Origin: Chiloscyllium plagiosum
Lineage: Eukaryota
Assembly (NCBI RefSeq): GCF_004010195.1
Contig: NC_057737.1
Location: 29,994,875 to 30,058,874, forward strand
Direction: 5' to 3'
Length of the DNA: 64,000 nucleotides
Positions 1 through 64,000 of this stretch are shown piece after piece. Position numbers and translations under genes: made by a program. The notes below the pieces were generated by a model that saw only the letters and a list, made by a program, of their open reading frames with translations, ran no database searches and was not told the origin of the DNA. The stretch's first letter is position 1. Each line of letters begins with the position of its first letter.

Positions 1-156
1 CAGTTTCTTGAATGTGGATTATCCTCAAGTGCTTCAGTGTGATAGAGTCATAGAGATGTACAGCACGGCAACAGACCCTTCGGTCCAACTCTTCCATGCC
101 GACCAGATATCCCAACCCAATCTAGTCCCACCTGCCAGCACCTGGTCCATATCCCT

Positions 157-389
157 TAAAGCTGAAAATGTGTTGCTGGAACAGCACAGCAGGTCAGGCA
201 GCATCCAGGGAACAGGAGAATCAATGTTTCGGGCATAAGCCCTTCTTCAGAAATGCCAAGGTTCCTGAAGAAGGGCTTATGCCCGAAACGTCGATTCTCC
301 TGTTCCCTGGATGCTGCCTGACCTGCTGTGCTGTTCCAGCAACACATTTTCAGCTCTGATCTCCAGCATCTGCAGACCTCACTTTCTCC
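157..389 (+). mobile_element. Penelope-like element (PLE) terminal-repeat hairpin insertion, family A
   Basis: Inverted arms of about 90 bp (161-250 and 265-354), plus a 3' extension (TCTGATCTCCAGCATCTGCAGACCTCACTTTCTCC). Flanked by the direct repeat CCATATCCCT (147-156 / 388-397), which is single in the uninterrupted CR1 copy near 58588. Confidence 0.8.
265..292 (+). ncRNA. Minimal hammerhead ribozyme core (putative)
   Basis: CTGAAGA-A-GGGC-TTAT-GCCC-GAAA-CG-TC gives the CUGANGA box, stem II, GAAA, a palindromic ACGT mini-stem III and a GUC cleavage triplet. Stem I pairing is weak. Confidence 0.55.
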
Positions 390-1028
390 ATATCCCTGCA
401 ACCCTTCCTATTCATATACCCATCCAGGTGCCTTTTAAATGTTGCAATTGTACCAGCCTCCACCACTTCCTTTGGCGGCTCATTCCATACATGTACCAGT
501 CTGAGTGAAAACGTTGCCCCTTAGGTCTCTTTTACATGTTTCCCCTCTCCCCCTAAACCTATGCCCTCTACTTCTGGACTCCCCACCCCAGGGAAAAGAC
601 TTTGCCTATTTACCCTATCCATGCCCCTTAATTTTATAAACCTTTATAAGGTCACCCCTCAGCCTCTGACGCTCCAGGGAAAACAGCCCCAGCCCATTCG
701 ACCTCTCCATATAGCTCAAATCCTCCAACCTTGGCAACATCCTTGTAAATCTTTTCTGAACCCTTTCAAGTTTCACAACATCTTTCCCATAGGAAGGAGA
801 CCAGAATTGCATGCAGAATTCCAACAGTGGCCTTACCTTGACCTCCCAACCCCTGTACTCAATACTCTGACCAATAAAGGAAAGCATACCAAACGCCTTC
901 TTCACTATCCTATCTACCTGCAACTCCACTTTTAAGGAGCTATGAACCTGCACTCCATGTGAGAATTTATTCAAAAGGTTACTTTCAGCTTTGGTAGAAC
1001 AGAACATCAACCACAACAGGCAAAACCT

Positions 1029-1433
1029 AGTTAAAAATCACACAACACTAGGTTATAGTCCAACAGGTTTATTTGGAAATACAAGCTTTCAGAGAGCTGC
1101 TCCTTTGTCAGGTAGCTAGTGGGGCAGGATCACTTTCCTATGATCCAGCTCTACAAGCTACCTGACAGAGGAGCAGCGTTCCAAAATTTCATACTTCCAA
1201 ATACAGAGGAACCTCGATTATCCGAATGACATGGGCAGGGAGTATTTTGTTCAGATAATCAAATGCTAGATAACACAGTTTAGCCAAGCATCAGGACTGT
1301 TGTTCGAATAATCTGAAATTCAGATAATTTAATGCCTGACAATCAAAGTTACTCTGTAAACCTATTAGACAATAACCTAGTGTTATGTGATTTTAATTTT
1401 GTCCACCCCAGTCCAACACTGGCACCTCCACAT
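1029..1433 (+). mobile_element. PLE terminal-repeat hairpin insertion, family B (degenerate), with a nested MITE
   Basis: Left arm 1033-1117 (AAAATCACACAACACTAGGTTATAGTCCAACAGGTTTATTTGGAA..) is the reverse complement of 1156-1203 plus 1359-1394. Flanking direct repeat CAGG(C/A)AAAACCT at 1017-1028 / 1434-1445. Confidence 0.7.
1204..1356. mobile_element. Tc1/mariner-pogo (Tigger-like) MITE
   Basis: TIRs CAGAGGAACCTCGATT / AATCAAAGTTACTCTG with a TA target duplication (1202-1203, 1357-1358). Removing it restores TTCCAAATAAACCT, the complement of the host hairpin's left arm. Confidence 0.8.
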
Positions 1434-2055
1434 CAGGAAAAACCTTTTAATTGCAATGACATGGAGTTAACATTAACATGGCATGGCCATACTTGCACTA
1501 TGGAATGTTCTCTTCACATGTTGAAACCCATTAAAGTTAATGGTTGCTGTTATGATTAACATAGACCACAATGGGCCAGTTTTTGTCCTGAAGATAAAAT
1601 ATCACGAGTAAATTTGTGGGCACACAGTGCTTAATTAACAAATATAGTGCTGCAGGTTTGTAATCACTTTAAAATTGTCAGGTGAAAGAGATTTAGGTAG
1701 AAGCTCATCACATTTGTAAAGCTAAACTTTTCCCACATTGTGAAAGCATTGTTTAACCCCTTTTGATATTTGCCCATCTCTTACAAAGAAACTAAAGAGC
1801 ATCAACATTTGTTGAAAGATACCTGTTCAATAGCCTTAAGACACATAGTATTTCATAGTCATATGTTATATATGCTCAATTTAGAGCAGTCTTACTGTTG
1901 GACTTTCTCATCTAGCTCACCAGCCTATAAAACTGGTATGAGCAATGGAATTGTGGAGTGTATCTATTTGTACAAGAGTTACAGTTTAGTAATATGTGGG
2001 TGTGTGTGTATGTTCAACTCTAAATTGAATTCTGAATTTTGGAATACATACGACT

Positions 2056-2365
2056 GAGGAGTCAGCCATATGGCTCCTGGAACCTACTCCACCATTCAAT
2101 AAAATTATAATGGATCTGATTTTAACCTCAAATCAACTGCCTGCCCACCCCTCTCAACTTTTCACTTCCTTCCTTACCAATAATTTATCAATTTCTGTCT
2201 TAAAGATGTTCAAAGAATCTACTTCAACCAGCTTCTCAGAGAGTTCAAAAAATGCACAATCCTAAAACAAAGATAAGGTTAATCTTTGTTTTAATGGCTG
2301 ACTCCAATTTGAAGCAGCAACCCCTAATTCTAGAGTATCCAAAAGTGGAAGCATCCTCTCCACAT
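2056..2365 (-). mobile_element. Old CR1 3'-end remnant
   Basis: Degenerate match to the reverse complement of the CR1 3' region at 35900-36198. Confidence 0.55.
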
Positions 2366-2377
2366 CTAATCTGTCAA

Positions 2378-3995
2378 GAGATATTAAATGAGTATTTTGC
2401 ATTAGTATCTACTGTGGAAAAGAACATGGAAGATATAGAATGTGGGGGAATAGATGGTGACATCTTGCAAAATTTCCATGTTACAGAGGAGGAAGTGCTG
2501 GGTGTCTTAAAATGCATAAAGGTGGATAAATCCCCAGGACCTGATCAGATGTACCCTCTGTGGGAAGCTAGGGAAGTGATTTCTGGGCCCCTTGCTAAAT
2601 ATTTGGATCATCAATCGTCCCAGGTGAGGTGCTAGAAGACTGGAGGTTGGCTAAAGCGGTGCCACTATTTAAGAAAGGTGGTAAGGAAAAGCCAGGGAAC
2701 TATAGGCCAGTGAGCCTGAATCGGTGGTAGGCAAGTTGTTGGAGGGAATTCTGAAGGACAGGATGTACATGTATTTGGAAAGGTGAGGGCTGATTAGGGA
2801 CAGCCAACATAGCTTTGTGAGTGGGAAATCATGTCTCACCAATTTGATTGCGTTTTTTGAAGAAGTAACAAAGAGGATTGATGAGGGCAAGCAGTTGAGG
2901 GAGAACTAGCCATTTGGATACAGAACTTGGTCGAAGGTAGAAGATAGAGGGTGGCAGTGGTGGAGGGTTGCTTTTCAGACTGTGACCAGTGGTATGCCAC
3001 AAGGATCAGTGCTGGGTCCACTGCTTTTGTTATTTATATACATGATTTGAATGTGAACATAGGAGGTATGGTTAGTAAGTTTGCAGATGATACCAAAATT
3101 GGAGGTGCAGTGGACAGCGAAGAAGGTTACCTCAGATTACGACAGGATCTTGATCAGATGGGCCAATGGGCCAAGGAGTGGCAGATGGAGTTTAATTTAG
3201 ATAAATGTGAGGTGCTGCATTTTGGAAAAGCAAATCAGGGCAGGACTTATACACTTAACGGTAAAGTCCAGGGAAGTGTTGCTGAACAAAGAGACCTTGG
3301 AGTGCAGGTTTATAGTTCTTTGAAAGTGGAATCACAGGTTGACAGGATAGTGAAGAAGGTACTTAGTATGCTTTCATTTATTGTTCAGAGCATTGAGTGT
3401 AGGAGTTGGGGGTCATGTTGCGGTTGTACAGGACATTGGTTAGGCCACTTTTGGAATATTGTGTGCAATTCGGGTCTCGCTTTAATAGCAAGGATGTTGT
3501 GAAACTTGAAAGGGTTCAGAAAAGATTTACAACAGTGTTGCCAAGGTTTGGAGGGTTTGAGCTATAGGGAAAGGCTGAATAGGCTGAGGTTGTTTTCCCT
3601 GGAGCGTCGGAGACTGAGGGGTGAGGTTGATAAAATCATGAGGGGCATGGATAGGGTAAATAGATAAGGTCTTTTCCCTGAGGTGGGGGGAGTCCAGAAC
3701 TAGAGGGCAGTGGTTTAAGGTGAGAGGGGAAAGATTTAAAAGGGACCCAAGAGGTAACTTTTTCACATAGAGGGTGATACGTGTATGGAATGAGCTGCCA
3801 GAGGAAGTGGTGGAGGCTGGTACAATTACAGAATTTAAAAAGGCATCTGGATGGGTATATGAATAGGAAGCATTTAGAGGGATATGGGCCAAGTGCTGTC
3901 AAATCAGACTAGGTTTATTTAGGATATCTGGTCGGCATGGACATGTTGGACCGATGGGTCTGTTTCTGTGCTGTACATCTCTATGACTCTGTGAC
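2378..3995 (+). mobile_element. CR1-clade LINE (HER1-like), 5'-truncated, RT pseudogenised
   Basis: Segments [37 protein letters not shown] and QMEFNLDKCEVLHFG occur across frameshifts, stops and deletions. The tail CTCTATGACTCTGTGAC is at about 3979-3995. Confidence 0.95.
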
Positions 3996-4419
3996 CCTTC
4001 AGGATATTACATGCTTCAATCAATTTAATGAAGATATATGACAGGCAGACATATAGTTTCATGAATAAAGCATTGTTTATGATAATATGGTCAATGAACA
4101 ATACCACTTGAAATTATTTCCAGCATTTTGAGATGTTTAAAGTGATATCTTGTGGTAACATTCATCCTTGAAAATGCTTTTTAAATTGAAGCATATGAAG
4201 AGCAGGAAATTTGTTTCCAACTTAAAAGTGATACATTTTCTCATTTTGACATGCTAACTAAGTGGAATCATTTGCAGGCACTGTGATTTTAGATATCTCG
4301 CTTCTGGTCTGTGTCAGTCTGGTTCTCCAGAACTGTAAACACACATGAAGACCTCTTTTATGATGTTTTTAAGAGTTTTAGAAATGTTATCAGTTTTGTT
4401 TTGTTTCTGTTTCTAAAGA

Positions 4420-5007
4420 TAATGCACAGGTACAAAAACAATCAAATAGACTAATGGAATTGGCCTTTATCTCAAGGTGGCTGGATTGCAAAGACAAATA
4501 CGTTAAGCTTCAGTTATACAGAGCCTCAGGAAAGATAGATTGGCCTTGGAGGAGGCACATCACAGATTCACCAGAATATTATTTGTGCAGTGAGAGCTAA
4601 ATTATGAGGACAGGTTAAATAAACTTTGCTTGTGTTCCATTGAGTGTAGAAGATTTATGGGTGGTTAAATCAAAGACTCAATGATTTTAAGCAGTAGATG
4701 CACAGAAGTTAGTTCCTCTGAAAATTAGAGGAATAGAACAAGGAAGCTTAATCTTTAGAATGACACAGTTAAGAATAGAAAGTACTTGATACAATACGGT
4801 GTGGTGAATATCTTAAATTGCTCTCAAAAAGGTGGTGAATACTTACTCACTTAAAATCTTCAAGACTAAGATTAAAGACTTTGGTTGATCCATGGTATGA
4901 AAGCTGTGGAACAAAAGATGAGTGAATGGAGTTGAGGTAGAAACAGATTCAGCTAAAATCTGAACAAATGCTTTACTCCTGTTCCTAGATTATGTATTTT
5001 ATGTTTC
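4420..5007 (+). mobile_element. Old, highly diverged CR1 3' remnant
   Basis: Degenerate colinearity with CR1 ORF2 C-terminal DNA (..GGCCTTGGAGGAGG..AGATTCACCAGAAT..TTATGAGGACAGGTT) and a 3' hairpin/tail (CTCCTGTTCCTA). Confidence 0.55.
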
Positions 5008-5009
5008 TT

Positions 5010-6656
5010 TTCTTTGAGGAGGTGACCAACATGTGGATGAGGGTAGAGCAGTGTACATGGATGTAGTGTACATGGATTTTAGTAAGGCATTTGATAAGGT
5101 TCCCCATGGTAGGCTTATGCGGAACTTACAAGTCTTATTGAATTCTTTGAGGAGGTGACCAAGCATGTGGATGTAGTATACATGGGATTTTAGTAAGGCA
5201 TTTGATAAGATTCACCATGGTAGGCTTATGCGGAAAGTCAGGAGGCATGGGATAGAGGGAAATTTGGCCAGTTGGATAGAAAACTGGCCAACCGGTCGAA
5301 GTCAGAGAATGGTGGTAGATGGTAAATATTCAGCCTGGAGCCCAGTTACAAGTGGAGTTCTGCAGGGATCAGTTCTGGGTCCTCTGCTGTTTGTAATTTT
5401 TATTAATGACTTGGAAGAGGGAGTTGAAGGGTGGGTCAGTAAATTTGCAGATGATACGAAGATTGGTGGAGTTGTGGATAGTGAGGAGAGCTGTTGTCGG
5501 CTGCAAAGNNNNNNNNNNNNNNNNNNNNNNNNNNNNNNNNNNNNNNNNNNNNNNNNNNNNNNNNNNNNNNNNNNNNNNNNNNNNNNNNNNNNNNNNNNNN
5601 NNNNNNNNNNNNNNNNNNNNNNNNNNNNNNNNNNNNNNNNNNNNNNNNNNNNNNNNNNNNNNNNNNNNNNNNNNNNNNNNNNNNNNNNNNNNNNNNNNNN
5701 NNNNNNNNNNNNNNNNNNNNNNNNNNNNNNNNNNNNNNNNNNNNNNNNNNNNNNNNNNNNNNNNNNNNNNNNNNNNNNNNNNNNNNNNNNNNNNNNNNNN
5801 NNNNNNNNNNNNNNNNNNNNNNNNNNNNNNNNNNNNNNNNNNNNNNNNNNNNNNNNNNNNNNNNNNNNNNNNNNNNNNNNNNNNNNNNNNNNNNNNNNNN
5901 NNNNNNNNNNNNNNNNNNNNNNNNNNNNNNNNNNNNNNNNNNNNNNNNNNNNNNNNNNNNNNNNNNNNNNNNNNNNNNNNNNNNNNNNNNNNNNNNNNNN
6001 NNNNNNNNNNNNNNNNNNNNNNNNNNNNNNNNNNNNNNNNNNNNNNNNNNNNNNNNNNNNNNNNNNNNNNNNNNNNNNNNNNNNNNNNNNNNNNNNNNNN
6101 NNNNNNNNNNNNNNNNNNNNNNNNNNNNNNNNNNNNNNNNNNNNNNNNNNNNNNNNNNNNNNNNNNNNNNNNNNNNNNNNNNNNNNNNNNNNNNNNNNNN
6201 NNNNNNNNNNNNNNNNNNNNNNNNNNNNNNNNNNNNNNNNNNNNNNNNNNNNNNNNNNNNNNNNNNNNNNNNNNNNNNNNNNNNNNNNNNNNNNNNNNNN
6301 NNNNNNNNNNNNNNNNNNNNNNNNNNNNNNNNNNNNNNNNNNNNNNNNNNNNNNNNNNNNNNNNNNNNNNNNNNNNNNNNNNNNNNNNNNNNNNNNNNNN
6401 NNNNNNNNNNNNNNNNNNNNNNNNNNNNNNNNNNNNNNNNNNNNNNNNATAGGGGAGATGTAGGTTCTTTACCCAGAGACTGGTGGGGGCATGGAATGCG
6501 CTGCCTGTGGGAGTGGCAGAGTCAGAATCATTGGTGACCTTTAAGCGGCAATTGGATAGGTACATGGTGGGTGCTTAAGCTAGGACAAATGTTCGGCACA
6601 ACATCGTGGGCCGAAGGGCCTGTTCTGTACTGTATTGTTCTATGTTCTATGTTCTA
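5010..6656 (+). mobile_element. CR1 LINE spanning an assembly gap (N 5509-6448), with a duplicated 5' segment
   Basis: [31 protein letters not shown] and [11 protein letters not shown] before the gap. After the gap comes a 3' UTR ending (TGTTCTA)x3. Confidence 0.9.
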
Positions 6657-7542
6657 AATGGTGAATATGAACAAAAGCCAGAAGGACCTATTTCTCCTTG
6701 GAGCTTGACTTCCAATTCTACTCTTGCTGTCTTGGAGTTGTTCTTGGATACTGTAAATCAGAATGCAAAGGAGATTCCTGCCAGCCATTTGTTGGAAAGC
6801 AAGCTACAGCCTCCACCATTGCTATCCATAACTTCAGATTAGAACATGTGTATGGAAGTGTATGTTACTGCAGCAACTCAAACTCCTATTGTGTTCTCTA
6901 ACATACTTGGGAGAAATGAAAACGTGAGGCTGGATCTTGAAACTGAATGTGCTGCATCAGAGAATCATGATTCTACCACAGATGCATAGACCCATACTTG
7001 TCACTGACCCTGCACATCAGATCATTTATATTTCCAAGTACAAATCTCCCCCTCCATTGTTACCTGCACTTCTCCAATGTTCAACTATCCTTAGGTAATT
7101 TACTTTTCATAACTGAAGCTAGTACTATGAGTATTAATTTTAAAGAGCTTTTTGGTGTTGAATTGTTGAGAAAAGTAATTTGAAACAAAGGAAACCTACA
7201 CTGATTAGCTGTACAATAGCTTAAAAAGGACACAGTCAAAGCTATGCCAGCTGTGGAGAGACAGAAAGAATGAACATTTCAGGCTGTGAAACTTCGGTCA
7301 CAGATGCTTCCAGATATGCCAAGCATTTCCAACAATTTTGGTTTTCACCATGAAAATGATAAATTCCTGTTCATAATCTAAAATCTATTGCGGCTTTCCT
7401 TTCTCAACTCTTTTATTGCAAAATTTTACCATGTTTGATAAAATGGATTAATACCTTTACTAAAACAACAGACGAAACATAGCGTACAAACGTGCTGAGC
7501 AATTGTCATCTAATATTGTTGAGATTAACCTTTAGGCTGTGG

Positions 7543-8907
7543 TATAGAGTCATAGTATCAGAGTTGTACAGTATGGAAACAAGCCATTCGGTCCAAATCA
7601 TCCATGCTGACCAGATATTCTAAATTAACCTTCTCTCATTTGCCAACATTTGGCACAGATCCCTCTAAACCTTCCTATTCATGTATCCATCCAGATGCCT
7701 CTTCAATGTTATAATTGTACCAGCCTCCACCATTTCCTCTGGCAGCCCATTCCATACATGCATCATCCTCTGCATGAAAATGTTGCCACATTAGTCCATT
7801 TTAAATCTTTCCCCTCTCATCTTAAACCTACTACTCTTTTGGACTCTCCTACACCAGGGAAGAAACTTAGGCTATTCACCCTTTCCATGCCCCTGATGAC
7901 TTTATAAACCTCCGATGCTCCAGGGAAAATAGTTCCAGCCTATTCAACTTCTCCCTATAGCTTAAACCCTCCAACCCCAGCAACAACCTTGTAAATATTT
8001 TCCAAACCCTTTCAAGTTTAATAACATATTTCCGACAGCAGGAAGACCAGATGTGCACACACTATTTCAAACGTGGCCTAACCAATGTCCTGTACAACAT
8101 GATATCCCAACTCGTACTCTCAATGCAGTATGCATAAAGTCAAGCATACCAACTTCTTTCTTCACTACACTGTCCACCTGCGACTCCACTTTCAAGGAAC
8201 TATGAGCCTGCACCCAAGATCTATTTGTTTGGCAACACTCCCCAGGACGTTACCCTTATGTATAGAAGTCCTGCCCTGATTTGCCTTACCAAAATGCAAC
8301 ACGTCAAGTTTATCTAAATTAAATTCCATCTGCCACTCCTCAGCCCATCTGATCAAGGTCCTCTTGTCCTCTGGGATAACCTCCTTCGCTGTCCACTATC
8401 CCTCCAATTTGGTGTGATCTGCAAACTTACTGACAATACCTCCTGTGTTCATATCCAAATCATTTTATATAAAAAATGAAAAGCAGTGGACCCAGCACCG
8501 ATCCTTGTGGCACTCCACTGGTCACAGGTCTCCAATCTGAAAAACAACCCTCCACCACAACCCTCTGTCTCCTACCTTTAGGCCAATTTTGTATCCAAAT
8601 GGCTCGCTTTCCCTGAATTCCATGTGATCTAATCTTGCTAACCAGTCTACCATGTAGGACCTTGTCAAATGCTTTGATGAAGTCCATAAAGACAATGTTC
8701 ACCACTCTGCCTTCATCAACCCTCTTTGTCATTTCTTCAAAAACACAATCAAGTTAGTGAGATATGAGCTCCTGTGCAAAAAGCCATGTTGACTTATCCC
8801 TAAGCAGTCCTTGCCTTTCAAATACATGTAACTCCTGTATCTCCGAATCCCCTTCAATACCTTACCCACCACTGATGTCAGGCTTGCCACTCTGTAGTTC
8901 CCGGACT
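7543..8907 (-). mobile_element. CR1 LINE (HER1-like), 3' part
   Basis: Minus ORF 8460..8732 has [28 protein letters not shown] and 7876..8058 has KLERVWKIFTRLL. The tail is at 7543-7580. Confidence 0.92.
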
Positions 8908-10170
8908 TAGGAAGGTGGTGCTGAGTTTGAGGGTTGGGACTGTGACAAGGTGGGGGGAGGGGAAATGAGGAAACTGGAGAAATCTGAGTTCATCCCTTGT
9001 GGTTGGAGGGTTCCTAGGCGGAAGATGAGGCGCTCTTCCTCCAGCCGTCATGTTGCTACGGTCTGGCGATGGAGGAGTCCAAGGACCTGCATGTCCTTGG
9101 TGGAGTGGGACGGGGAGTTGAAGTGTTGAGCCATGGGGTGGTGGGTTGGTTGGTCCGGGTGTCCCAGAAGTGTTCTCTGAAACGTTCCGCAAGTAGGCGG
9201 CCTGTCTCCCCAATGTAGAGGAGGCCACATCGGGTGCAGCGGATGCAGTAAATGATGTGTGTGGAGTGCAGGTGAATTTGTGGCTGATATGGAAGGATCC
9301 CTTGGGGCCTTGGAGGGAAGTAAGGGGGGAGGTGTGGGCGCAAGTTTTGCATTTCTTGCGGTTGCAGGGGAAGGTGCCGGGAGTGGAGGTTGGGTTGGTG
9401 GAGGGCGTGGACCTGACGAGGTAGTCACGGAGGGAGTGGTCTTTTCGGAACGCTGATAGGGGAGGGGAGGGAAATATATNNNNNNNNNNNNNNNNNNNNN
9501 NNNNNNNNNNNNNNNNNNNNNNNNNNNNNNNNNNNNNNNNNNNNNNNNNNNNNNNNNNNNNNNNNNNNNNNNNNNNNNNNNNNNNNNNNNNNNNNNNNNN
9601 NNNNNNNNNNNNNNNNNNNNNNNNNNNNNNNNNNNNNNNNNNNNNNNNNNNNNNNNNNNNNNNNNNNNNNNNCGGTATTGGAACTGGTCCTCCTGGGAGC
9701 AGATGCGGTGGAGACGAAGGAATTGGGAATATGGGATAGCGTTTTTACAGGGGGCAGGGTGGGAGGAGGTGTAGTCTAGGTAGATGTGGGAGTCGGTCAG
9801 TTTATAGTAAATGTCCGTGTTGATTCGGTCGTCCGAGGTAGAAATGGAGAGGTGTAGGAAGGGGAGGGAGGAGTCTGAGACAGTCCAGGTAAAGTTGAGG
9901 TCAGGGTGGAAGGTGTTAGTAAAGTGGATGAACTGTTCAACCTCCTCGTGGGAGCACAAGGCAGCTCCGATACAGTCATCAATGTAGCGGAGGAAAAGGT
10001 GGGGGGTGGTGCCAGTGTAGCTGCGGAAGATGGACTGTTCCACATATCCTATGAAGAGGCAGGCATAGCTGGGGCCCATGCGGGTGCCCATGGCTACTCC
10101 TTTGGTTTGGAGGAAGTGGGAGGATTGGAAAGAGAAGTTGTTCATAGTGAGGACCAGTTCAGTCAGTCAA
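8908..10170 (-). mobile_element. Penelope-like retroelement, probably Neptune clade: RT C-half, Cys-rich linker and GIY-YIG endonuclease, truncated and frameshifted
   Basis: RT motifs GVAMGTRMGPSYACLF, LRYIDD and LPFL..DIYYK.TD. Linker PCNRKKCKTCAH. Endonuclease IIYCIRCTRCGLLYIGETGR.LAERFREH..HF..H, ending LGTLQPQGMN. Contains gap 9480-9672. Confidence 0.92.
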
Positions 10171-10303
10171 AGGACCTCCACGGGGTCCACGGCTATTGGG
10201 AACAACACCGTTTCTGCCGTCGCCTCAGCCACTTCCGCCCCCGGGGTTGCCGTCGCTGCAGCCACTTCCGCCCCAGTGACATTACTCACCTGCAGAATGA
10301 CCA

Positions 10304-10605
10304 CGCACTTTCTCCTGATCTTTGAGGGGCCCTATTCTCTCCCTAGATACTCTTTTGTATTTGTAATGTATTTGTAGAACTCTTTGGATCCTCCTAACCC
10401 TATTTGCCAAAGCTATCTCATGTCCCCTTTTCCCTCATGAGTGTTCTCCTACTGCTCTTACACTCCTCTAGGGATTCACTTGATCCCAAGTGTCAATACC
10501 TGACATATGCCTCCTCCCTTTTTTTGACCAGAGCTTCAATATCTCTAGACATCCAGCATTCCCGACACCTACCAGCCTTGCCCTTCACAGTAACAGGAAC
10601 ATATT
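10304..10605 (-). mobile_element. CR1 LINE fragment, probably the upstream part of the 7543-8907 copy
   Basis: Minus ORF segment KYVPVTVKGKAGRCRECWMSRDIEALVKKREEAY and RIGPLKDQ match the CR1 ORF2 region between endonuclease and RT. Confidence 0.8.
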
Positions 10606-10702
10606 TAATGGTAGAGCCTTGCTCAACTATGTAGTCTAGATCTGAAAATGTGTTGCTGGAAAAGCGCAGCAGGTCAGGCAGCATCCAGGGAACAGGAGAA
10701 TC

Positions 10703-10730
10703 GACGTTTCGGGCATAAGCCCTTCTTCAG
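10703..10730 (-). ncRNA. Minimal hammerhead ribozyme core (putative), mirror copy
   Basis: GACGTTTCGGGCATAAGCCCTTCTTCAG is the exact reverse complement of the core above. Confidence 0.55.
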
Positions 10731-10748
10731 GAATGAGAGCCCTCATTC

Positions 10749-10776
10749 CTGAAGAAGGGCTTATGCCCGAAACGTC
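10749..10776 (+). ncRNA. Minimal hammerhead ribozyme core (putative)
   Basis: CTGAAGAAGGGCTTATGCCCGAAACGTC, identical to 265-292. Confidence 0.55.
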
Positions 10777-13054
10777 GATTCTCCTGTTCCCTGGATGCTG
10801 CCTGACCTGCTGCGCTTTTCCAGTAACACATTTTCAGCTCCGATATAGTCGAGATGTAGAGCTGATAAAGGGGTTGGATTAACCTATCACTTACTTTAAC
10901 TCTCAGCAGCCACTTTTACAGTATTCAGATTTTCATTTCAGTCCAACTCTAATTAAACTTTGACTTAACAAGTTTGCACAACAATTCCCAGCTCTTTAAA
11001 AGTAACAGTTCACATCGGTACATTTTCACTGTTTGACACCATTGAGTTAGTGCTGTAGAACCATTCAGCACTTGGATTGGTAGTTTTAATTGAGCTTCCA
11101 TTCCTCAATTCCCTGCAGATGAATCAGATCTTTTCAGTTTTTCTTGGGTTTTTTTAACTGCAATTTTGACTTTTACCAGCTTGTAAGAACAGACCATATT
11201 TCCTACTTAGCTCCACTATCGCCATCTTTAACTACATTTATTTAAATTGTCTTCTAAATTGCCATGCTGGAATGTGTAGAAGATAATGGTGTGTCGGTCT
11301 GATTGCAGGCAGTTTTGCAATCCATTGAGACAGACCTGTCTTTCTTTTTAAGCTCAATTTTCTGCAGATTTATAAGAATATGTTCATCACGGAGCCAAGA
11401 AATTCAAGCTGCTCTCGCCTTCAGGTTGATTTTTTGGATTCAGGTCCTGCATTTTGTTAAGTTTAAAAATTATAATCACAATACTCTCACGCAGAACAGT
11501 ACAATATGTAGAAATGTCAAATTTAGAAAGTCTTTTTTTTATCTTCAAAATCCACAAATACAAACGATGTGACGAATCACAGAACTGGATGGGATGCACC
11601 AGTCTCTCTTCTGAGACTGAAGAATTCTGAAAGTGGGGTCTGGATTTTCCCTCTTGGGGATGGGCACCAGGAACCAGGTCTGTTTTACTGTTGGAAACTC
11701 ACCTCATGATGCCTACATGATGCCAGGAGGGCAGCTGTCCTTTCTTTTAACAACAGTATAACTCCTGAAGACATTTCAGAACTTGAGATATCCTGAGTTT
11801 GTGAAAAGGGTTATATAAATGAAAGTCTTTTGTTTTCTGACTGGCTAATGGTTATTGGCTGTTAGTCACTATGGATGTTTAATGATTTGTGGCAGTCTCT
11901 GAAGTAGCACTGTCAGAAACTGTACAGAATTTAGTGCTTACAGTTGGCTGTTGGCAAACATGTCAAACCATTCCAAGATCCTCCTGCACCCAATTTAACG
12001 CCAATCAGACACGACCTAGAAAGCATCAAGGTTGTCACAAAGTCAGAGTAATTTCCTACCTTTGAGAATAGCTGGCCAATCAGAGGCAGATAGCTCGGCA
12101 GTACCCGCAGTGCCATTCAGACAAGTGGCTATGTAGTTCCTGCAATATGTGTAAGCGGCCACTTGAGTGAATGTAAGTGAGGTGGGATTGGGAGCCCTGA
12201 CAATGTGCTGCACGGGTGTGGTGGGGTTATGAGCAGAGTTAACTTTAAGGACAGGCTGGAGGAAGCCCTTTCACACTTCTTCACACTTAGGGAAACCCTT
12301 TCCTCTGCCAAATCTCTCCATGTGAGCTGCCCAAGTAGGAGAGCCTCCCAACCCCATATGTTCCATCATTAGTCTTCAGACATGCTCATCAGGATTCCCC
12401 TGCTGTGTTTTGCCTATATCATGGCTCTGGCTCACTGCTACTTCAATAGCAATGACAGTGGAATGAGACCTTGAAGTGATCTGTTCAAGACCTCACTTGA
12501 CTTCGGAAAGGGACATCTCTCCTTGACCCTTCCTAAGTCAAACTTAACCTACTTCTGGGAAGAGTATTAAATTCTACCAAGTCTCTGTCCCCTCCTTCAC
12601 TGAGTTCTTGATCTCTATTTCATGATTTGAAATGCTGCATAAAATTGTTAATAACAAGAATGAATAATAATTGTTATACAATTCCTGGTAGAATGCTTAA
12701 AGTGATAATTGGAATCCATGTTTGAACTGTTTCTGACTTCTCAGCTGCAGACTTCTAGGCATCCTTGGTAAATGATAGAGATGAAACGTGGAGGAAGGAA
12801 GAAACTATCTGAATGGCTTCCAGAAAAATCAATATATAAAACCAGGACATTGATACTCACAAGCACAGCTCACTGAGAAGTGAAGAGCATCAATGATATG
12901 GATTTTGTATCATCATTTATAACCCGAGGTTTGTATGAGTCCATTGCTTTGGAAACTGGGACTGCCACAAGTGATCTATGTGCCAACAATACGCTTAAAT
13001 TAAAACTCCAACCATTTCAGCAACACATCAACACAACAATTTTGTTAAAGGCTA

Positions 13055-13395
13055 GATGTAGAAAGGTTGTTTTTTATTTGGGAGTTCAAAGTTAGTACCA
13101 ATAATTCAAAGTTAGTACCAATAGTACCAAAACTAGTCATGAATAAAACCACTAAGGAATTTAGAAGAAAACCTTTCATTGAGATAAGTTAGCATGTGGA
13201 ACTTGCTACTGAATAAAGGAGTTGAGGCCAATAGCATTAATGGAAACCTGGATAAGTACACGAGGGAGAAAGGAACAGGGCATTTTGATATAGTGAGATA
13301 AAATAAGGTGGGATAAGGCTCATATGGAGTATAAACACTGACAAAGACAAGTTGGGATGCCTGATCTGTGTCTCTGCTATAAATTCTACATACTT
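13055..13395 (+). mobile_element. Old CR1 3' remnant
   Basis: Degenerate GAAGAAAACCTTTC..ATGTGGAACT..GTTGAGGC..CTGGATAAGTACA and a 3' hairpin region. Confidence 0.55.
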
Positions 13396-14491
13396 CTATC
13401 TCATTTATTTGTGATTTAATTTGCTTGTTCTTCATTCAAGAGCATGTATGGAAGTCCTAATGGAGCTAAAAGAAAAACACAGAGAAGGCAGCTTCCCTGA
13501 CAGTTTAAACTAGGAAATATTTGATAACTTTGGTGCTGAAGCCATTTTACATTAGATTTTGCAACTTTTCATATGTCTATTTCACTGAACTAAAATCAGG
13601 CTGCTGCAATTAAATTTAGTGGCCCTATTCTAGGGGAAAAAACAACAACTTGAATACCTCTTCCCAATTACTGTTGTTATTCTTTGTTGGAAGATAGTTT
13701 CGAATGGTTCTGGCATGAGGGTGATGCCTGCCAGCTATGAATAGTTTGTCTACATAATGGTGTTTGGCTTCACATTTGGGAATGCTGATTCAGGCTTCAG
13801 CTTTTACCATAGGAAGGGAAAACAAAAAAAAACAGTTAAGTAAAAAATATCTATGAAATTCAAAAGAATGATAATATTCCAAATACAATCACTTAGAGAG
13901 TCTGTGTGAGCAATTGCTGCAACATCTGCACCAAAGTTTGTCTGCTTCTTGCTTGAATTTCTTTAACTACTTCAGTGCTTATTAAAAATGCTATTTTCCA
14001 AGCGTGAGAATGATTATGTTGTGGTCTGGGAGTGTGATAATTAACTGTCACGAAAGTAAAAATGAAAACTACTTATAATCATTTATCACTTAAAACTCCT
14101 TAATATGTGATACACTTGAGAAGGTGTTTTTAAATCTAAAACCTCAGCTTATTGCATAGTATTGAGTGAATCCTTTTGTGGTGCTTGTGAAGTTGTTCTC
14201 GGGCGTGGTAGTCAAACAAGGCAATTGTAGAGTCACTCTACAGCACCTTTATGGGACCACTCTGTGAGGTGTTTGTGGGTTAATTCTATGAGATGCATGT
14301 TGTATCCGTTATGAGCGCTTTCAATTTGCAGATCTAAAACAGGTATTTCCATTGGCTGGTCAGCTATCCAGTGACCTCAGCTGAAAGTTCAATGTGTGTA
14401 GTGATTAGATAATTAGAAGGCACCAATATAACTCCCAGCGGGTATGTAGTTAAAAAGAACCAAATCAAATGATAGAGCTGTTCTTTCATTA

Positions 14492-14674
14492 GAGAGAGCG
14501 AGAGACAGAGACTGTTGATGTTTGTAACTGAGGGTCACCACACCTCAGGCAAGGGAAGAGGTTGAGAAGGACAATCTTTCATGGCAACCACAGTCAGTGC
14601 GGGAATTGAACCCACACTATAGGATTACACTGCTTTGCAAATCCTACATCCAACCAACTGAGCTAACCAATCCC
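14492..14674 (-). mobile_element. tRNA-derived SINE
   Basis: The minus strand begins GGGATTGGTTAGCTCAGTTGG (A box) and has GGTTCAATTCCC (B box). It ends in a (TC)n-like tail. No cloverleaf or CCA end, so it is not a tRNA gene. Confidence 0.7.
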
Positions 14675-15889
14675 ATAAATCAAACGATAACTGTTAAAAA
14701 GCAGAAAATTGAAACATTAGCTGAAAAGCTAGAAATGGCTTTGGTCTGGCAAGGGGCCATGGTTTAAGTTTATGCCTGAACAATCAATATTTGGGATAGT
14801 ACTGGAGTGTGTTCCAGAAGCACAGAACTGAAAGAGCTTGGGATGAAAATTGAAAATTGGCAAATGAAAGTTAACCTGTTAAAATAAAATCAAAATGTTT
14901 TGTCATATTCGATAATTTTTGAGTGATGGAAGAATTAACTCATTCTGTGGTTGGAACATTTTTACACAGAATTACGGACCACAGTTGAATTTCTAATTAC
15001 TTTAAGTTGATTCTATTTCACATTGAAAAAAAACTTCAAAAATTAGAATCTAATCCAAAATCAACTGCACCCTGGTAAACTGTTTAGCATCGGTAACCTT
15101 CATGCCAAAACTAAACTGACCACTCTAGACAGACACAAACTTTACAGATGACCAATCTGATTATTCCCACTCTGCCTCGGATTTGCAGGTCATTGTCAAT
15201 CTTTTCAATTCTATACTTAAGAAACTTGCCAGTCCCTTGCAGGTTGCCAAACAAAGCTCATATATCAAACCACACATGATCAGCAAATAGTTCACTTGCT
15301 GTATACCTAAAGTAGAGACTTTGGAATGTGTTGAATATCTCCCATACTTTTTGGTAGCCCTCTCTCAAAAGGCCATCATTGCTGATGAGATCCAACACTG
15401 ATTCTGTTGTACTGAATATGCCTCATACAGACTAACACAGTCAGTGCTTGATAGCACAAATTTTCACAAATCAACAAAAGTCCAAATGAACAGAGCAGTC
15501 GCCATCATCATACTTCTGTAGTGCAGTGAGACCGAGACTGTGTACATAACAGTATGAGAGAAATTCTACGTCCAGTGCTTCCACTGCATTCCCAAGATTC
15601 AATGGTAGGACAGTCAAAGAGAAGAGTCTGGATTCCACTACCTTGTAGGACATCTTTGCCCCTTATGCCCAGAGATCTCTGAATCATGAATCAGCCCAAG
15701 AATCACATGTAGACCCACAGGTGATACCTGCAATCTAAAGAAGTGTTATCCACAAATTCAGGTATAGCAACAACCTTTCTGTTTGATACATCATTTACCT
15801 ATAAATTCAGATTTAATTAGTCTTGTTTCTGATTAATGTGAAAATAACAAAAATGGTTACTCTAGGACTCCAAATGATTACATTTATTA

Positions 15890-16390
15890 CAATGTAGAGA
15901 AAGGCCATTCAGCCCATTGAGTCAGTGGCAGCACCCCTCAGGACAATCCAGTTGGTTGCACTCCCCTGTTTGATCCCAGTAGCTCTGTTGGTGTCTGTCA
16001 GTGCTGATCCAATTTACTTTTGAAATCATTTCTGCTTCCCTCAGCCTGATGGGCACCAAGCTTTGTGTCATTATGACTCACAATGGGAAAAGATTTTCCT
16101 TGTTTTATTTCCCGACATCTCTTGCTTAGAACTTCAAATCATGACTCCTAGTCCTTGTACCATCAGCTAATGAGAAGAGATTGTCTCCCTTATTTAAGCT
16201 GTACACCTTGAGTGAATATCCATCTCCTGTGCTCAAATAATCTTGAATTATCTACCCTATCACATGTAGTTAAACCACTACTGTCCCACCTCTGAGACCA
16301 TTCTGGTAAATCTCCAAGGTAACATTTCAAGGAGCTGCACATCTTCCCTAAAGTGTGGCGGTCAGAAATGAACACAATTGTCCCGTTTGG
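15890..16390 (-). mobile_element. Old CR1 3' remnant
   Basis: Starts with the tail motif AGGCCATTCAGCCCATTGAGTC and is degenerately colinear with other minus-strand CR1 ends. Confidence 0.5.
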
Positions 16391-16959
16391 GACAAGAGTC
16401 ATGAGCAGAAGTCAGGAGTGTTAGTGCTGCTCATGGCCTGGGACCCCAGCAATGCTCCTAACCCAAGTACAGTAACCCTGTCCATAGCACAGTGCTTCCC
16501 CCTTCACCATTCCAAATGACTCAAGCATAACCTTATCCTGACCCAAACATTGTGGCTTGACCCCCTAACCTGGGTACATTGCTTCTGCCCCAACCCAAGC
16601 ATCAGTCTCTCCAGAGCCTAGAGTCAATGTTATTGGGCCTTGGCAGAGGGCCAGAGATTTATGAAGGTTCAGCACATCTTGTTTGCTTCGATACTCTGTG
16701 CTTCTATTTGTTCAGCACAGAATCCGAAATGCTTTGCTAATGAATCTTTCAATATGTCCCACTTCCTCCCCATTTCCCCCAGTCAAAGGTAGACCCCTGT
16801 CCTCTCCCCCAGCAAAGCGGTTCCTGCACTCTTGAATTTTTGTCAATTATGGATTATTTGATAAAATAATTTGTGTTTCCACGTGAGGATCAGAATAGTA
16901 ACTGCCATTGAGAAGCAATTATTTGAGATATAATTAGTAGCCGCATGGAAAAAAGTGAA

Positions 16960-18100
16960 AGATCAGCATGGATTTCTAAAGGGGAAGTCGTATTTGAGTA
17001 ATTTCCTGGAGTCATTTGAAGAGGTGACAGAAAGGATCAAAATAAGGGTAATGCTGTAGATGTAATGTACATAGACATTTAAAAGTTTATTCATACACCA
17101 ACTGCCATACAAAAGACTTGTCAGAAAGGTTACAACTCATGGAATAAAACAGACTGTAGCAGCTTTGATGTAAAATTGACAGTGAGAGGAATCAGAGTAG
17201 TGGTCAATGTATATTTTCATTGCTGGAAGAAGGTTTGCATTGGAGCTCCCCAGCTCGGATTTTCAGATCATTGTTTTTCCAGATATTAATGATTTACATT
17301 TTGTAAGCATGGGACAACTTCAAACTCTGCAGATGATATGAAATTTGGAAGCATTGTAAACTGTGAGAAGTACGCTGTAGAATTCCAAACAGACTTAAAT
17401 AAGTTGTTCAAGTTGCCAGATGTTTGCAGGTAAAGTTCAAAGCAAAGAACTGTGAGCTGATGCACTTTGGTAAAAAGAACGTGGATAGACAATATAAATT
17501 GGCGAGGGTGGGGGGGGAGGGGAGGGTACAGAGACATAGGAGCCCCAAGAAACCTTGGTGTATGTGTGCATAGAATATTGATGGTGGGAGGACAAGTAGA
17601 GACAACAGCTAACAGAAGAGATATACAAGAATGGTTCCAGGTATGAGAAACTTCAGTTGTGAGGATAGATTGAAAAATTGGAACTATTTTACTTTGAGAG
17701 AAGAAGGCTAAGAAAAGATCTGATTGAAGTTTTAAAAATCATAAGAGATGTGGATGGAATAGATTGGGAGAAATTGTTCCCATTCATAAAAGAATCCAGA
17801 AAAAGAGGCACAGCCTGAATGCCATTTGCAAGTCTATCAAATATGATACAAGAATAAATTTTTTCACATTATAAGTGATGTGAGTCTACATTGCACTTCC
17901 TAAAAGTGTGGCTGAGCCAGAGTTAATTGAAACATTAAAGAAGACATTGTTCCAAATCAAATAGTCATCTAATGTGCAAGGGTATGTAGAAAGGCAGGAG
18001 AATGGCACTAAGTCATGATGCTCGTTGGAGAACCAGCACAAACACCATGGGCCAAATGGCCTTTGTCTGCACCAGAACAATTCTGTGTTATTGTGATTCT
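16960..18100 (+). mobile_element. Old CR1 LINE remnant (RT to 3' end)
   Basis: CAGCATGGATTTCTAAAGGGGAAGTC (QHGF.KGKS), TGCAGATGAT (ADD motif) and a 3' end GGGCCAAATGGCCT..CTGTGTTATTGTGATTCT. Confidence 0.75.
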
Positions 18101-21100
18101 ATATACTCGCTGGTCATTCATCCTTTGATAGCCAGCTTCACTGTATTCACACCTACATTTCTATCAATTAAAACAAACTTTGTCAAATTGACTCACAAAT
18201 CAGTGGGTGCTGAGGCCAGTTGTCTCTGTATCTCAGCATTGGCCAAGATCAACCCACTTCAGCACAGGTTGTGCTTTGATGTTTTCTGCATGGTTAACTC
18301 AAACCATCCATGGTGACTGTACACAATGCTTGAGATCTAATAAGAAATTCATCAAATCTGTCTTGAGTTTACTTCAAAGAGTGGTAATGACCAAAGACAA
18401 AGAGCAGCCTGGGAGAGGGAAGGGAGCCAGAAGCTCAGAACTGCACTTATATCCAAAGAGATGTTTGGTGAAGCAGTTTCCTAATCTACACTCGACCTTA
18501 TTTTGTGTTTAATATTTATTTTGCTTAAGGCGACCAGCATTATTTTTGCTTATGTTTCATAAGTTAAAGGAATATGGTCACTGTGGGATATCTTTACCCA
18601 TGTCTGTCAAGAAATCTTTCACTGAACTGCCATTGGTTTTCTATAATTTAGTCAAGAGAATCGTCCCGATAGGAAAATATTATCTTGCTGTCAGGAAATT
18701 TTATTTGAAACTATCTTTAGGACTGCGTGTTTTTGTTGTGCTTGGAATAAGGAGAAGTCATTGTTAATAGTATCCTCAATTGTTCCGTTGTGCACCTCTA
18801 TTAATGTTTCTTCACTGGGCATTTTATAGATTCTAGTCCTTCAGCAAGGGTCATGCTAACATCGGACTCTCCTTACAGACATGATGTCTTCAGTGTGGCA
18901 AGTAAAAACGAACAATGCGTGCAATCCCTGCTATTGGTTTAATCACATTAGTTTAATTTTGGTACGAAGATGTCTACGTTCATCCGATTCCCATTATGGC
19001 AGATTGCTGTTACTAGTTATTTCTGTCAATTGTAGAGATGTGGATTCCTTGTTTTCAATAAAGACTGAAATTGCGGAGGTGTTGAAATAGCGAGGACATG
19101 TTTTCTTCTTTTGTAGTGAGTTGACACTATTGGGAATTGATCTAATAATCCTATCCCCCACAGATTTATTTTCCCACAAGGGATTACTATTTTAGTGGTC
19201 CTAAATGCATTTGCAATGAAACAGGAAGGTTAGCTGGGGAGCCTCAGCCCAATAGTTCATCTTATAGAGTGAAATCAATTAAGATGGTTGACTGTGAACA
19301 TTTATCCCTTTAGCTTCCACTGTTGAATTTTCATGATGGGCTTTGACTCTTTGGAGAGTGCAGAGTTAATGGTAATTGTTCCCTTCTCTTCAAAATTTAT
19401 TATCTAGTTCATTCAATGACAAACACTCCATCAACTAGATTGAGGCCTATGGTTCATTGATAGATCTGCCTTGTGTGGGGCTAACACAGGGAGTTTTATC
19501 ACAGATGTCTCGCTTTGAAAGAAAATTAAACAAGTATCTCATTACCAAATGCTTCAGTGGTCCCCGGAGGTGGCCACGGAGGCAGAGTTTTTAATGAGCT
19601 GGGAACTCCGCCAGTGCTGAAGTTTACAGTCTCCCTGCTTTTCTAGGGGAGTTTTCGGAAGAGCCCCTCTATTCAGACCTGCTCAGGCAGAGTAGAAAAG
19701 CACCGTGCTGATTCCTTCTTTTCAACTCCTAAAGAAGGAGATAATGTACTTTTGTGCAATNNNNNNNNNNNNNNNNNNNNNNNNNNNNNNNNNNNNNNNN
19801 NNNNNNNNNNNNNNNNNNNNNNNNNNNNNNNNNNNNNNNNNNNNNNNNNNNNNNNNNNNNNNNNNNNNNNNNNNNNNNNNNNNNNNNNNNNNNNNNNNNN
19901 NNNNNNNNNNNNNNNNNNNNNNNNAGACGTTCTTTCAAACTCAACAATATAGAGGATTGCCATGGTTCATATTGGGATAATCAGTTTAGAACATTTGCCT
20001 TGCTCCAGAATACAAATTGCATTTGGCATTCCCAGTTAAACGGTTCAAGGGATAATGAGATTAATGTAGTAGTGAATTGAAGTAAGCAAAAGCCTTTTTA
20101 CAGTGTTGTATAACTAGTTTAGAGGAAATTCGTTTGAAGTTTTTTTTTCATATGAGTGCATAACTTTAAGCTCGGCCAAGGTTATGGATGTGGATTGGCT
20201 GTGTGCACGTGATCCCAATCCTGACAGAAGCTTGGAACTGAAACAGGCAACAGCTAAAGCTTCATTGAAAGCTGCAAGGCCCAGACAGATGAACGGTCTC
20301 AAGCTAGATTTCCTTCCATCTTCTCCATCTGTTCACTGCAGCTTTAATTAAATCTACAGAGAGCTCTCTGGCCTGTTCATGTAAGGAAAAGGGAGCCTGC
20401 TTCAATGTCCACTCATCTCTCAATTTTACCACGGGCCGCTAATGAGCCTGGACACGAGGTGGAGTGCAATGATGCACTTCCCACCATTTGCTCACCATCA
20501 TCAGCTGTTAATAAGAAATAAACAGAAAGCAACAGCAGGTGTATCCCTCGACCAAGCAAAATAAACTAATGAAGGAATACTTGCTTTCAACATCCTAATG
20601 TGAATGACAGGCTTCCAGTAACCTTAAACTGAACTCCAGAAAACTGTCTATCTGATGAAGAATCTTCTGTTGGCACATGACACCTCTAATGCTATAATGG
20701 CTTTCACACGCATTCTTTATGAATGCTGTCATATATGATCATGCTCCCTTTCATTTTCTGCGAGCATATCTGCCGAAACTATTAAGTTTGTGATGAAACT
20801 GACAATTAACTACTGCCCTGTCGATCTCACCTCTTGTTGTCAGCATCTGCCCATTAATGGTTTATCACTGAAACTTCAAATTATTCAAATTATTATTGGC
20901 TTAATATCTCGCGTCTAAAGCTCATCTCTAATTGAATTGTCAATAACCATATTTAATCATGAGTTTCAAAGTTGTTTTAATTATGGCTGTAGAAACTCAT
21001 CCACAATTCCATTCTTTGGACACCACGAAACAAATACAGGAGGTGATCCTGATGTTATTATCACGACTTGCCTTCGCTGGAAAGTGAGTTTATTGGCTTA

Positions 21101-21569
21101 TTTGCTTCAACTCTACACTGAATGAAGACTTGTATGGTTCAAATGGGACTCAGCCTTAAATCCCCATTGCATGTCGCATTTATACATTATCACTCACAAC
21201 ATTATTGATATTAAGGCAAATAATTGAATTCTTATGTTTTCTCTCTTATGATGCCAAATAGTGGTCTGGAGGTATAGAGTTAAATTCTATAAAATAGTAT
21301 GTTTCTAAATAGATCAAAAATATTTAATTCTCAATTGATATGGAGTTTCAACTTATTGAAGACAAGTAATGTAGATCCAAACTGCTCGTGTAGAAATATA
21401 ATTCATGTGTCTGGAGCAATGCTTTCATACCTCTTCAAGACTATTTTAAATTAAAAGAACAAGATAAATTGTGGGTAAAAATGGCATTTACTTCTTTTGA
21501 CACACCTCCAAGTTATCTACGAGTAAATATCAGACCAGGCTTAGAGTGATTCAGATAGTTTGGATAAGA

Positions 21570-21845
21570 GCGTGTTAGGTGGAATATAGTACAATTTGGC
21601 AAAGTGTGAAGTTATCAGCTTTGGAAGGAAAAATAAAAGGGCAGAATATTTTTTGAGTGGTGAAGACTAGGAGATGATTATCTGGCTGTCAATTACAGAA
21701 AATTAATTTGCAGATACAGCTAGCAATAAGGCACAAATGGTATGTTATCATTTGTTATAAAGTGATGGGACTTTAAAAATAAAGGAACTTTTCTACAAAT
21801 ATATGGGGCACTGGTGACACCTTACCTGTAGGTCGGTACTGTGTG
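21570..21845 (+). mobile_element. Old CR1 fragment
   Basis: AAGTGTGAAGTTATCAGCTTTGG (KCEV.HFG region) and GGGCACTGGTGACACC. Confidence 0.5.
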
Positions 21846-22734
21846 AGGAGAGAAAGAGTAAACGCAATCTATAGATTCCCTGGATTTCAAAGAATGAACG
21901 ATCTTGAACCAAACACACACACCTCTCAAGAATCTTGACAGTGAATGTTAAGGTTGAACACAAAAGGATTCGCACTGTTCCTGAGACACTGACATCAATT
22001 CACAGTGCTGACCTTGTGCCGACTGGCCAATCAACAACCAGCATGCATGATAACCGACCACTCAGTGGCCAGAGGCGGGCTGTAAGATGGTGGCCATGTC
22101 ATTACCTGATACCAAAAGAAGTGTTGGCACTATGTTTAGTGACCTGTTAATGCCTATGTCCTGATCTGAATTGTCTTTGCCTGAGCAAGCTGACCTGACT
22201 GAGGCCTGCAAGTACCCAGCAGCCAGTGACCTCTGCAGCTGTCTGGGGCCTGATCGCTAGAAAGGGATTGGAGACTGCAACCCCAAGTCAAGATCTGTCC
22301 AAATCCTTTCCGGGGGAAAACGTTTAAGCTGCTGACTGTAGCAAGACTGAGAGCTGCCAACTCTTTTCTCAAGTACAAATGTTGCCAAAGCTCCAAATAA
22401 CTTCAACCCAACTCCCCTCCCCCAAGCACCTATTTAATGCAAAGCAGCCTATAAAATTCGATTCAGTTGTTTCCTTTTGTAACTTCCCTACCACTGAGTT
22501 GTTCATTACGAGATATTGAGCGGCATCCATACATGGCTTGCCTTAGGTTACTACTAAAATTGCAGGCCATTGTGATGACACCGCCCAATGTAATTTTATG
22601 GCACACTCCTCCCTCCATCTTTGCCCATGTCAATGCCTTAAAATTCAAGCACATGTTTCTTTTCCTGGTTAAGGCTGAAGAACACACAGTGGCATTCGCA
22701 GTCACAGTGGTTGGCCATTTAGGACTGAGGTGAG

Positions 22735-22960
22735 GAGACATTTCTTCATTCTTTGTGAAACTTTGGAATTTTCTATTCCAGAGACAAATGCTCAGTCATC
22801 AAGTATATTCAACACAGAAAGGTTGATAGAATTTGGAGTATTAAGGGAGAATGAATAGGGCAGGAAAGGTGGTGTGAAGGTAGAAAATGAGCCATGATTT
22901 TGTTGAATAATGCAGTCGGTTTGAAGGGCAAAATGTTCTATTACTGCTCCTATTCCTTGT
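22735..22960 (+). mobile_element. Old CR1 3' end
   Basis: TTTGGAATTTTCTATTCCAGAG..CAGCCATGAT-like..GAAGGGCAAAATG..ACTGCTCCTATTCC resembles 35940-36190. Confidence 0.55.
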
Positions 22961-23005
22961 GCACTTAACTCCGGCACAATACATTATTGATATTTTGGTC
23001 TCAGG

Positions 23006-23223
23006 CAGGCTTCCAAAAAGTGGGGTTAGGAACTCCAAATGGGGTCACAAGCTAAATTTCTAGGGTCATGAGATCCAAGGCAATGATTGCCGCTCAGGAT
23101 TTTGGATCAACAGCTGTGTTCCGACTCTAACAGGCCTTGGCTCCCTCAGTTCTCACTGAGGGCCCACGACAATTCTCAAGCCTCAAATTGGAGTCACAAT
23201 GGGAAACATTTAGGTAAGCACTG
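23006..23223. mobile_element. hAT (Charlie-like) MITE remnant
   Basis: Degenerate TIRs CAGGCTTCCAAAAA / TTTAGGTAAGCACTG with subterminal GGGGTCAC repeats. The 8-bp flanks GTCTCAGG / ATCTTAGG match at 6/8. Confidence 0.5.
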
Positions 23224-24104
23224 ATCTTAGGCATAGTACAGAACTTCTCATCTGGTATATTTTTCTGTTTAATTTGGAAAAGTTGCTGGAGGTAAAAGCC
23301 AATTAAAAATATTCCAAATGAGCATTGCTATTCTTGTACTATTATCCAAATTCTTTGACAGAGTCATTTTACATTGCAAAATTGATTCATTTGAATTCCA
23401 TTCTAGCTCTGCAGGGATAAAAATGTGTGAGAGCAGCAGAGCTAAAGGAATTGTATTGGAGCATTTCTTTAAACATTTAAAACATTTTAGGGGCCTTCTA
23501 TATGCTGATCAGTTCTGTACAGTTTGTGAAATGAAAAGGTGTGTTTTTGTACAATGCTAAGAAATACAGTAGACAGTGATTTTAAAAAAAAGAAACTTTT
23601 CTTTCTGTTTCCTTGCTGCAAAAGTACTTTAAAATATTAACAGCAGCAGGAGTATTCAAGAATGTTATCTTCAGTTATAAAGAACTGTGGTTCCAAAGAA
23701 CATTCCTTGGAGTACGGTCTGCAATTCTTTCTCAGCAGGTGTGACTGAAATTTTGTGGTCCCACGTTAGCAAGTTNNNNNNNNNNNNNNNNNNNNNNNNN
23801 NNNNNNNNNNNNNNNNNNNNNNNNNNNNNNNNNNNNNNNNNNNNNNNNNNNNNNNNNNNNNNNNNNNNNNNNNNNNNNNNNNNNNNNNNNNNNNNNNNNN
23901 NNNNAGTGGAGACACGGCTTATTGAGGTGCTTATATGGCCAAACACTAATCATTCTTAGTTTCGTCATCTTGCCCACACTTCTATTTTATCTCCTAGAGG
24001 AGGAGGCCCAGTCAAACGGATACTTAAGCAGGTTTCACTGTGTGGTTGGTATGCAGCAAGTAATGGGAGGCTCTCTATTTGGGGGGAATCCCCCATGGTC
24101 CTAA

Positions 24105-24237
24105 ACTCAGATGAAGAGTAATCTAGACATGAAACGTTAGCTTACTCTCTCTCCCTCGATGCTGCCTGATCCATTGCGATTTTCAGCATTTTTTTGCATT
24201 CAGTACAGATTCCAGCATCTGTAGTGATTTGCTCCCC
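24105..24237 (+). mobile_element. PLE terminal-repeat remnant (another family)
   Basis: CAGATGAAGAGT..GAAACGTTA..GATGCTGCCTGA..TTCCAGCATCTGTAG has the same layout as the family A right arm. Confidence 0.55.
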
Positions 24238-24874
24238 TATGATCATACTCACTCCCCTTTCCCCTCACCTCACCCCACCCGCTAGGCTGGCCCCTCTGAT
24301 TCCTTGCACTTACTTTCAGTCCAGCCTCTATTAACTCCTTTTCTTCCAGTCATCCCATCATTGCCTATTACTCAAACCTGGTACTGCTGAGACTACAGAA
24401 CCCCTGGCCAGTCAGCTACTTGGCTGCTCTCTGAGGGGGATCTTTTTCCCCATATGATGGCAAAAGTCTTGCCCTCAGCCAATCAACTACTGCCAAACAT
24501 TAAATGACTGCAGGGCATCTGGTATGGGTGGAAATGCATTTGGCACCAAATCTCTGGGTGGAGAATCCCACCTTCCACGAAGATCCTGTTCTTTGAAAGT
24601 ACTGTTTTTCCAAGGACCATCTGCCCACTCTCATTAACAATAAAGTCTCTATTGCAATATTCAAAACTAGCAAAATTTTCTTCACAAAAGAAAACCAATG
24701 CCATGAAAATAGATGTATTGTGTATCTGATTGATTTTTGTGGAATCTTGTGCAAAATTGGCAGCTACTTTGTTCCTACTTCACAGCACGATTGTTGTGTC
24801 ACAATTTGGGATATCACAGGAACAGAAAGGTGCGACATAGATGTTATGTAAATCTTGTTTGTTTTTATATTCTT

Positions 24875-25492
24875 TCACAAGATGTGGACATTGCTAACCA
24901 GACCAGCATTTGTTGTCCATTTGTCAATGCCTTTGTGAATGTGGCTTTGAGCTGCCGCCTTAATCTGTTGCAGTCTATTGATGGTAGTTCCACCCTTCAG
25001 TGCTATTAGAAAAGAAGTTTCAGAATTTTGACCCAATGGCAGTGAAGGAATAGTGACTTAGTTCCATGTCAAGGTGATGTATGGCTTGGAAGGGAACTTG
25101 AGGTGATTCCTGTGTACTTACTACTGCCCTCTTTTTTTCAGTGTGGTAGGGATTGTGGGTTTGGAAAGTTTTGTTGAAGCAGGCTGGCTGAGTTGTTGTG
25201 GTGCATCTTGTAGATAGTACACACTGCTACCATTGTGCATTAATGACAGACAGAGTGAATGTTAATGGAGATGGATTAGGTCCCAATCAAATGGGCTACT
25301 TTGATCTGGATTCTGTAAAGTTTTGGAGTGTTATTGGAGATGTTCTCATCCAGACAAGTGGAGAGAATTCCATCACACTCCAAAGTTGCACCTTGTAGAT
25401 GGTGGACAGGCTTTGGGGAGTCAGGAGGTGAGTTACTCGTTGCACAATTCCCAGCCTCTGATCATCTCATACAACCACAGTATTTATATGGT
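24875..25492 (-). mobile_element. LINE 3' end (second CR1/L2-type family)
   Basis: Reverse complement of the 3' tail seen at 34178-34300 and 49300-49565, extending into ORF-like sequence (GGGGAGTCAGGAGGTGAGTTACTC). Confidence 0.65.
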
Positions 25493-26857
25493 TGAACAGC
25501 AAAAGAATATAGAAACTTTTATGTTTTATTTTCCACTTTACCCAAAAGAAAGATACTAAACCTATTCATTGTGATCTTTCAGCATCCAGCTAAAGCTGGT
25601 CAAATTTGAGAATACTCTTGTCCAGTTATTTCATACCCAACCAAATGTTGCAAGAAGACAAAACTCCTGTTTTTCATTTTTGGTTCACCTTCCCAGTGAG
25701 CACTGGCTTTACAACTTGGGGAGGCTACCTTGTTACTTAATTGGAAACCTAAAAGTAAGTCATTTAAAGCAATAATTTAAAACAGAAACATCTAGTTCTT
25801 GGGCGTACCTGCCTGTGTACAATTCTGTCCTTTACTTTCCTCACACTGGGCCTGTGATGTTGTTCCAAGTGCAGTATTTGCAGCTTTTGGGAAGTTCACC
25901 GGTTGACATGAGGCTTGTCATTGGCCTCCTCCTCTCCATTGTATCTCTCACTCCCTTCAGTCCTGGCATAGTTTTAAACTGCTGAAGATTTTATTTGTTA
26001 GGCAGAATTTTGTGTAAGGCTACTTCAGCTTAAATTTCATCCTTTAAAACTGTAGATCAGTGTGGTTCCATTAAAAGAAACTCTTATAGTCTTAAGCACA
26101 ACAGGCATTTTATATATTCAGCTGGGGTTTATTAGAGATTGGAATCCGCCACCCACTCCACCATTTCCTTTAAGCCTTGCACTGGTTTATTTGACTCTAC
26201 TCCTGTGTACTAGAACTTGTGCCATATTTACTGGTGTTTTCAATTGAAAAGAAACCTTCTTTTCATATCTGAAAGTGACATATTATTTTACAAGTCTCAC
26301 TAGGGAAATACAAATCGACAACAAAATAAACTGATACATTAAGCTGCAGCACTGTAAAAATACTTACTCAGTAAGGCAAAACTATACTATAGTTTCTTTC
26401 TTGCAGTCAGGGATTCAAAGTAGATCTTGTAATTAAGACACAAAATTATATATTTACAGGGTTTAAAGAAATTGTACTATATTTTTACTGTGTAATTGGT
26501 TGGAGTACTTTAGTAGAGGATCCTCTTTATCCTTTATGTAGATAAAATGTTTCACATGTAATTGATCCTTCATTGCTGCTGTTGTCATCTGGGCTCACCT
26601 TCAAGGAAATGGTGGTTATTGTCAAAAATTATATAAAGATTCTCCTTGTTTCTTTTGGATAAAATGCCTTACCTTATTGCCACACCAGGGCTTACTTCTT
26701 CCAGGTAGCTTTGGTGACGTGGCTGTCTGGAGTAGTCATCTTAATTTTAACCAGTTCATATTAACTTTGAATCTGACTGACCTTGAAAATAAATCTGACA
26801 AATGATGAAGGCTGCTGACAGGTAAAGGCAATGCAATTGATTGAGGCAAGGCAACAG

Positions 26858-27183
26858 CCGAGTGGTACTATTGCTGGACTGTTAATCCAGCGACCCAACT
26901 AATGTCCTGGGGACCCAGGTTTAAATCACACCATGGCAGATGGTGGAATTTGAATTTCTAAAAACATTTGGCATTAAGCGTCTAATGATGACCACATTGT
27001 TGATTGTCTGGAAAAGCCCATCTGGAACACAAAAGTCCTTTATGGAAGGAAACTTTCATCCTTACCTGGTCTGGCCTACATATATCTCCAGCCCCAAAGC
27101 ACTGTGGTTGACTCTTCACTTTCTCTGGACATTTAGGGATGGGAATAAAGGTAAGCCTAGCCAGCAACACCCTCATCCCATGA
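26858..27183 (+). mobile_element. tRNA-derived SINE with a LINE-type 3' tail
   Basis: Head AGTGGTACTATTGCTGGAC..GGTTTAAATC (A/B-box-like), body CATCCTTACCTGGTCTGGCCTACA and tail TTAGGGATGGG.AATAAA..CATCCCATGAA. Related copies lie at 38516-39095 and 54455-54720. Confidence 0.75.
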
Positions 27184-27185
27184 AA

Positions 27186-28530
27186 TTGGGGGACATACTA
27201 AATGAATATTTTGCTTCAGTATTTACTGTGGAAAAGGATATGGAAGATATAGACTGTAGGGAAATAGATGGTGACATCTTGCAAAATGTCCAGATTACAG
27301 AGGAGGAAATGCTGGATGTCTTGAAACAGTTAAAGGTGGATACATCCCCAGGACCTGATCAGGTGTACCCGAGAGCTTTGTGGGAAGCTAGAGAAGTGAT
27401 TGCTCAGCCTCTTGCTGGGATATTTGTATCATCAATAGTCACAGGTAAGGTGCTGGAAGACTGGAGGTTGGCAAACGTGGTGCCACTGTTTAAGAAGGGC
27501 GGTAAAGACAAGCCAGGGAACTACAGACCGGTGAGCCTGACCTCAGTGGTGGGCAAGTTGTTGGAGGGAATCCTGACAGACATGATGTACATGTATTTGG
27601 AATGGCAAGGACTGATTAGGGATAGTCAACATGGCTTTGTGCGTGGGAAATCATATCTCACAAACTTAATTGAGTTTTTTGAAGAGGTAACAAAGAGGAT
27701 TGATGAGGGCAGAGCCATAGATGTTGTCTATATGGACTTCAGTAAGGCGTTTGACAAGGTTCCCCATGGGAGACTGATTAGCAAGGTTCGATCTCATGGA
27801 ATACAGGGAGAACTAGCCATTTGTATACAGAACTGGCTCAAAGGTAGAAGACAGAGGGTGGAGGGTTGCTTTTCAGACTGGAGGCCTGTGACCAGTGGAG
27901 TGCCACAAGGATCCTCGTATGTTTTCCTTTATTGGTCAGAGTATTGAGTACAGGAGTTGGGAGGTCATGTTGCGGCTGTACAGGACATTGTGTGCAATTC
28001 TGGTCTCCTTTCCTATTGGAAAGATGTTGTGATACTTGAAAGGGTTCAGAAACTATTTACAAGGATATTGCCAGGGTTGGAGGATTTGAGCTATAGGGTG
28101 AGGCTGAACAGGCTGGGGCTGTTTTCCATGGAGTATCGGAGGCTGAGGGGTGACCTTATAGAGGTTTGCAAAATTATGAGGGGCATGGATAGGATAAATC
28201 GACAAAGTCTTTTCCCTGGGGTCGGGGAATTCAGTACTAGAGGGCACAGGTTTAAGGTGAGAGGGGAAAGATATAAAAGAGACCTAAGGGGCAACTTTTT
28301 CACGCAGAGGGTGGTACGTGTATGGAATTAGCTGCCAGAGGATGTGGTGGAGGCTGGTACAATTGCAACATTTAAGAGGCATTTGGATGGGTATATGAAT
28401 AGGAAGGATTTGGAGGGATATGGGTCGGGTGCTGGCACATGGGACTAGATTGGGTTGGGATATCTGGTCGGCGTGGACAGGTTGGACCGAAGGGTCTGTT
28501 TCCATGCTGTACATCTCTATGACTCTATGA
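27186..28530 (+). mobile_element. CR1 LINE (HER1-like), 5'-truncated, with an internal deletion removing the FADD motif
   Basis: [59 protein letters not shown], then a jump to the C-terminal region (RLRGDLIEV..FFTQRVV). Tail CTCTATGACTCTATGA. Confidence 0.95.
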
Positions 28531-29849
28531 ATGAATAAAAAAAACTTGAGCATGCAGGGAACCCATCCCTTTGAATGGTTATCTGAGAGGAGATTCTGTA
28601 CATATGGGTTCACTTTATTAATACAGATATAGGTGTAAATATCTTTCAGGAGAACATTGAGTTTAGTTTGATATAATAGCAAATGGATAAAATCACTGGG
28701 TGGTGTAATACTGAAGGTTTCCAGTTAATTTAATTTTCTATGTATGTGTACTTCAGTCAGGTAGCAATAGAGGTTTTGCACTTCAGTTAACAATCCTTTG
28801 GCTCGCTAAGGGGTGCTGAAGCATTCTGATCAATGTCTAATGATGTTAGAATTTTATATTTGAATGGTGCAAGATGGGAAGATCAGGCATGGATGTGTTG
28901 CTCCCTCCCTGTTCAATAATCTTGTTAATACATCTCTTGCAGCTCATACTGTATAGAACAATTGGTAATCATTTGGATAAGAAACTGATGGTTGTATACA
29001 TCTGTGGTTGGAACCTTGTTGCGATGTTGGATTTCTCACTTTCCGGCTTGTTAACCAGTGAGCAGCCTGCACTGCCTCTTTTTGGGAAGGCCTATGTCTG
29101 TGGTATGGTCAGCACTGTGCCTTCTGCTGGAACCTCGACTATGGGCGACTGACATCTCACCTACCAAGAGCTGCTGGCCAATAGAGCCAATCGGCTTTTG
29201 AACTTAGCAGTGCTGAGGTAAGGCATGAATCAGGCAAGCCCCAACTCATACCCTACCACAGGTTGATAAGCTGGCCTATGATTGTGATGCATACCACACA
29301 GCAACAGGCTTGCCTACATTTGAGTTTAATCCTTGGCAGAATGAGTTGGCCAACAATAAACTGGTTACTAATTGGCCATTTAAGGGCTGCCCATTCCCAC
29401 ATGCCCTTTATTGACACACCTCCCTCCCTGCCTGCTGCACACTATCCTGCTGCTTCCAGCCAAGCAAAAAAGTCGGCAAGTGTCTGATGGTCAGAATGTC
29501 GTGTGATCAGAATTCTAGGAATGTTTTTTTGCAGAAACCCCAAGTTTGGATTTCACTTTTGAACAATTTCAAAATCACTTACGAAACTAAATCCTTCCAG
29601 CCATCAAAATAACCAAACGAATTGGACTCCAGAATCGTCACACCAGAAATCACCCTTTTTTCCCCCTTTGGCATTTTCATCGTGTGAGACCCATTTTCAG
29701 AAATATTTCACACAGTTCTGTACTTAAATTGTTATTTGCATTCATCTTGTAGCTCCTATTTTATTTCAGTATTCCATAAAGTATACATTTTCATTGCTCC
29801 GCGACACAGTCAAAGACAAATAAGAATTGCGAAACTCTCCACATTGCCT

Positions 29850-30110
29850 CAATCTGATTGGGTGGCCCACTGCACTGAAGAGTGTGAGGCAGAAGCAATC
29901 CATGAAATACAAATTTACTACGCTGTTAGATTGCAGTGCATGTGAAACCTTCCTTTTCTTTAAACACAGCTTTCCATCCATTCTGCCCACCCCTTTTGTC
30001 TGAGCTGATTGGCTGTAGACATAGCAGTCATCCCCACCCTTTACCCCCTTCCTCCCAGCCCCTTCCCCTGCCCAGTCAGCACACCCCCCCCCCCCCCCCC
30101 CGACTGTGTC
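29850..30110 (+). promoter_or_regulatory. Candidate promoter: two reverse CCAAT boxes and a C-rich tract
   Basis: CTGATTGG with ATTGG at 29857-29861, CTGATTGGCT (NF-Y consensus) with ATTGG at 30008-30012, and C-runs at 30030-30101 including C18. It starts a TE-free, CpG-retaining stretch. Confidence 0.4.
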
Positions 30111-30863
30111 ATCTGTTAATTCTTTGTTATCCCACAAATTATTTTGGAGTGAGATCACCGTCTCTGCGTTTGATGGATCTGGTCTAGGCGCTGAAAAGCT
30201 CCAGTCTTCTGTGATCTGTGGCAGTGTAAATTAGCTCCAACCAGATTTAGAGTCTTAGTGCAGAACAGGATTTGAGCGCGAGTGCTGTGAGGATGAGCAG
30301 TTGTAGTTTCAGAGCAGCTTATCATGGGAATTAGGTGTATCCGTGGAGAGGGAGAGAGTAGACTATTACGAGGCGACCTTTTGTTGGCTTAAATTTGACT
30401 TGCTGTTGTTATCAGGGAGTGCAATAACAAGCGTTACCATCTGTGTGGCTGGGGATTACTGGGGAAATTTCTCATGCTGGAGAGGAACCGCTGTGTGGAA
30501 GAAGGAGCCAGGCTGCCTACAGAGGCTCTCTAATGCCTGCTTGCAGTTTGAATCCAGTTGTCTCCACGATTCACTCGCGAAGGCTCTTATTTACCAAAGA
30601 GGATTTTTTCTGTTGTTGCCGGTGTGTCTGCCTCGCTTGCTCTTCTTCACTAGTCTCACTCCAGATCATTGGCATAGCTGGCTGACCACTGGGGGAGGAA
30701 AACAAAAAGACAAACTGTCACTTCTGACAGTCGGGGGAGATTCTGGCAACCCTGTTCGTGTCTGGATTTTTTAAATTTAAAATCTATGTCTGTAGCCTGT
30801 CAGTTCGATCGAGATCTTGGGATATAAACTGGGACCTGAGAAATTCAGTGCTCTTTTTCAGTG
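30110..30863 (+). other. Candidate non-coding first exon (5' UTR) of an unidentified gene; 5' boundary approximate
   Basis: Unique, GC/CpG-richer sequence downstream of the CCAAT boxes. It ends at a consensus donor GTG|GTAAGT (intron GT at 30864-30865). No convincing ORF. Confidence 0.35.
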
Positions 30864-33800
30864 GTAAGTCAGACTTCCTCCTAAAATCAGTGTTTTCTTT
30901 TAACAAGCATGTAAACCCTGAAAGAAAAAGCGTGCCCAGCCGTTCTCCGTAAATCCAGCTCTCTCTGATTTGTTGTCAGGACCATGTCCGGTGTTGTTGC
31001 AGCTAAAGGCATCGATCAAAGGCGTGGGGTGCGCTGTGCCTGAGGAATAACTGTTCATATTAGTGAGAAAAGGTTACAGCACTTCTCAGAAATACCCAAC
31101 CTCTGAATGTAGACTGTTTCTACTACAGGGATGTTGCTTTTCAGAGTTTCTTCAATTGCAGTGAATTTACCAAAAAGAATGAATGCTTGCTTGTAACATT
31201 GACAGGAAAGTCCATTTCAAAAAGCTTATTACAACCATAACCTTCTTTGACTGAATAACACCAATATATTATCAGTACTGAGTTGTTGCTGTCTACTGAG
31301 AACGTTATTGAAAATAAATTGAATAGATTTTGCATATGATTTGTAGCAGTGAATTAATTCTATTGAATGATAACCTTCATTTTGAACAAATGAAGCTACA
31401 TTTTTTTTCTGACCAAATAAAATTGTTCCTCAGTTTTGGGTTCTAACATGCAGCACTTCTGGCAACAGCGGTGTCATGAGTGTCAAGAGAATGACTTTAT
31501 GGGCAAAAATTACAACCTGACAACTAATAATTCATCATTTTGACAATGGATTGGAAAGTACATTGAAGAAATTCCTTAAAGCTTTAATCACAGCCCTCGC
31601 TAATCACACTGTGACTCTTCCTATACAGGCTGTTCAAATGGAGAGGAAAAAATTGTTTGTAATAAAGATAGAGTTTAAAAGATTTACTATATGGCGGTCA
31701 GGGTTAAGCAGCCAGTACAGCGGTACTTCATCATGCAAGAGGCATTGGAGATTATCTGCTCTGCTTGGATGCATTATCATAAAAAGTGATTTAAAGCTGA
31801 TTGATGCAAATGGTTCTCAGTTCTTTTTTTATCATTAATGGGCTCTTTCAGTGGCCAGAGGCAGTGATTAAGGCTGTCATTTAGGGCAGCTCATTAAAGA
31901 CAAGCATGGAGCAGTTGGGGGGAGTGCACTGTCTTCAGCTCTGCTGGTCTAAAGATGAAACCCCCCTCCCCTCACCTACCCCCACCACCACCAGCACCTC
32001 ATGCTTTGCTATGGGATTAGCATCTGCCAAACAAATTGCAGTATGTTTGATGTTTTAAGATTGACATGCTGGACCTGATCTGATTTTAATGGAGGAGCTC
32101 TGAAGAGTCCCTTGGCTTCCCTGCTGAGCTCAGTCTTGTGGAAGTGTGAAACTGCAGCACTGCTGAAGGACATTGCTGATTTGAATCAGTTTTTAATTTT
32201 TAATACCTTCTTCCTTTTGTGCATGTGGAAGGGAGTGGTGGATAGGGGACCTGAAGAAGCCTTAACTGTGGACTTCAACCAGAAAGTCTGTGATATGCTC
32301 ACTGGTAATCTCTTCCAGCATTAACCCTGTTTCTCTGATCTATTGTATTTTTTTTAACTGAACCATACATTTTTATTAAATGAAAGACTTTTTACTACAC
32401 ACGCTGATATATGCGAATTGCGAGCATTACATTTACATACAATAAATGTCGTAATTCTATAATGCCAAAAGGAAAAATTAGAGGATTTATGATAAGTCCT
32501 TTGGTTAAGATATTTCTGTAAACATCCTGAAATTCAGCATTATTGAATATCAGATTTTAGGCTGTATTTTATTAAGATTATACCTGCTAAATGAACAAAT
32601 TAAGAAATGTACATGGTTCACAAGCCTGGAATGAATAGACATCCATTTCTGCAGACTGTGTTGATATTAATCATTGAAACATAGACTCATGGCACAGTCA
32701 AGCATATAGAAGCTGAGCTGTGGGTTTATTTATTCAGGTATTTGCACAGGCAGTATTCTGTGCCATTTCATCTACTAGCTCCTTTATAATACTGAATATT
32801 ATCAGTTTATCCTTACCAGCAGCTATCGGAGAGGAAACATTCAATATAGAATCCAGGCAATGAAAGAAATCTACTGGAAGATCTCAAACCTCAGTATAGA
32901 CAGCAAAGCTTGTGGAGTCTTTGAACTGGAAATAACAGTACTCTTCTGAGACCAATTTCATAAAAATTTGAAGCCTGTTTTTATTGGCCATTAAAGCAAC
33001 CTTTATTTTATAAGGGAATGTTGCAGTAATTGCTTTTTACGAAGAGTACTTTGTAACACACATGAGCACTTGAAAGAGGAGCCATTCTGATGCTGTCTAC
33101 CGGGACTCGATGGTGCAATTAATTTTGCTCCATCTGTTCTTGGGACTTTAAAGGAAAATGGATTTTTTTTTGTTGAGTGTATTTTAATGAAGAAGATAAA
33201 GCGTGGCATTGATGTCCCACAGGCTTGGTGCAGTAAGTTCAAATTATTGCTCAGTCTGTCAGGACGGGCTGCTTCCTCCAAGGCTGACATGACAGGCAGC
33301 TCGGGTCTGCCCATAGAGTACCACTCTTGGTGACAAACAGTGCTTGGCTTCTGGTAAGGCGCTATTAAAGTGTCAGTCTCAAATGACGGAGAGCCCAGGT
33401 GGGTCCCTGCCGGACACACAATACTTTCAGTTTGAGCTAATGCCTCACCATAGGACTTTATCATTGTTACACCAGCCTACAGATATTATTTTCACATCTT
33501 ATTATATATCGGGGACAGTCGGGGTAATACTGCTTAACAATCTGTTATACTCATGTGAAGTGGTTCAAAGAGCTTCATTGTTTTGAAGCTTTGTTCATTC
33601 AGCAATTCAAAGGCAATTCTTTAAACTACAATCATCCATGATGATATATAAAGGTTGTTTCAGTGACTGCACCAAATCATAGTGTGAGACTTGTACTTTA
33701 CTAATAATTTCCAAAGAGCTATTCAGTTTACCACATGCCACAGAAACATAGTTTCCCAATTCACTGTCATAGTAAATTATTGAACATCTTTCTATTGATG

Positions 33801-34177
33801 GCCCAGAAACTTGTGGTCATCCCAATTCCATACATATGATCTAAAACAGTTTAATAAGAGAATGACATTTTTAGCAAATCCACTAGAACTATCCAGAAGC
33901 ACAGTTAAATATTCTTTTTGAAACCATTGCAATATTTAATGAATTTAATTGTTGGCTTTAGTCTTAGTCTAATGCTTGTCTGTGTACTTATCAGCTGTTC
34001 AAATTTTCATAAAAGAGTGCACTTCATGAAAAAGCATTTTTTGTAATGAATATTAAGATTTTTTTAAAACGCACTTCACCAGTGAGGGATTTATGGATAC
34101 GTAATTCAGGTTGGTCTGTGAAAGGTTTTGCGTTTACATTCCTTACTGTATGAATTGGAGATTTTGGCTGAGCAAAG

Positions 34178-34300
34178 GGCCACACGGGCTGCAGCGGTTC
34201 AAGATGATGGCTTCCCACCAACTTCTCAAGGGCAGTTTGGGGGGGGGCAGTGAGTACTGGTCTTGTCTGTGACACCCATATCCTGTAAACAAATAAAAAG
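34178..34300 (+). mobile_element. LINE 3' tail fragment (second family)
   Basis: CTGCAGCGGTTCAAGA..CACCAACTTCTCAAGGGCA..ACCCATATCC..AATAAAAA. Confidence 0.6.
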
Positions 34301-34900
34301 AGCACTTTGCTCATATATTCTTAATGTAGTAATAGCTTGAAAATGTGGTATTTTGCTTTTCATTTGGCTCATGAATATATTCCAATAATTCAGTAAAATG
34401 TCCCCAATTAAATCTTTACCATGCTCTATTAAGTTGTCAGACAGGTTATGGTTTGAAGGTTAATTGGTAACCTGTTTACTTATTATATCTCAATTCTCCT
34501 TTACAAATATTTGCTGTCAAACTACTATAAGCAGTAATTTAAATTGACAAGCCAAACACTATAGTTTGTTGATTCTTCTTGAGTGTTGCTGGGACATGAT
34601 AGTGAATGAATGTGCTTAAATGGGTTGTAAGTGTTTTTCTTCTGGTTCATTTGTGCCTTTCAAGGTTCAAAGTTCAGCACCTTTGCAGTGCTGCTGATAT
34701 GTGAAACCATGATTTTTTTTCTTCAAAAATCTCACCCTCACGTGTATTATAAGAAAGTATTCCAAAATTCAGTACAATGACAGAATTACCTGATATAATG
34801 TATAATATTAAACTGTATTCACAAATAGGATTAATCTCAAGTTGCAATGTAGAGTTTTTAAACTTCATTTTTACCAGATTCCTGAGCCATGCATCAAATG

Positions 34901-36198
34901 CAATTTTGGATTTATGAAGGGGAAATCATGCTTGACTAATCGTCTGGAATTTTTTGAGGATGTAACTCTGAAGATGGACGAGGGAGATCCAGTAGATGTA
35001 GTGTGCCTGGACTTTCAGAAAGCTTTTGATAAAGTTCCACATAGGAGGTTAGTGAGCAAAATTAGGGCACGTGGTACTGGGGGCAAAGTACTAACTTGGA
35101 TTGAAAGTTGGTTGGCTGACAGGAAACAAAGAGTAGTGATAAACGGCTCCATTTTGGAATAGCAGGCAGTGACCAGTGGGGTACCGCAGGGATTAGTGCT
35201 GGGACCGCAGCTTTTTACAATACATATTAAATGATATAGAAGATGGTATTAGTAATAACATTAGCAAATTTGCTGATGATACTAAGCTGGGTGGCAGGGT
35301 GAAATGTGAGGAGGATGTTAGGAGATTACAGGGTGACCTGGATAGGTTAGGTGAGTGGTCAGATGCATGAGATGCAGTTTAATGTGGATAAATGTATGGT
35401 TATCCACTTTGGTGGCAAGGACAGGAAGGTAGATTACTACCTAAATGGAATCAGTTTAGGTAAAGGGGCAGTACAAAGAGATCTGGGTGTTCTTGTACAC
35501 CAGTCAATGAAGGTAAGCATGCAGGTACAGCAGGTAGTGAAGAAGGCTAATAGCATGCTTGTCTTCATAACAAGAAGGATTGAGTATAGAAGCAAAGAGG
35601 TCCTTCTGCAGCTGAACAGGGCCCTAGTAAGACCATACCTGGAGTACTGTATGCAGTTCTGGTCTCCAAATGTGAGGAAAGACATCCTGGCTATTGAGGG
35701 AGTGCAGTGTAGGTTCACGAGGTCAATTCCTGGAATGGCAGGATTACCTTACACTGAAAGACTGGAGCAACTGGGCTTGTATATACTTGAGTTTCGAAGA
35801 CTGAGAGGGGATCTGATTGAGACGTATAAGATTATTAAAGGATTGGACACTGTGGAGGCAGGAAACATGTTTCCGCTGATGGGTGAGTGCCGAACCAGAG
35901 GACCCAGCTTAAAAATACAGGATAGACCATTTAGGACAGAGATGAGGAGAAACTTCTTCACCCAGAGAGTGGTGGCTGTGTGGAATGCTCTGCCCCAGAG
36001 GGCAGTGGAGGTCCTGTCTCTGGATTCATTTAAGAAAGAGTTGGATAGAGCTCTCAGGGATAGTGGAATCAAGGGTTATGGAGATAAGGCAGGAACAGGA
36101 TACTGATTAAGGATGATCAGCCATGATCATATTGAAAGGTGGTGCAGGCTCGAAGGGCAGAATGGCCTACTCCTGCACCTATTGTCTATTGTCTATTG
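34901..36198 (+). mobile_element. CR1 LINE, distinct subfamily, 5'-truncated and fairly young
   Basis: [53 protein letters not shown] and RRLRGDLIETYKI, with a stop and frameshifts. Tail (ATTGTCT)n. Confidence 0.95.
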
Positions 36199-36389
36199 AT
36201 CCTTTTCAGTTCTTACCTGTGCCAAAGCCAGATCATCATCACTTAACTTGTCATTTGGCACAGGTACAGATTTCAAGGTGTGCTATTGTGCGCATCATTA
36301 GATGCGAATTATTGGTACTGTAGGGAATTCTAGGGAATCATATTCCAACCTATCATGGCCCTTTTCTCCTGTGTCAGAAGGAGAGTGGA

Positions 36390-36530
36390 TAGAATTGGAT
36401 TTATGCAGTGCTTTTCATGGTCATGGGATGTCTGAAAACATTGCCCAGCCAGTGAGGGGGTTTCCGAAGTGTAGTCATCCACATCATGTCGGAAAACAGG
36501 CAGTCTGTTCTCATGGACAAAGCAGAAACT
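36390..36530 (-). mobile_element. Deu-type SINE 3' tail remnant
   Basis: Degenerate match to 57205-57330 (TTG.ATTT..CAG..CTTT.CATG..CAGCCA.TGA..GTAGTCA). Confidence 0.4.
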
Positions 36531-38295
36531 TAAACATTCTTAGAGTGAAAGGAATAATTGATTGTTCCAAGAGCTGACTTTTTTCACATCTAGTTGTAAA
36601 AAGGATTTATTTCTCCTGTTGCTGTTGTCTGTTTTTTTTTAAATTGTATAGTTTTGCTATCCACAATATAACATTCAAATATATATGATGGCCCATGTTG
36701 TTAAAGCAACACAGGGAAAGCAGCATATTGATAGATAATAGGATTCTTCCACTTGTGCAGAAATCTTCATGCCCCTGGAGCACTGCGGCTGCACAATGTT
36801 TGTCACTCATAAAACATCAACATAATGATAGGCATTTCTCATATAAGAAAACTGCAGCTTTCAAAGACTAAGAACACTCTCATCATTTGTGAGGAAGCAA
36901 GCATGTTAATGTTTAACTACTATCTGCCTTCACACAATACAACTGATTTCCAGCTAGTTAATATCAATTAAATGAATGATTTAGTTACCATTTATACTGA
37001 ACTATTTGTAGAAATAATGAGACATGAGTTGTTGTGTTTTATTACAGCACTGTACTTCTGATACCTCTGAATAGCAAAAATTAGCTAATTCCATATGCAT
37101 CCTCCTTACAAGCATCTCCAGTTCCAAGATTTGATTTGTAACAATGCCCTTTAGAATCAGAGTTCTTTGAATCCACTTGGTTGATGAGAACGCTGCTGGA
37201 AGACTGGGTGAACACCTTCACCACTGAACTTGAGGCTGGAGTCCTGAAAAGCTGCTGCCTCTGGGCAGCGTGTTAGCCTGCAGCTAGTAACGATGCTATA
37301 ACATATCGACAGCTGCTGACCATAGCCTAGACTGAGCAGGTTTTGTCGCCTGTGGCATGTTAAAAATCAGTTTGTATCACAACGTGAAAAGCTGTCATGT
37401 TTTGAATGAAATCGTTTTTCAATAAAATCTTGAGCTTTTTTGCACTGTGCCCTCGTGAAAGCCCAGGTTGAACCAAATTACAAATGTAAACAAAAATTAA
37501 AATTCAATACATGATGAAATACTGTCAACAACCGGAATAAATGTGGATTTCATTTTCAAACACTAGCTACAGGCTGAAACTCAAGCTGCCATGAGACTGG
37601 GTCTGGCCATATTATTCCTAGGCACGCAATACAGTTCTGCAACTCCAGGCCTCCCTCAATACTACCCAAGTGCTGTGAGTCCTTTCAATGTTCCTATATA
37701 CCAACATTTCTTTACTGATACTACCCAGCCTTGTGGCTGTACTCCAGTTGGACTTGCTCAGTGCTGCCACACTCATCCTCTGCAACTAGAACTTCATGCT
37801 CCTTCACAATGCTACTGTATCTCAGACAGCATGCTTTATAATAGAAAATAGCCATCCCATTGTTATCCCAGTAACAATATAAATTCAGAATTACTCAACT
37901 TTGCCTCTGTGGTTCCCTCATCAACCATACTACGTAACCTGTCGTCTTCCTTTTTTTATATAAGGTAATGATAGTTGTATCTAATACTAAAAACCTTGTA
38001 AAGCTTTCAGAGAAAATATAATCAGAGATGTGGAATATAATTAAATGTCTCAAAAGTTCTTTAATAAAAGCCTAATTACATATTTAATTACTTTAAGTGG
38101 TTTTGATATGATATGCATTATATAGAACAATGACATGACTGTTTAAAAATGTGTATCTTCTCAGTTACCTATGAGCAACAACACTAGATATATCCAAATA
38201 TATTTTTTATTTAGCTTGCACCATTGAGCACCGATACTTCTCTGTCAACTTAATATGGATGTAAATATTCATTGTAACATGAGGAGATAGTGACA

Positions 38296-38514
38296 GAGGC
38301 AAAAATGAGGACTGCAGATGCTGGAGATCAGTCAAGAGTGTGGTGCTGGAAAAGCACAGCAGTTCAGACAGCATCCAAGGAGCAGGTGAATTGACGTTTC
38401 AGGCAAAAGCAGAATTTGCACCATTCCTGATGAAGGGCTTTTGCCTGAAACATCTATTCTCCTGCTCCTTAGATGCAACTTCACCTGCTGTGCTTTTCCA
38501 GCACCACACTCTCA
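38296..38514 (-). mobile_element. PLE terminal-repeat hairpin insertion (family A-related, older)
   Basis: Arms 38335-38410 / 38437-38513, with a hammerhead-like core CTGATGAAGGGCTTTTGCCTGAAACATC at 38427-38454. Flanks AGATAGTGACA (38285-38295) / AGATCGTGGCA (38515-38525). Confidence 0.75.
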
Positions 38515-38515
38515 A

Positions 38516-39095
38516 GATCGTGGCATTGTGTAATGTCACTGGACTGATAATCCAGAGACCTGGGCTAATGCTGTGGGGACCTGGATTCAAGTCCTGTTGT
38601 GACATCTGACGTAATTTGAATTCACACAGTAAAATCTAGAATAAAAATTTAGTCTCCATAATAGCGACCATGATACTATTATTGATATTTATAAAAATCC
38701 ATCTGATTCACAAAGCTGCCATCCTTACCTGGCTGGGCTACAGGTGACTCCAAACCCCTAACAATATGATTGACCTTGTTTCCCTTGTATCCAGAAGTGA
38801 TCTTACACACACAACTGTATTGTTTTAATCCCCATCACCAAATCGCTAGTGAGGTTTTTCATCTATTAACCACCACAAGTAAATTACCTGGGTTATCTGA
38901 TTTATTAATCTACATGCAAAGTCTGTTAAGGGCAATGCAAACCATCAAAGATGATGGAGAGGGGGAAGGGGCTAAATCAAAATGGAGATGGACTTTCCTT
39001 TGAATTGGCCTGGAAAGTTGCTCAGTTCAAAGGCAGTTAACTTAAGGCACGAAATGCTGAGTTTGTCAATGCACCCACATCCCATTAAAGAAAAA
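38516..39095 (+). mobile_element. tRNA-derived SINE (same family as 26858-27183), in two pieces (38516-38775 and about 39030-39095)
   Basis: Shared motifs CTGGACT..TAATCCAG.GACC..TGGGGACC.GG.TT.AA, CCATCCTTACCTGG and CCCACATCCCAT. Confidence 0.65.
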
Positions 39096-39269
39096 AGCAA
39101 AAATAAACATTTCTGCTTTGTCTTATTTTTGCCAAGAGATTGATTCCAACCACGATGCTAAATCTCGCATACTATTACTTCAATAACCACTCAGTATTAT
39201 GCTGTGCAAGTGGACTTCACTGGTAAATTAATTATTATATAAATGTAACTTTGCTCTGACTGTCTATAA

Positions 39270-39630
39270 AGGATTGGGAGTCCAAGTTTAATTGAGCAAA
39301 AGAACTTCAGGTTGGCACATCCAGCACTGAACTCCAGCAATGTGAAACTGCTGAAGGCATTGTCTTTCACATGAGATACGAAACTAAAGCCCTGTTTGGC
39401 TGCCCACATGCAGTATAGTGTGGGATGATGTTTAAGAACAAGAGAATTCTCCTTGGTTCCCTGGACGATATTATTGAATAGAATACCATATTGCTTTTTG
39501 TGGAGTCTTTCTTTGTGCATATTGTCTGTTGCATTCCTTAACAATTCAACAATAATTGCACCTCAGAAGTAGTCCATTAATTGTAAAGCACTTCAGAATG
39601 CCTGGAGAACCTGTATAAATGCGAATTTTT
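39270..39630 (+). mobile_element. Deu-domain SINE remnant (SacSINE1/AmnSINE1-like)
   Basis: Degenerate GTCTTTC..ATGAGA....AAAC..AGCCC.GT, ATTGCT.TTTGTGG, CATT..TTGTAAAGCACTT and TATAAATGC resemble the Deu-SINE body and L2-like tail as I recall them. Confidence 0.5.
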
Positions 39631-42600
39631 CATGTGCGAATTTGTATATAGTATGACAGAATGTTCTTGTTCTGTTATACAAAAGTCATCATTCAGCTTA
39701 TCAAGAGCTACATTATTCGAGGTCCCCAAACATGTACTTTTTAATAATGTGCAGCATTATTGTGCTAAACACAGTACAAGAAAAAGTATAAAAATGAGAC
39801 AAATCATTCCCGTCATGGCATTAAATTCCATGATGTGTAGCTAGCACTCAATGTTTTAACTAACTACCATCTGTCATGTTCTTCAATGGGTGCTCCAGCA
39901 CAGAAAACAGCTGGCACTGAACCAAGTCATGATAAACTATCTACAGACTAGTTTTGCCATTAAGCAATTTCTTTTTGCTGTAAATATTTAATAAATGAAT
40001 CCCTGTAAAGTCGTTAAACTCGAGATGAGCAAATGGCCCCTCAATGTATTGCAACCAAATCCTAACTGTTATGATTACGATTCTGTCATCCAGCTCTGCC
40101 ACAAAGTAAAAAGTTGGCTGTGCTCCATATTTCTATTTTGTTATTAAGATAGAAAGGAAAGGAAGGCTTGTGAATCTGGAATGGTCACAATTCACCTCCT
40201 GAACAACCTACTCCTGCTGCTGTGCTGGACCAGCCAAGTTTAGCCCAGCTTGGAATTTAAACTTAAGGTTGTACTTATGTTTAGTAGTGCAACTAGGATA
40301 AAAGAGAATTGGAATGAGCAGGATCTATTTAAGGGCATTTACTCCAGCCGGGCTTTTGATGTTTTCCAACCGATTCCTGCATACTCAGGATTGTCACCAT
40401 AATTACTAGCTCTACCAGTTCAAGCAATAGTACACTGGTCGTCATCGTGACTTCGATTCATTAACAACTAATATTCCTTCAACTAAACAAATATGGCTCT
40501 TGTTGCCTCTTAGGTATGCTGATCACTGTGGGGAATGGAACGATCCAAGCTATGAACCAGATGGCAATCAATTATCTTAGTTTCCATGAGGCTATCATTT
40601 TTTATATATATTGCAGATTGAGACATTTTGTTATTGCCTGTTACAAATCAGAAGTGCAATTTTAATATTTTTTAAAAAGGTAACCTAACTTGGCTTTGGA
40701 AAATTGTGTCAAGAAATATTTATATTAATGAAACAGTTAAATCAATTCTTTGTAGATGTCCAGAAGGAAATGAGTGAGTAAGCCATTAAAAGGGGGCTTG
40801 TTAAAACCAAACCTTTCGCTGATCTCCAATCCCCACAGCTGCACGTCATTCGTCTTGAAAGCTCAAAGCCTACAGAAACAGCAGCAGCAGCTCCTGAACG
40901 TAGCAACAATAATCAAAAAAGACAGCAGCTGAGGCACTAGTTAGCGGCAAATCAGAGCCTTTTAGGGAACTAATGAGCGACAAGCAAGGCTGTGAATTTG
41001 CAATTCTAGTGTGGGTGAGGAGTGGATTTGTCGCTGTCTGCATTTCTTCCCCCATTGATCCACTCACTTTGGAGACGGGTCTCGCCCCACACTGGGCAGC
41101 AGGTGTGAGTCATCTCCTTCTGCTCAAATGGTTATTAGCTGATGATGAGCGGGACAAATCTCCGGTCATCCATCCAACTGTGAGGCTTCGGAGGTCATCG
41201 GATTCAGAATTCCCAGGAGAGCAAGAGATTATATAGCTTACCTGCAAGCTGGAATTGAAAAGATCTGCAGCAGAGGGGAGTCCTGTCAAACACATCACGC
41301 TGAGGCACTTATTGTTATTTTATTGCTCTTTGTTGACAGCACAAGCAAGACTGAAAGGCTTTAATGTTTATTCAGGTTTTTTCCCCCTTGGAAGAGAACC
41401 GCAGTGTTTGTAGGAATTTTCTGATAAATACAATAATGAGAACAGTATTTTTTTTGTTTATTTTTACTCGTCAAATGACAACATTTAACATTATCTAACA
41501 TGTACTGCAAATCCTGTTTTATAAGTACCATAAATAATATATATTAGTCACTTGCAGCCACAGACTTCATCTGCTACAGTATAGCTGTAGACCCTGTAAT
41601 AAGTTAAACATGTCACATTCAGATGCCTGGAGACACTGTCTCACTGTTGGGCTGAGAGCAACATACGCAAGCATATTGGAGATTTTTCAGACTGTAATTT
41701 ATTGTTATTAGTCTTCTACCTGCCATAACATAGCATAAGGAAGCTGTTGGCTCTGTATCATGGAAGATTAACCCATTCAGTGGCCCGTGAGCTTATTCAC
41801 ATAGTGTAAATGCCATGCTGAATATCGTGAAGCAAGCTTTGGTTAATTTAACATGGCCATCGTATTTGTCATTTTTTTATGCATTGGTCTCCAGAACCTG
41901 AAACGAAAATGGTTCTTTAAAATATCATTAAATTGATAATATATCTAGTGATGCCAATATTATACCCAAAATGTACAAGGGTTTCTTTTGATCATGCAAG
42001 CAGAATGACATTATTTCCCTATCACTGGGATTGCAGAATGCAGGCCAATGCTGGGAAACTACTTCTGTAACCTCCAAATGGCAACGTAGAGTTGTTTTTA
42101 AATTTGTGTTTCCAGAGAAGTGTCTTAATGGGGCTTAGGGCAGCTGGTGGGTTGTTTGCTTAGCCTGTTTGTACAGGTCATTAATATAGCTTTCCAATCC
42201 CTGGCATGCATAGAGCCATGTTGGCCTTCAGAGGATGCCTGGCAGTCAGAAATCGTGGTGTACAGTTGACTGCACATTCTGTCATTTGAACAAATGATGC
42301 AGTCCAGTTGCAATGTAAACGTCCAGCATAAGCTTGCAGGATTACTGAACTGCTTCTCAAATTGATTTTGTAATGCAAGTACAATATGAGACTTAACTAC
42401 AGCATTTGCAAGCTTGATTTTGACACCAGTCAAAATGACCTGCCCATTGTGAGTTTTACAGCTGTGCAGGTGACAAGGAATTTCAAAGATGCTTACTCCC
42501 ACGCAAAAGGTTCTTCTTCTTGTTTCATTGTGCTGATGTAGAGATCGTGCTGAAACTCAATCCATTTTCCAAATCATCACAGTTGTTCGTAAGCACATAT

Positions 42601-44044
42601 GGCAGCTTTGGCAAGCAAGTGACACTGCCTCTTTAAGCCTTTCGCTGACCCAGTCTTACTCTATATCTTGTCTTTCTGTGGTTGTACTCGCCACTGTATG
42701 ACGCCCTGTACAAATGCGACACAGAAAAGTGAGATAACAGGAATTTTTGTAAAATCCTGAAATAATTATAATAATTAGTGGAAAATAAAGTTCTGATGCA
42801 GCTTGAGATAAATACTACCTTACTTTATACATTCTGCTGTTGCATCACTATATCTGACTAATAACACTGTTAAAATAGAGGATATGGATAGCTTTATCCT
42901 TTTGTCATAAACTGGAGTATATACAGAATCTGTATTGTTGTAAAATAATTAGTCGTTCAGCCTAAAATGTAAGGAACCTGGTAGCTCATTGCAGTTTGCA
43001 ATTTTTACTTTCTATATGCCTTACCCACTCGTTGCAAATATCAGTCCCAGGGTCATCTGGTTATAATCTCATGAAATGCCTTGCAGCAGATGTCTCCATT
43101 CAAGGCACCATACAAATGTAAGTTATGAGCACTGGCTGCTGTTAGTAATAGTCAGAGACAAATTGTCAAAACCCAGAGCGAAGATGATGTTGATGTACAG
43201 TGGAATTCAAACACCTTTTTTTCAACACATTTATAATCGAAGTGCACACAGCGGCCAAAACAATTCTTCCCTGTAACTGTTTTCAACAGCTAGCAGAACA
43301 AAACTGCAGAAAAAAAAAGTGATGACTGGTATTAACTGGAACTGCCTGTTGTGAGTAAAAATAATAGCCATCTCTATTGTCGAGACGGTTTGAACCTGAA
43401 GGTTGGCAAAAGCAGTGAGTTACATGAAAGTGGCGACAACATTTTCCACACGATTAACCCGATTTTCATTGAACTGCGAGGCTGCTGAATTCAGGCTAGT
43501 TTTGTGTCGCTGACGGGAATAGACTGAGACTAATCCTTTATGTTGCTAGCTGATTAAACACATCTCAACATCAATGCCAAAAGAAAATGCTTTCTGTGAG
43601 AAGTTGAGAGTGTAATCCTTTCAACTTCATCTCACAAAATCAAAAGCATTTAGGATGATTTTCTTGAAATGATTGCTTTTCATTGACACCAGACAAATAT
43701 AGTTATGTTTAGATATTTTTATAAAATATGGTGCTCTGGCAGTTATTGTATCAAAGTGCACATTTCTCGAGTTACAGTGATTAAATTTTTAACTGAAAGT
43801 AAGTGTTCCTCCATAGAGAGTGATGTCTGCTGTGATGCGATTCCACAAGGAGCTGACACCCTCCAGTGTATTCACTCAAAGCAACTGAACAATAATGAAA
43901 TATATCAACCATTGGAACCTCACAGCTGAAGCCGATTCTGTTCCCATCCAATGTATCTGTGCAAGCACATCAAGTCCACTAGTTCATCAAATGCAGGAGA
44001 ATACAACCCTCTGCAAATTCCCCTTTGATTCTCAAACTATTCTT

Positions 44045-44165
44045 TTCAATCACTGTCACTAGGTCAAAATCCTGAAGCTCTCTCTATGTGAGAGAGACTG
44101 GTGCACCTCAGTGTAACCCTCTCAAGAGCAATTAAAAATCGACAATATCCCATGATTGAATGCAA
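44045..44165 (+). mobile_element. LINE 3' tail remnant (second family)
   Basis: CACTGTCACTAGGTCAAAATCCTGAA..CTCTCAAGAGCAATTA..ATCCCATGA.TGAAT. Confidence 0.5.
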
Positions 44166-46759
44166 AAACAAAATACTAGGTATTAGAAATGAATTTTGTT
44201 TTCTATTTCTCAAAGGGCTAATTCTATTGTTTTTTTGGCATTTTGACTGAGAACAGATTTATCAGAATATACAAGGGAGTGGACTAACCTGATGCTTCCA
44301 GTGCTACATAATGATCTTTCACTTCCTGATTGAGCCAACAGGGAAGAGTCACTGTCAGGACCTGTCAGGTTATTTAACTTAATTTTTTGATCAAGTAGCA
44401 GACTGTAACAAAACCACAAACTGTAACTTGCTTGTATTCTCTTTAGCTATAGTGCAGTGATCCCTTATAGCAGAGCCCAGCAAAACAAAGTTTGGTGACA
44501 ATCAAAGAAGGAACAGATGGCACAATGGATAATACATTACGAAAAAGCAGCATTCGTAAAGCGATACGTTCTGTTTTAGAATTTAGATTGTAAAGTTCTG
44601 ATGAATGTAATGTATTGAAATGTACACATTCTTTGTCAACAAATGTGTCACCTTTATTTTTCCTTTTTATTTTGTGCTGAAGTATCCACTTCTCTGGATG
44701 TAGACTTCCTTTGGAGCTGCATAACCTCTGGTATCTTGTCAAAGGGACCTTCGTTCTTGTGTGAACCTTGACAATGGGCGTTGACTGTAGAGGACTTCAT
44801 CATTTAGTACAGGCCTGACCTGATCTCATCTAGTCCATCAGTGCTCTCTAAATAGCAATTAAGAGCAAGAACCCGAGCCAAGTCTCCCATTCCTACTCCA
44901 GGATTCAACAGCCAACTACAATACTTGTATTTGTTCCTCAAGCTGAGATTAACTAATGCACCAATAGAGTGAGGATTGATTTTGGAACTTTAGAGATTAT
45001 TATGATTGAAAATGTCGATTTATGACTCTTGGGGACACTCAGGAAACTAATCACTCAGAAAACTGCAAGGTTAGAATGTCAATTCAACATTTATCAAACA
45101 TTTGGGTTTTGTTCTTTCAGTTAATGGTGTAAGTGGAGTTTCATGAGTATGATGCCATTATGTAATGCATTCCTGATTAGATAGCATTTTAAATTTTTAG
45201 CTTTTACAGAGTGGAAAAGATAAAGAAAATATAATTTTGCAGTGAGATAAAATATCTGGTTACAAATGATTGCTGCATATTTCTCATATAAGAATGCACA
45301 ACAAAGAAATTCGAAATTCAGATCGACAGACATATTGACATTTCACAGTATATTCACACCAAAAATTTAGGAGTGTTGCACTACTCAATGAGATCGCACA
45401 AACTTATTAGAGCTCTGTGAACCTTGTAAAATGGTGGACCAAATCCAGAAATTCTGCCACATTTCTTGCAGGCACTATTTTGCTTGGTAGAGAAAGTGTG
45501 CATTTAGCAATTAGGAATTGGCTGGGTCACTTAAATCTGATTTTTCCTTCACAAATGGCTTCAACTAGCAATGGGCAATCAAGACTTTGTAACGGAGACA
45601 TGGATAAATGTGAATGTTTGATTTAAGGTGTGAGGGCCTTGTGTAACATTGTGCAAACTAGCAGTTGAAAAACTAAAGATGACTGAAACTGGTGCCTGAC
45701 TTCAGTCAAGTGGGCAACAGGATGGACTAGCCAGCTCAATGCCCACATGTAGAAAAAGGTGGTGGCAGCATCTTGCAGCCAGAGCCAGTGTAGCTGGACA
45801 TCGGGAGGCAGAGTGCCTAGAGAGAGCAGCAAGGAGGAGGGTGCAATATAACCCTGAGAGAAGAAGGTATTGTAACGAGACCGGAATATTGTGTCAGTGA
45901 AGACTGTGGGATACTCGGGGATAATGGTTGCAGATGTCTCTGTCATGATGGAGACACACTTGTGTCTTGCACTTTTGCAGTCAAACTCATTGCAGCCCTC
46001 ACTGTCTGTGCAGCTGGCTCTTTCAGGGCTCTTTTGTCAAACTGTGCAGCACAGACCAAGCTACACCCGCTGACCCACCCATCTCTGTCGTTGATACACT
46101 CTTTGCTCTGTGATGTCATAGATTCAGATTACAATGGATTTTTCTCCTTTACTATCTTCTCACAAGTTCGATGTATGATAGGTGGCACCCAGGCCACCTT
46201 CAGAGTACCATTACTGGAGCTGGGGAAATTCATAAATAGAAAACCATTTCATTTGTGACTGCATATGTTTACGTGAGCATGATTCCCCAAAAGATACCAT
46301 GATTTGCATTGTGACTGTGTCTCGCAGCTTTCTGGTCCTGGATTCTGGCTCTGTGCCTGTCTACTGGTACTTATCAAGGAGATGGTTGCTAACTCTTCAG
46401 TACAAACCAGAGACAGGACCATAACCTCAACATAAGACTGGTCACCTTCAGGTGGAGTCTATCGCTGAGCACTGAGCCTGTTAAAAAGGTGATTTCAATG
46501 CCTTGGCCCCTTGAGAGGACTACCCCTTTAAAATCTGTCAGGTAGTTGTGCATCCTGGTGGCCTGCTGTACAATATGCTACAGAAAAGCAACGTTGATAT
46601 CCATTGGCCGGAGATCCAGCTCTGGGTTCTACTTAACAGAGGAAGAGATAAAGGAAGATTTCTTCAGCTCAGAGAGGGATGCCCGAAGAAGGAGGCAACA
46701 GTAGAAGTAATCCTTGGAGGCATGCCCATTGTCCAGCTCATACTAGCTACACTGACCTA

Positions 46760-47570
46760 AAGGTATCAGTGAGATTGATGGATGCTTGAACACTGAGGAA
46801 ATCAAAGCAAATGGAGCTAGGGGTGGAAAAGTCCAGATGATGCAGCAGTTCAGGCTTGAACATATTGAATGCTCGGTTAAACCTGAAGGTCTGTGTGGTC
46901 CACTCCAATCTCTCTTTCTGATGGTCTTACAAATAAGGATACCAGTGGCACACAGTGTTTAGGAGAGGTAAAGATGAACAGTGTTGAAGAGGGAGAAATA
47001 AGCAATCTGGTTAATAGATGAGACGTATTTTGAAAGAGGACAGCAAGATTTCCGACAACTTGCTTCATCCTGAGCATGGAGTCAGAGAGGGCGATAGTCT
47101 CAGCCTCTAAGACCAGAAACAATGTCTTTGGTCTTTTCGACACTCATTTCAAAGAACTTTTGATTCATAGCCTCATATTGGATGCACATTCTGACAGCAA
47201 GGAAATTGTTGTGGGATCAGGAGAATTATGAGAGATGTCGAGCTGCCTGCTGTCACTGTGCAGGTGAAAACTGATCCCATGCCAACAGATGCACATGAAA
47301 AAGAGAAGATAACCAAAGATAAGCCACTTGTGGAAATGAATTCATGTGACAGGAGTGAAACAATGCGTTGGTAATCCATGCAGCTGCACAATGGAGGATA
47401 GATGATAGACAAGAATAACATGGTCAACTATTTCAAATACTGTAGTGAGGTCACAAGAGACAGTTCATCATTGATTGCAGTTACAGAAATTGTCGTTTAG
47501 AATTTTAGCCAGAGTAAGCTTTGTGTGTACACCAGGTAGAAACTGGACTCAAATTAATCTAAATGAGCAT
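46760..47570 (-). mobile_element. Old L2/CR1-type LINE remnant
   Basis: Purine-rich + strand with GAGAGGGCGATAGTCTCAG..ACAATG.CTT.GGTCTT and ATGGTCAAC..T.TCAAA (antisense of FDTVDH-like RT sequence). Confidence 0.45.
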
Positions 47571-49299
47571 TTTGCAGTAATGTCATCTGAAACTAAATCA
47601 AGCAATGTTACAGCTTTATAACCTTAAATCTTGTTTCTTAATAGAAATTAATCCAGCTGCTATTTTAGGATATCAGTTGATCCTCAAATCAACAATCTTC
47701 TGTTGCAGTTTGCTCCACATGTCCTTTGGGAGAAAATTCTCTTCTCTAATCTGTAAACTTGCTCAGGATTTATGTAATTCCTATGGTGCTGTATTCCTTG
47801 TCCACAATAAGTCCCATTTACTGTCACTTCATCATTAAAAATAAATATAGGCTTTGTTCAGAATTTTATTACCTCAGGCTGGAATCATCTTTTTGGATTC
47901 TTCTCTGAATCCTTTCTAATTGAGATCAGACACCCAAACGTGCACACAGTATTCCAGGGTTTGATTTGTGCAGTCTCATTATTAATTGTTCTGACTTGTA
48001 ATTCAATGCTCTACAGATGCATGCCTCAATATCTGCTTCACAGTGACCAGCTCCTTTCGGGGGTATTAATTTATCACTTTTCATTTTTGGCATCAGCCAC
48101 TTCATTTAGGATCATTTTGGGTTAAAGACTCTGTTACTTCTGTTATCCGCATTGAAGTCCACCTGTCATATCTCAGCCCAGCCATGTAATTTAACCTTAT
48201 CCATCCACTGAGCTTCTGGGTTCACAGGTTTGGTATGTGTCTGCAGTCTGGGCATTTCAAGATTGATTTAAGTGCATACTTGGTAACTGTATCCTGTTGA
48301 CTTGATACTGCAAAGGTTATTGTCTGTCAGGTTTTTCATGTCATTGTTGAGATAGGGACAGAAATATGAGGTTGACTTTTAAGAGGCGAGTCAAGCTCAT
48401 CCATGAAGTTGTAGGACAACCTTGTTCACCCCAATTATCTATAGCAGACATTTCAGATCAGTAGAGATCTGAATTAAGTTAAATTAATCATTATCCAAAT
48501 AAATGTCTTTGGTCAACTTAAAAGGCAATGCAGGCGAGTAATGATTGAGTCATTTACAATCTTGCTAATGTCCAAAGCTTCACAGTATTAAATTGCACGC
48601 TCATGATTTTAGCAAAAATGTTGGTGGGTTTGAATTGAGCACCTCAGTTTGTTAAGCATTGGGTTTTAACAGAGGACCTATTAGCTATCAGCATTGACAA
48701 AGTGAGCTGCAAGCATGGTTTACTTCACATTCTAGCTGAATAAACTGTTCTGTGGAAACAAAGGAGAACTGGAGGATTAGAAAGAAGCATAGACTTAAGA
48801 AAGTTGCCAGCTAATCCATTTAAACCCAATGTTGATACTGTTGATTGATTTCTCTTGCTGGTTCAGATGCTGGTAATTGCAGTTGATAGTTTAATGGATC
48901 TGATTGTTAACAAAAATGTCATTAATAGAACAGTGTTCTCCTGACAACACAGGACTGTGTGAACACCACCTTCAAATTAAAATGGATTCTGAATTCTACA
49001 GTTTGTGCATTAATTCAGGTCAAGCTGAGTTGTGACTAATCAACATTTTAATATTTATTGAAACCTGATTTAAGGCTTTCAGGATTTTGTGGGAAATTGG
49101 TTTCATTTTATCAGTGAGCTGATCTGAATTTAGGCATCAAGCGATTATTGTATGCTCATGTAAAATGTTGATATTCTTCTTGGGCCAGTTTATGTAGATG
49201 GTATACTTTCCCTGCTCTAAATAACTATGTTAATTTTAGAATATACATTTTTTTTGCTGACTGTCAATTACGAAAGTATTTCAACTTACAAACTGCAAC

Positions 49300-49565
49300 C
49301 TCTTCCACATCAAAGGACAAGGGCAATGAAGACCTCATCACCAGTAAGTTCCCCTCAAATCAGCATAGCATCCTAACCTCGAACTATCACTATTTTTTCA
49401 CCATCACTGAGTTGAAAATCTGGAACTCTCTCCCTCACAACACTCTGGACACACCTGCACCAGGTGAACTCCAGCAGCTCACCACCACCTTCTGAACAGC
49501 AATTAGCCGTCAGCACAAATGCTGGCTTTGTCAGTAATACTCTTGTTCTATCAAAGACTAAAAGA
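49300..49565 (+). mobile_element. LINE 3' tail remnant (second family)
   Basis: AAGTTCCCCTC..CTGGAACTCTCTCCCT.ACA.CACT..CAGCTCACCACCACCTTCT..AAATGCTGGC. Confidence 0.6.
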
Positions 49566-49914
49566 AAAGAAGTCACTTTCTCAGAATATTATTGTTTGAC
49601 ACAAAGCAATGAGCTATCTTGAATGATAATTTCAGTTAACAATGCAACTTTGACGTTGGACAAAATAACATTTGTCCTTTTCTTTACCACACATTTTCTG
49701 GATCTTGGCCATTATGAACAAACGGTTCTACTTCTGTAAACTTGAAAGTAACGCAAGATTTGAATCTAAGATTGTCTTGTGTCAGTCTTCTGCAAACTTT
49801 ATAACAGTAAAGTACTGAAAAAGGTTCAATTAATTTTGTTCAATGTATTGTACAGGTTAATTCTCCAGACAGGAAATGGTTTGGACTTAATTTGCAGCTA
49901 AGTGGAATGGTTGG

Positions 49915-50740
49915 ATCAGCATTTATATAGTATGCTTAACATAGTAACTCAAGGTGCTTCTCAGGAGCATTGTCAAACAAAATATTGATGCTGATTGACA
50001 TGAAAGATCTTAGGACAGATGACCAAAAGCCTGGGAAAAGAGGAATGTTTTTAAGAAGCATTTTAATGCAGGAAAGATACATAGTGAGCCAGAAAATTTG
50101 AAAAAGGGAATTCCCAGAGTCTAGGGCTTAGGCACCAATGGAGGTATGTATCAAATGGGGCCTGGTCAAGAGGCCAAAAATGGAGGTGCACAAGGAAATG
50201 AAAAAAATTGTAGTGTTGGAGGAGTTTACAGTGATAGGACGGAGGGAATCTGTGATTTGAAAAGAAGGGTGAACATTTTAAGGACAGAAGCATTATCAGG
50301 TGGGGAGGCAATGTTTTTCTCAGCACACATTATATTGGTAGCTGAACCTAGCACTCAGGTGGGCAAGGTTTGGATGCGCTCAACTTTATGAAAGGTGTGA
50401 GCTTGGAATCTGGCCAAGAGCCATTTGGAATAGTCCACTCGAGAGAGGAACTAGGCATGAATCATGGTTTCAGCAGCAGGTGAGCTGAGTCAGGGCAAAG
50501 TTGGGTGATGTTGAAAAAGTGGATGTTGGTGGTCTCAATGATTGGGTGGGATTGTAGAACTCATCTCAGTGACAAATGTGGCACCATGTTTGCAAACTGA
50601 GTGTTACACCTTCAGACAGTTGCTAGAGGTAAGGATAGAGACAATTCTTAGGGAATGAGGTTTGTGGTAGCGATTTAAGACAGTGATGGAGAAGAGATGC
50701 ATTTAGAGGATAACATGGTCAACCATACCAAAGGCTACAA
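49915..50740 (-). mobile_element. Old L2 LINE remnant
   Basis: Begins with the antisense L2 tail (CATTTATATAG..CTTAACATAGT..CAAGGTGCTTC.CAGGAGC), the reverse complement of 56850-56915, and continues into degenerate ORF2 antisense. Confidence 0.55.
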
Positions 50741-51901
50741 ACAGATTGTTCTCAACAGAGAATATCAAAATTGATCTCAATGTCCAAGGAGAGAACCAAA
50801 ATTAGAAAATTGATTCTCTGATGAGCAAATATGTTGTCTTTTGAGAAGAATTATACGCACTGAAATGTTTCCTTCCAAGGTTTGGTTTGCCTTTTAGCTC
50901 TGACTATAGTGTGGTCAGTCATTAGAAAGCATTGTGTGTAACACTGGATGGATCTACATACAACTTACTGCATATAACATCTGATAATATCAAGCTAAAG
51001 TTAATGAAAGCCAAAGTAATGATAAAACAAAGAACTCTGGATGCTGGAAATCAAAAAACCCAAAAGAAAACACTGAAGCAACTGAGCAGGTTGACCATCA
51101 CCTGTAAAGAGAAAAACAGAGACAATGTTTCAAGTCCAGAGATCCTATGTCAGAACAGTAATTAAGTAATAAGTTTGTGTAGCTTGAGATCCTCCATAGT
51201 CAAGTGTTAAAGTGTTAATTTAATATTTGACTTGCTCGCTACTGATGTTCTCAAAAGGTTGGGACATCTGCACAAATACATGATGATTTCCATTTCCAAA
51301 TTACGACATTCTTCTTCTGATGTAATAAATGTGTAAAATGACTTGTATACTATGCTGCACTTGAGATCTCTGCAGCAGAATTGAGTGATAAGGCTTAGTT
51401 CCAAATGTTAACTCCGTTCAGTCAAATGATTCACATCCATCCATTCTTAATTTAGATTGCTGATATTCAAATTCTACAGTCATTTGCTGTGTCACAGTCA
51501 ATGATCCAGGTAAGTCTGGCTCTTCCCTAACAACCGAGTTGCTGATCATTTGCTTATCATGTTAAAGAACATAGAAATCTGCCAAAATTGAAACTGAAAG
51601 CAGCTCAATGAATTGGGCTCAGTTGCTGATGCTTTGTCTTTTTGGCACAGTTCCAGTCTTGGTCTTGCAATAAATCATTATGTTCTTTGTATTGTGAGCT
51701 AACATGAGGATAGTTTTTGTTTGTTTTATTCGAATGCAAACATGTTGGATCTGCAAAGACAGAGAGTACTTTGGAAATCCTCGAGACTGCTGGAAATAAT
51801 CAGGCAGGTTGCAAGTCTGTTTGCCAATAATGGCAGAACCCATGGATTGAAAAGGTGCCTGTGGGGCTACAATGGGAAAATAGCTAAGCCAGTTTCAGAG
51901 G

Positions 51902-52067
51902 ACAAAACAGAAAACGCTGAAGAACCTCAGCCAGTCTGGCAGCGTCTGTGGTGAGAGATATACAATTAGCAAATTAGTTCTGAAGGTGAGTCTTTAGATT
52001 TGAAGTGTTAACTCTCTGCCCCAGATGCTGCTAGGCCTGCTGAGTTTTTCCTAGCAGTTTCTGATTT
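51902..52067. mobile_element. Degenerate PLE terminal-repeat hairpin
   Basis: CTCAGCCAGTCTGGCAGCGTCTG (left) versus CAGATGCTGCTAGGCCTGCTGAG (right), with an eroded CTGAAG..GAAGTGTTA core at about 51980-52010. Confidence 0.5.
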
Positions 52068-52174
52068 TCATAGCATCATAGAATCCCTACAGTGTGGAAC
52101 CAGGCCAATCGGCCCATCAAGTCCACACTGCCACTCCGCAGAGCACTCCACCCAGTCCTTATAACTCTGCATTT

Positions 52175-53800
52175 CTGATGAATACAAGTGTTTGGGCACC
52201 ACAGCTGCTCTGTAGACCTGGAATTTGGTGCTGGGTTGAGCTGTCAGACTTTGAATACTCTGTTCCTCAGACATCCAAAGGCTGCACTGGTGCATTGGAG
52301 TCATTGTTGCATTTCGTTGTCAAGGTCTGCTTGAACTGAGACGAGGCTCCCGAGATATGGGAAATAAACCATATTATCCAGAAGCTCTCCATGGATTTTG
52401 ATTGTCGGAGGTTCATTGTTGTGTAGCAGGAGTGGCCTGATAGAGAAAGTTTGTTTTCCTGATGTTTAGTCTGAGGCCTATTCTCTCTCTCACCTTGGTG
52501 AATGTGTTGGCCTCTGAGTGTATAAACATGCAGCTTTTCTGCACACTGTAGCTGTAATGGTAGAAGTTCAGGTGGTCTTGGCTCTGGCTTGGAGACGCTG
52601 AAGGTTGAACAGTTTCTCGCTCATCCTGAGGGTGAGCTCCACTCCAGCAGGAAGGTTCAGTGGAGATGGGGTGGAAAATGGAGAAGAGTGTTGGTGTGAT
52701 GGTGCAGTCCTGCTTGACCCCAGTTTGCCCCTCGTATTGGATCCTGTGCTGGATCAGCTGGTAAGGATCACGGCTTGCATGTCATCATGCAACTGGTGGG
52801 GAATGGTGATGATTTCCTGCAGGCAGCGAATTTGAAGAGAATATTCCACAATCCTTCACAGTTGGCAGAGCTGGAAGACCTTTGTGTGGTCGAAGAAGGT
52901 CTTATACAGAGGTGGGTGCTGTCTCCTGGGATTATCGTGCACTGGAAATCATGTTTGTTGTGCCTCTTGACAAGCAGAAGCTGCATCAAGACTTAGGAAG
53001 GAGGATCAGACTTAGGTTAACCCAACAAAACCTAGCTGTAACCCTATTACCCTTCAGCCACTAGGAGGAGCCAGTTGAGGAGGATTCTCATGGTTACTTT
53101 TTGGTGTGGTGGACAGAAGGGAAATCCCTCTGTAATTTCCACAATCAGACTTGCCTCCTTTTTTGAAGATGATCACAATTTTGGTGTCTTTGAGATCTCC
53201 CAGCATGCTGTCTTGCTTTCAGGCGAGGGTGATGAGGCAGTGGATTCACGGCAAATGTGCTTCTTTGTTGTGTTTTAGCTTCTGCTCCCATGGTTGTTTT
53301 ACAGAGGGACAGTTTGGGGTGGAGGATGTGATGGATGCCTGTGCTCAGATTCTTTTTATGTGGAGTGGACCAACTGCCACATGGTTCCTGCAGCGTAAGA
53401 TGTTGACCCAATGTGAGGGATACCCCGACACAATTGGAGACCAGGATCTGCTGTAGGACAGGGGTGGGGACCAGTAGTTACCAATTGGTACCAAGGTGGA
53501 GTAGCAGATGAAGCCCACAGTGATGGGGACCAGTAGTGTCCAGATGTCAAAGGGATATCCAAACCAGAGACCTGGGATCTGAGTTCCTGTGATGGTCAGT
53601 TAAAGATCAAGTTAAGGTGATACAAAAGGAGCAAGGAGAGGCTGGCCTCGTTCAGATCAGAGACGTGTTGCTGGACATTTGCCTGGAGCTGCCCTTGACT
53701 GATCCAACCCTGCCACATCCCGGCACCAAGGTATATTTAACTGGAAGGTCGCTCTCCCTTCAATCTACGGCCTTTAAAATTATTCTACACACATGGGCAC
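52175..53800 (-). mobile_element. RTE-clade LINE remnant (RT region)
   Basis: Minus-strand peptides GVKQDCTIT (GVKQG motif), LPAGVELTLRMSEKLFNL, KVTMRILLNWLL.VAE, YFPYLGS and VYRAAVVP.HLYSSE. Many stops and frameshifts. Confidence 0.75.
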
Positions 53801-53886
53801 TCGATGTGATATGCAACAGTATTCAGAAGCCTTAGAATCATGAATCACACAGTACGGAAGAGGCCATTCGGCCCATCAAGCCTGCT

Positions 53887-54105
53887 CAGTCGGTTCTGCT
53901 ATAATATGGTAATTCCGTTCTCATGCAATCTTGTGTTATGAGAAAATAGCACAATAGCAGCACTATTTAAACTAATGGAACTGGAATTACATTATAACCA
54001 ATCCACGCTTTAAAAGTTCACATTTTAGAGACATTTTCTCCAATTTGTCAATGGTGTTACAGCAAATTTGCATTAATGAAATGTACATTACAGCAAAACG
54101 ACCTG
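53887..54105. mobile_element. Tigger/pogo-like MITE inserted in a CR1 3'-tail remnant (about 53835-54212, minus strand)
   Basis: TIRs CAGTCGGTTCTGCTATAA / TTACAGCAAAACGACCTG followed by TA. The left TA is eroded. Confidence 0.6.
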
Positions 54106-54454
54106 TACCACCAACAATATACTCGTTCCTCTTTCCCACACTAGACCCAAAGCCTTGACTGTTTTGATATTCAAGTGCTCATCCAAGTACTTTTTAAAGG
54201 TTACGAGATTTAACACTTAACTGTGTCTGAAGATGCATGTTTTTGGTAGACAGGACAGATCACAACTATATGGCCACAAATAATATACATAAAGTTAAAC
54301 TATAAACCTACCAGGGCCCATAAAAGCTCCTTCCCAATGAATGCATAGCTTTAACGATATGGTTATGGAAGACCTGTACAAAACATACAAACTGTAGAAT
54401 CTTGCATCACAGGTGGAGGTCATTTGACCCTTCATGGCTGTGCCAACTCTGAGA

Positions 54455-54720
54455 TAGGGAGTCAATGAGCCAACAGTCCAGGACCCCAGGTAAATCTGGG
54501 GACATGGGGTTCAAAGCCCCGTGGCAGACCTGAAATTTGCATTTGGTAAAATCTTAAATAAAGAGCAAGTTTATTGACCATATCAATTGTTGCAAAAAAT
54601 CCATTTCCTTCACTAAAACATTTTAGGGAAGGCAGTCTGCCACCTTACCTGCTCCGGCAGCCATATGGTTCACTCTAGATGGGAAATAATACTGGCCTTG
54701 TGATGCCACATCCTATGACA
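54455..54720 (+). mobile_element. Degenerate tRNA-derived SINE (26858 family)
   Basis: TGGGGACATGGGTTCAAA..TTTAGGGAAGG..CTGCCACCTTACCTG..CACATCCTATGA. Confidence 0.55.
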
Positions 54721-54729
54721 ATTGAATAG

Positions 54730-54890
54730 TTGATTGATTGATTTATTATCATGTATACCGAAGTATAATGAAAGTCTTTGTTTACGAGCAGTAAAAGCAG
54801 ATCATAGTCAGCAAGGACATGCAGATCAGAAAGTCTTAGACATAGCCATACAGGTTACATTGCACAGGGCATGTGCGAGGTGTGATCAGC
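54730..54890 (-). mobile_element. Rex1/Babar-type 3' tail fragment
   Basis: (GATT)n followed by TTTATT.TCA.GT.TACC..AGTA.A.TGAAA, the same architecture as 63295-63360. Confidence 0.4.
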
Positions 54891-54976
54891 ACTCACACAT
54901 TTATCTAACTTCTTTATAAACATTGCTGTTGAGTCTGCTTTCATCATCCTTTTTGTATTCTAGATCATCCTGTTCA

Positions 54977-55311
54977 TAGATTCCCTACAGTGTGGAAACA
55001 GGTCATTTGGCCCAACAAATCTACAGTAGCCCTCCGAAAAGTAACCCACCCAGACCCATTCCCCTACCCTATATTTCCCCCTGACTAATGCTCCTAATCC
55101 ACCCATCCCTGAACATTATGGGCATTTCAGCATGGCCAATTCACCTAACCTGCACATGTTTGAACTGTGGGAGGAAACCGGAGCACCCAGAGGAAACCCA
55201 CGCAGACACAGGAAGAATGTGCAAACTCCACAGTCACCCGAGGCTGGAATCAAACCTGGGACCCTAATGCTGTGAGGCAGCAGTGCTACCCACTGAGCCA
55301 CCATGCCACCC
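54977..55311 (-). mobile_element. HE1-type V-SINE (tRNA head, V domain, CR1-like tail)
   Basis: Minus strand: GGTGGCTCAGTGGGTAGCACTGCTGCCTCACAGC..GGTTTGATTCC..GGAGTTTGCACATTCT..GCGTGGGTTTCCTCTGGGTGCTCCGGTTTCCTCCCACAG..TTTCCACACTGTAGGGAATCTA. Confidence 0.9.
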
Positions 55312-56584
55312 TCTGCTGTCACTCCGTTTAAAAATCCCACAAACCCCTTAGCTTTTTTCTCAGTTCCCAGCCCCAGTTTAGAGAACATAAAATAAACTGT
55401 CTGTCCACTCACTTAGTGTATCATTTATAATATTGAACATCTTTTCACATTTTTGCTTAAATTCTTCATTTGAACTAATATACACAGAGGATGCAATTTC
55501 AATTTGAACAATCTTATTTGTGTCATTAATTGACTGTCATTGTTATTAATGTCCTGGTTATTTTGTGTGTCAAATGATCAGGTTGCTGAGTGCAGCTATT
55601 CAGAGCAGCACTGTCTTCTCTCCAGTTATTTGGTCCCTTTCCAGTTTTTATTTCTGATTCCTAACTTTGACAGTCAAATCATTTCTGACCCGTTCTCCAG
55701 TATTGTTCATTCGATTCCTAATGATGTGCAGCTTGCCACTAGCAGAAGCGTTCTTGCAACTAACCCATTTCACACTACCTTCACGCTTTAAGTGAGGTGA
55801 TAATGAACTCGAGAAGAACTGTGCATTTTTTTCTCTCTCTCCAGCTCAGTTTCACACCCAATGCTGAGGGGGTGGGCTTTGGTTGCGGTGGTGGGTGTTG
55901 GGGGTAAGAGGAGTTGTGGTGGGGGGGCAGCGCGGTGGGCAGTGGTAAATGTGGAAAGTGAATGGTGTTTGGATAGGATTGTGTTTCCATAGCGAAAACA
56001 CATCTTTACACCTGCAGCTTGGCAAATGGAGCTGCAGACACGGCAGTTTAGTTTAGATTCATAGCTAGGTGTGATTCACGCTGGATCAATTTGTCATCCT
56101 ACTAAATGAAAACTAATTACTTCCTTGGGAAAATTTTCTTTGGAATTTTAGCTGGTTATTGACTGCCTCCATGGAGAAATGCAGCAGAACCTGATGCAGG
56201 CTGGAATGCAAAAGGTTGTGGCAAACCAGTCTACTTTCGCAAATCTCCTTTGATAATAATTTAATCAGAATCTTATTTTGTCTTTGGTGTGTGGTTGGAA
56301 GAAGTATTCAGCAAATAAATGAATTCTGATTCATTTTCTATCCTCAAATCCAATCCTTAGGTAAATTCCTTTATTTTCCTAGATTGTCACCAAGCATCTT
56401 CAACGGATGAAACAAATTCTGTGGGATAAAGGATATAGTTTTCCCTGTAAAGAGATTACCAACAAACTGATCACTATGGAAATTTGTGTTTTTTATTCTT
56501 CCCTTATGCAAGGAATTACAAACCCAATGGAGAGAACACTTGATTCCTTCTGTGCACTTAAGTCTCATAAAAATCTTCTGTTCC

Positions 56585-56918
56585 AGAAACACATTGTTTT
56601 CAAAATTCTCATTTTTGTATTCAAGTCCTTTTTGATCTTACCACTCTCTCTACCCCACACTCTACCTCTCGCCCACCCTTTACTGCTTTGGGGAACCTGC
56701 ACTCCTGGCCGAACATGCATCTATAATCTTCATTGCTCCATCTTTGGAAGCCATCTTCTCATTTACCTTGGACCTTAACTCTTAGCCTAAACCTCTCTAC
56801 TACAATGTCCTAACATCTTCCTATGGCTTGCTGTTAAGTTTTGTCTGAGCTAACTCCTGAAAAGTACCTTTCGATATTTTTTACATTAAAGGCATTATCT
56901 AAATCCAAGTTGTTGCTT
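56585..56918 (+). mobile_element. L2 LINE 3' end remnant
   Basis: TTTCAAAATTCTCAT..TTCAAGTCC (FKIL...FKS) and a tail CATTAAAGGCATTAT.TAAAT.CAAGTTGTTG. Confidence 0.6.
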
Positions 56919-57204
56919 TTGTTTATGTTTATTCAAAATGTTTTATCTTTTCATCAGACTGGCATTATTATCACCTTGACATCACCAAATATGTCCTTCA
57001 CCATGAAAGTTAAAGTTGAGATGACCCAAAAAGAAGCTAGTGGGTTGTCAATTCATTGTACTAATGGACACAAGATAACAAATTCCAGTTGACATAATGC
57101 TTGTGTATGAATCATTTTAACAGAAATGCTGTTGAAGATGCAAATAGTTCACCCAATTCTAATAGGTACCTTTTTGGTTTAAGAAAGGCCATAAAGATAA
57201 AGCA

Positions 57205-57415
57205 AAGAAAGACTTGCATTTTGACAGCACTTTCATGATTTCAAGTCAGTCCAAAGTGCTTTGCAGCCAATTATGTTTTTGTTTAAAACATAGTTCTTAT
57301 TGCAGTGTAGAAAGCACTGTAGTCAATTTGCACACCGCACAATCTCTCAAACTGTAACGCAATAATCTGGTAATGATCTGGTTTGAGGTGTTGATTAAGG
57401 GATAAATACTGGTTT
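57205..57415 (-). mobile_element. Deu-domain SINE 3' half remnant
   Basis: AAAGACTTGCATTT..CAGCACTTTCATGA..CCAAAGTGCTTT.CAGCCAAT..AATTTGCACAC.GCA..GTTG.TT.AGGGATAAATA.TGG is antisense to the Deu-SINE 3' half. Confidence 0.6.
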
Positions 57416-58483
57416 GGGTTCTGAAAAGCTCTTGGCCATTTTTATTTCCATTCTTTTGTGAGGGGATGGCTGGAACGGAGTGGTGATTGGAGTGGTGATT
57501 TTCCTGTCATCGTGGTAAGGTGAGATGAAAACTAACAATGATCAGACTTGCAGACACACTGACATGTTATATTAAAAATAAAACAACCCTACAGACAAAG
57601 ATTTTGCTGAAATTTTGAAAATACAGGAAAATTGTTGGTAAGGAATCTTGACCAGATCATGAAAATTCTCAACTTCAGGAAACAAGTCCCAGACAATGTC
57701 CAGGCATTTTGTCTGCAATCATTAAATATGAATTGTCTAGATAAATATCGAATGATTTTTGAATTGTTTAGGAAAGTTCAAATTCCACCTCTCCCCTTGA
57801 AAGCATACTTTTTCTGAAGCCACGGGTTGAAAATAAGATCCTGCTGTTTACAGAACATTGCAATCTTAACATAACTGAATTGATTTCAAGTTGATGTGAG
57901 AACAAACATTTTACATGTGAACCCTTCCATGGAATCTGGTGTCTCTTTAGCATTTGCCATTTCATTACTCAGGAAGTGGTGCTGAGCGAAAGAGGAGTAA
58001 GGACCTATCTATCTGTCAGATATCCTGATAACACGTTGTATGGGGCTTTCAAAGTCCTGCCTTTCGGCATAAAGGCATTAACCCACTGATAGCAATCTTG
58101 TCTGAGTGTGACTGATACCTGCTATCAGCCAGAAGTGATAGGAATAACATGATTGCCTTAACTCCTCTCTCTTTTTTTATTTTAAATTTCCATTTTCTTG
58201 TTTACTGGTCTTCCGTTGTAAGTTGCATTTGAAAATTCAAAATTTCCAGTGCACCCCACAATCTTCTGAAGTCAGCAGGCTTTTTTAGATATTGGAAGCG
58301 AGATGCTTACATGTATTTTTCTGAATGCACCTCAAATTGAATTTTATGGTCCAAATACATTCTGTCTGACGCAGCTCCATATTAAGTAACATCACTGAAT
58401 TAATTGCCTTTAATTTGGCATGACTTTAAAATTACAAAGATGATATAATTTACAACTAAACCTGATCCTCTCAATTGTATATT

Positions 58484-58953
58484 TAGAGTCAAAGAGATGT
58501 ACAGTATGGAAACAGACCCTTCAGTCCAACCGGTGCATGCCGACCAGCTATCCCAACCCAATCTAGTCCCACCTGCCAGCACCAGGCCCATATCCCTCCA
58601 AACCCTTCCTATTCATATACCCATACAAATGCCTCTTAAATGTTGTAATTGTACCAGCCTCCACCACTTCCTCTGGCAGCTCATTCCATACATGTAACAC
58701 CCTCTGCGTGAAAAAGTTGCCCCTTAGAGGTCCCTTTTATATCTTTCCCCACTCACCCTAAACCTATGCCCTCTAGTTCTGGACTCCCTGACCCAGGGAA
58801 AAGACTTTGCCTATTTACCCTATCCATGCCCCTCATAATTTTATAAACCTCTAGAAGGTCACCCTTCAGCCTCTGACGCTTCAGGGAAAACAGCCCCAGC
58901 CTGTTCAGCCTCTCCCTATAGCTCAAATCCTCCAACCCAGGCAACATTCTTGT
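58484..58953 (-). mobile_element. CR1 LINE (HER1-like) 3' end
   Basis: MLPGLEDLSYRERLNRLGLFSL..RLKGDLLEVYKIMRG. Near-identical to 41-740 without the hairpin insert. Confidence 0.93.
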
Positions 58954-59326
58954 CAGTCATTTCTTTGAAATGCCTGAAGAAGATAAACATTCCTTTACTC
59001 ATAAATGTCCTCTGTTCATTTTTAAAGAATGCTTTGCTCCAGTTTTCTTTGCATTGCCTTCTATGATACACTCTGTCCATCTGTTTTGTTCACAATGGAA
59101 CTCTTTTGTTTGCAGTCAAGAAATTGTTGACAAGGGATGGTCATGTTTTATTTCTAAACCGAAAGGAATAGCTCTTGCCATGTGGATTTACTCTTCCATT
59201 GTATTGTATGCCAATTATAACTCAGTGAAAAGGGTAAATGTAATCAGTTTAAAGTTGTGACTTTATGATAGTGAAAGAGTCCAGTCTCTAAGTTAAACAA
59301 GTTAAGGAAATTTTAAAAAAGACATG

Positions 59327-59436
59327 TGGATGCTAGAAATCAGAAACAAACTTTCTGAAGTAGGGTCATTGAACCCAAAACGTTAGCGCTGCTTTTTCTC
59401 CGCAGAAGTTGCGCAACCTGCTGAGTTTTTCTTGCA
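59327..59436 (+). mobile_element. PLE terminal-repeat remnant (another family)
   Basis: CTGAAGTAGGGTCATTGAACCCAAAACGTTA (eroded hammerhead-like core, 59355-59385), then CAGAAGTTGC..ACCTGCTGAGTTT. Confidence 0.5.
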
Positions 59437-60352
59437 AGTTAAAGAAATTGTTTTTACAAACCACTTGGAGCAGGGAATTTTTCAACACTGCTGAATTCAA
59501 TAAACTGCAAATGGCTCCACAAGTTGAATCGTTTAATCTCAGTGACAAGATGCTAAAAGAGCAAAAGTTGATATATATGTTCATGATTGCTGATAGTATG
59601 CTTCACCTTAAGCATAGTTTGAGGATAAGCTAGTGCTCTGAAGGATCACTCCGTGTTATGCATGCTTTCCTAAGTAAGTGCTCCATCCCTTAAGCATAAT
59701 TTTTTTTCCATGTATGAGACTGAAAAAAGACAAATATGCCAACACTCGAGTCATTTGTGAAAGGTTTCTCCTTGAATTTGCTAATTTACATCAGTGCAGC
59801 TCAGGTAGAATTCACTGAATCATTACAGAAGGTGGAGATTCCTTTTCATTGTGTTGCTGCGGTGTTTGAGGCCTGGGTTGCAGATTATTACCATGTACAA
59901 TCTCAAGGTCTGAGCTGTGTTTGGCCAGAATTCAGTGAAGTGCCAGTTTTTGCAAGTTTCATGAAGGGTTTCTTAGTGAGTCCCAGTGAGTTCTCTCGGA
60001 TTAACTTCCCTGCCCCATTACCTTTGCACCATGTTCCTATGTCACCCCACTTGTCATATTCTCCCACTCGCTACAGGCAGAAGAACTGGCCACTGCTGGG
60101 ACCTCCAAGCATTCCTGACCCTAGTACCAACTTTGAAGTCAAGCACAGGCAGACTGTAGCTGCCCTTCACAGATGTTGTCAATTTCCCCAGAATTATCGG
60201 GCTGAGGGAAATGGGCACCCGCTTTGCCAACCAACTTCTGGTGAATGGTGTGCTGCCACTATGTCAGAAGGCTGCCCTGAGTTGTTAGTGACAACTGTCC
60301 AACGTGGAGGCCTGGGAAGCAGGCGATGAGCTGGTGTTGGCAGGTTATGGCT

Positions 60353-60435
60353 CTGAAAATGTGTTGCTGGAAAAGCGCAGCAGGTCAGGCAGCATCCAAG
60401 GAGCAGGAGAATCGACGCATGAGCCCTTCTTCAGG
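60353..60435 (-). mobile_element. Single-arm PLE terminal-repeat insertion, family A
   Basis: CTGAAAATGTGTTGCTGGAAAAGCGCAGCAGGTCAGGCAGCATCC..CCCTTCTTCAGG matches 10642-10731 with a small internal deletion. Flanked by a 16-bp direct repeat. Confidence 0.8.
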
Positions 60436-62241
60436 TTACAGCTCTGACCTTCATGTCGAGACTAATGTGTATGAATAGGCCTTTTGCCACTCACCAATGA
60501 AAATCCCATCTCACTGTTCAAGACTTGGTTCAAAAATGGGACATTTTGTACTTGAAATCTCATTGCTGGTTTCACAAAATTCTCCCAAACTTTGTCCCCA
60601 GTATCCACATCATTCAGTGGCTGGGAAAATTCAGCTTTATGTCTTGACATAACTACCCATGCTTCACATTGAAAGGTTTGCTGAGGCTAAGATAGAAGTG
60701 CAGAACCTCAGCGAAATGAACTTGTTCTCAGAAAAGAATTTGTTTTGCTTATTTGTATTGTATTGCAATGAATTGTTCACTGTATCAGGATGGCAAAAGC
60801 TGTGGAAATTCTGGTGACAGAACAGGCAATTCAACAGTAAACTACAAAATACAGAGAAAAAAAAAATTGTGCGAAATTGGGCGGTATATATAAATTGACT
60901 ACTTTCCATGTAGCAAATGAGAATCAGTATGACAGTGATGAAGTTGGATATTTGTAAGGTGAATCTCCTGGCCTTGATGGGAAGATAAATTTGGTCAATT
61001 CTGTTCTAAGTGAATAAGATTGTGATGTATAACATGTCCCAATGTGAGGAGCAATCTTAGAGCTCCCTCTCAGTGAATTTATGAGTGGGGTGCATTTAAT
61101 TGGGCTTTTGAGGATCACACTGCCTTTTATTATTTCCACGATTAAGTCTGTGATTGGAAAGCACTGAGAAGGCCTTCTGCCAATTGAACAGGGCAACTAA
61201 TACCTTCTTAAGGGCCTCCTTTCATCACCACAAATACAGCATTGGAAGGTGAGGGGCATCACTGAATCGAAACCCCTGCCTTTGCTGCTGTCCTCCCATT
61301 GCCAGTAACCTCACTCAATGATCCTAGTCCTCTTATCTATTCCCTGTGATCTGGGCCCCCTCAGCAACCCTGTTTGTGGGTGGGTGCATTACCTCCAGCA
61401 GTCATAGCCCCTCAAGTGGCACTGTCGAGCATTGATGAGCTTATTGATCAGCAGGTGGAATCTCTCACCCAGGTCCATTGCAGAGATTACTCTGATTCTG
61501 CAGTTACAACCCGGAGCCACACTTCAAGAAGCAGGAGTTGAAGAGTGGCTACATGGTCTTAGCAAATTCCTGTGTTCTTCCAGCCTCCTGCTGGCCTAGA
61601 ATTGTAGCTTTCCACTGAGAATCTGGAGCCAAACCTCATGAGTTAAAGGATGTGTGCAACATCATGTCCAAATCTTAATTCCTCTTGAGATGTTTATTTC
61701 TACATTTATTTGTTGGTTGTTTTAAGTAATTTGCCTGGGAGACTGACCAAATAATCTGCACATAGCCGCTTGCCAAAGTTGCTCTTCATTGCTCCCAAGC
61801 TGGAGAATATTTATTTCTGCTCCTTCATCATTAACTTTCTAAAATAAAAAACTGAGCAATGGGATGTTCCTGTATATTGGTGTGCCAAGCCATCATACCA
61901 CTCACTGGTACAAGCTGAATTTATGGCCAAAATTCCGAGTTTGATGAATTCCAGACTTCAACTGAACCACTAGGCAATCCGTTAAGTGTTGGTTAAGTGG
62001 ATTTTGCAGTAGGGGGAGGGTGCACTAAATGACAATGGATCAGAGACAAAAGTCACACCTGATGGTACTGCTGTTAGCCTGGCCCCTGTCTCCACCCCTG
62101 ACTGAACTCCCGTGCTCTGTCTCTGACCCAACTGTTGCTTTACCCCCTTGATCTCTGGGTTGTTAGTGGTCCCTGGCTATGTGACCAGCTCAACTCATTT
62201 GTAATTTTCAAATGCAGTGTAATCCACAACTCTATCCCTCA

Positions 62242-62555
62242 TTAGATTACATGCAGTGTGGAAGCAAGCCCTTCGGCCCAACAAGTCCACACCGACCCTC
62301 CGAAGAGCAACCCAGCCAGACCCATTCCCCTACATCTACCCCTTCACCTAACACTACAGGCAATTTAGAATGGCCAATTCACCAAAACTGCACATTTTTG
62401 GACTGTGGAAGGAAACCGGAGCACCCAGAGGAAACCCACGCAGACACGGGGAAAATATGCAAACTCCACACAGACAGTTGCCTGAGGCAGCAATTGAACC
62501 TGGGTCTCTGGCGCTGTGAGGCAGCAGTGCTAACCACTGCGCCACCATATCACCC
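62242..62555 (-). mobile_element. HE1-type V-SINE
   Basis: Same head, V domain and tail as 54977-55311 (GGTGGCGCAGTGGTTAGCACTGCTGCCTCACAGCGCCAG.GACCCAGGTTCAATT..). Confidence 0.9.
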
Positions 62556-63294
62556 ATATGGTCACAGTTATCTCAGGGCCCTATCTCTAACATCTTGATC
62601 AAAGTAATGAGATAATCTAGAAACGACTGGAGGAGAAACATGATCCCCACAGAGTTTACCTCCATGACAAGTCATCACTATTCCAGCTCATTGCTCGCAA
62701 AGCAGCCACAGATCTGTTTAGTGCAAGCCCAGATAAGTGCAGAACTAAGTCAGAATGAAGACAAATTTTAGCCACATGCAAACCACAAAGACTAGAAGAA
62801 ATTGTACAGTGTTCTAAAATGGTGTCTACCAACCTCAAGCTTGCTGGTAGATCATCACCAATTCTTGGTGCTAAAGGCTAGCACTGCTCGCAGAAAAAAG
62901 TTCAAATTCTATACAGCTAGGTGCATCAGCTTTTATCTGTCAATGATGTAGCAGTCAACAGGCTGCCACAGGCTGCAGACAACTGCTCTCGTGATAACTC
63001 TCTCATGCTGATGAAAATGATGAACGCAATCAGACTGCTGTCTAGAGGCAAAGCTCAAAGGAGCTCATGCTGTACAGCTGAGATCTACATTAACCGAGGT
63101 TAATGCCTCCCCAAAAAGCTCGCTGAACTCTTTCAGATTGCAGTGTGTAATATAGGCTCGCAGCATTTGTCCTGATTTAGGAACTTGGATTAGTAAGTGG
63201 AGATAAAATAGTTTTCAGTTCTGTGGAAATGATTTGTTTCTTTCAAAAAGGTCAGAAAGTAATTTTGAGCAGTGAACTATTACCAACTTCCCTG

Positions 63295-64000
63295 GAGTAG
63301 AGTAGAGTAGCTTTTTATTTGTCATTTCTATCAAGTACAACTGATACAGTAAAAACGAGACAGCGTTCCTCCAGGACTGAGGGTGCTACATGGACAGCAC
63401 AAGCTACACAATCAGATATAGCATAAAGTGTATGAGAAGTACAAAACATGCAAGTTGCAGTGTAATAAAGAATGATAAATAATAGACATTTTTCTAGAAG
63501 CAATTTGAAGTCGTGCAATGAATTTCAGATGGGAAACAGTCTGATCATACTGTGTTAAGCAGCCTGATGGCTTGGGGAAGAAACTGTTGCACAGTCTGGC
63601 TGTGAGAGACCAAATGCTCAGGTAACTTCTGCCAGATGGCAGGAGGGAGAAGAGCTTGAGTGAGGGATGTGTGGGGTCTTCCACAATGCTCTTAGGCTTT
63701 TGAATGCAGTGTGTGGAGTAAGTGTCCGGAATGAAGGGAAGAGAGACCCCGGTGATCCTCTTATCTGTCCTCACTATCCATTGTAGTGTGTTACTATCCA
63801 AGACGGTGCAATTCCTGAACCAGGCAGTGATGCAGCAGCTCAGGGTACTCTCAATGAACCCTCTGTAGAATGTGGTGAGGATGGGGGGTTGGGAGATGGA
63901 CTTTCCTCAGCCTGCGCAGAAAGTAGAGACACTTCTGGGTTTTCTTGGCTATGGGGTTTGTGTTGAGGGACCAGTGAGATTTTCTGCTAGGTGTACACCA
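63295..64000 (-). mobile_element. Rex1/Babar-clade LINE 3' portion (continues past the window end)
   Basis: Minus ORF LQWIVRT..RITGVSLP.I.D.Y...C..K..SIVEDPTHPS..LFSLLPSGR.Y.SI...TARL.NSFFP, and upstream AKKTQKCLYFLRRLRK. The 3' tail is (CTACT)x3 at 63295-63310. Confidence 0.9.

What the first reader, a model, noticed from the sequence alone, without database searches (positions are those of the whole stretch)
147..397. Hammerhead-bearing hairpin mini-element with a clean target-site duplication
Seen: a 233-bp insert of two ~90-bp inverted arms sits inside a CR1 tail and duplicates CCATATCCCT. The empty site is visible in the sister CR1 near 58588. The right arm starts with CTGAAGA-A-GGGC-TTAT-GCCC-GAAA-CGTC, a minimal hammerhead core. 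Established: Penelope-like elements carry minimal hammerheads in their pseudo-LTRs and often insert with an inverted partial terminal repeat. Inference: five such short inserts here (157, 1029, 10642, 38296, 60353) all have 10-16 bp flanking duplications and no coding sequence. They may be a non-autonomous, retrozyme-like class mobilised in trans by Neptune RT/GIY-YIG, not just random truncations. This is the best candidate for an under-described system in the window.
Basis: partly seen in the sequence, partly recalled or inferred. Interest (0 to 1): 0.7.

Follow-up and report, generated by a model that had tools for sequence, protein, structure and literature searches.

The report
Mirror-image Penelope retrotransposon end stub
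This hairpin is real, but it is one of many thousands of mirror-image stubs of a Penelope-type jumping gene whose joints differ from copy to copy, so it is likely made afresh at each insertion rather than being a new self-spreading element; where the stubs break likely marks where the parent's RNA begins.

Summary
The insert is real: 94-bp inverted arms (97%), a 34-nt one-sided tail, a 10-bp target duplication in a CR1-type LINE, and a minimal hammerhead core. The arm is the 3' end (pseudo-LTR) of an RT + GIY-YIG Penelope-like element; long coding copies show the same head-to-head layout. In 1.16 Mb of random genome, 51 of 167 loci are head-to-head, and 44 of 48 pair one short end with one tail end. 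Junctions are copy-specific (35 kinds in 49 loci); one recurrent junction sits on four sequence variants with the tail on either side, so no hairpin family copies itself. It is not a retrozyme (no tandem units). 5' breaks pile up at the hammerhead's 5' edge (26 of 57 young arms within 22 nt; 9,576 at one base), not at its cut site (668 vs 532 control). Likely mechanism: reverse transcription starts at two internal sites, one per cut DNA strand, runs off the transcript start, and the two copies are joined. The layout is published; the break pile-up was not found in print in seven searches. The scan has noted this often before, on this and other genomes.

The parts
147..156 (+). left copy of target-site duplication CCATATCCCT
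157..159 (.). three extra bases between duplication and left arm
   Evidence: not in the arm's complement
160..253 (-). inverted arm: pLTR copy ending at the short terminus; two CpG-type changes, one at the hammerhead cut triplet
254..261 (.). junction TGCCAAGG: 2 nt continue the left arm, 6 nt match neither arm nor the parent's upstream sequence; unique among the 30 best genome matches
262..355 (+). sense arm: pLTR copy starting one base inside the common 5' break (parent's A at position 261)
265..292 (+). minimal type I hammerhead motif: CUGAAGA 265-271, extra A, 4-bp stem II 273-284, GAAA 285-288, palindromic ACGU, predicted cut after C292
   Evidence: sequence; motif definition PMC4209133; no Rfam hit
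356..389 (+). 34-nt one-sided PLE tail, up to the long terminus
388..397 (+). right copy of the duplication (first CC shared with tail end)
36..156 (-). host repeat, left part (3' region of a CR1-type LINE; family name recalled from the translation)
388..900 (-). host repeat, right part, leading into LINE ORF2 C-terminus
58588..58597 (+). same motif once in a sister repeat: paralogous empty site
8900..10165 (-). broken coding fragment of the parent family: RT end, C-x4-C-x2-C linker, GIY-YIG; stops before the hammerhead
   Evidence: contiguity with the arm in other loci
10638..10844 (.). second head-to-head stub of the same family, both arms at the short terminus
38296..38514 (.). head-to-head stub of an older subfamily (82-84%), tail on the left
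60353..60435 (-). single-arm stub with part of the hammerhead deleted
1034..1432 (.). head-to-head stub of a second pLTR family, decayed core, with an internal insertion

Best explanation
The insert is two copies of the terminal (pseudo-LTR) segment of an RT + GIY-YIG Penelope-like retrotransposon set head to head between a target duplication, likely built in a single insertion event and likely a dead end. Inferred steps: the parent's protein binds RNA that begins at about position 261 (predicted transcription start, at the 5' edge of the hammerhead), makes a staggered cut, and primes reverse transcription from both cut strands at two internal sites of the RNA, one giving the short end and one the tail end. 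Both copies run off the RNA's 5' end after 95-130 nt and are joined end to end, often by microhomology or small insertions; gap filling gives the duplication. Shown: layout, parentage, copy-specific junctions, short+tail asymmetry, break pile-up. About 90% for 'stub made anew at each insertion'; about 60% each for twin priming and for the transcription-start reading.
For: Parent: arm contiguous with ORF end via a ~260-nt UTR in many of 30 GIY-YIG loci, ending at +95 or +128; long copies also head-to-head (L115, L116, L121, L123, L124, L128); the element continues past the tail in L042 and L228, so the tail end is internal to the unit. Random census, 120 stretches, 1,162,291 non-N bases: 167 loci, 103 single, 51 head-to-head, 11 complex, 2 tail-to-tail; 44 of 48 non-edge head-to-head loci are short+long; 105 of 110 in the larger, partly pattern-selected set; young single arms end at either site (11 long, 8 short). 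Duplications found in 102 of 110 (mode 15; overlaps allowed) vs 8 of 110 at 6-8 nt with swapped flanks. Junctions: 35 distinct in 49 loci (counted by eye from the first 100 of 15,796 rows); one junction (86 loci) on four stem-loop variants, tail left 15, right 12, other 3 of 30. Break pile-up: 26 of 57 young arms break at 250-271, 7 in the 250 nt upstream (9 arms dropped for N or edge); 95,026 exact core 19-mers vs 25,345 for a 19-mer 49 nt upstream; 9,576 breaks at 261 vs 668 at the cut site and 532 at a control site. TTAT box at -30/-32 in 55 of 62 UTR-bearing copies and an initiator-like CTCATTCC (motif consensus recalled). Arms share subfamily letters at 1,084 of 1,125 site comparisons (303 mismatches expected if independent), but 10 of 110 hairpins differ at 2 or more such sites (about 2-3 expected from the 2.1% background), which fold-back copying cannot give. 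In vitro precedent: anole PLE protein cuts and extends both strands, starts at two internal sites that bound the tail, and does not need the hammerhead (PMC11167929). A second family repeats the pattern: 12 of 39 loci two-stranded.
Against: No direct evidence for the transcription start: one RNA run covered the element on both strands with no place where many molecules begin, the second raw run laid nothing. The upstream box is shared by descent, so its conservation is weak support. The break-count patterns differ in length (23 vs 31 element bases) and in degeneracy, so ratios are rough. An extra G (cap copy) was seen in only 2 of 13 single-arm copies: inconclusive. High arm concordance fits fold-back copying equally well; diagnostic sites may be mutation hot spots. 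4 of 57 random arms break at 292-294 (about 1 expected), so a minor cut-site class is not excluded. 11 non-CpG and 15 CpG variants shared by both arms (3.7 expected for CpG) point to some inherited variation or conversion.
Confidence: 0.68

Rival explanations
1. Fold-back self-priming: one cDNA (or an antisense template) loops back at its end and is copied into the second arm; the endonuclease or repair then fixes the short end.
For: Proposed for head-to-head pLTR palindromes in PMC3846280 (Discussion). Arms concordant at 1,084 of 1,125 diagnostic comparisons; many junctions use 1-4 nt microhomology.
Against: Single arms also end at the short terminus (8 of 19), so that end exists without a hairpin; 10 of 110 hairpins have arms differing at 2 or more subfamily sites; two internal RT starts shown in vitro.
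Confidence: 0.2
2. The layout is as in the best explanation, but the pile-up at 250-271 reflects an RT stall or favoured microhomology joining at the near-palindromic 5' edge of the hammerhead, not the RNA's 5' end.
For: Breaks spread over about 20 nt; many use AT/GAT microhomology with the target or the other arm; no RNA start seen.
Against: About 70% of arms that reach 272 stop within 22 nt, also in single-arm copies with no partner arm; a stall would be expected on the 3' side of stem II; promoter-like spacing upstream.
Confidence: 0.25
3. One reading: a non-autonomous hammerhead hairpin element (retrozyme-like) that is transcribed and moved as a unit in trans.
For: Very high copy number and fairly uniform size (149-272 bp, median 220, among 110 hairpins with overlapping arms); some junctions recur (9, 5, 2, 2 of 49).
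Against: 31 of 49 junctions are singletons; recurrent junction on four variants with tail on either side; continuum to coding copies; stubs lack the upstream box; the transcript would be a 94-bp duplex (-190.9 kcal/mol vs -142.5 with hammerhead helices forced); retrozymes are defined as tandem units.
Confidence: 0.05
4. Hammerhead self-cleavage makes the template's 5' end and so sets the stub size.
For: Intact motif; 4 of 57 arms break at 292-294; 668 breaks at 293 vs 532 control.
Against: The main pile-up is 30 nt upstream of the cut; hairpins centred on the cut-site palindrome number 16, against 43 for the neighbouring palindrome that a cut RNA would lack; many 293 breaks pair with an arm ending at about 261, whose letters are complementary there; hammerhead mutants insert normally in vitro.
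Confidence: 0.05

Closest known systems
EN+ Penelope-like element insertions with inverted pLTR, one-sided 30-40 bp tail and TSD (Adineta Pen2a/Pen2, PMC3846280; general layout PMC8557442; D. virilis Penelope, PMC2377424)
   Same: Head-to-head pLTRs, one-sided tail (34 nt), target duplication, hammerhead in the pLTR, RT-linker-GIY-YIG parent.
   Different: Here the commonest product has no ORF at all, occurs by the tens of thousands, and both arms usually stop at one site.
Anolis Poseidon PAc in vitro mechanism (PMC11167929)
   Same: Two termini bounding a tail, internal to the unit; cut-site ends not favoured.
   Different: PAc is Penelope/Poseidon clade; this parent has the Zn-finger-like linker of Neptune/Nematis. 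Joining of two products and a 5' run-off site were not described in the parts read; its supplement (Fig. S2) was not seen.
Dispersed minimal hammerheads of metazoan PLEs (PMC4209133)
   Same: Minimal type I core, bulged base before stem II, palindromic loop 3; the paper notes pairs on opposite strands 100-700 bp apart and ascribes dispersed motifs to truncated PLEs.
   Different: Stem II is 4 bp and stem I weak (3 of 4 pairs in the parent, 5 of 6 in this copy thanks to the junction letters); cores here are about 25 bp apart.
Non-LTR retrozymes (bioRxiv 10.64898/2026.07.22.740005)
   Same: Non-coding, type I hammerhead, derived from PLE pLTRs.
   Different: Retrozymes are tandem head-to-tail units; these stubs are head-to-head or single, with copy-specific joints.

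Membership tests
EN+ PLE terminal insertion | sequence is the 3' end of an RT + GIY-YIG ORF unit | tested here: met
   GIY-YIG PF01541 24.5 bits over cut-off 22.6, RVT_1 only 16.7 bits on a fragment
EN+ PLE terminal insertion | inverted 5'-truncated copy at the 5' side | tested here: met
   51 of 167 head-to-head, 2 tail-to-tail
EN+ PLE terminal insertion | 30-40 bp tail on one side | tested here: met
   34 nt here; 44 of 48 random hairpins
EN+ PLE terminal insertion | target-site duplication | tested here: met
   10-11 bp here; 102 of 110 vs 8 of 110 control
Neptune clade | CX2-5CxxC linker between RT and EN (shared with Nematis) | tested here: met
   CNRKKCKTC in window 8878-9744 minus frame; definition PMC8557442
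Neptune clade | RT phylogeny separating Neptune from Nematis | not tested
   no reference PLE proteins on hand
Minimal type I hammerhead | core boxes, stem II, NUH triplet, palindromic loop 3 | tested here: met
   265-292; no Rfam model matches
Minimal type I hammerhead | helix I of 4-5 bp and a fold that can form in context | tested here: inconclusive
   5 of 6 pairs possible in this copy, but the full insert folds as a duplex 48 kcal/mol more stable
Minimal type I hammerhead | self-cleavage | not testable with these tools
   no genomic excess of cut-site hairpins, 16 vs 43
Non-LTR retrozyme | tandem repeat with hammerheads in consecutive units | tested here: not met
   insert is head-to-head; 154 of 167 random loci are single or head-to-head
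Non-LTR retrozyme | circular RNA | not testable with these tools
   one search is uninformative
Non-autonomous element moved as a unit | copies share fixed ends and junction by descent | tested here: not met

The most novel reading that the evidence does not exclude
Shark PLE stubs are a genome-scale fossil record of the PLE integration reaction: a dimeric RT-endonuclease primes both target strands at two fixed internal sites of the 5' pseudo-LTR, and most events end as 'strong-stop' copies that run off the capped transcript start at the hammerhead's 5' edge and are joined head to head. This would explain inverted pLTRs, the one-sided tail and the mass of solo hammerheads in animal genomes by one reaction, with no role for ribozyme cleavage.
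Probability: 0.45. Interest if true: 0.55.

Novelty: new member of a known kind. Interest (0 to 1): 0.32.

Why it matters
The insert itself is ordinary. As a population (95,026 exact young cores; roughly 140 loci per Mb) the stubs make an open question testable: how Penelope-like elements make inverted ends and tails. They give a predicted transcription start, two priming sites and a strict short+tail pairing that can be checked by cap mapping and in vitro. They also warn annotators: these hairpins mimic MITEs and microRNA precursors (sub-threshold Rfam miRNA hits).

Tried and rejected
Rfam scans found no hammerhead: the models do not cover this minimal form. A DNA search of the genome with the 95-base tail returned nothing, because very common words are skipped; not absence. 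Run search listed no holder on record as RNA; laying 4 of 24 runs gave both-strand coverage in one raw RNA run, none in the other, and no start sites: no evidence on expression or start. A pattern meant to list 40 bases of upstream context could not be run, so the fine survival curve rests on 57 sampled arms and on pattern counts. Cap-derived G: 31 G, 24 A, 9 T before position 261 among 64 of 100 listed rows after removing 36 hairpin-type rows, but mostly target- or arm-derived on inspection: inconclusive. A hairpin master for the recurrent GG junction was rejected. Cut-site origin rejected as main route. No intact full-length parent was recovered among 20 ten-kb stretches; long copies have assembly gaps. 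The first breakpoint mapping had a wrong offset and was redone.

Full report
Observation. The window holds inverted arms at 160-253 and 262-355 (94 nt, 97% complementary, 8 nt apart), followed by 34 unpaired bases (356-389). CCATATCCCT flanks the insert at 147-156 and 388-397. Both flanks match four sister repeats in the window and the sister at 58588 carries the motif once; the host reads as the 3' part of a CR1-type LINE (translation; family name recalled). A minimal hammerhead motif lies at 265-292; Rfam has no matching model hit.

Parent. The window has a broken coding fragment at 8900-10165 (minus) with an RT end, a C-x4-C-x2-C linker and a GIY-YIG domain. In loci found with this domain (30 fetched of 150 scored), the ORF end runs through a 260-nt UTR into the arm, ending after 95 or 128 bases. 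Several long copies are themselves head-to-head, one side with and one without the tail. Two loci continue past the tail into further element sequence, so both ends are internal points of the unit. The linker fits Neptune or Nematis (PMC8557442, passages); no tree was made.

Census. In 120 stretches of 10 kb taken at fixed positions (1,162,291 non-N bases) there are 167 loci: 103 single arms, 51 head-to-head, 11 complex, 2 tail-to-tail; extrapolated, about half a million loci over all subfamilies (rough). 44 of 48 non-edge head-to-head loci pair a short end with a tail end; 105 of 110 in a larger set that includes pattern-selected loci. Duplications were found in 102 of 110 (mode 15 bp with overlaps allowed) against 8 of 110, all 6-8 nt, with swapped flanks. 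Exact young cores number 95,026; core-to-core hairpins with at most 30 bases between give 7,898 matches.

Is it a self-copying hairpin? No. The first 49 loci show 35 junctions (9, 5, 2, 2 and 31 singletons; counted by eye). One asymmetric junction found 86 times sits, in the 30 loci read, on four stem-loop variants, with the tail on the left in 15 and on the right in 12 (3 unclear); descent from one hairpin would fix both. This insert's own junction is unique among the 30 best matches. The insert's RNA folds into one long duplex (-190.9 kcal/mol; -142.5 with hammerhead helices forced). Retrozymes are defined by tandem units (bioRxiv 10.64898/2026.07.22.740005, parts 1-2 of 5 and a term search; supplements not seen).

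Where the arms break. 26 of 57 young arms (9 dropped for N or edge) break at window-equivalent 250-271, 7 in the 250 bases upstream, 4 further up, 20 downstream. Genome-wide, a 19-mer 49 bases upstream of the core is found 25,345 times against 95,026. Breaks at 261 number 9,576; at the predicted cut site 668; at a control site 532 (pattern lengths differ, so the ratio is approximate). Hairpins centred on the cut-site palindrome are fewer (16) than those on the neighbouring palindrome (43). Position 261 is the first base of helix I and the A of an initiator-like CTCATTCC, with TTAT at -30 or -32 in 55 of 62 copies that keep the UTR (promoter consensus recalled). D. virilis Penelope starts transcription inside its pseudo-LTR (PMC2377424, passages). 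RNA reads showed no start site, and a cap-derived G is unproven. The start-site reading is therefore an inference.

Mechanism. The anole PLE protein cuts and extends both target strands, starts reverse transcription at two internal sites that bound the tail, is predicted to be a dimer, and inserts normally with a dead hammerhead (PMC11167929, parts 1-2 of 4; supplement not seen, and its Fig. S2 may bear on the break pile-up). Applied here: one strand primes at the short site, the other at the tail site; both copies run off the RNA's 5' end and are joined. Arms agree at 1,084 of 1,125 subfamily-site comparisons (303 mismatches expected if drawn independently), so usually one source serves both; 10 of 110 hairpins differ at two or more sites, against about 2-3 expected, which favours two primings over fold-back (hot spots could inflate this). 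Fold-back self-priming (PMC3846280, passages and Discussion) remains the main rival. A second family shows the same layout in 12 of 39 loci.

Known or new. Inverted pLTR plus tail plus duplication is the described layout of EN+ PLE insertions (PMC8969392 passages), and opposite-strand pairs of minimal hammerheads from truncated PLEs were noted in PMC4209133 (parts 1-2 of 4). Seven searches (listings only, except the papers named) found no paper on these shark stubs or on a 5' break pile-up; subscription journals and repeat databases were not covered. The scan's own notes hold 294 findings with these words in at least 24 genomes; most of the eight shown agree, two claim cut-site evidence that my counts in this genome do not support.

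Verdict. Real, a new member of a known kind; the proposed new class is not supported. Interest 0.32, resting on the population statistics rather than the insert.

Noticed in passing
window 1034-1432; L033:6974-7177, L039:3154-3353, L057:8928-9132 and others: A second pLTR family with a different hammerhead (5-7 bp stem II) forms the same short+tail hairpins centred near the core's 5' edge; 12 of 39 random loci are two-stranded.
   Followed up: partly
L228 and L042:3521 onward: Element sequence continuing past the tail; a plausible ORF start lies about 40 bases beyond the tail end. L228 is a nest of two subfamilies inserted into each other.
   Followed up: partly
junctions listed; L012, L053:5728-5947, L073:6289-6511: Many joints carry short insertions copied from the nearby arm, as in polymerase-theta-type end joining (recalled resemblance).
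   Followed up: no
L272, L304, L030, L233: Hairpins whose two arms differ at both of two linked subfamily sites; candidates for two-template events or patchy repair.
   Followed up: partly
window 254-261: The junction letters happen to extend hammerhead helix I to 5 of 6 pairs, better than in the parent; GG before the arm recurs in other copies and is not in the parent.
   Followed up: partly
window 14591-14672 (minus): tRNA-like match at the Rfam threshold, probably a SINE head.
   Followed up: no
window 1204-1350: Unrelated repeat with 69-bp spaced direct copies inserted in the second-family stub.
   Followed up: no
L121, L123, L124, L125, L128: Long head-to-head copies have assembly gaps at their centres, so long inverted insertions are probably under-assembled.
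   Followed up: no
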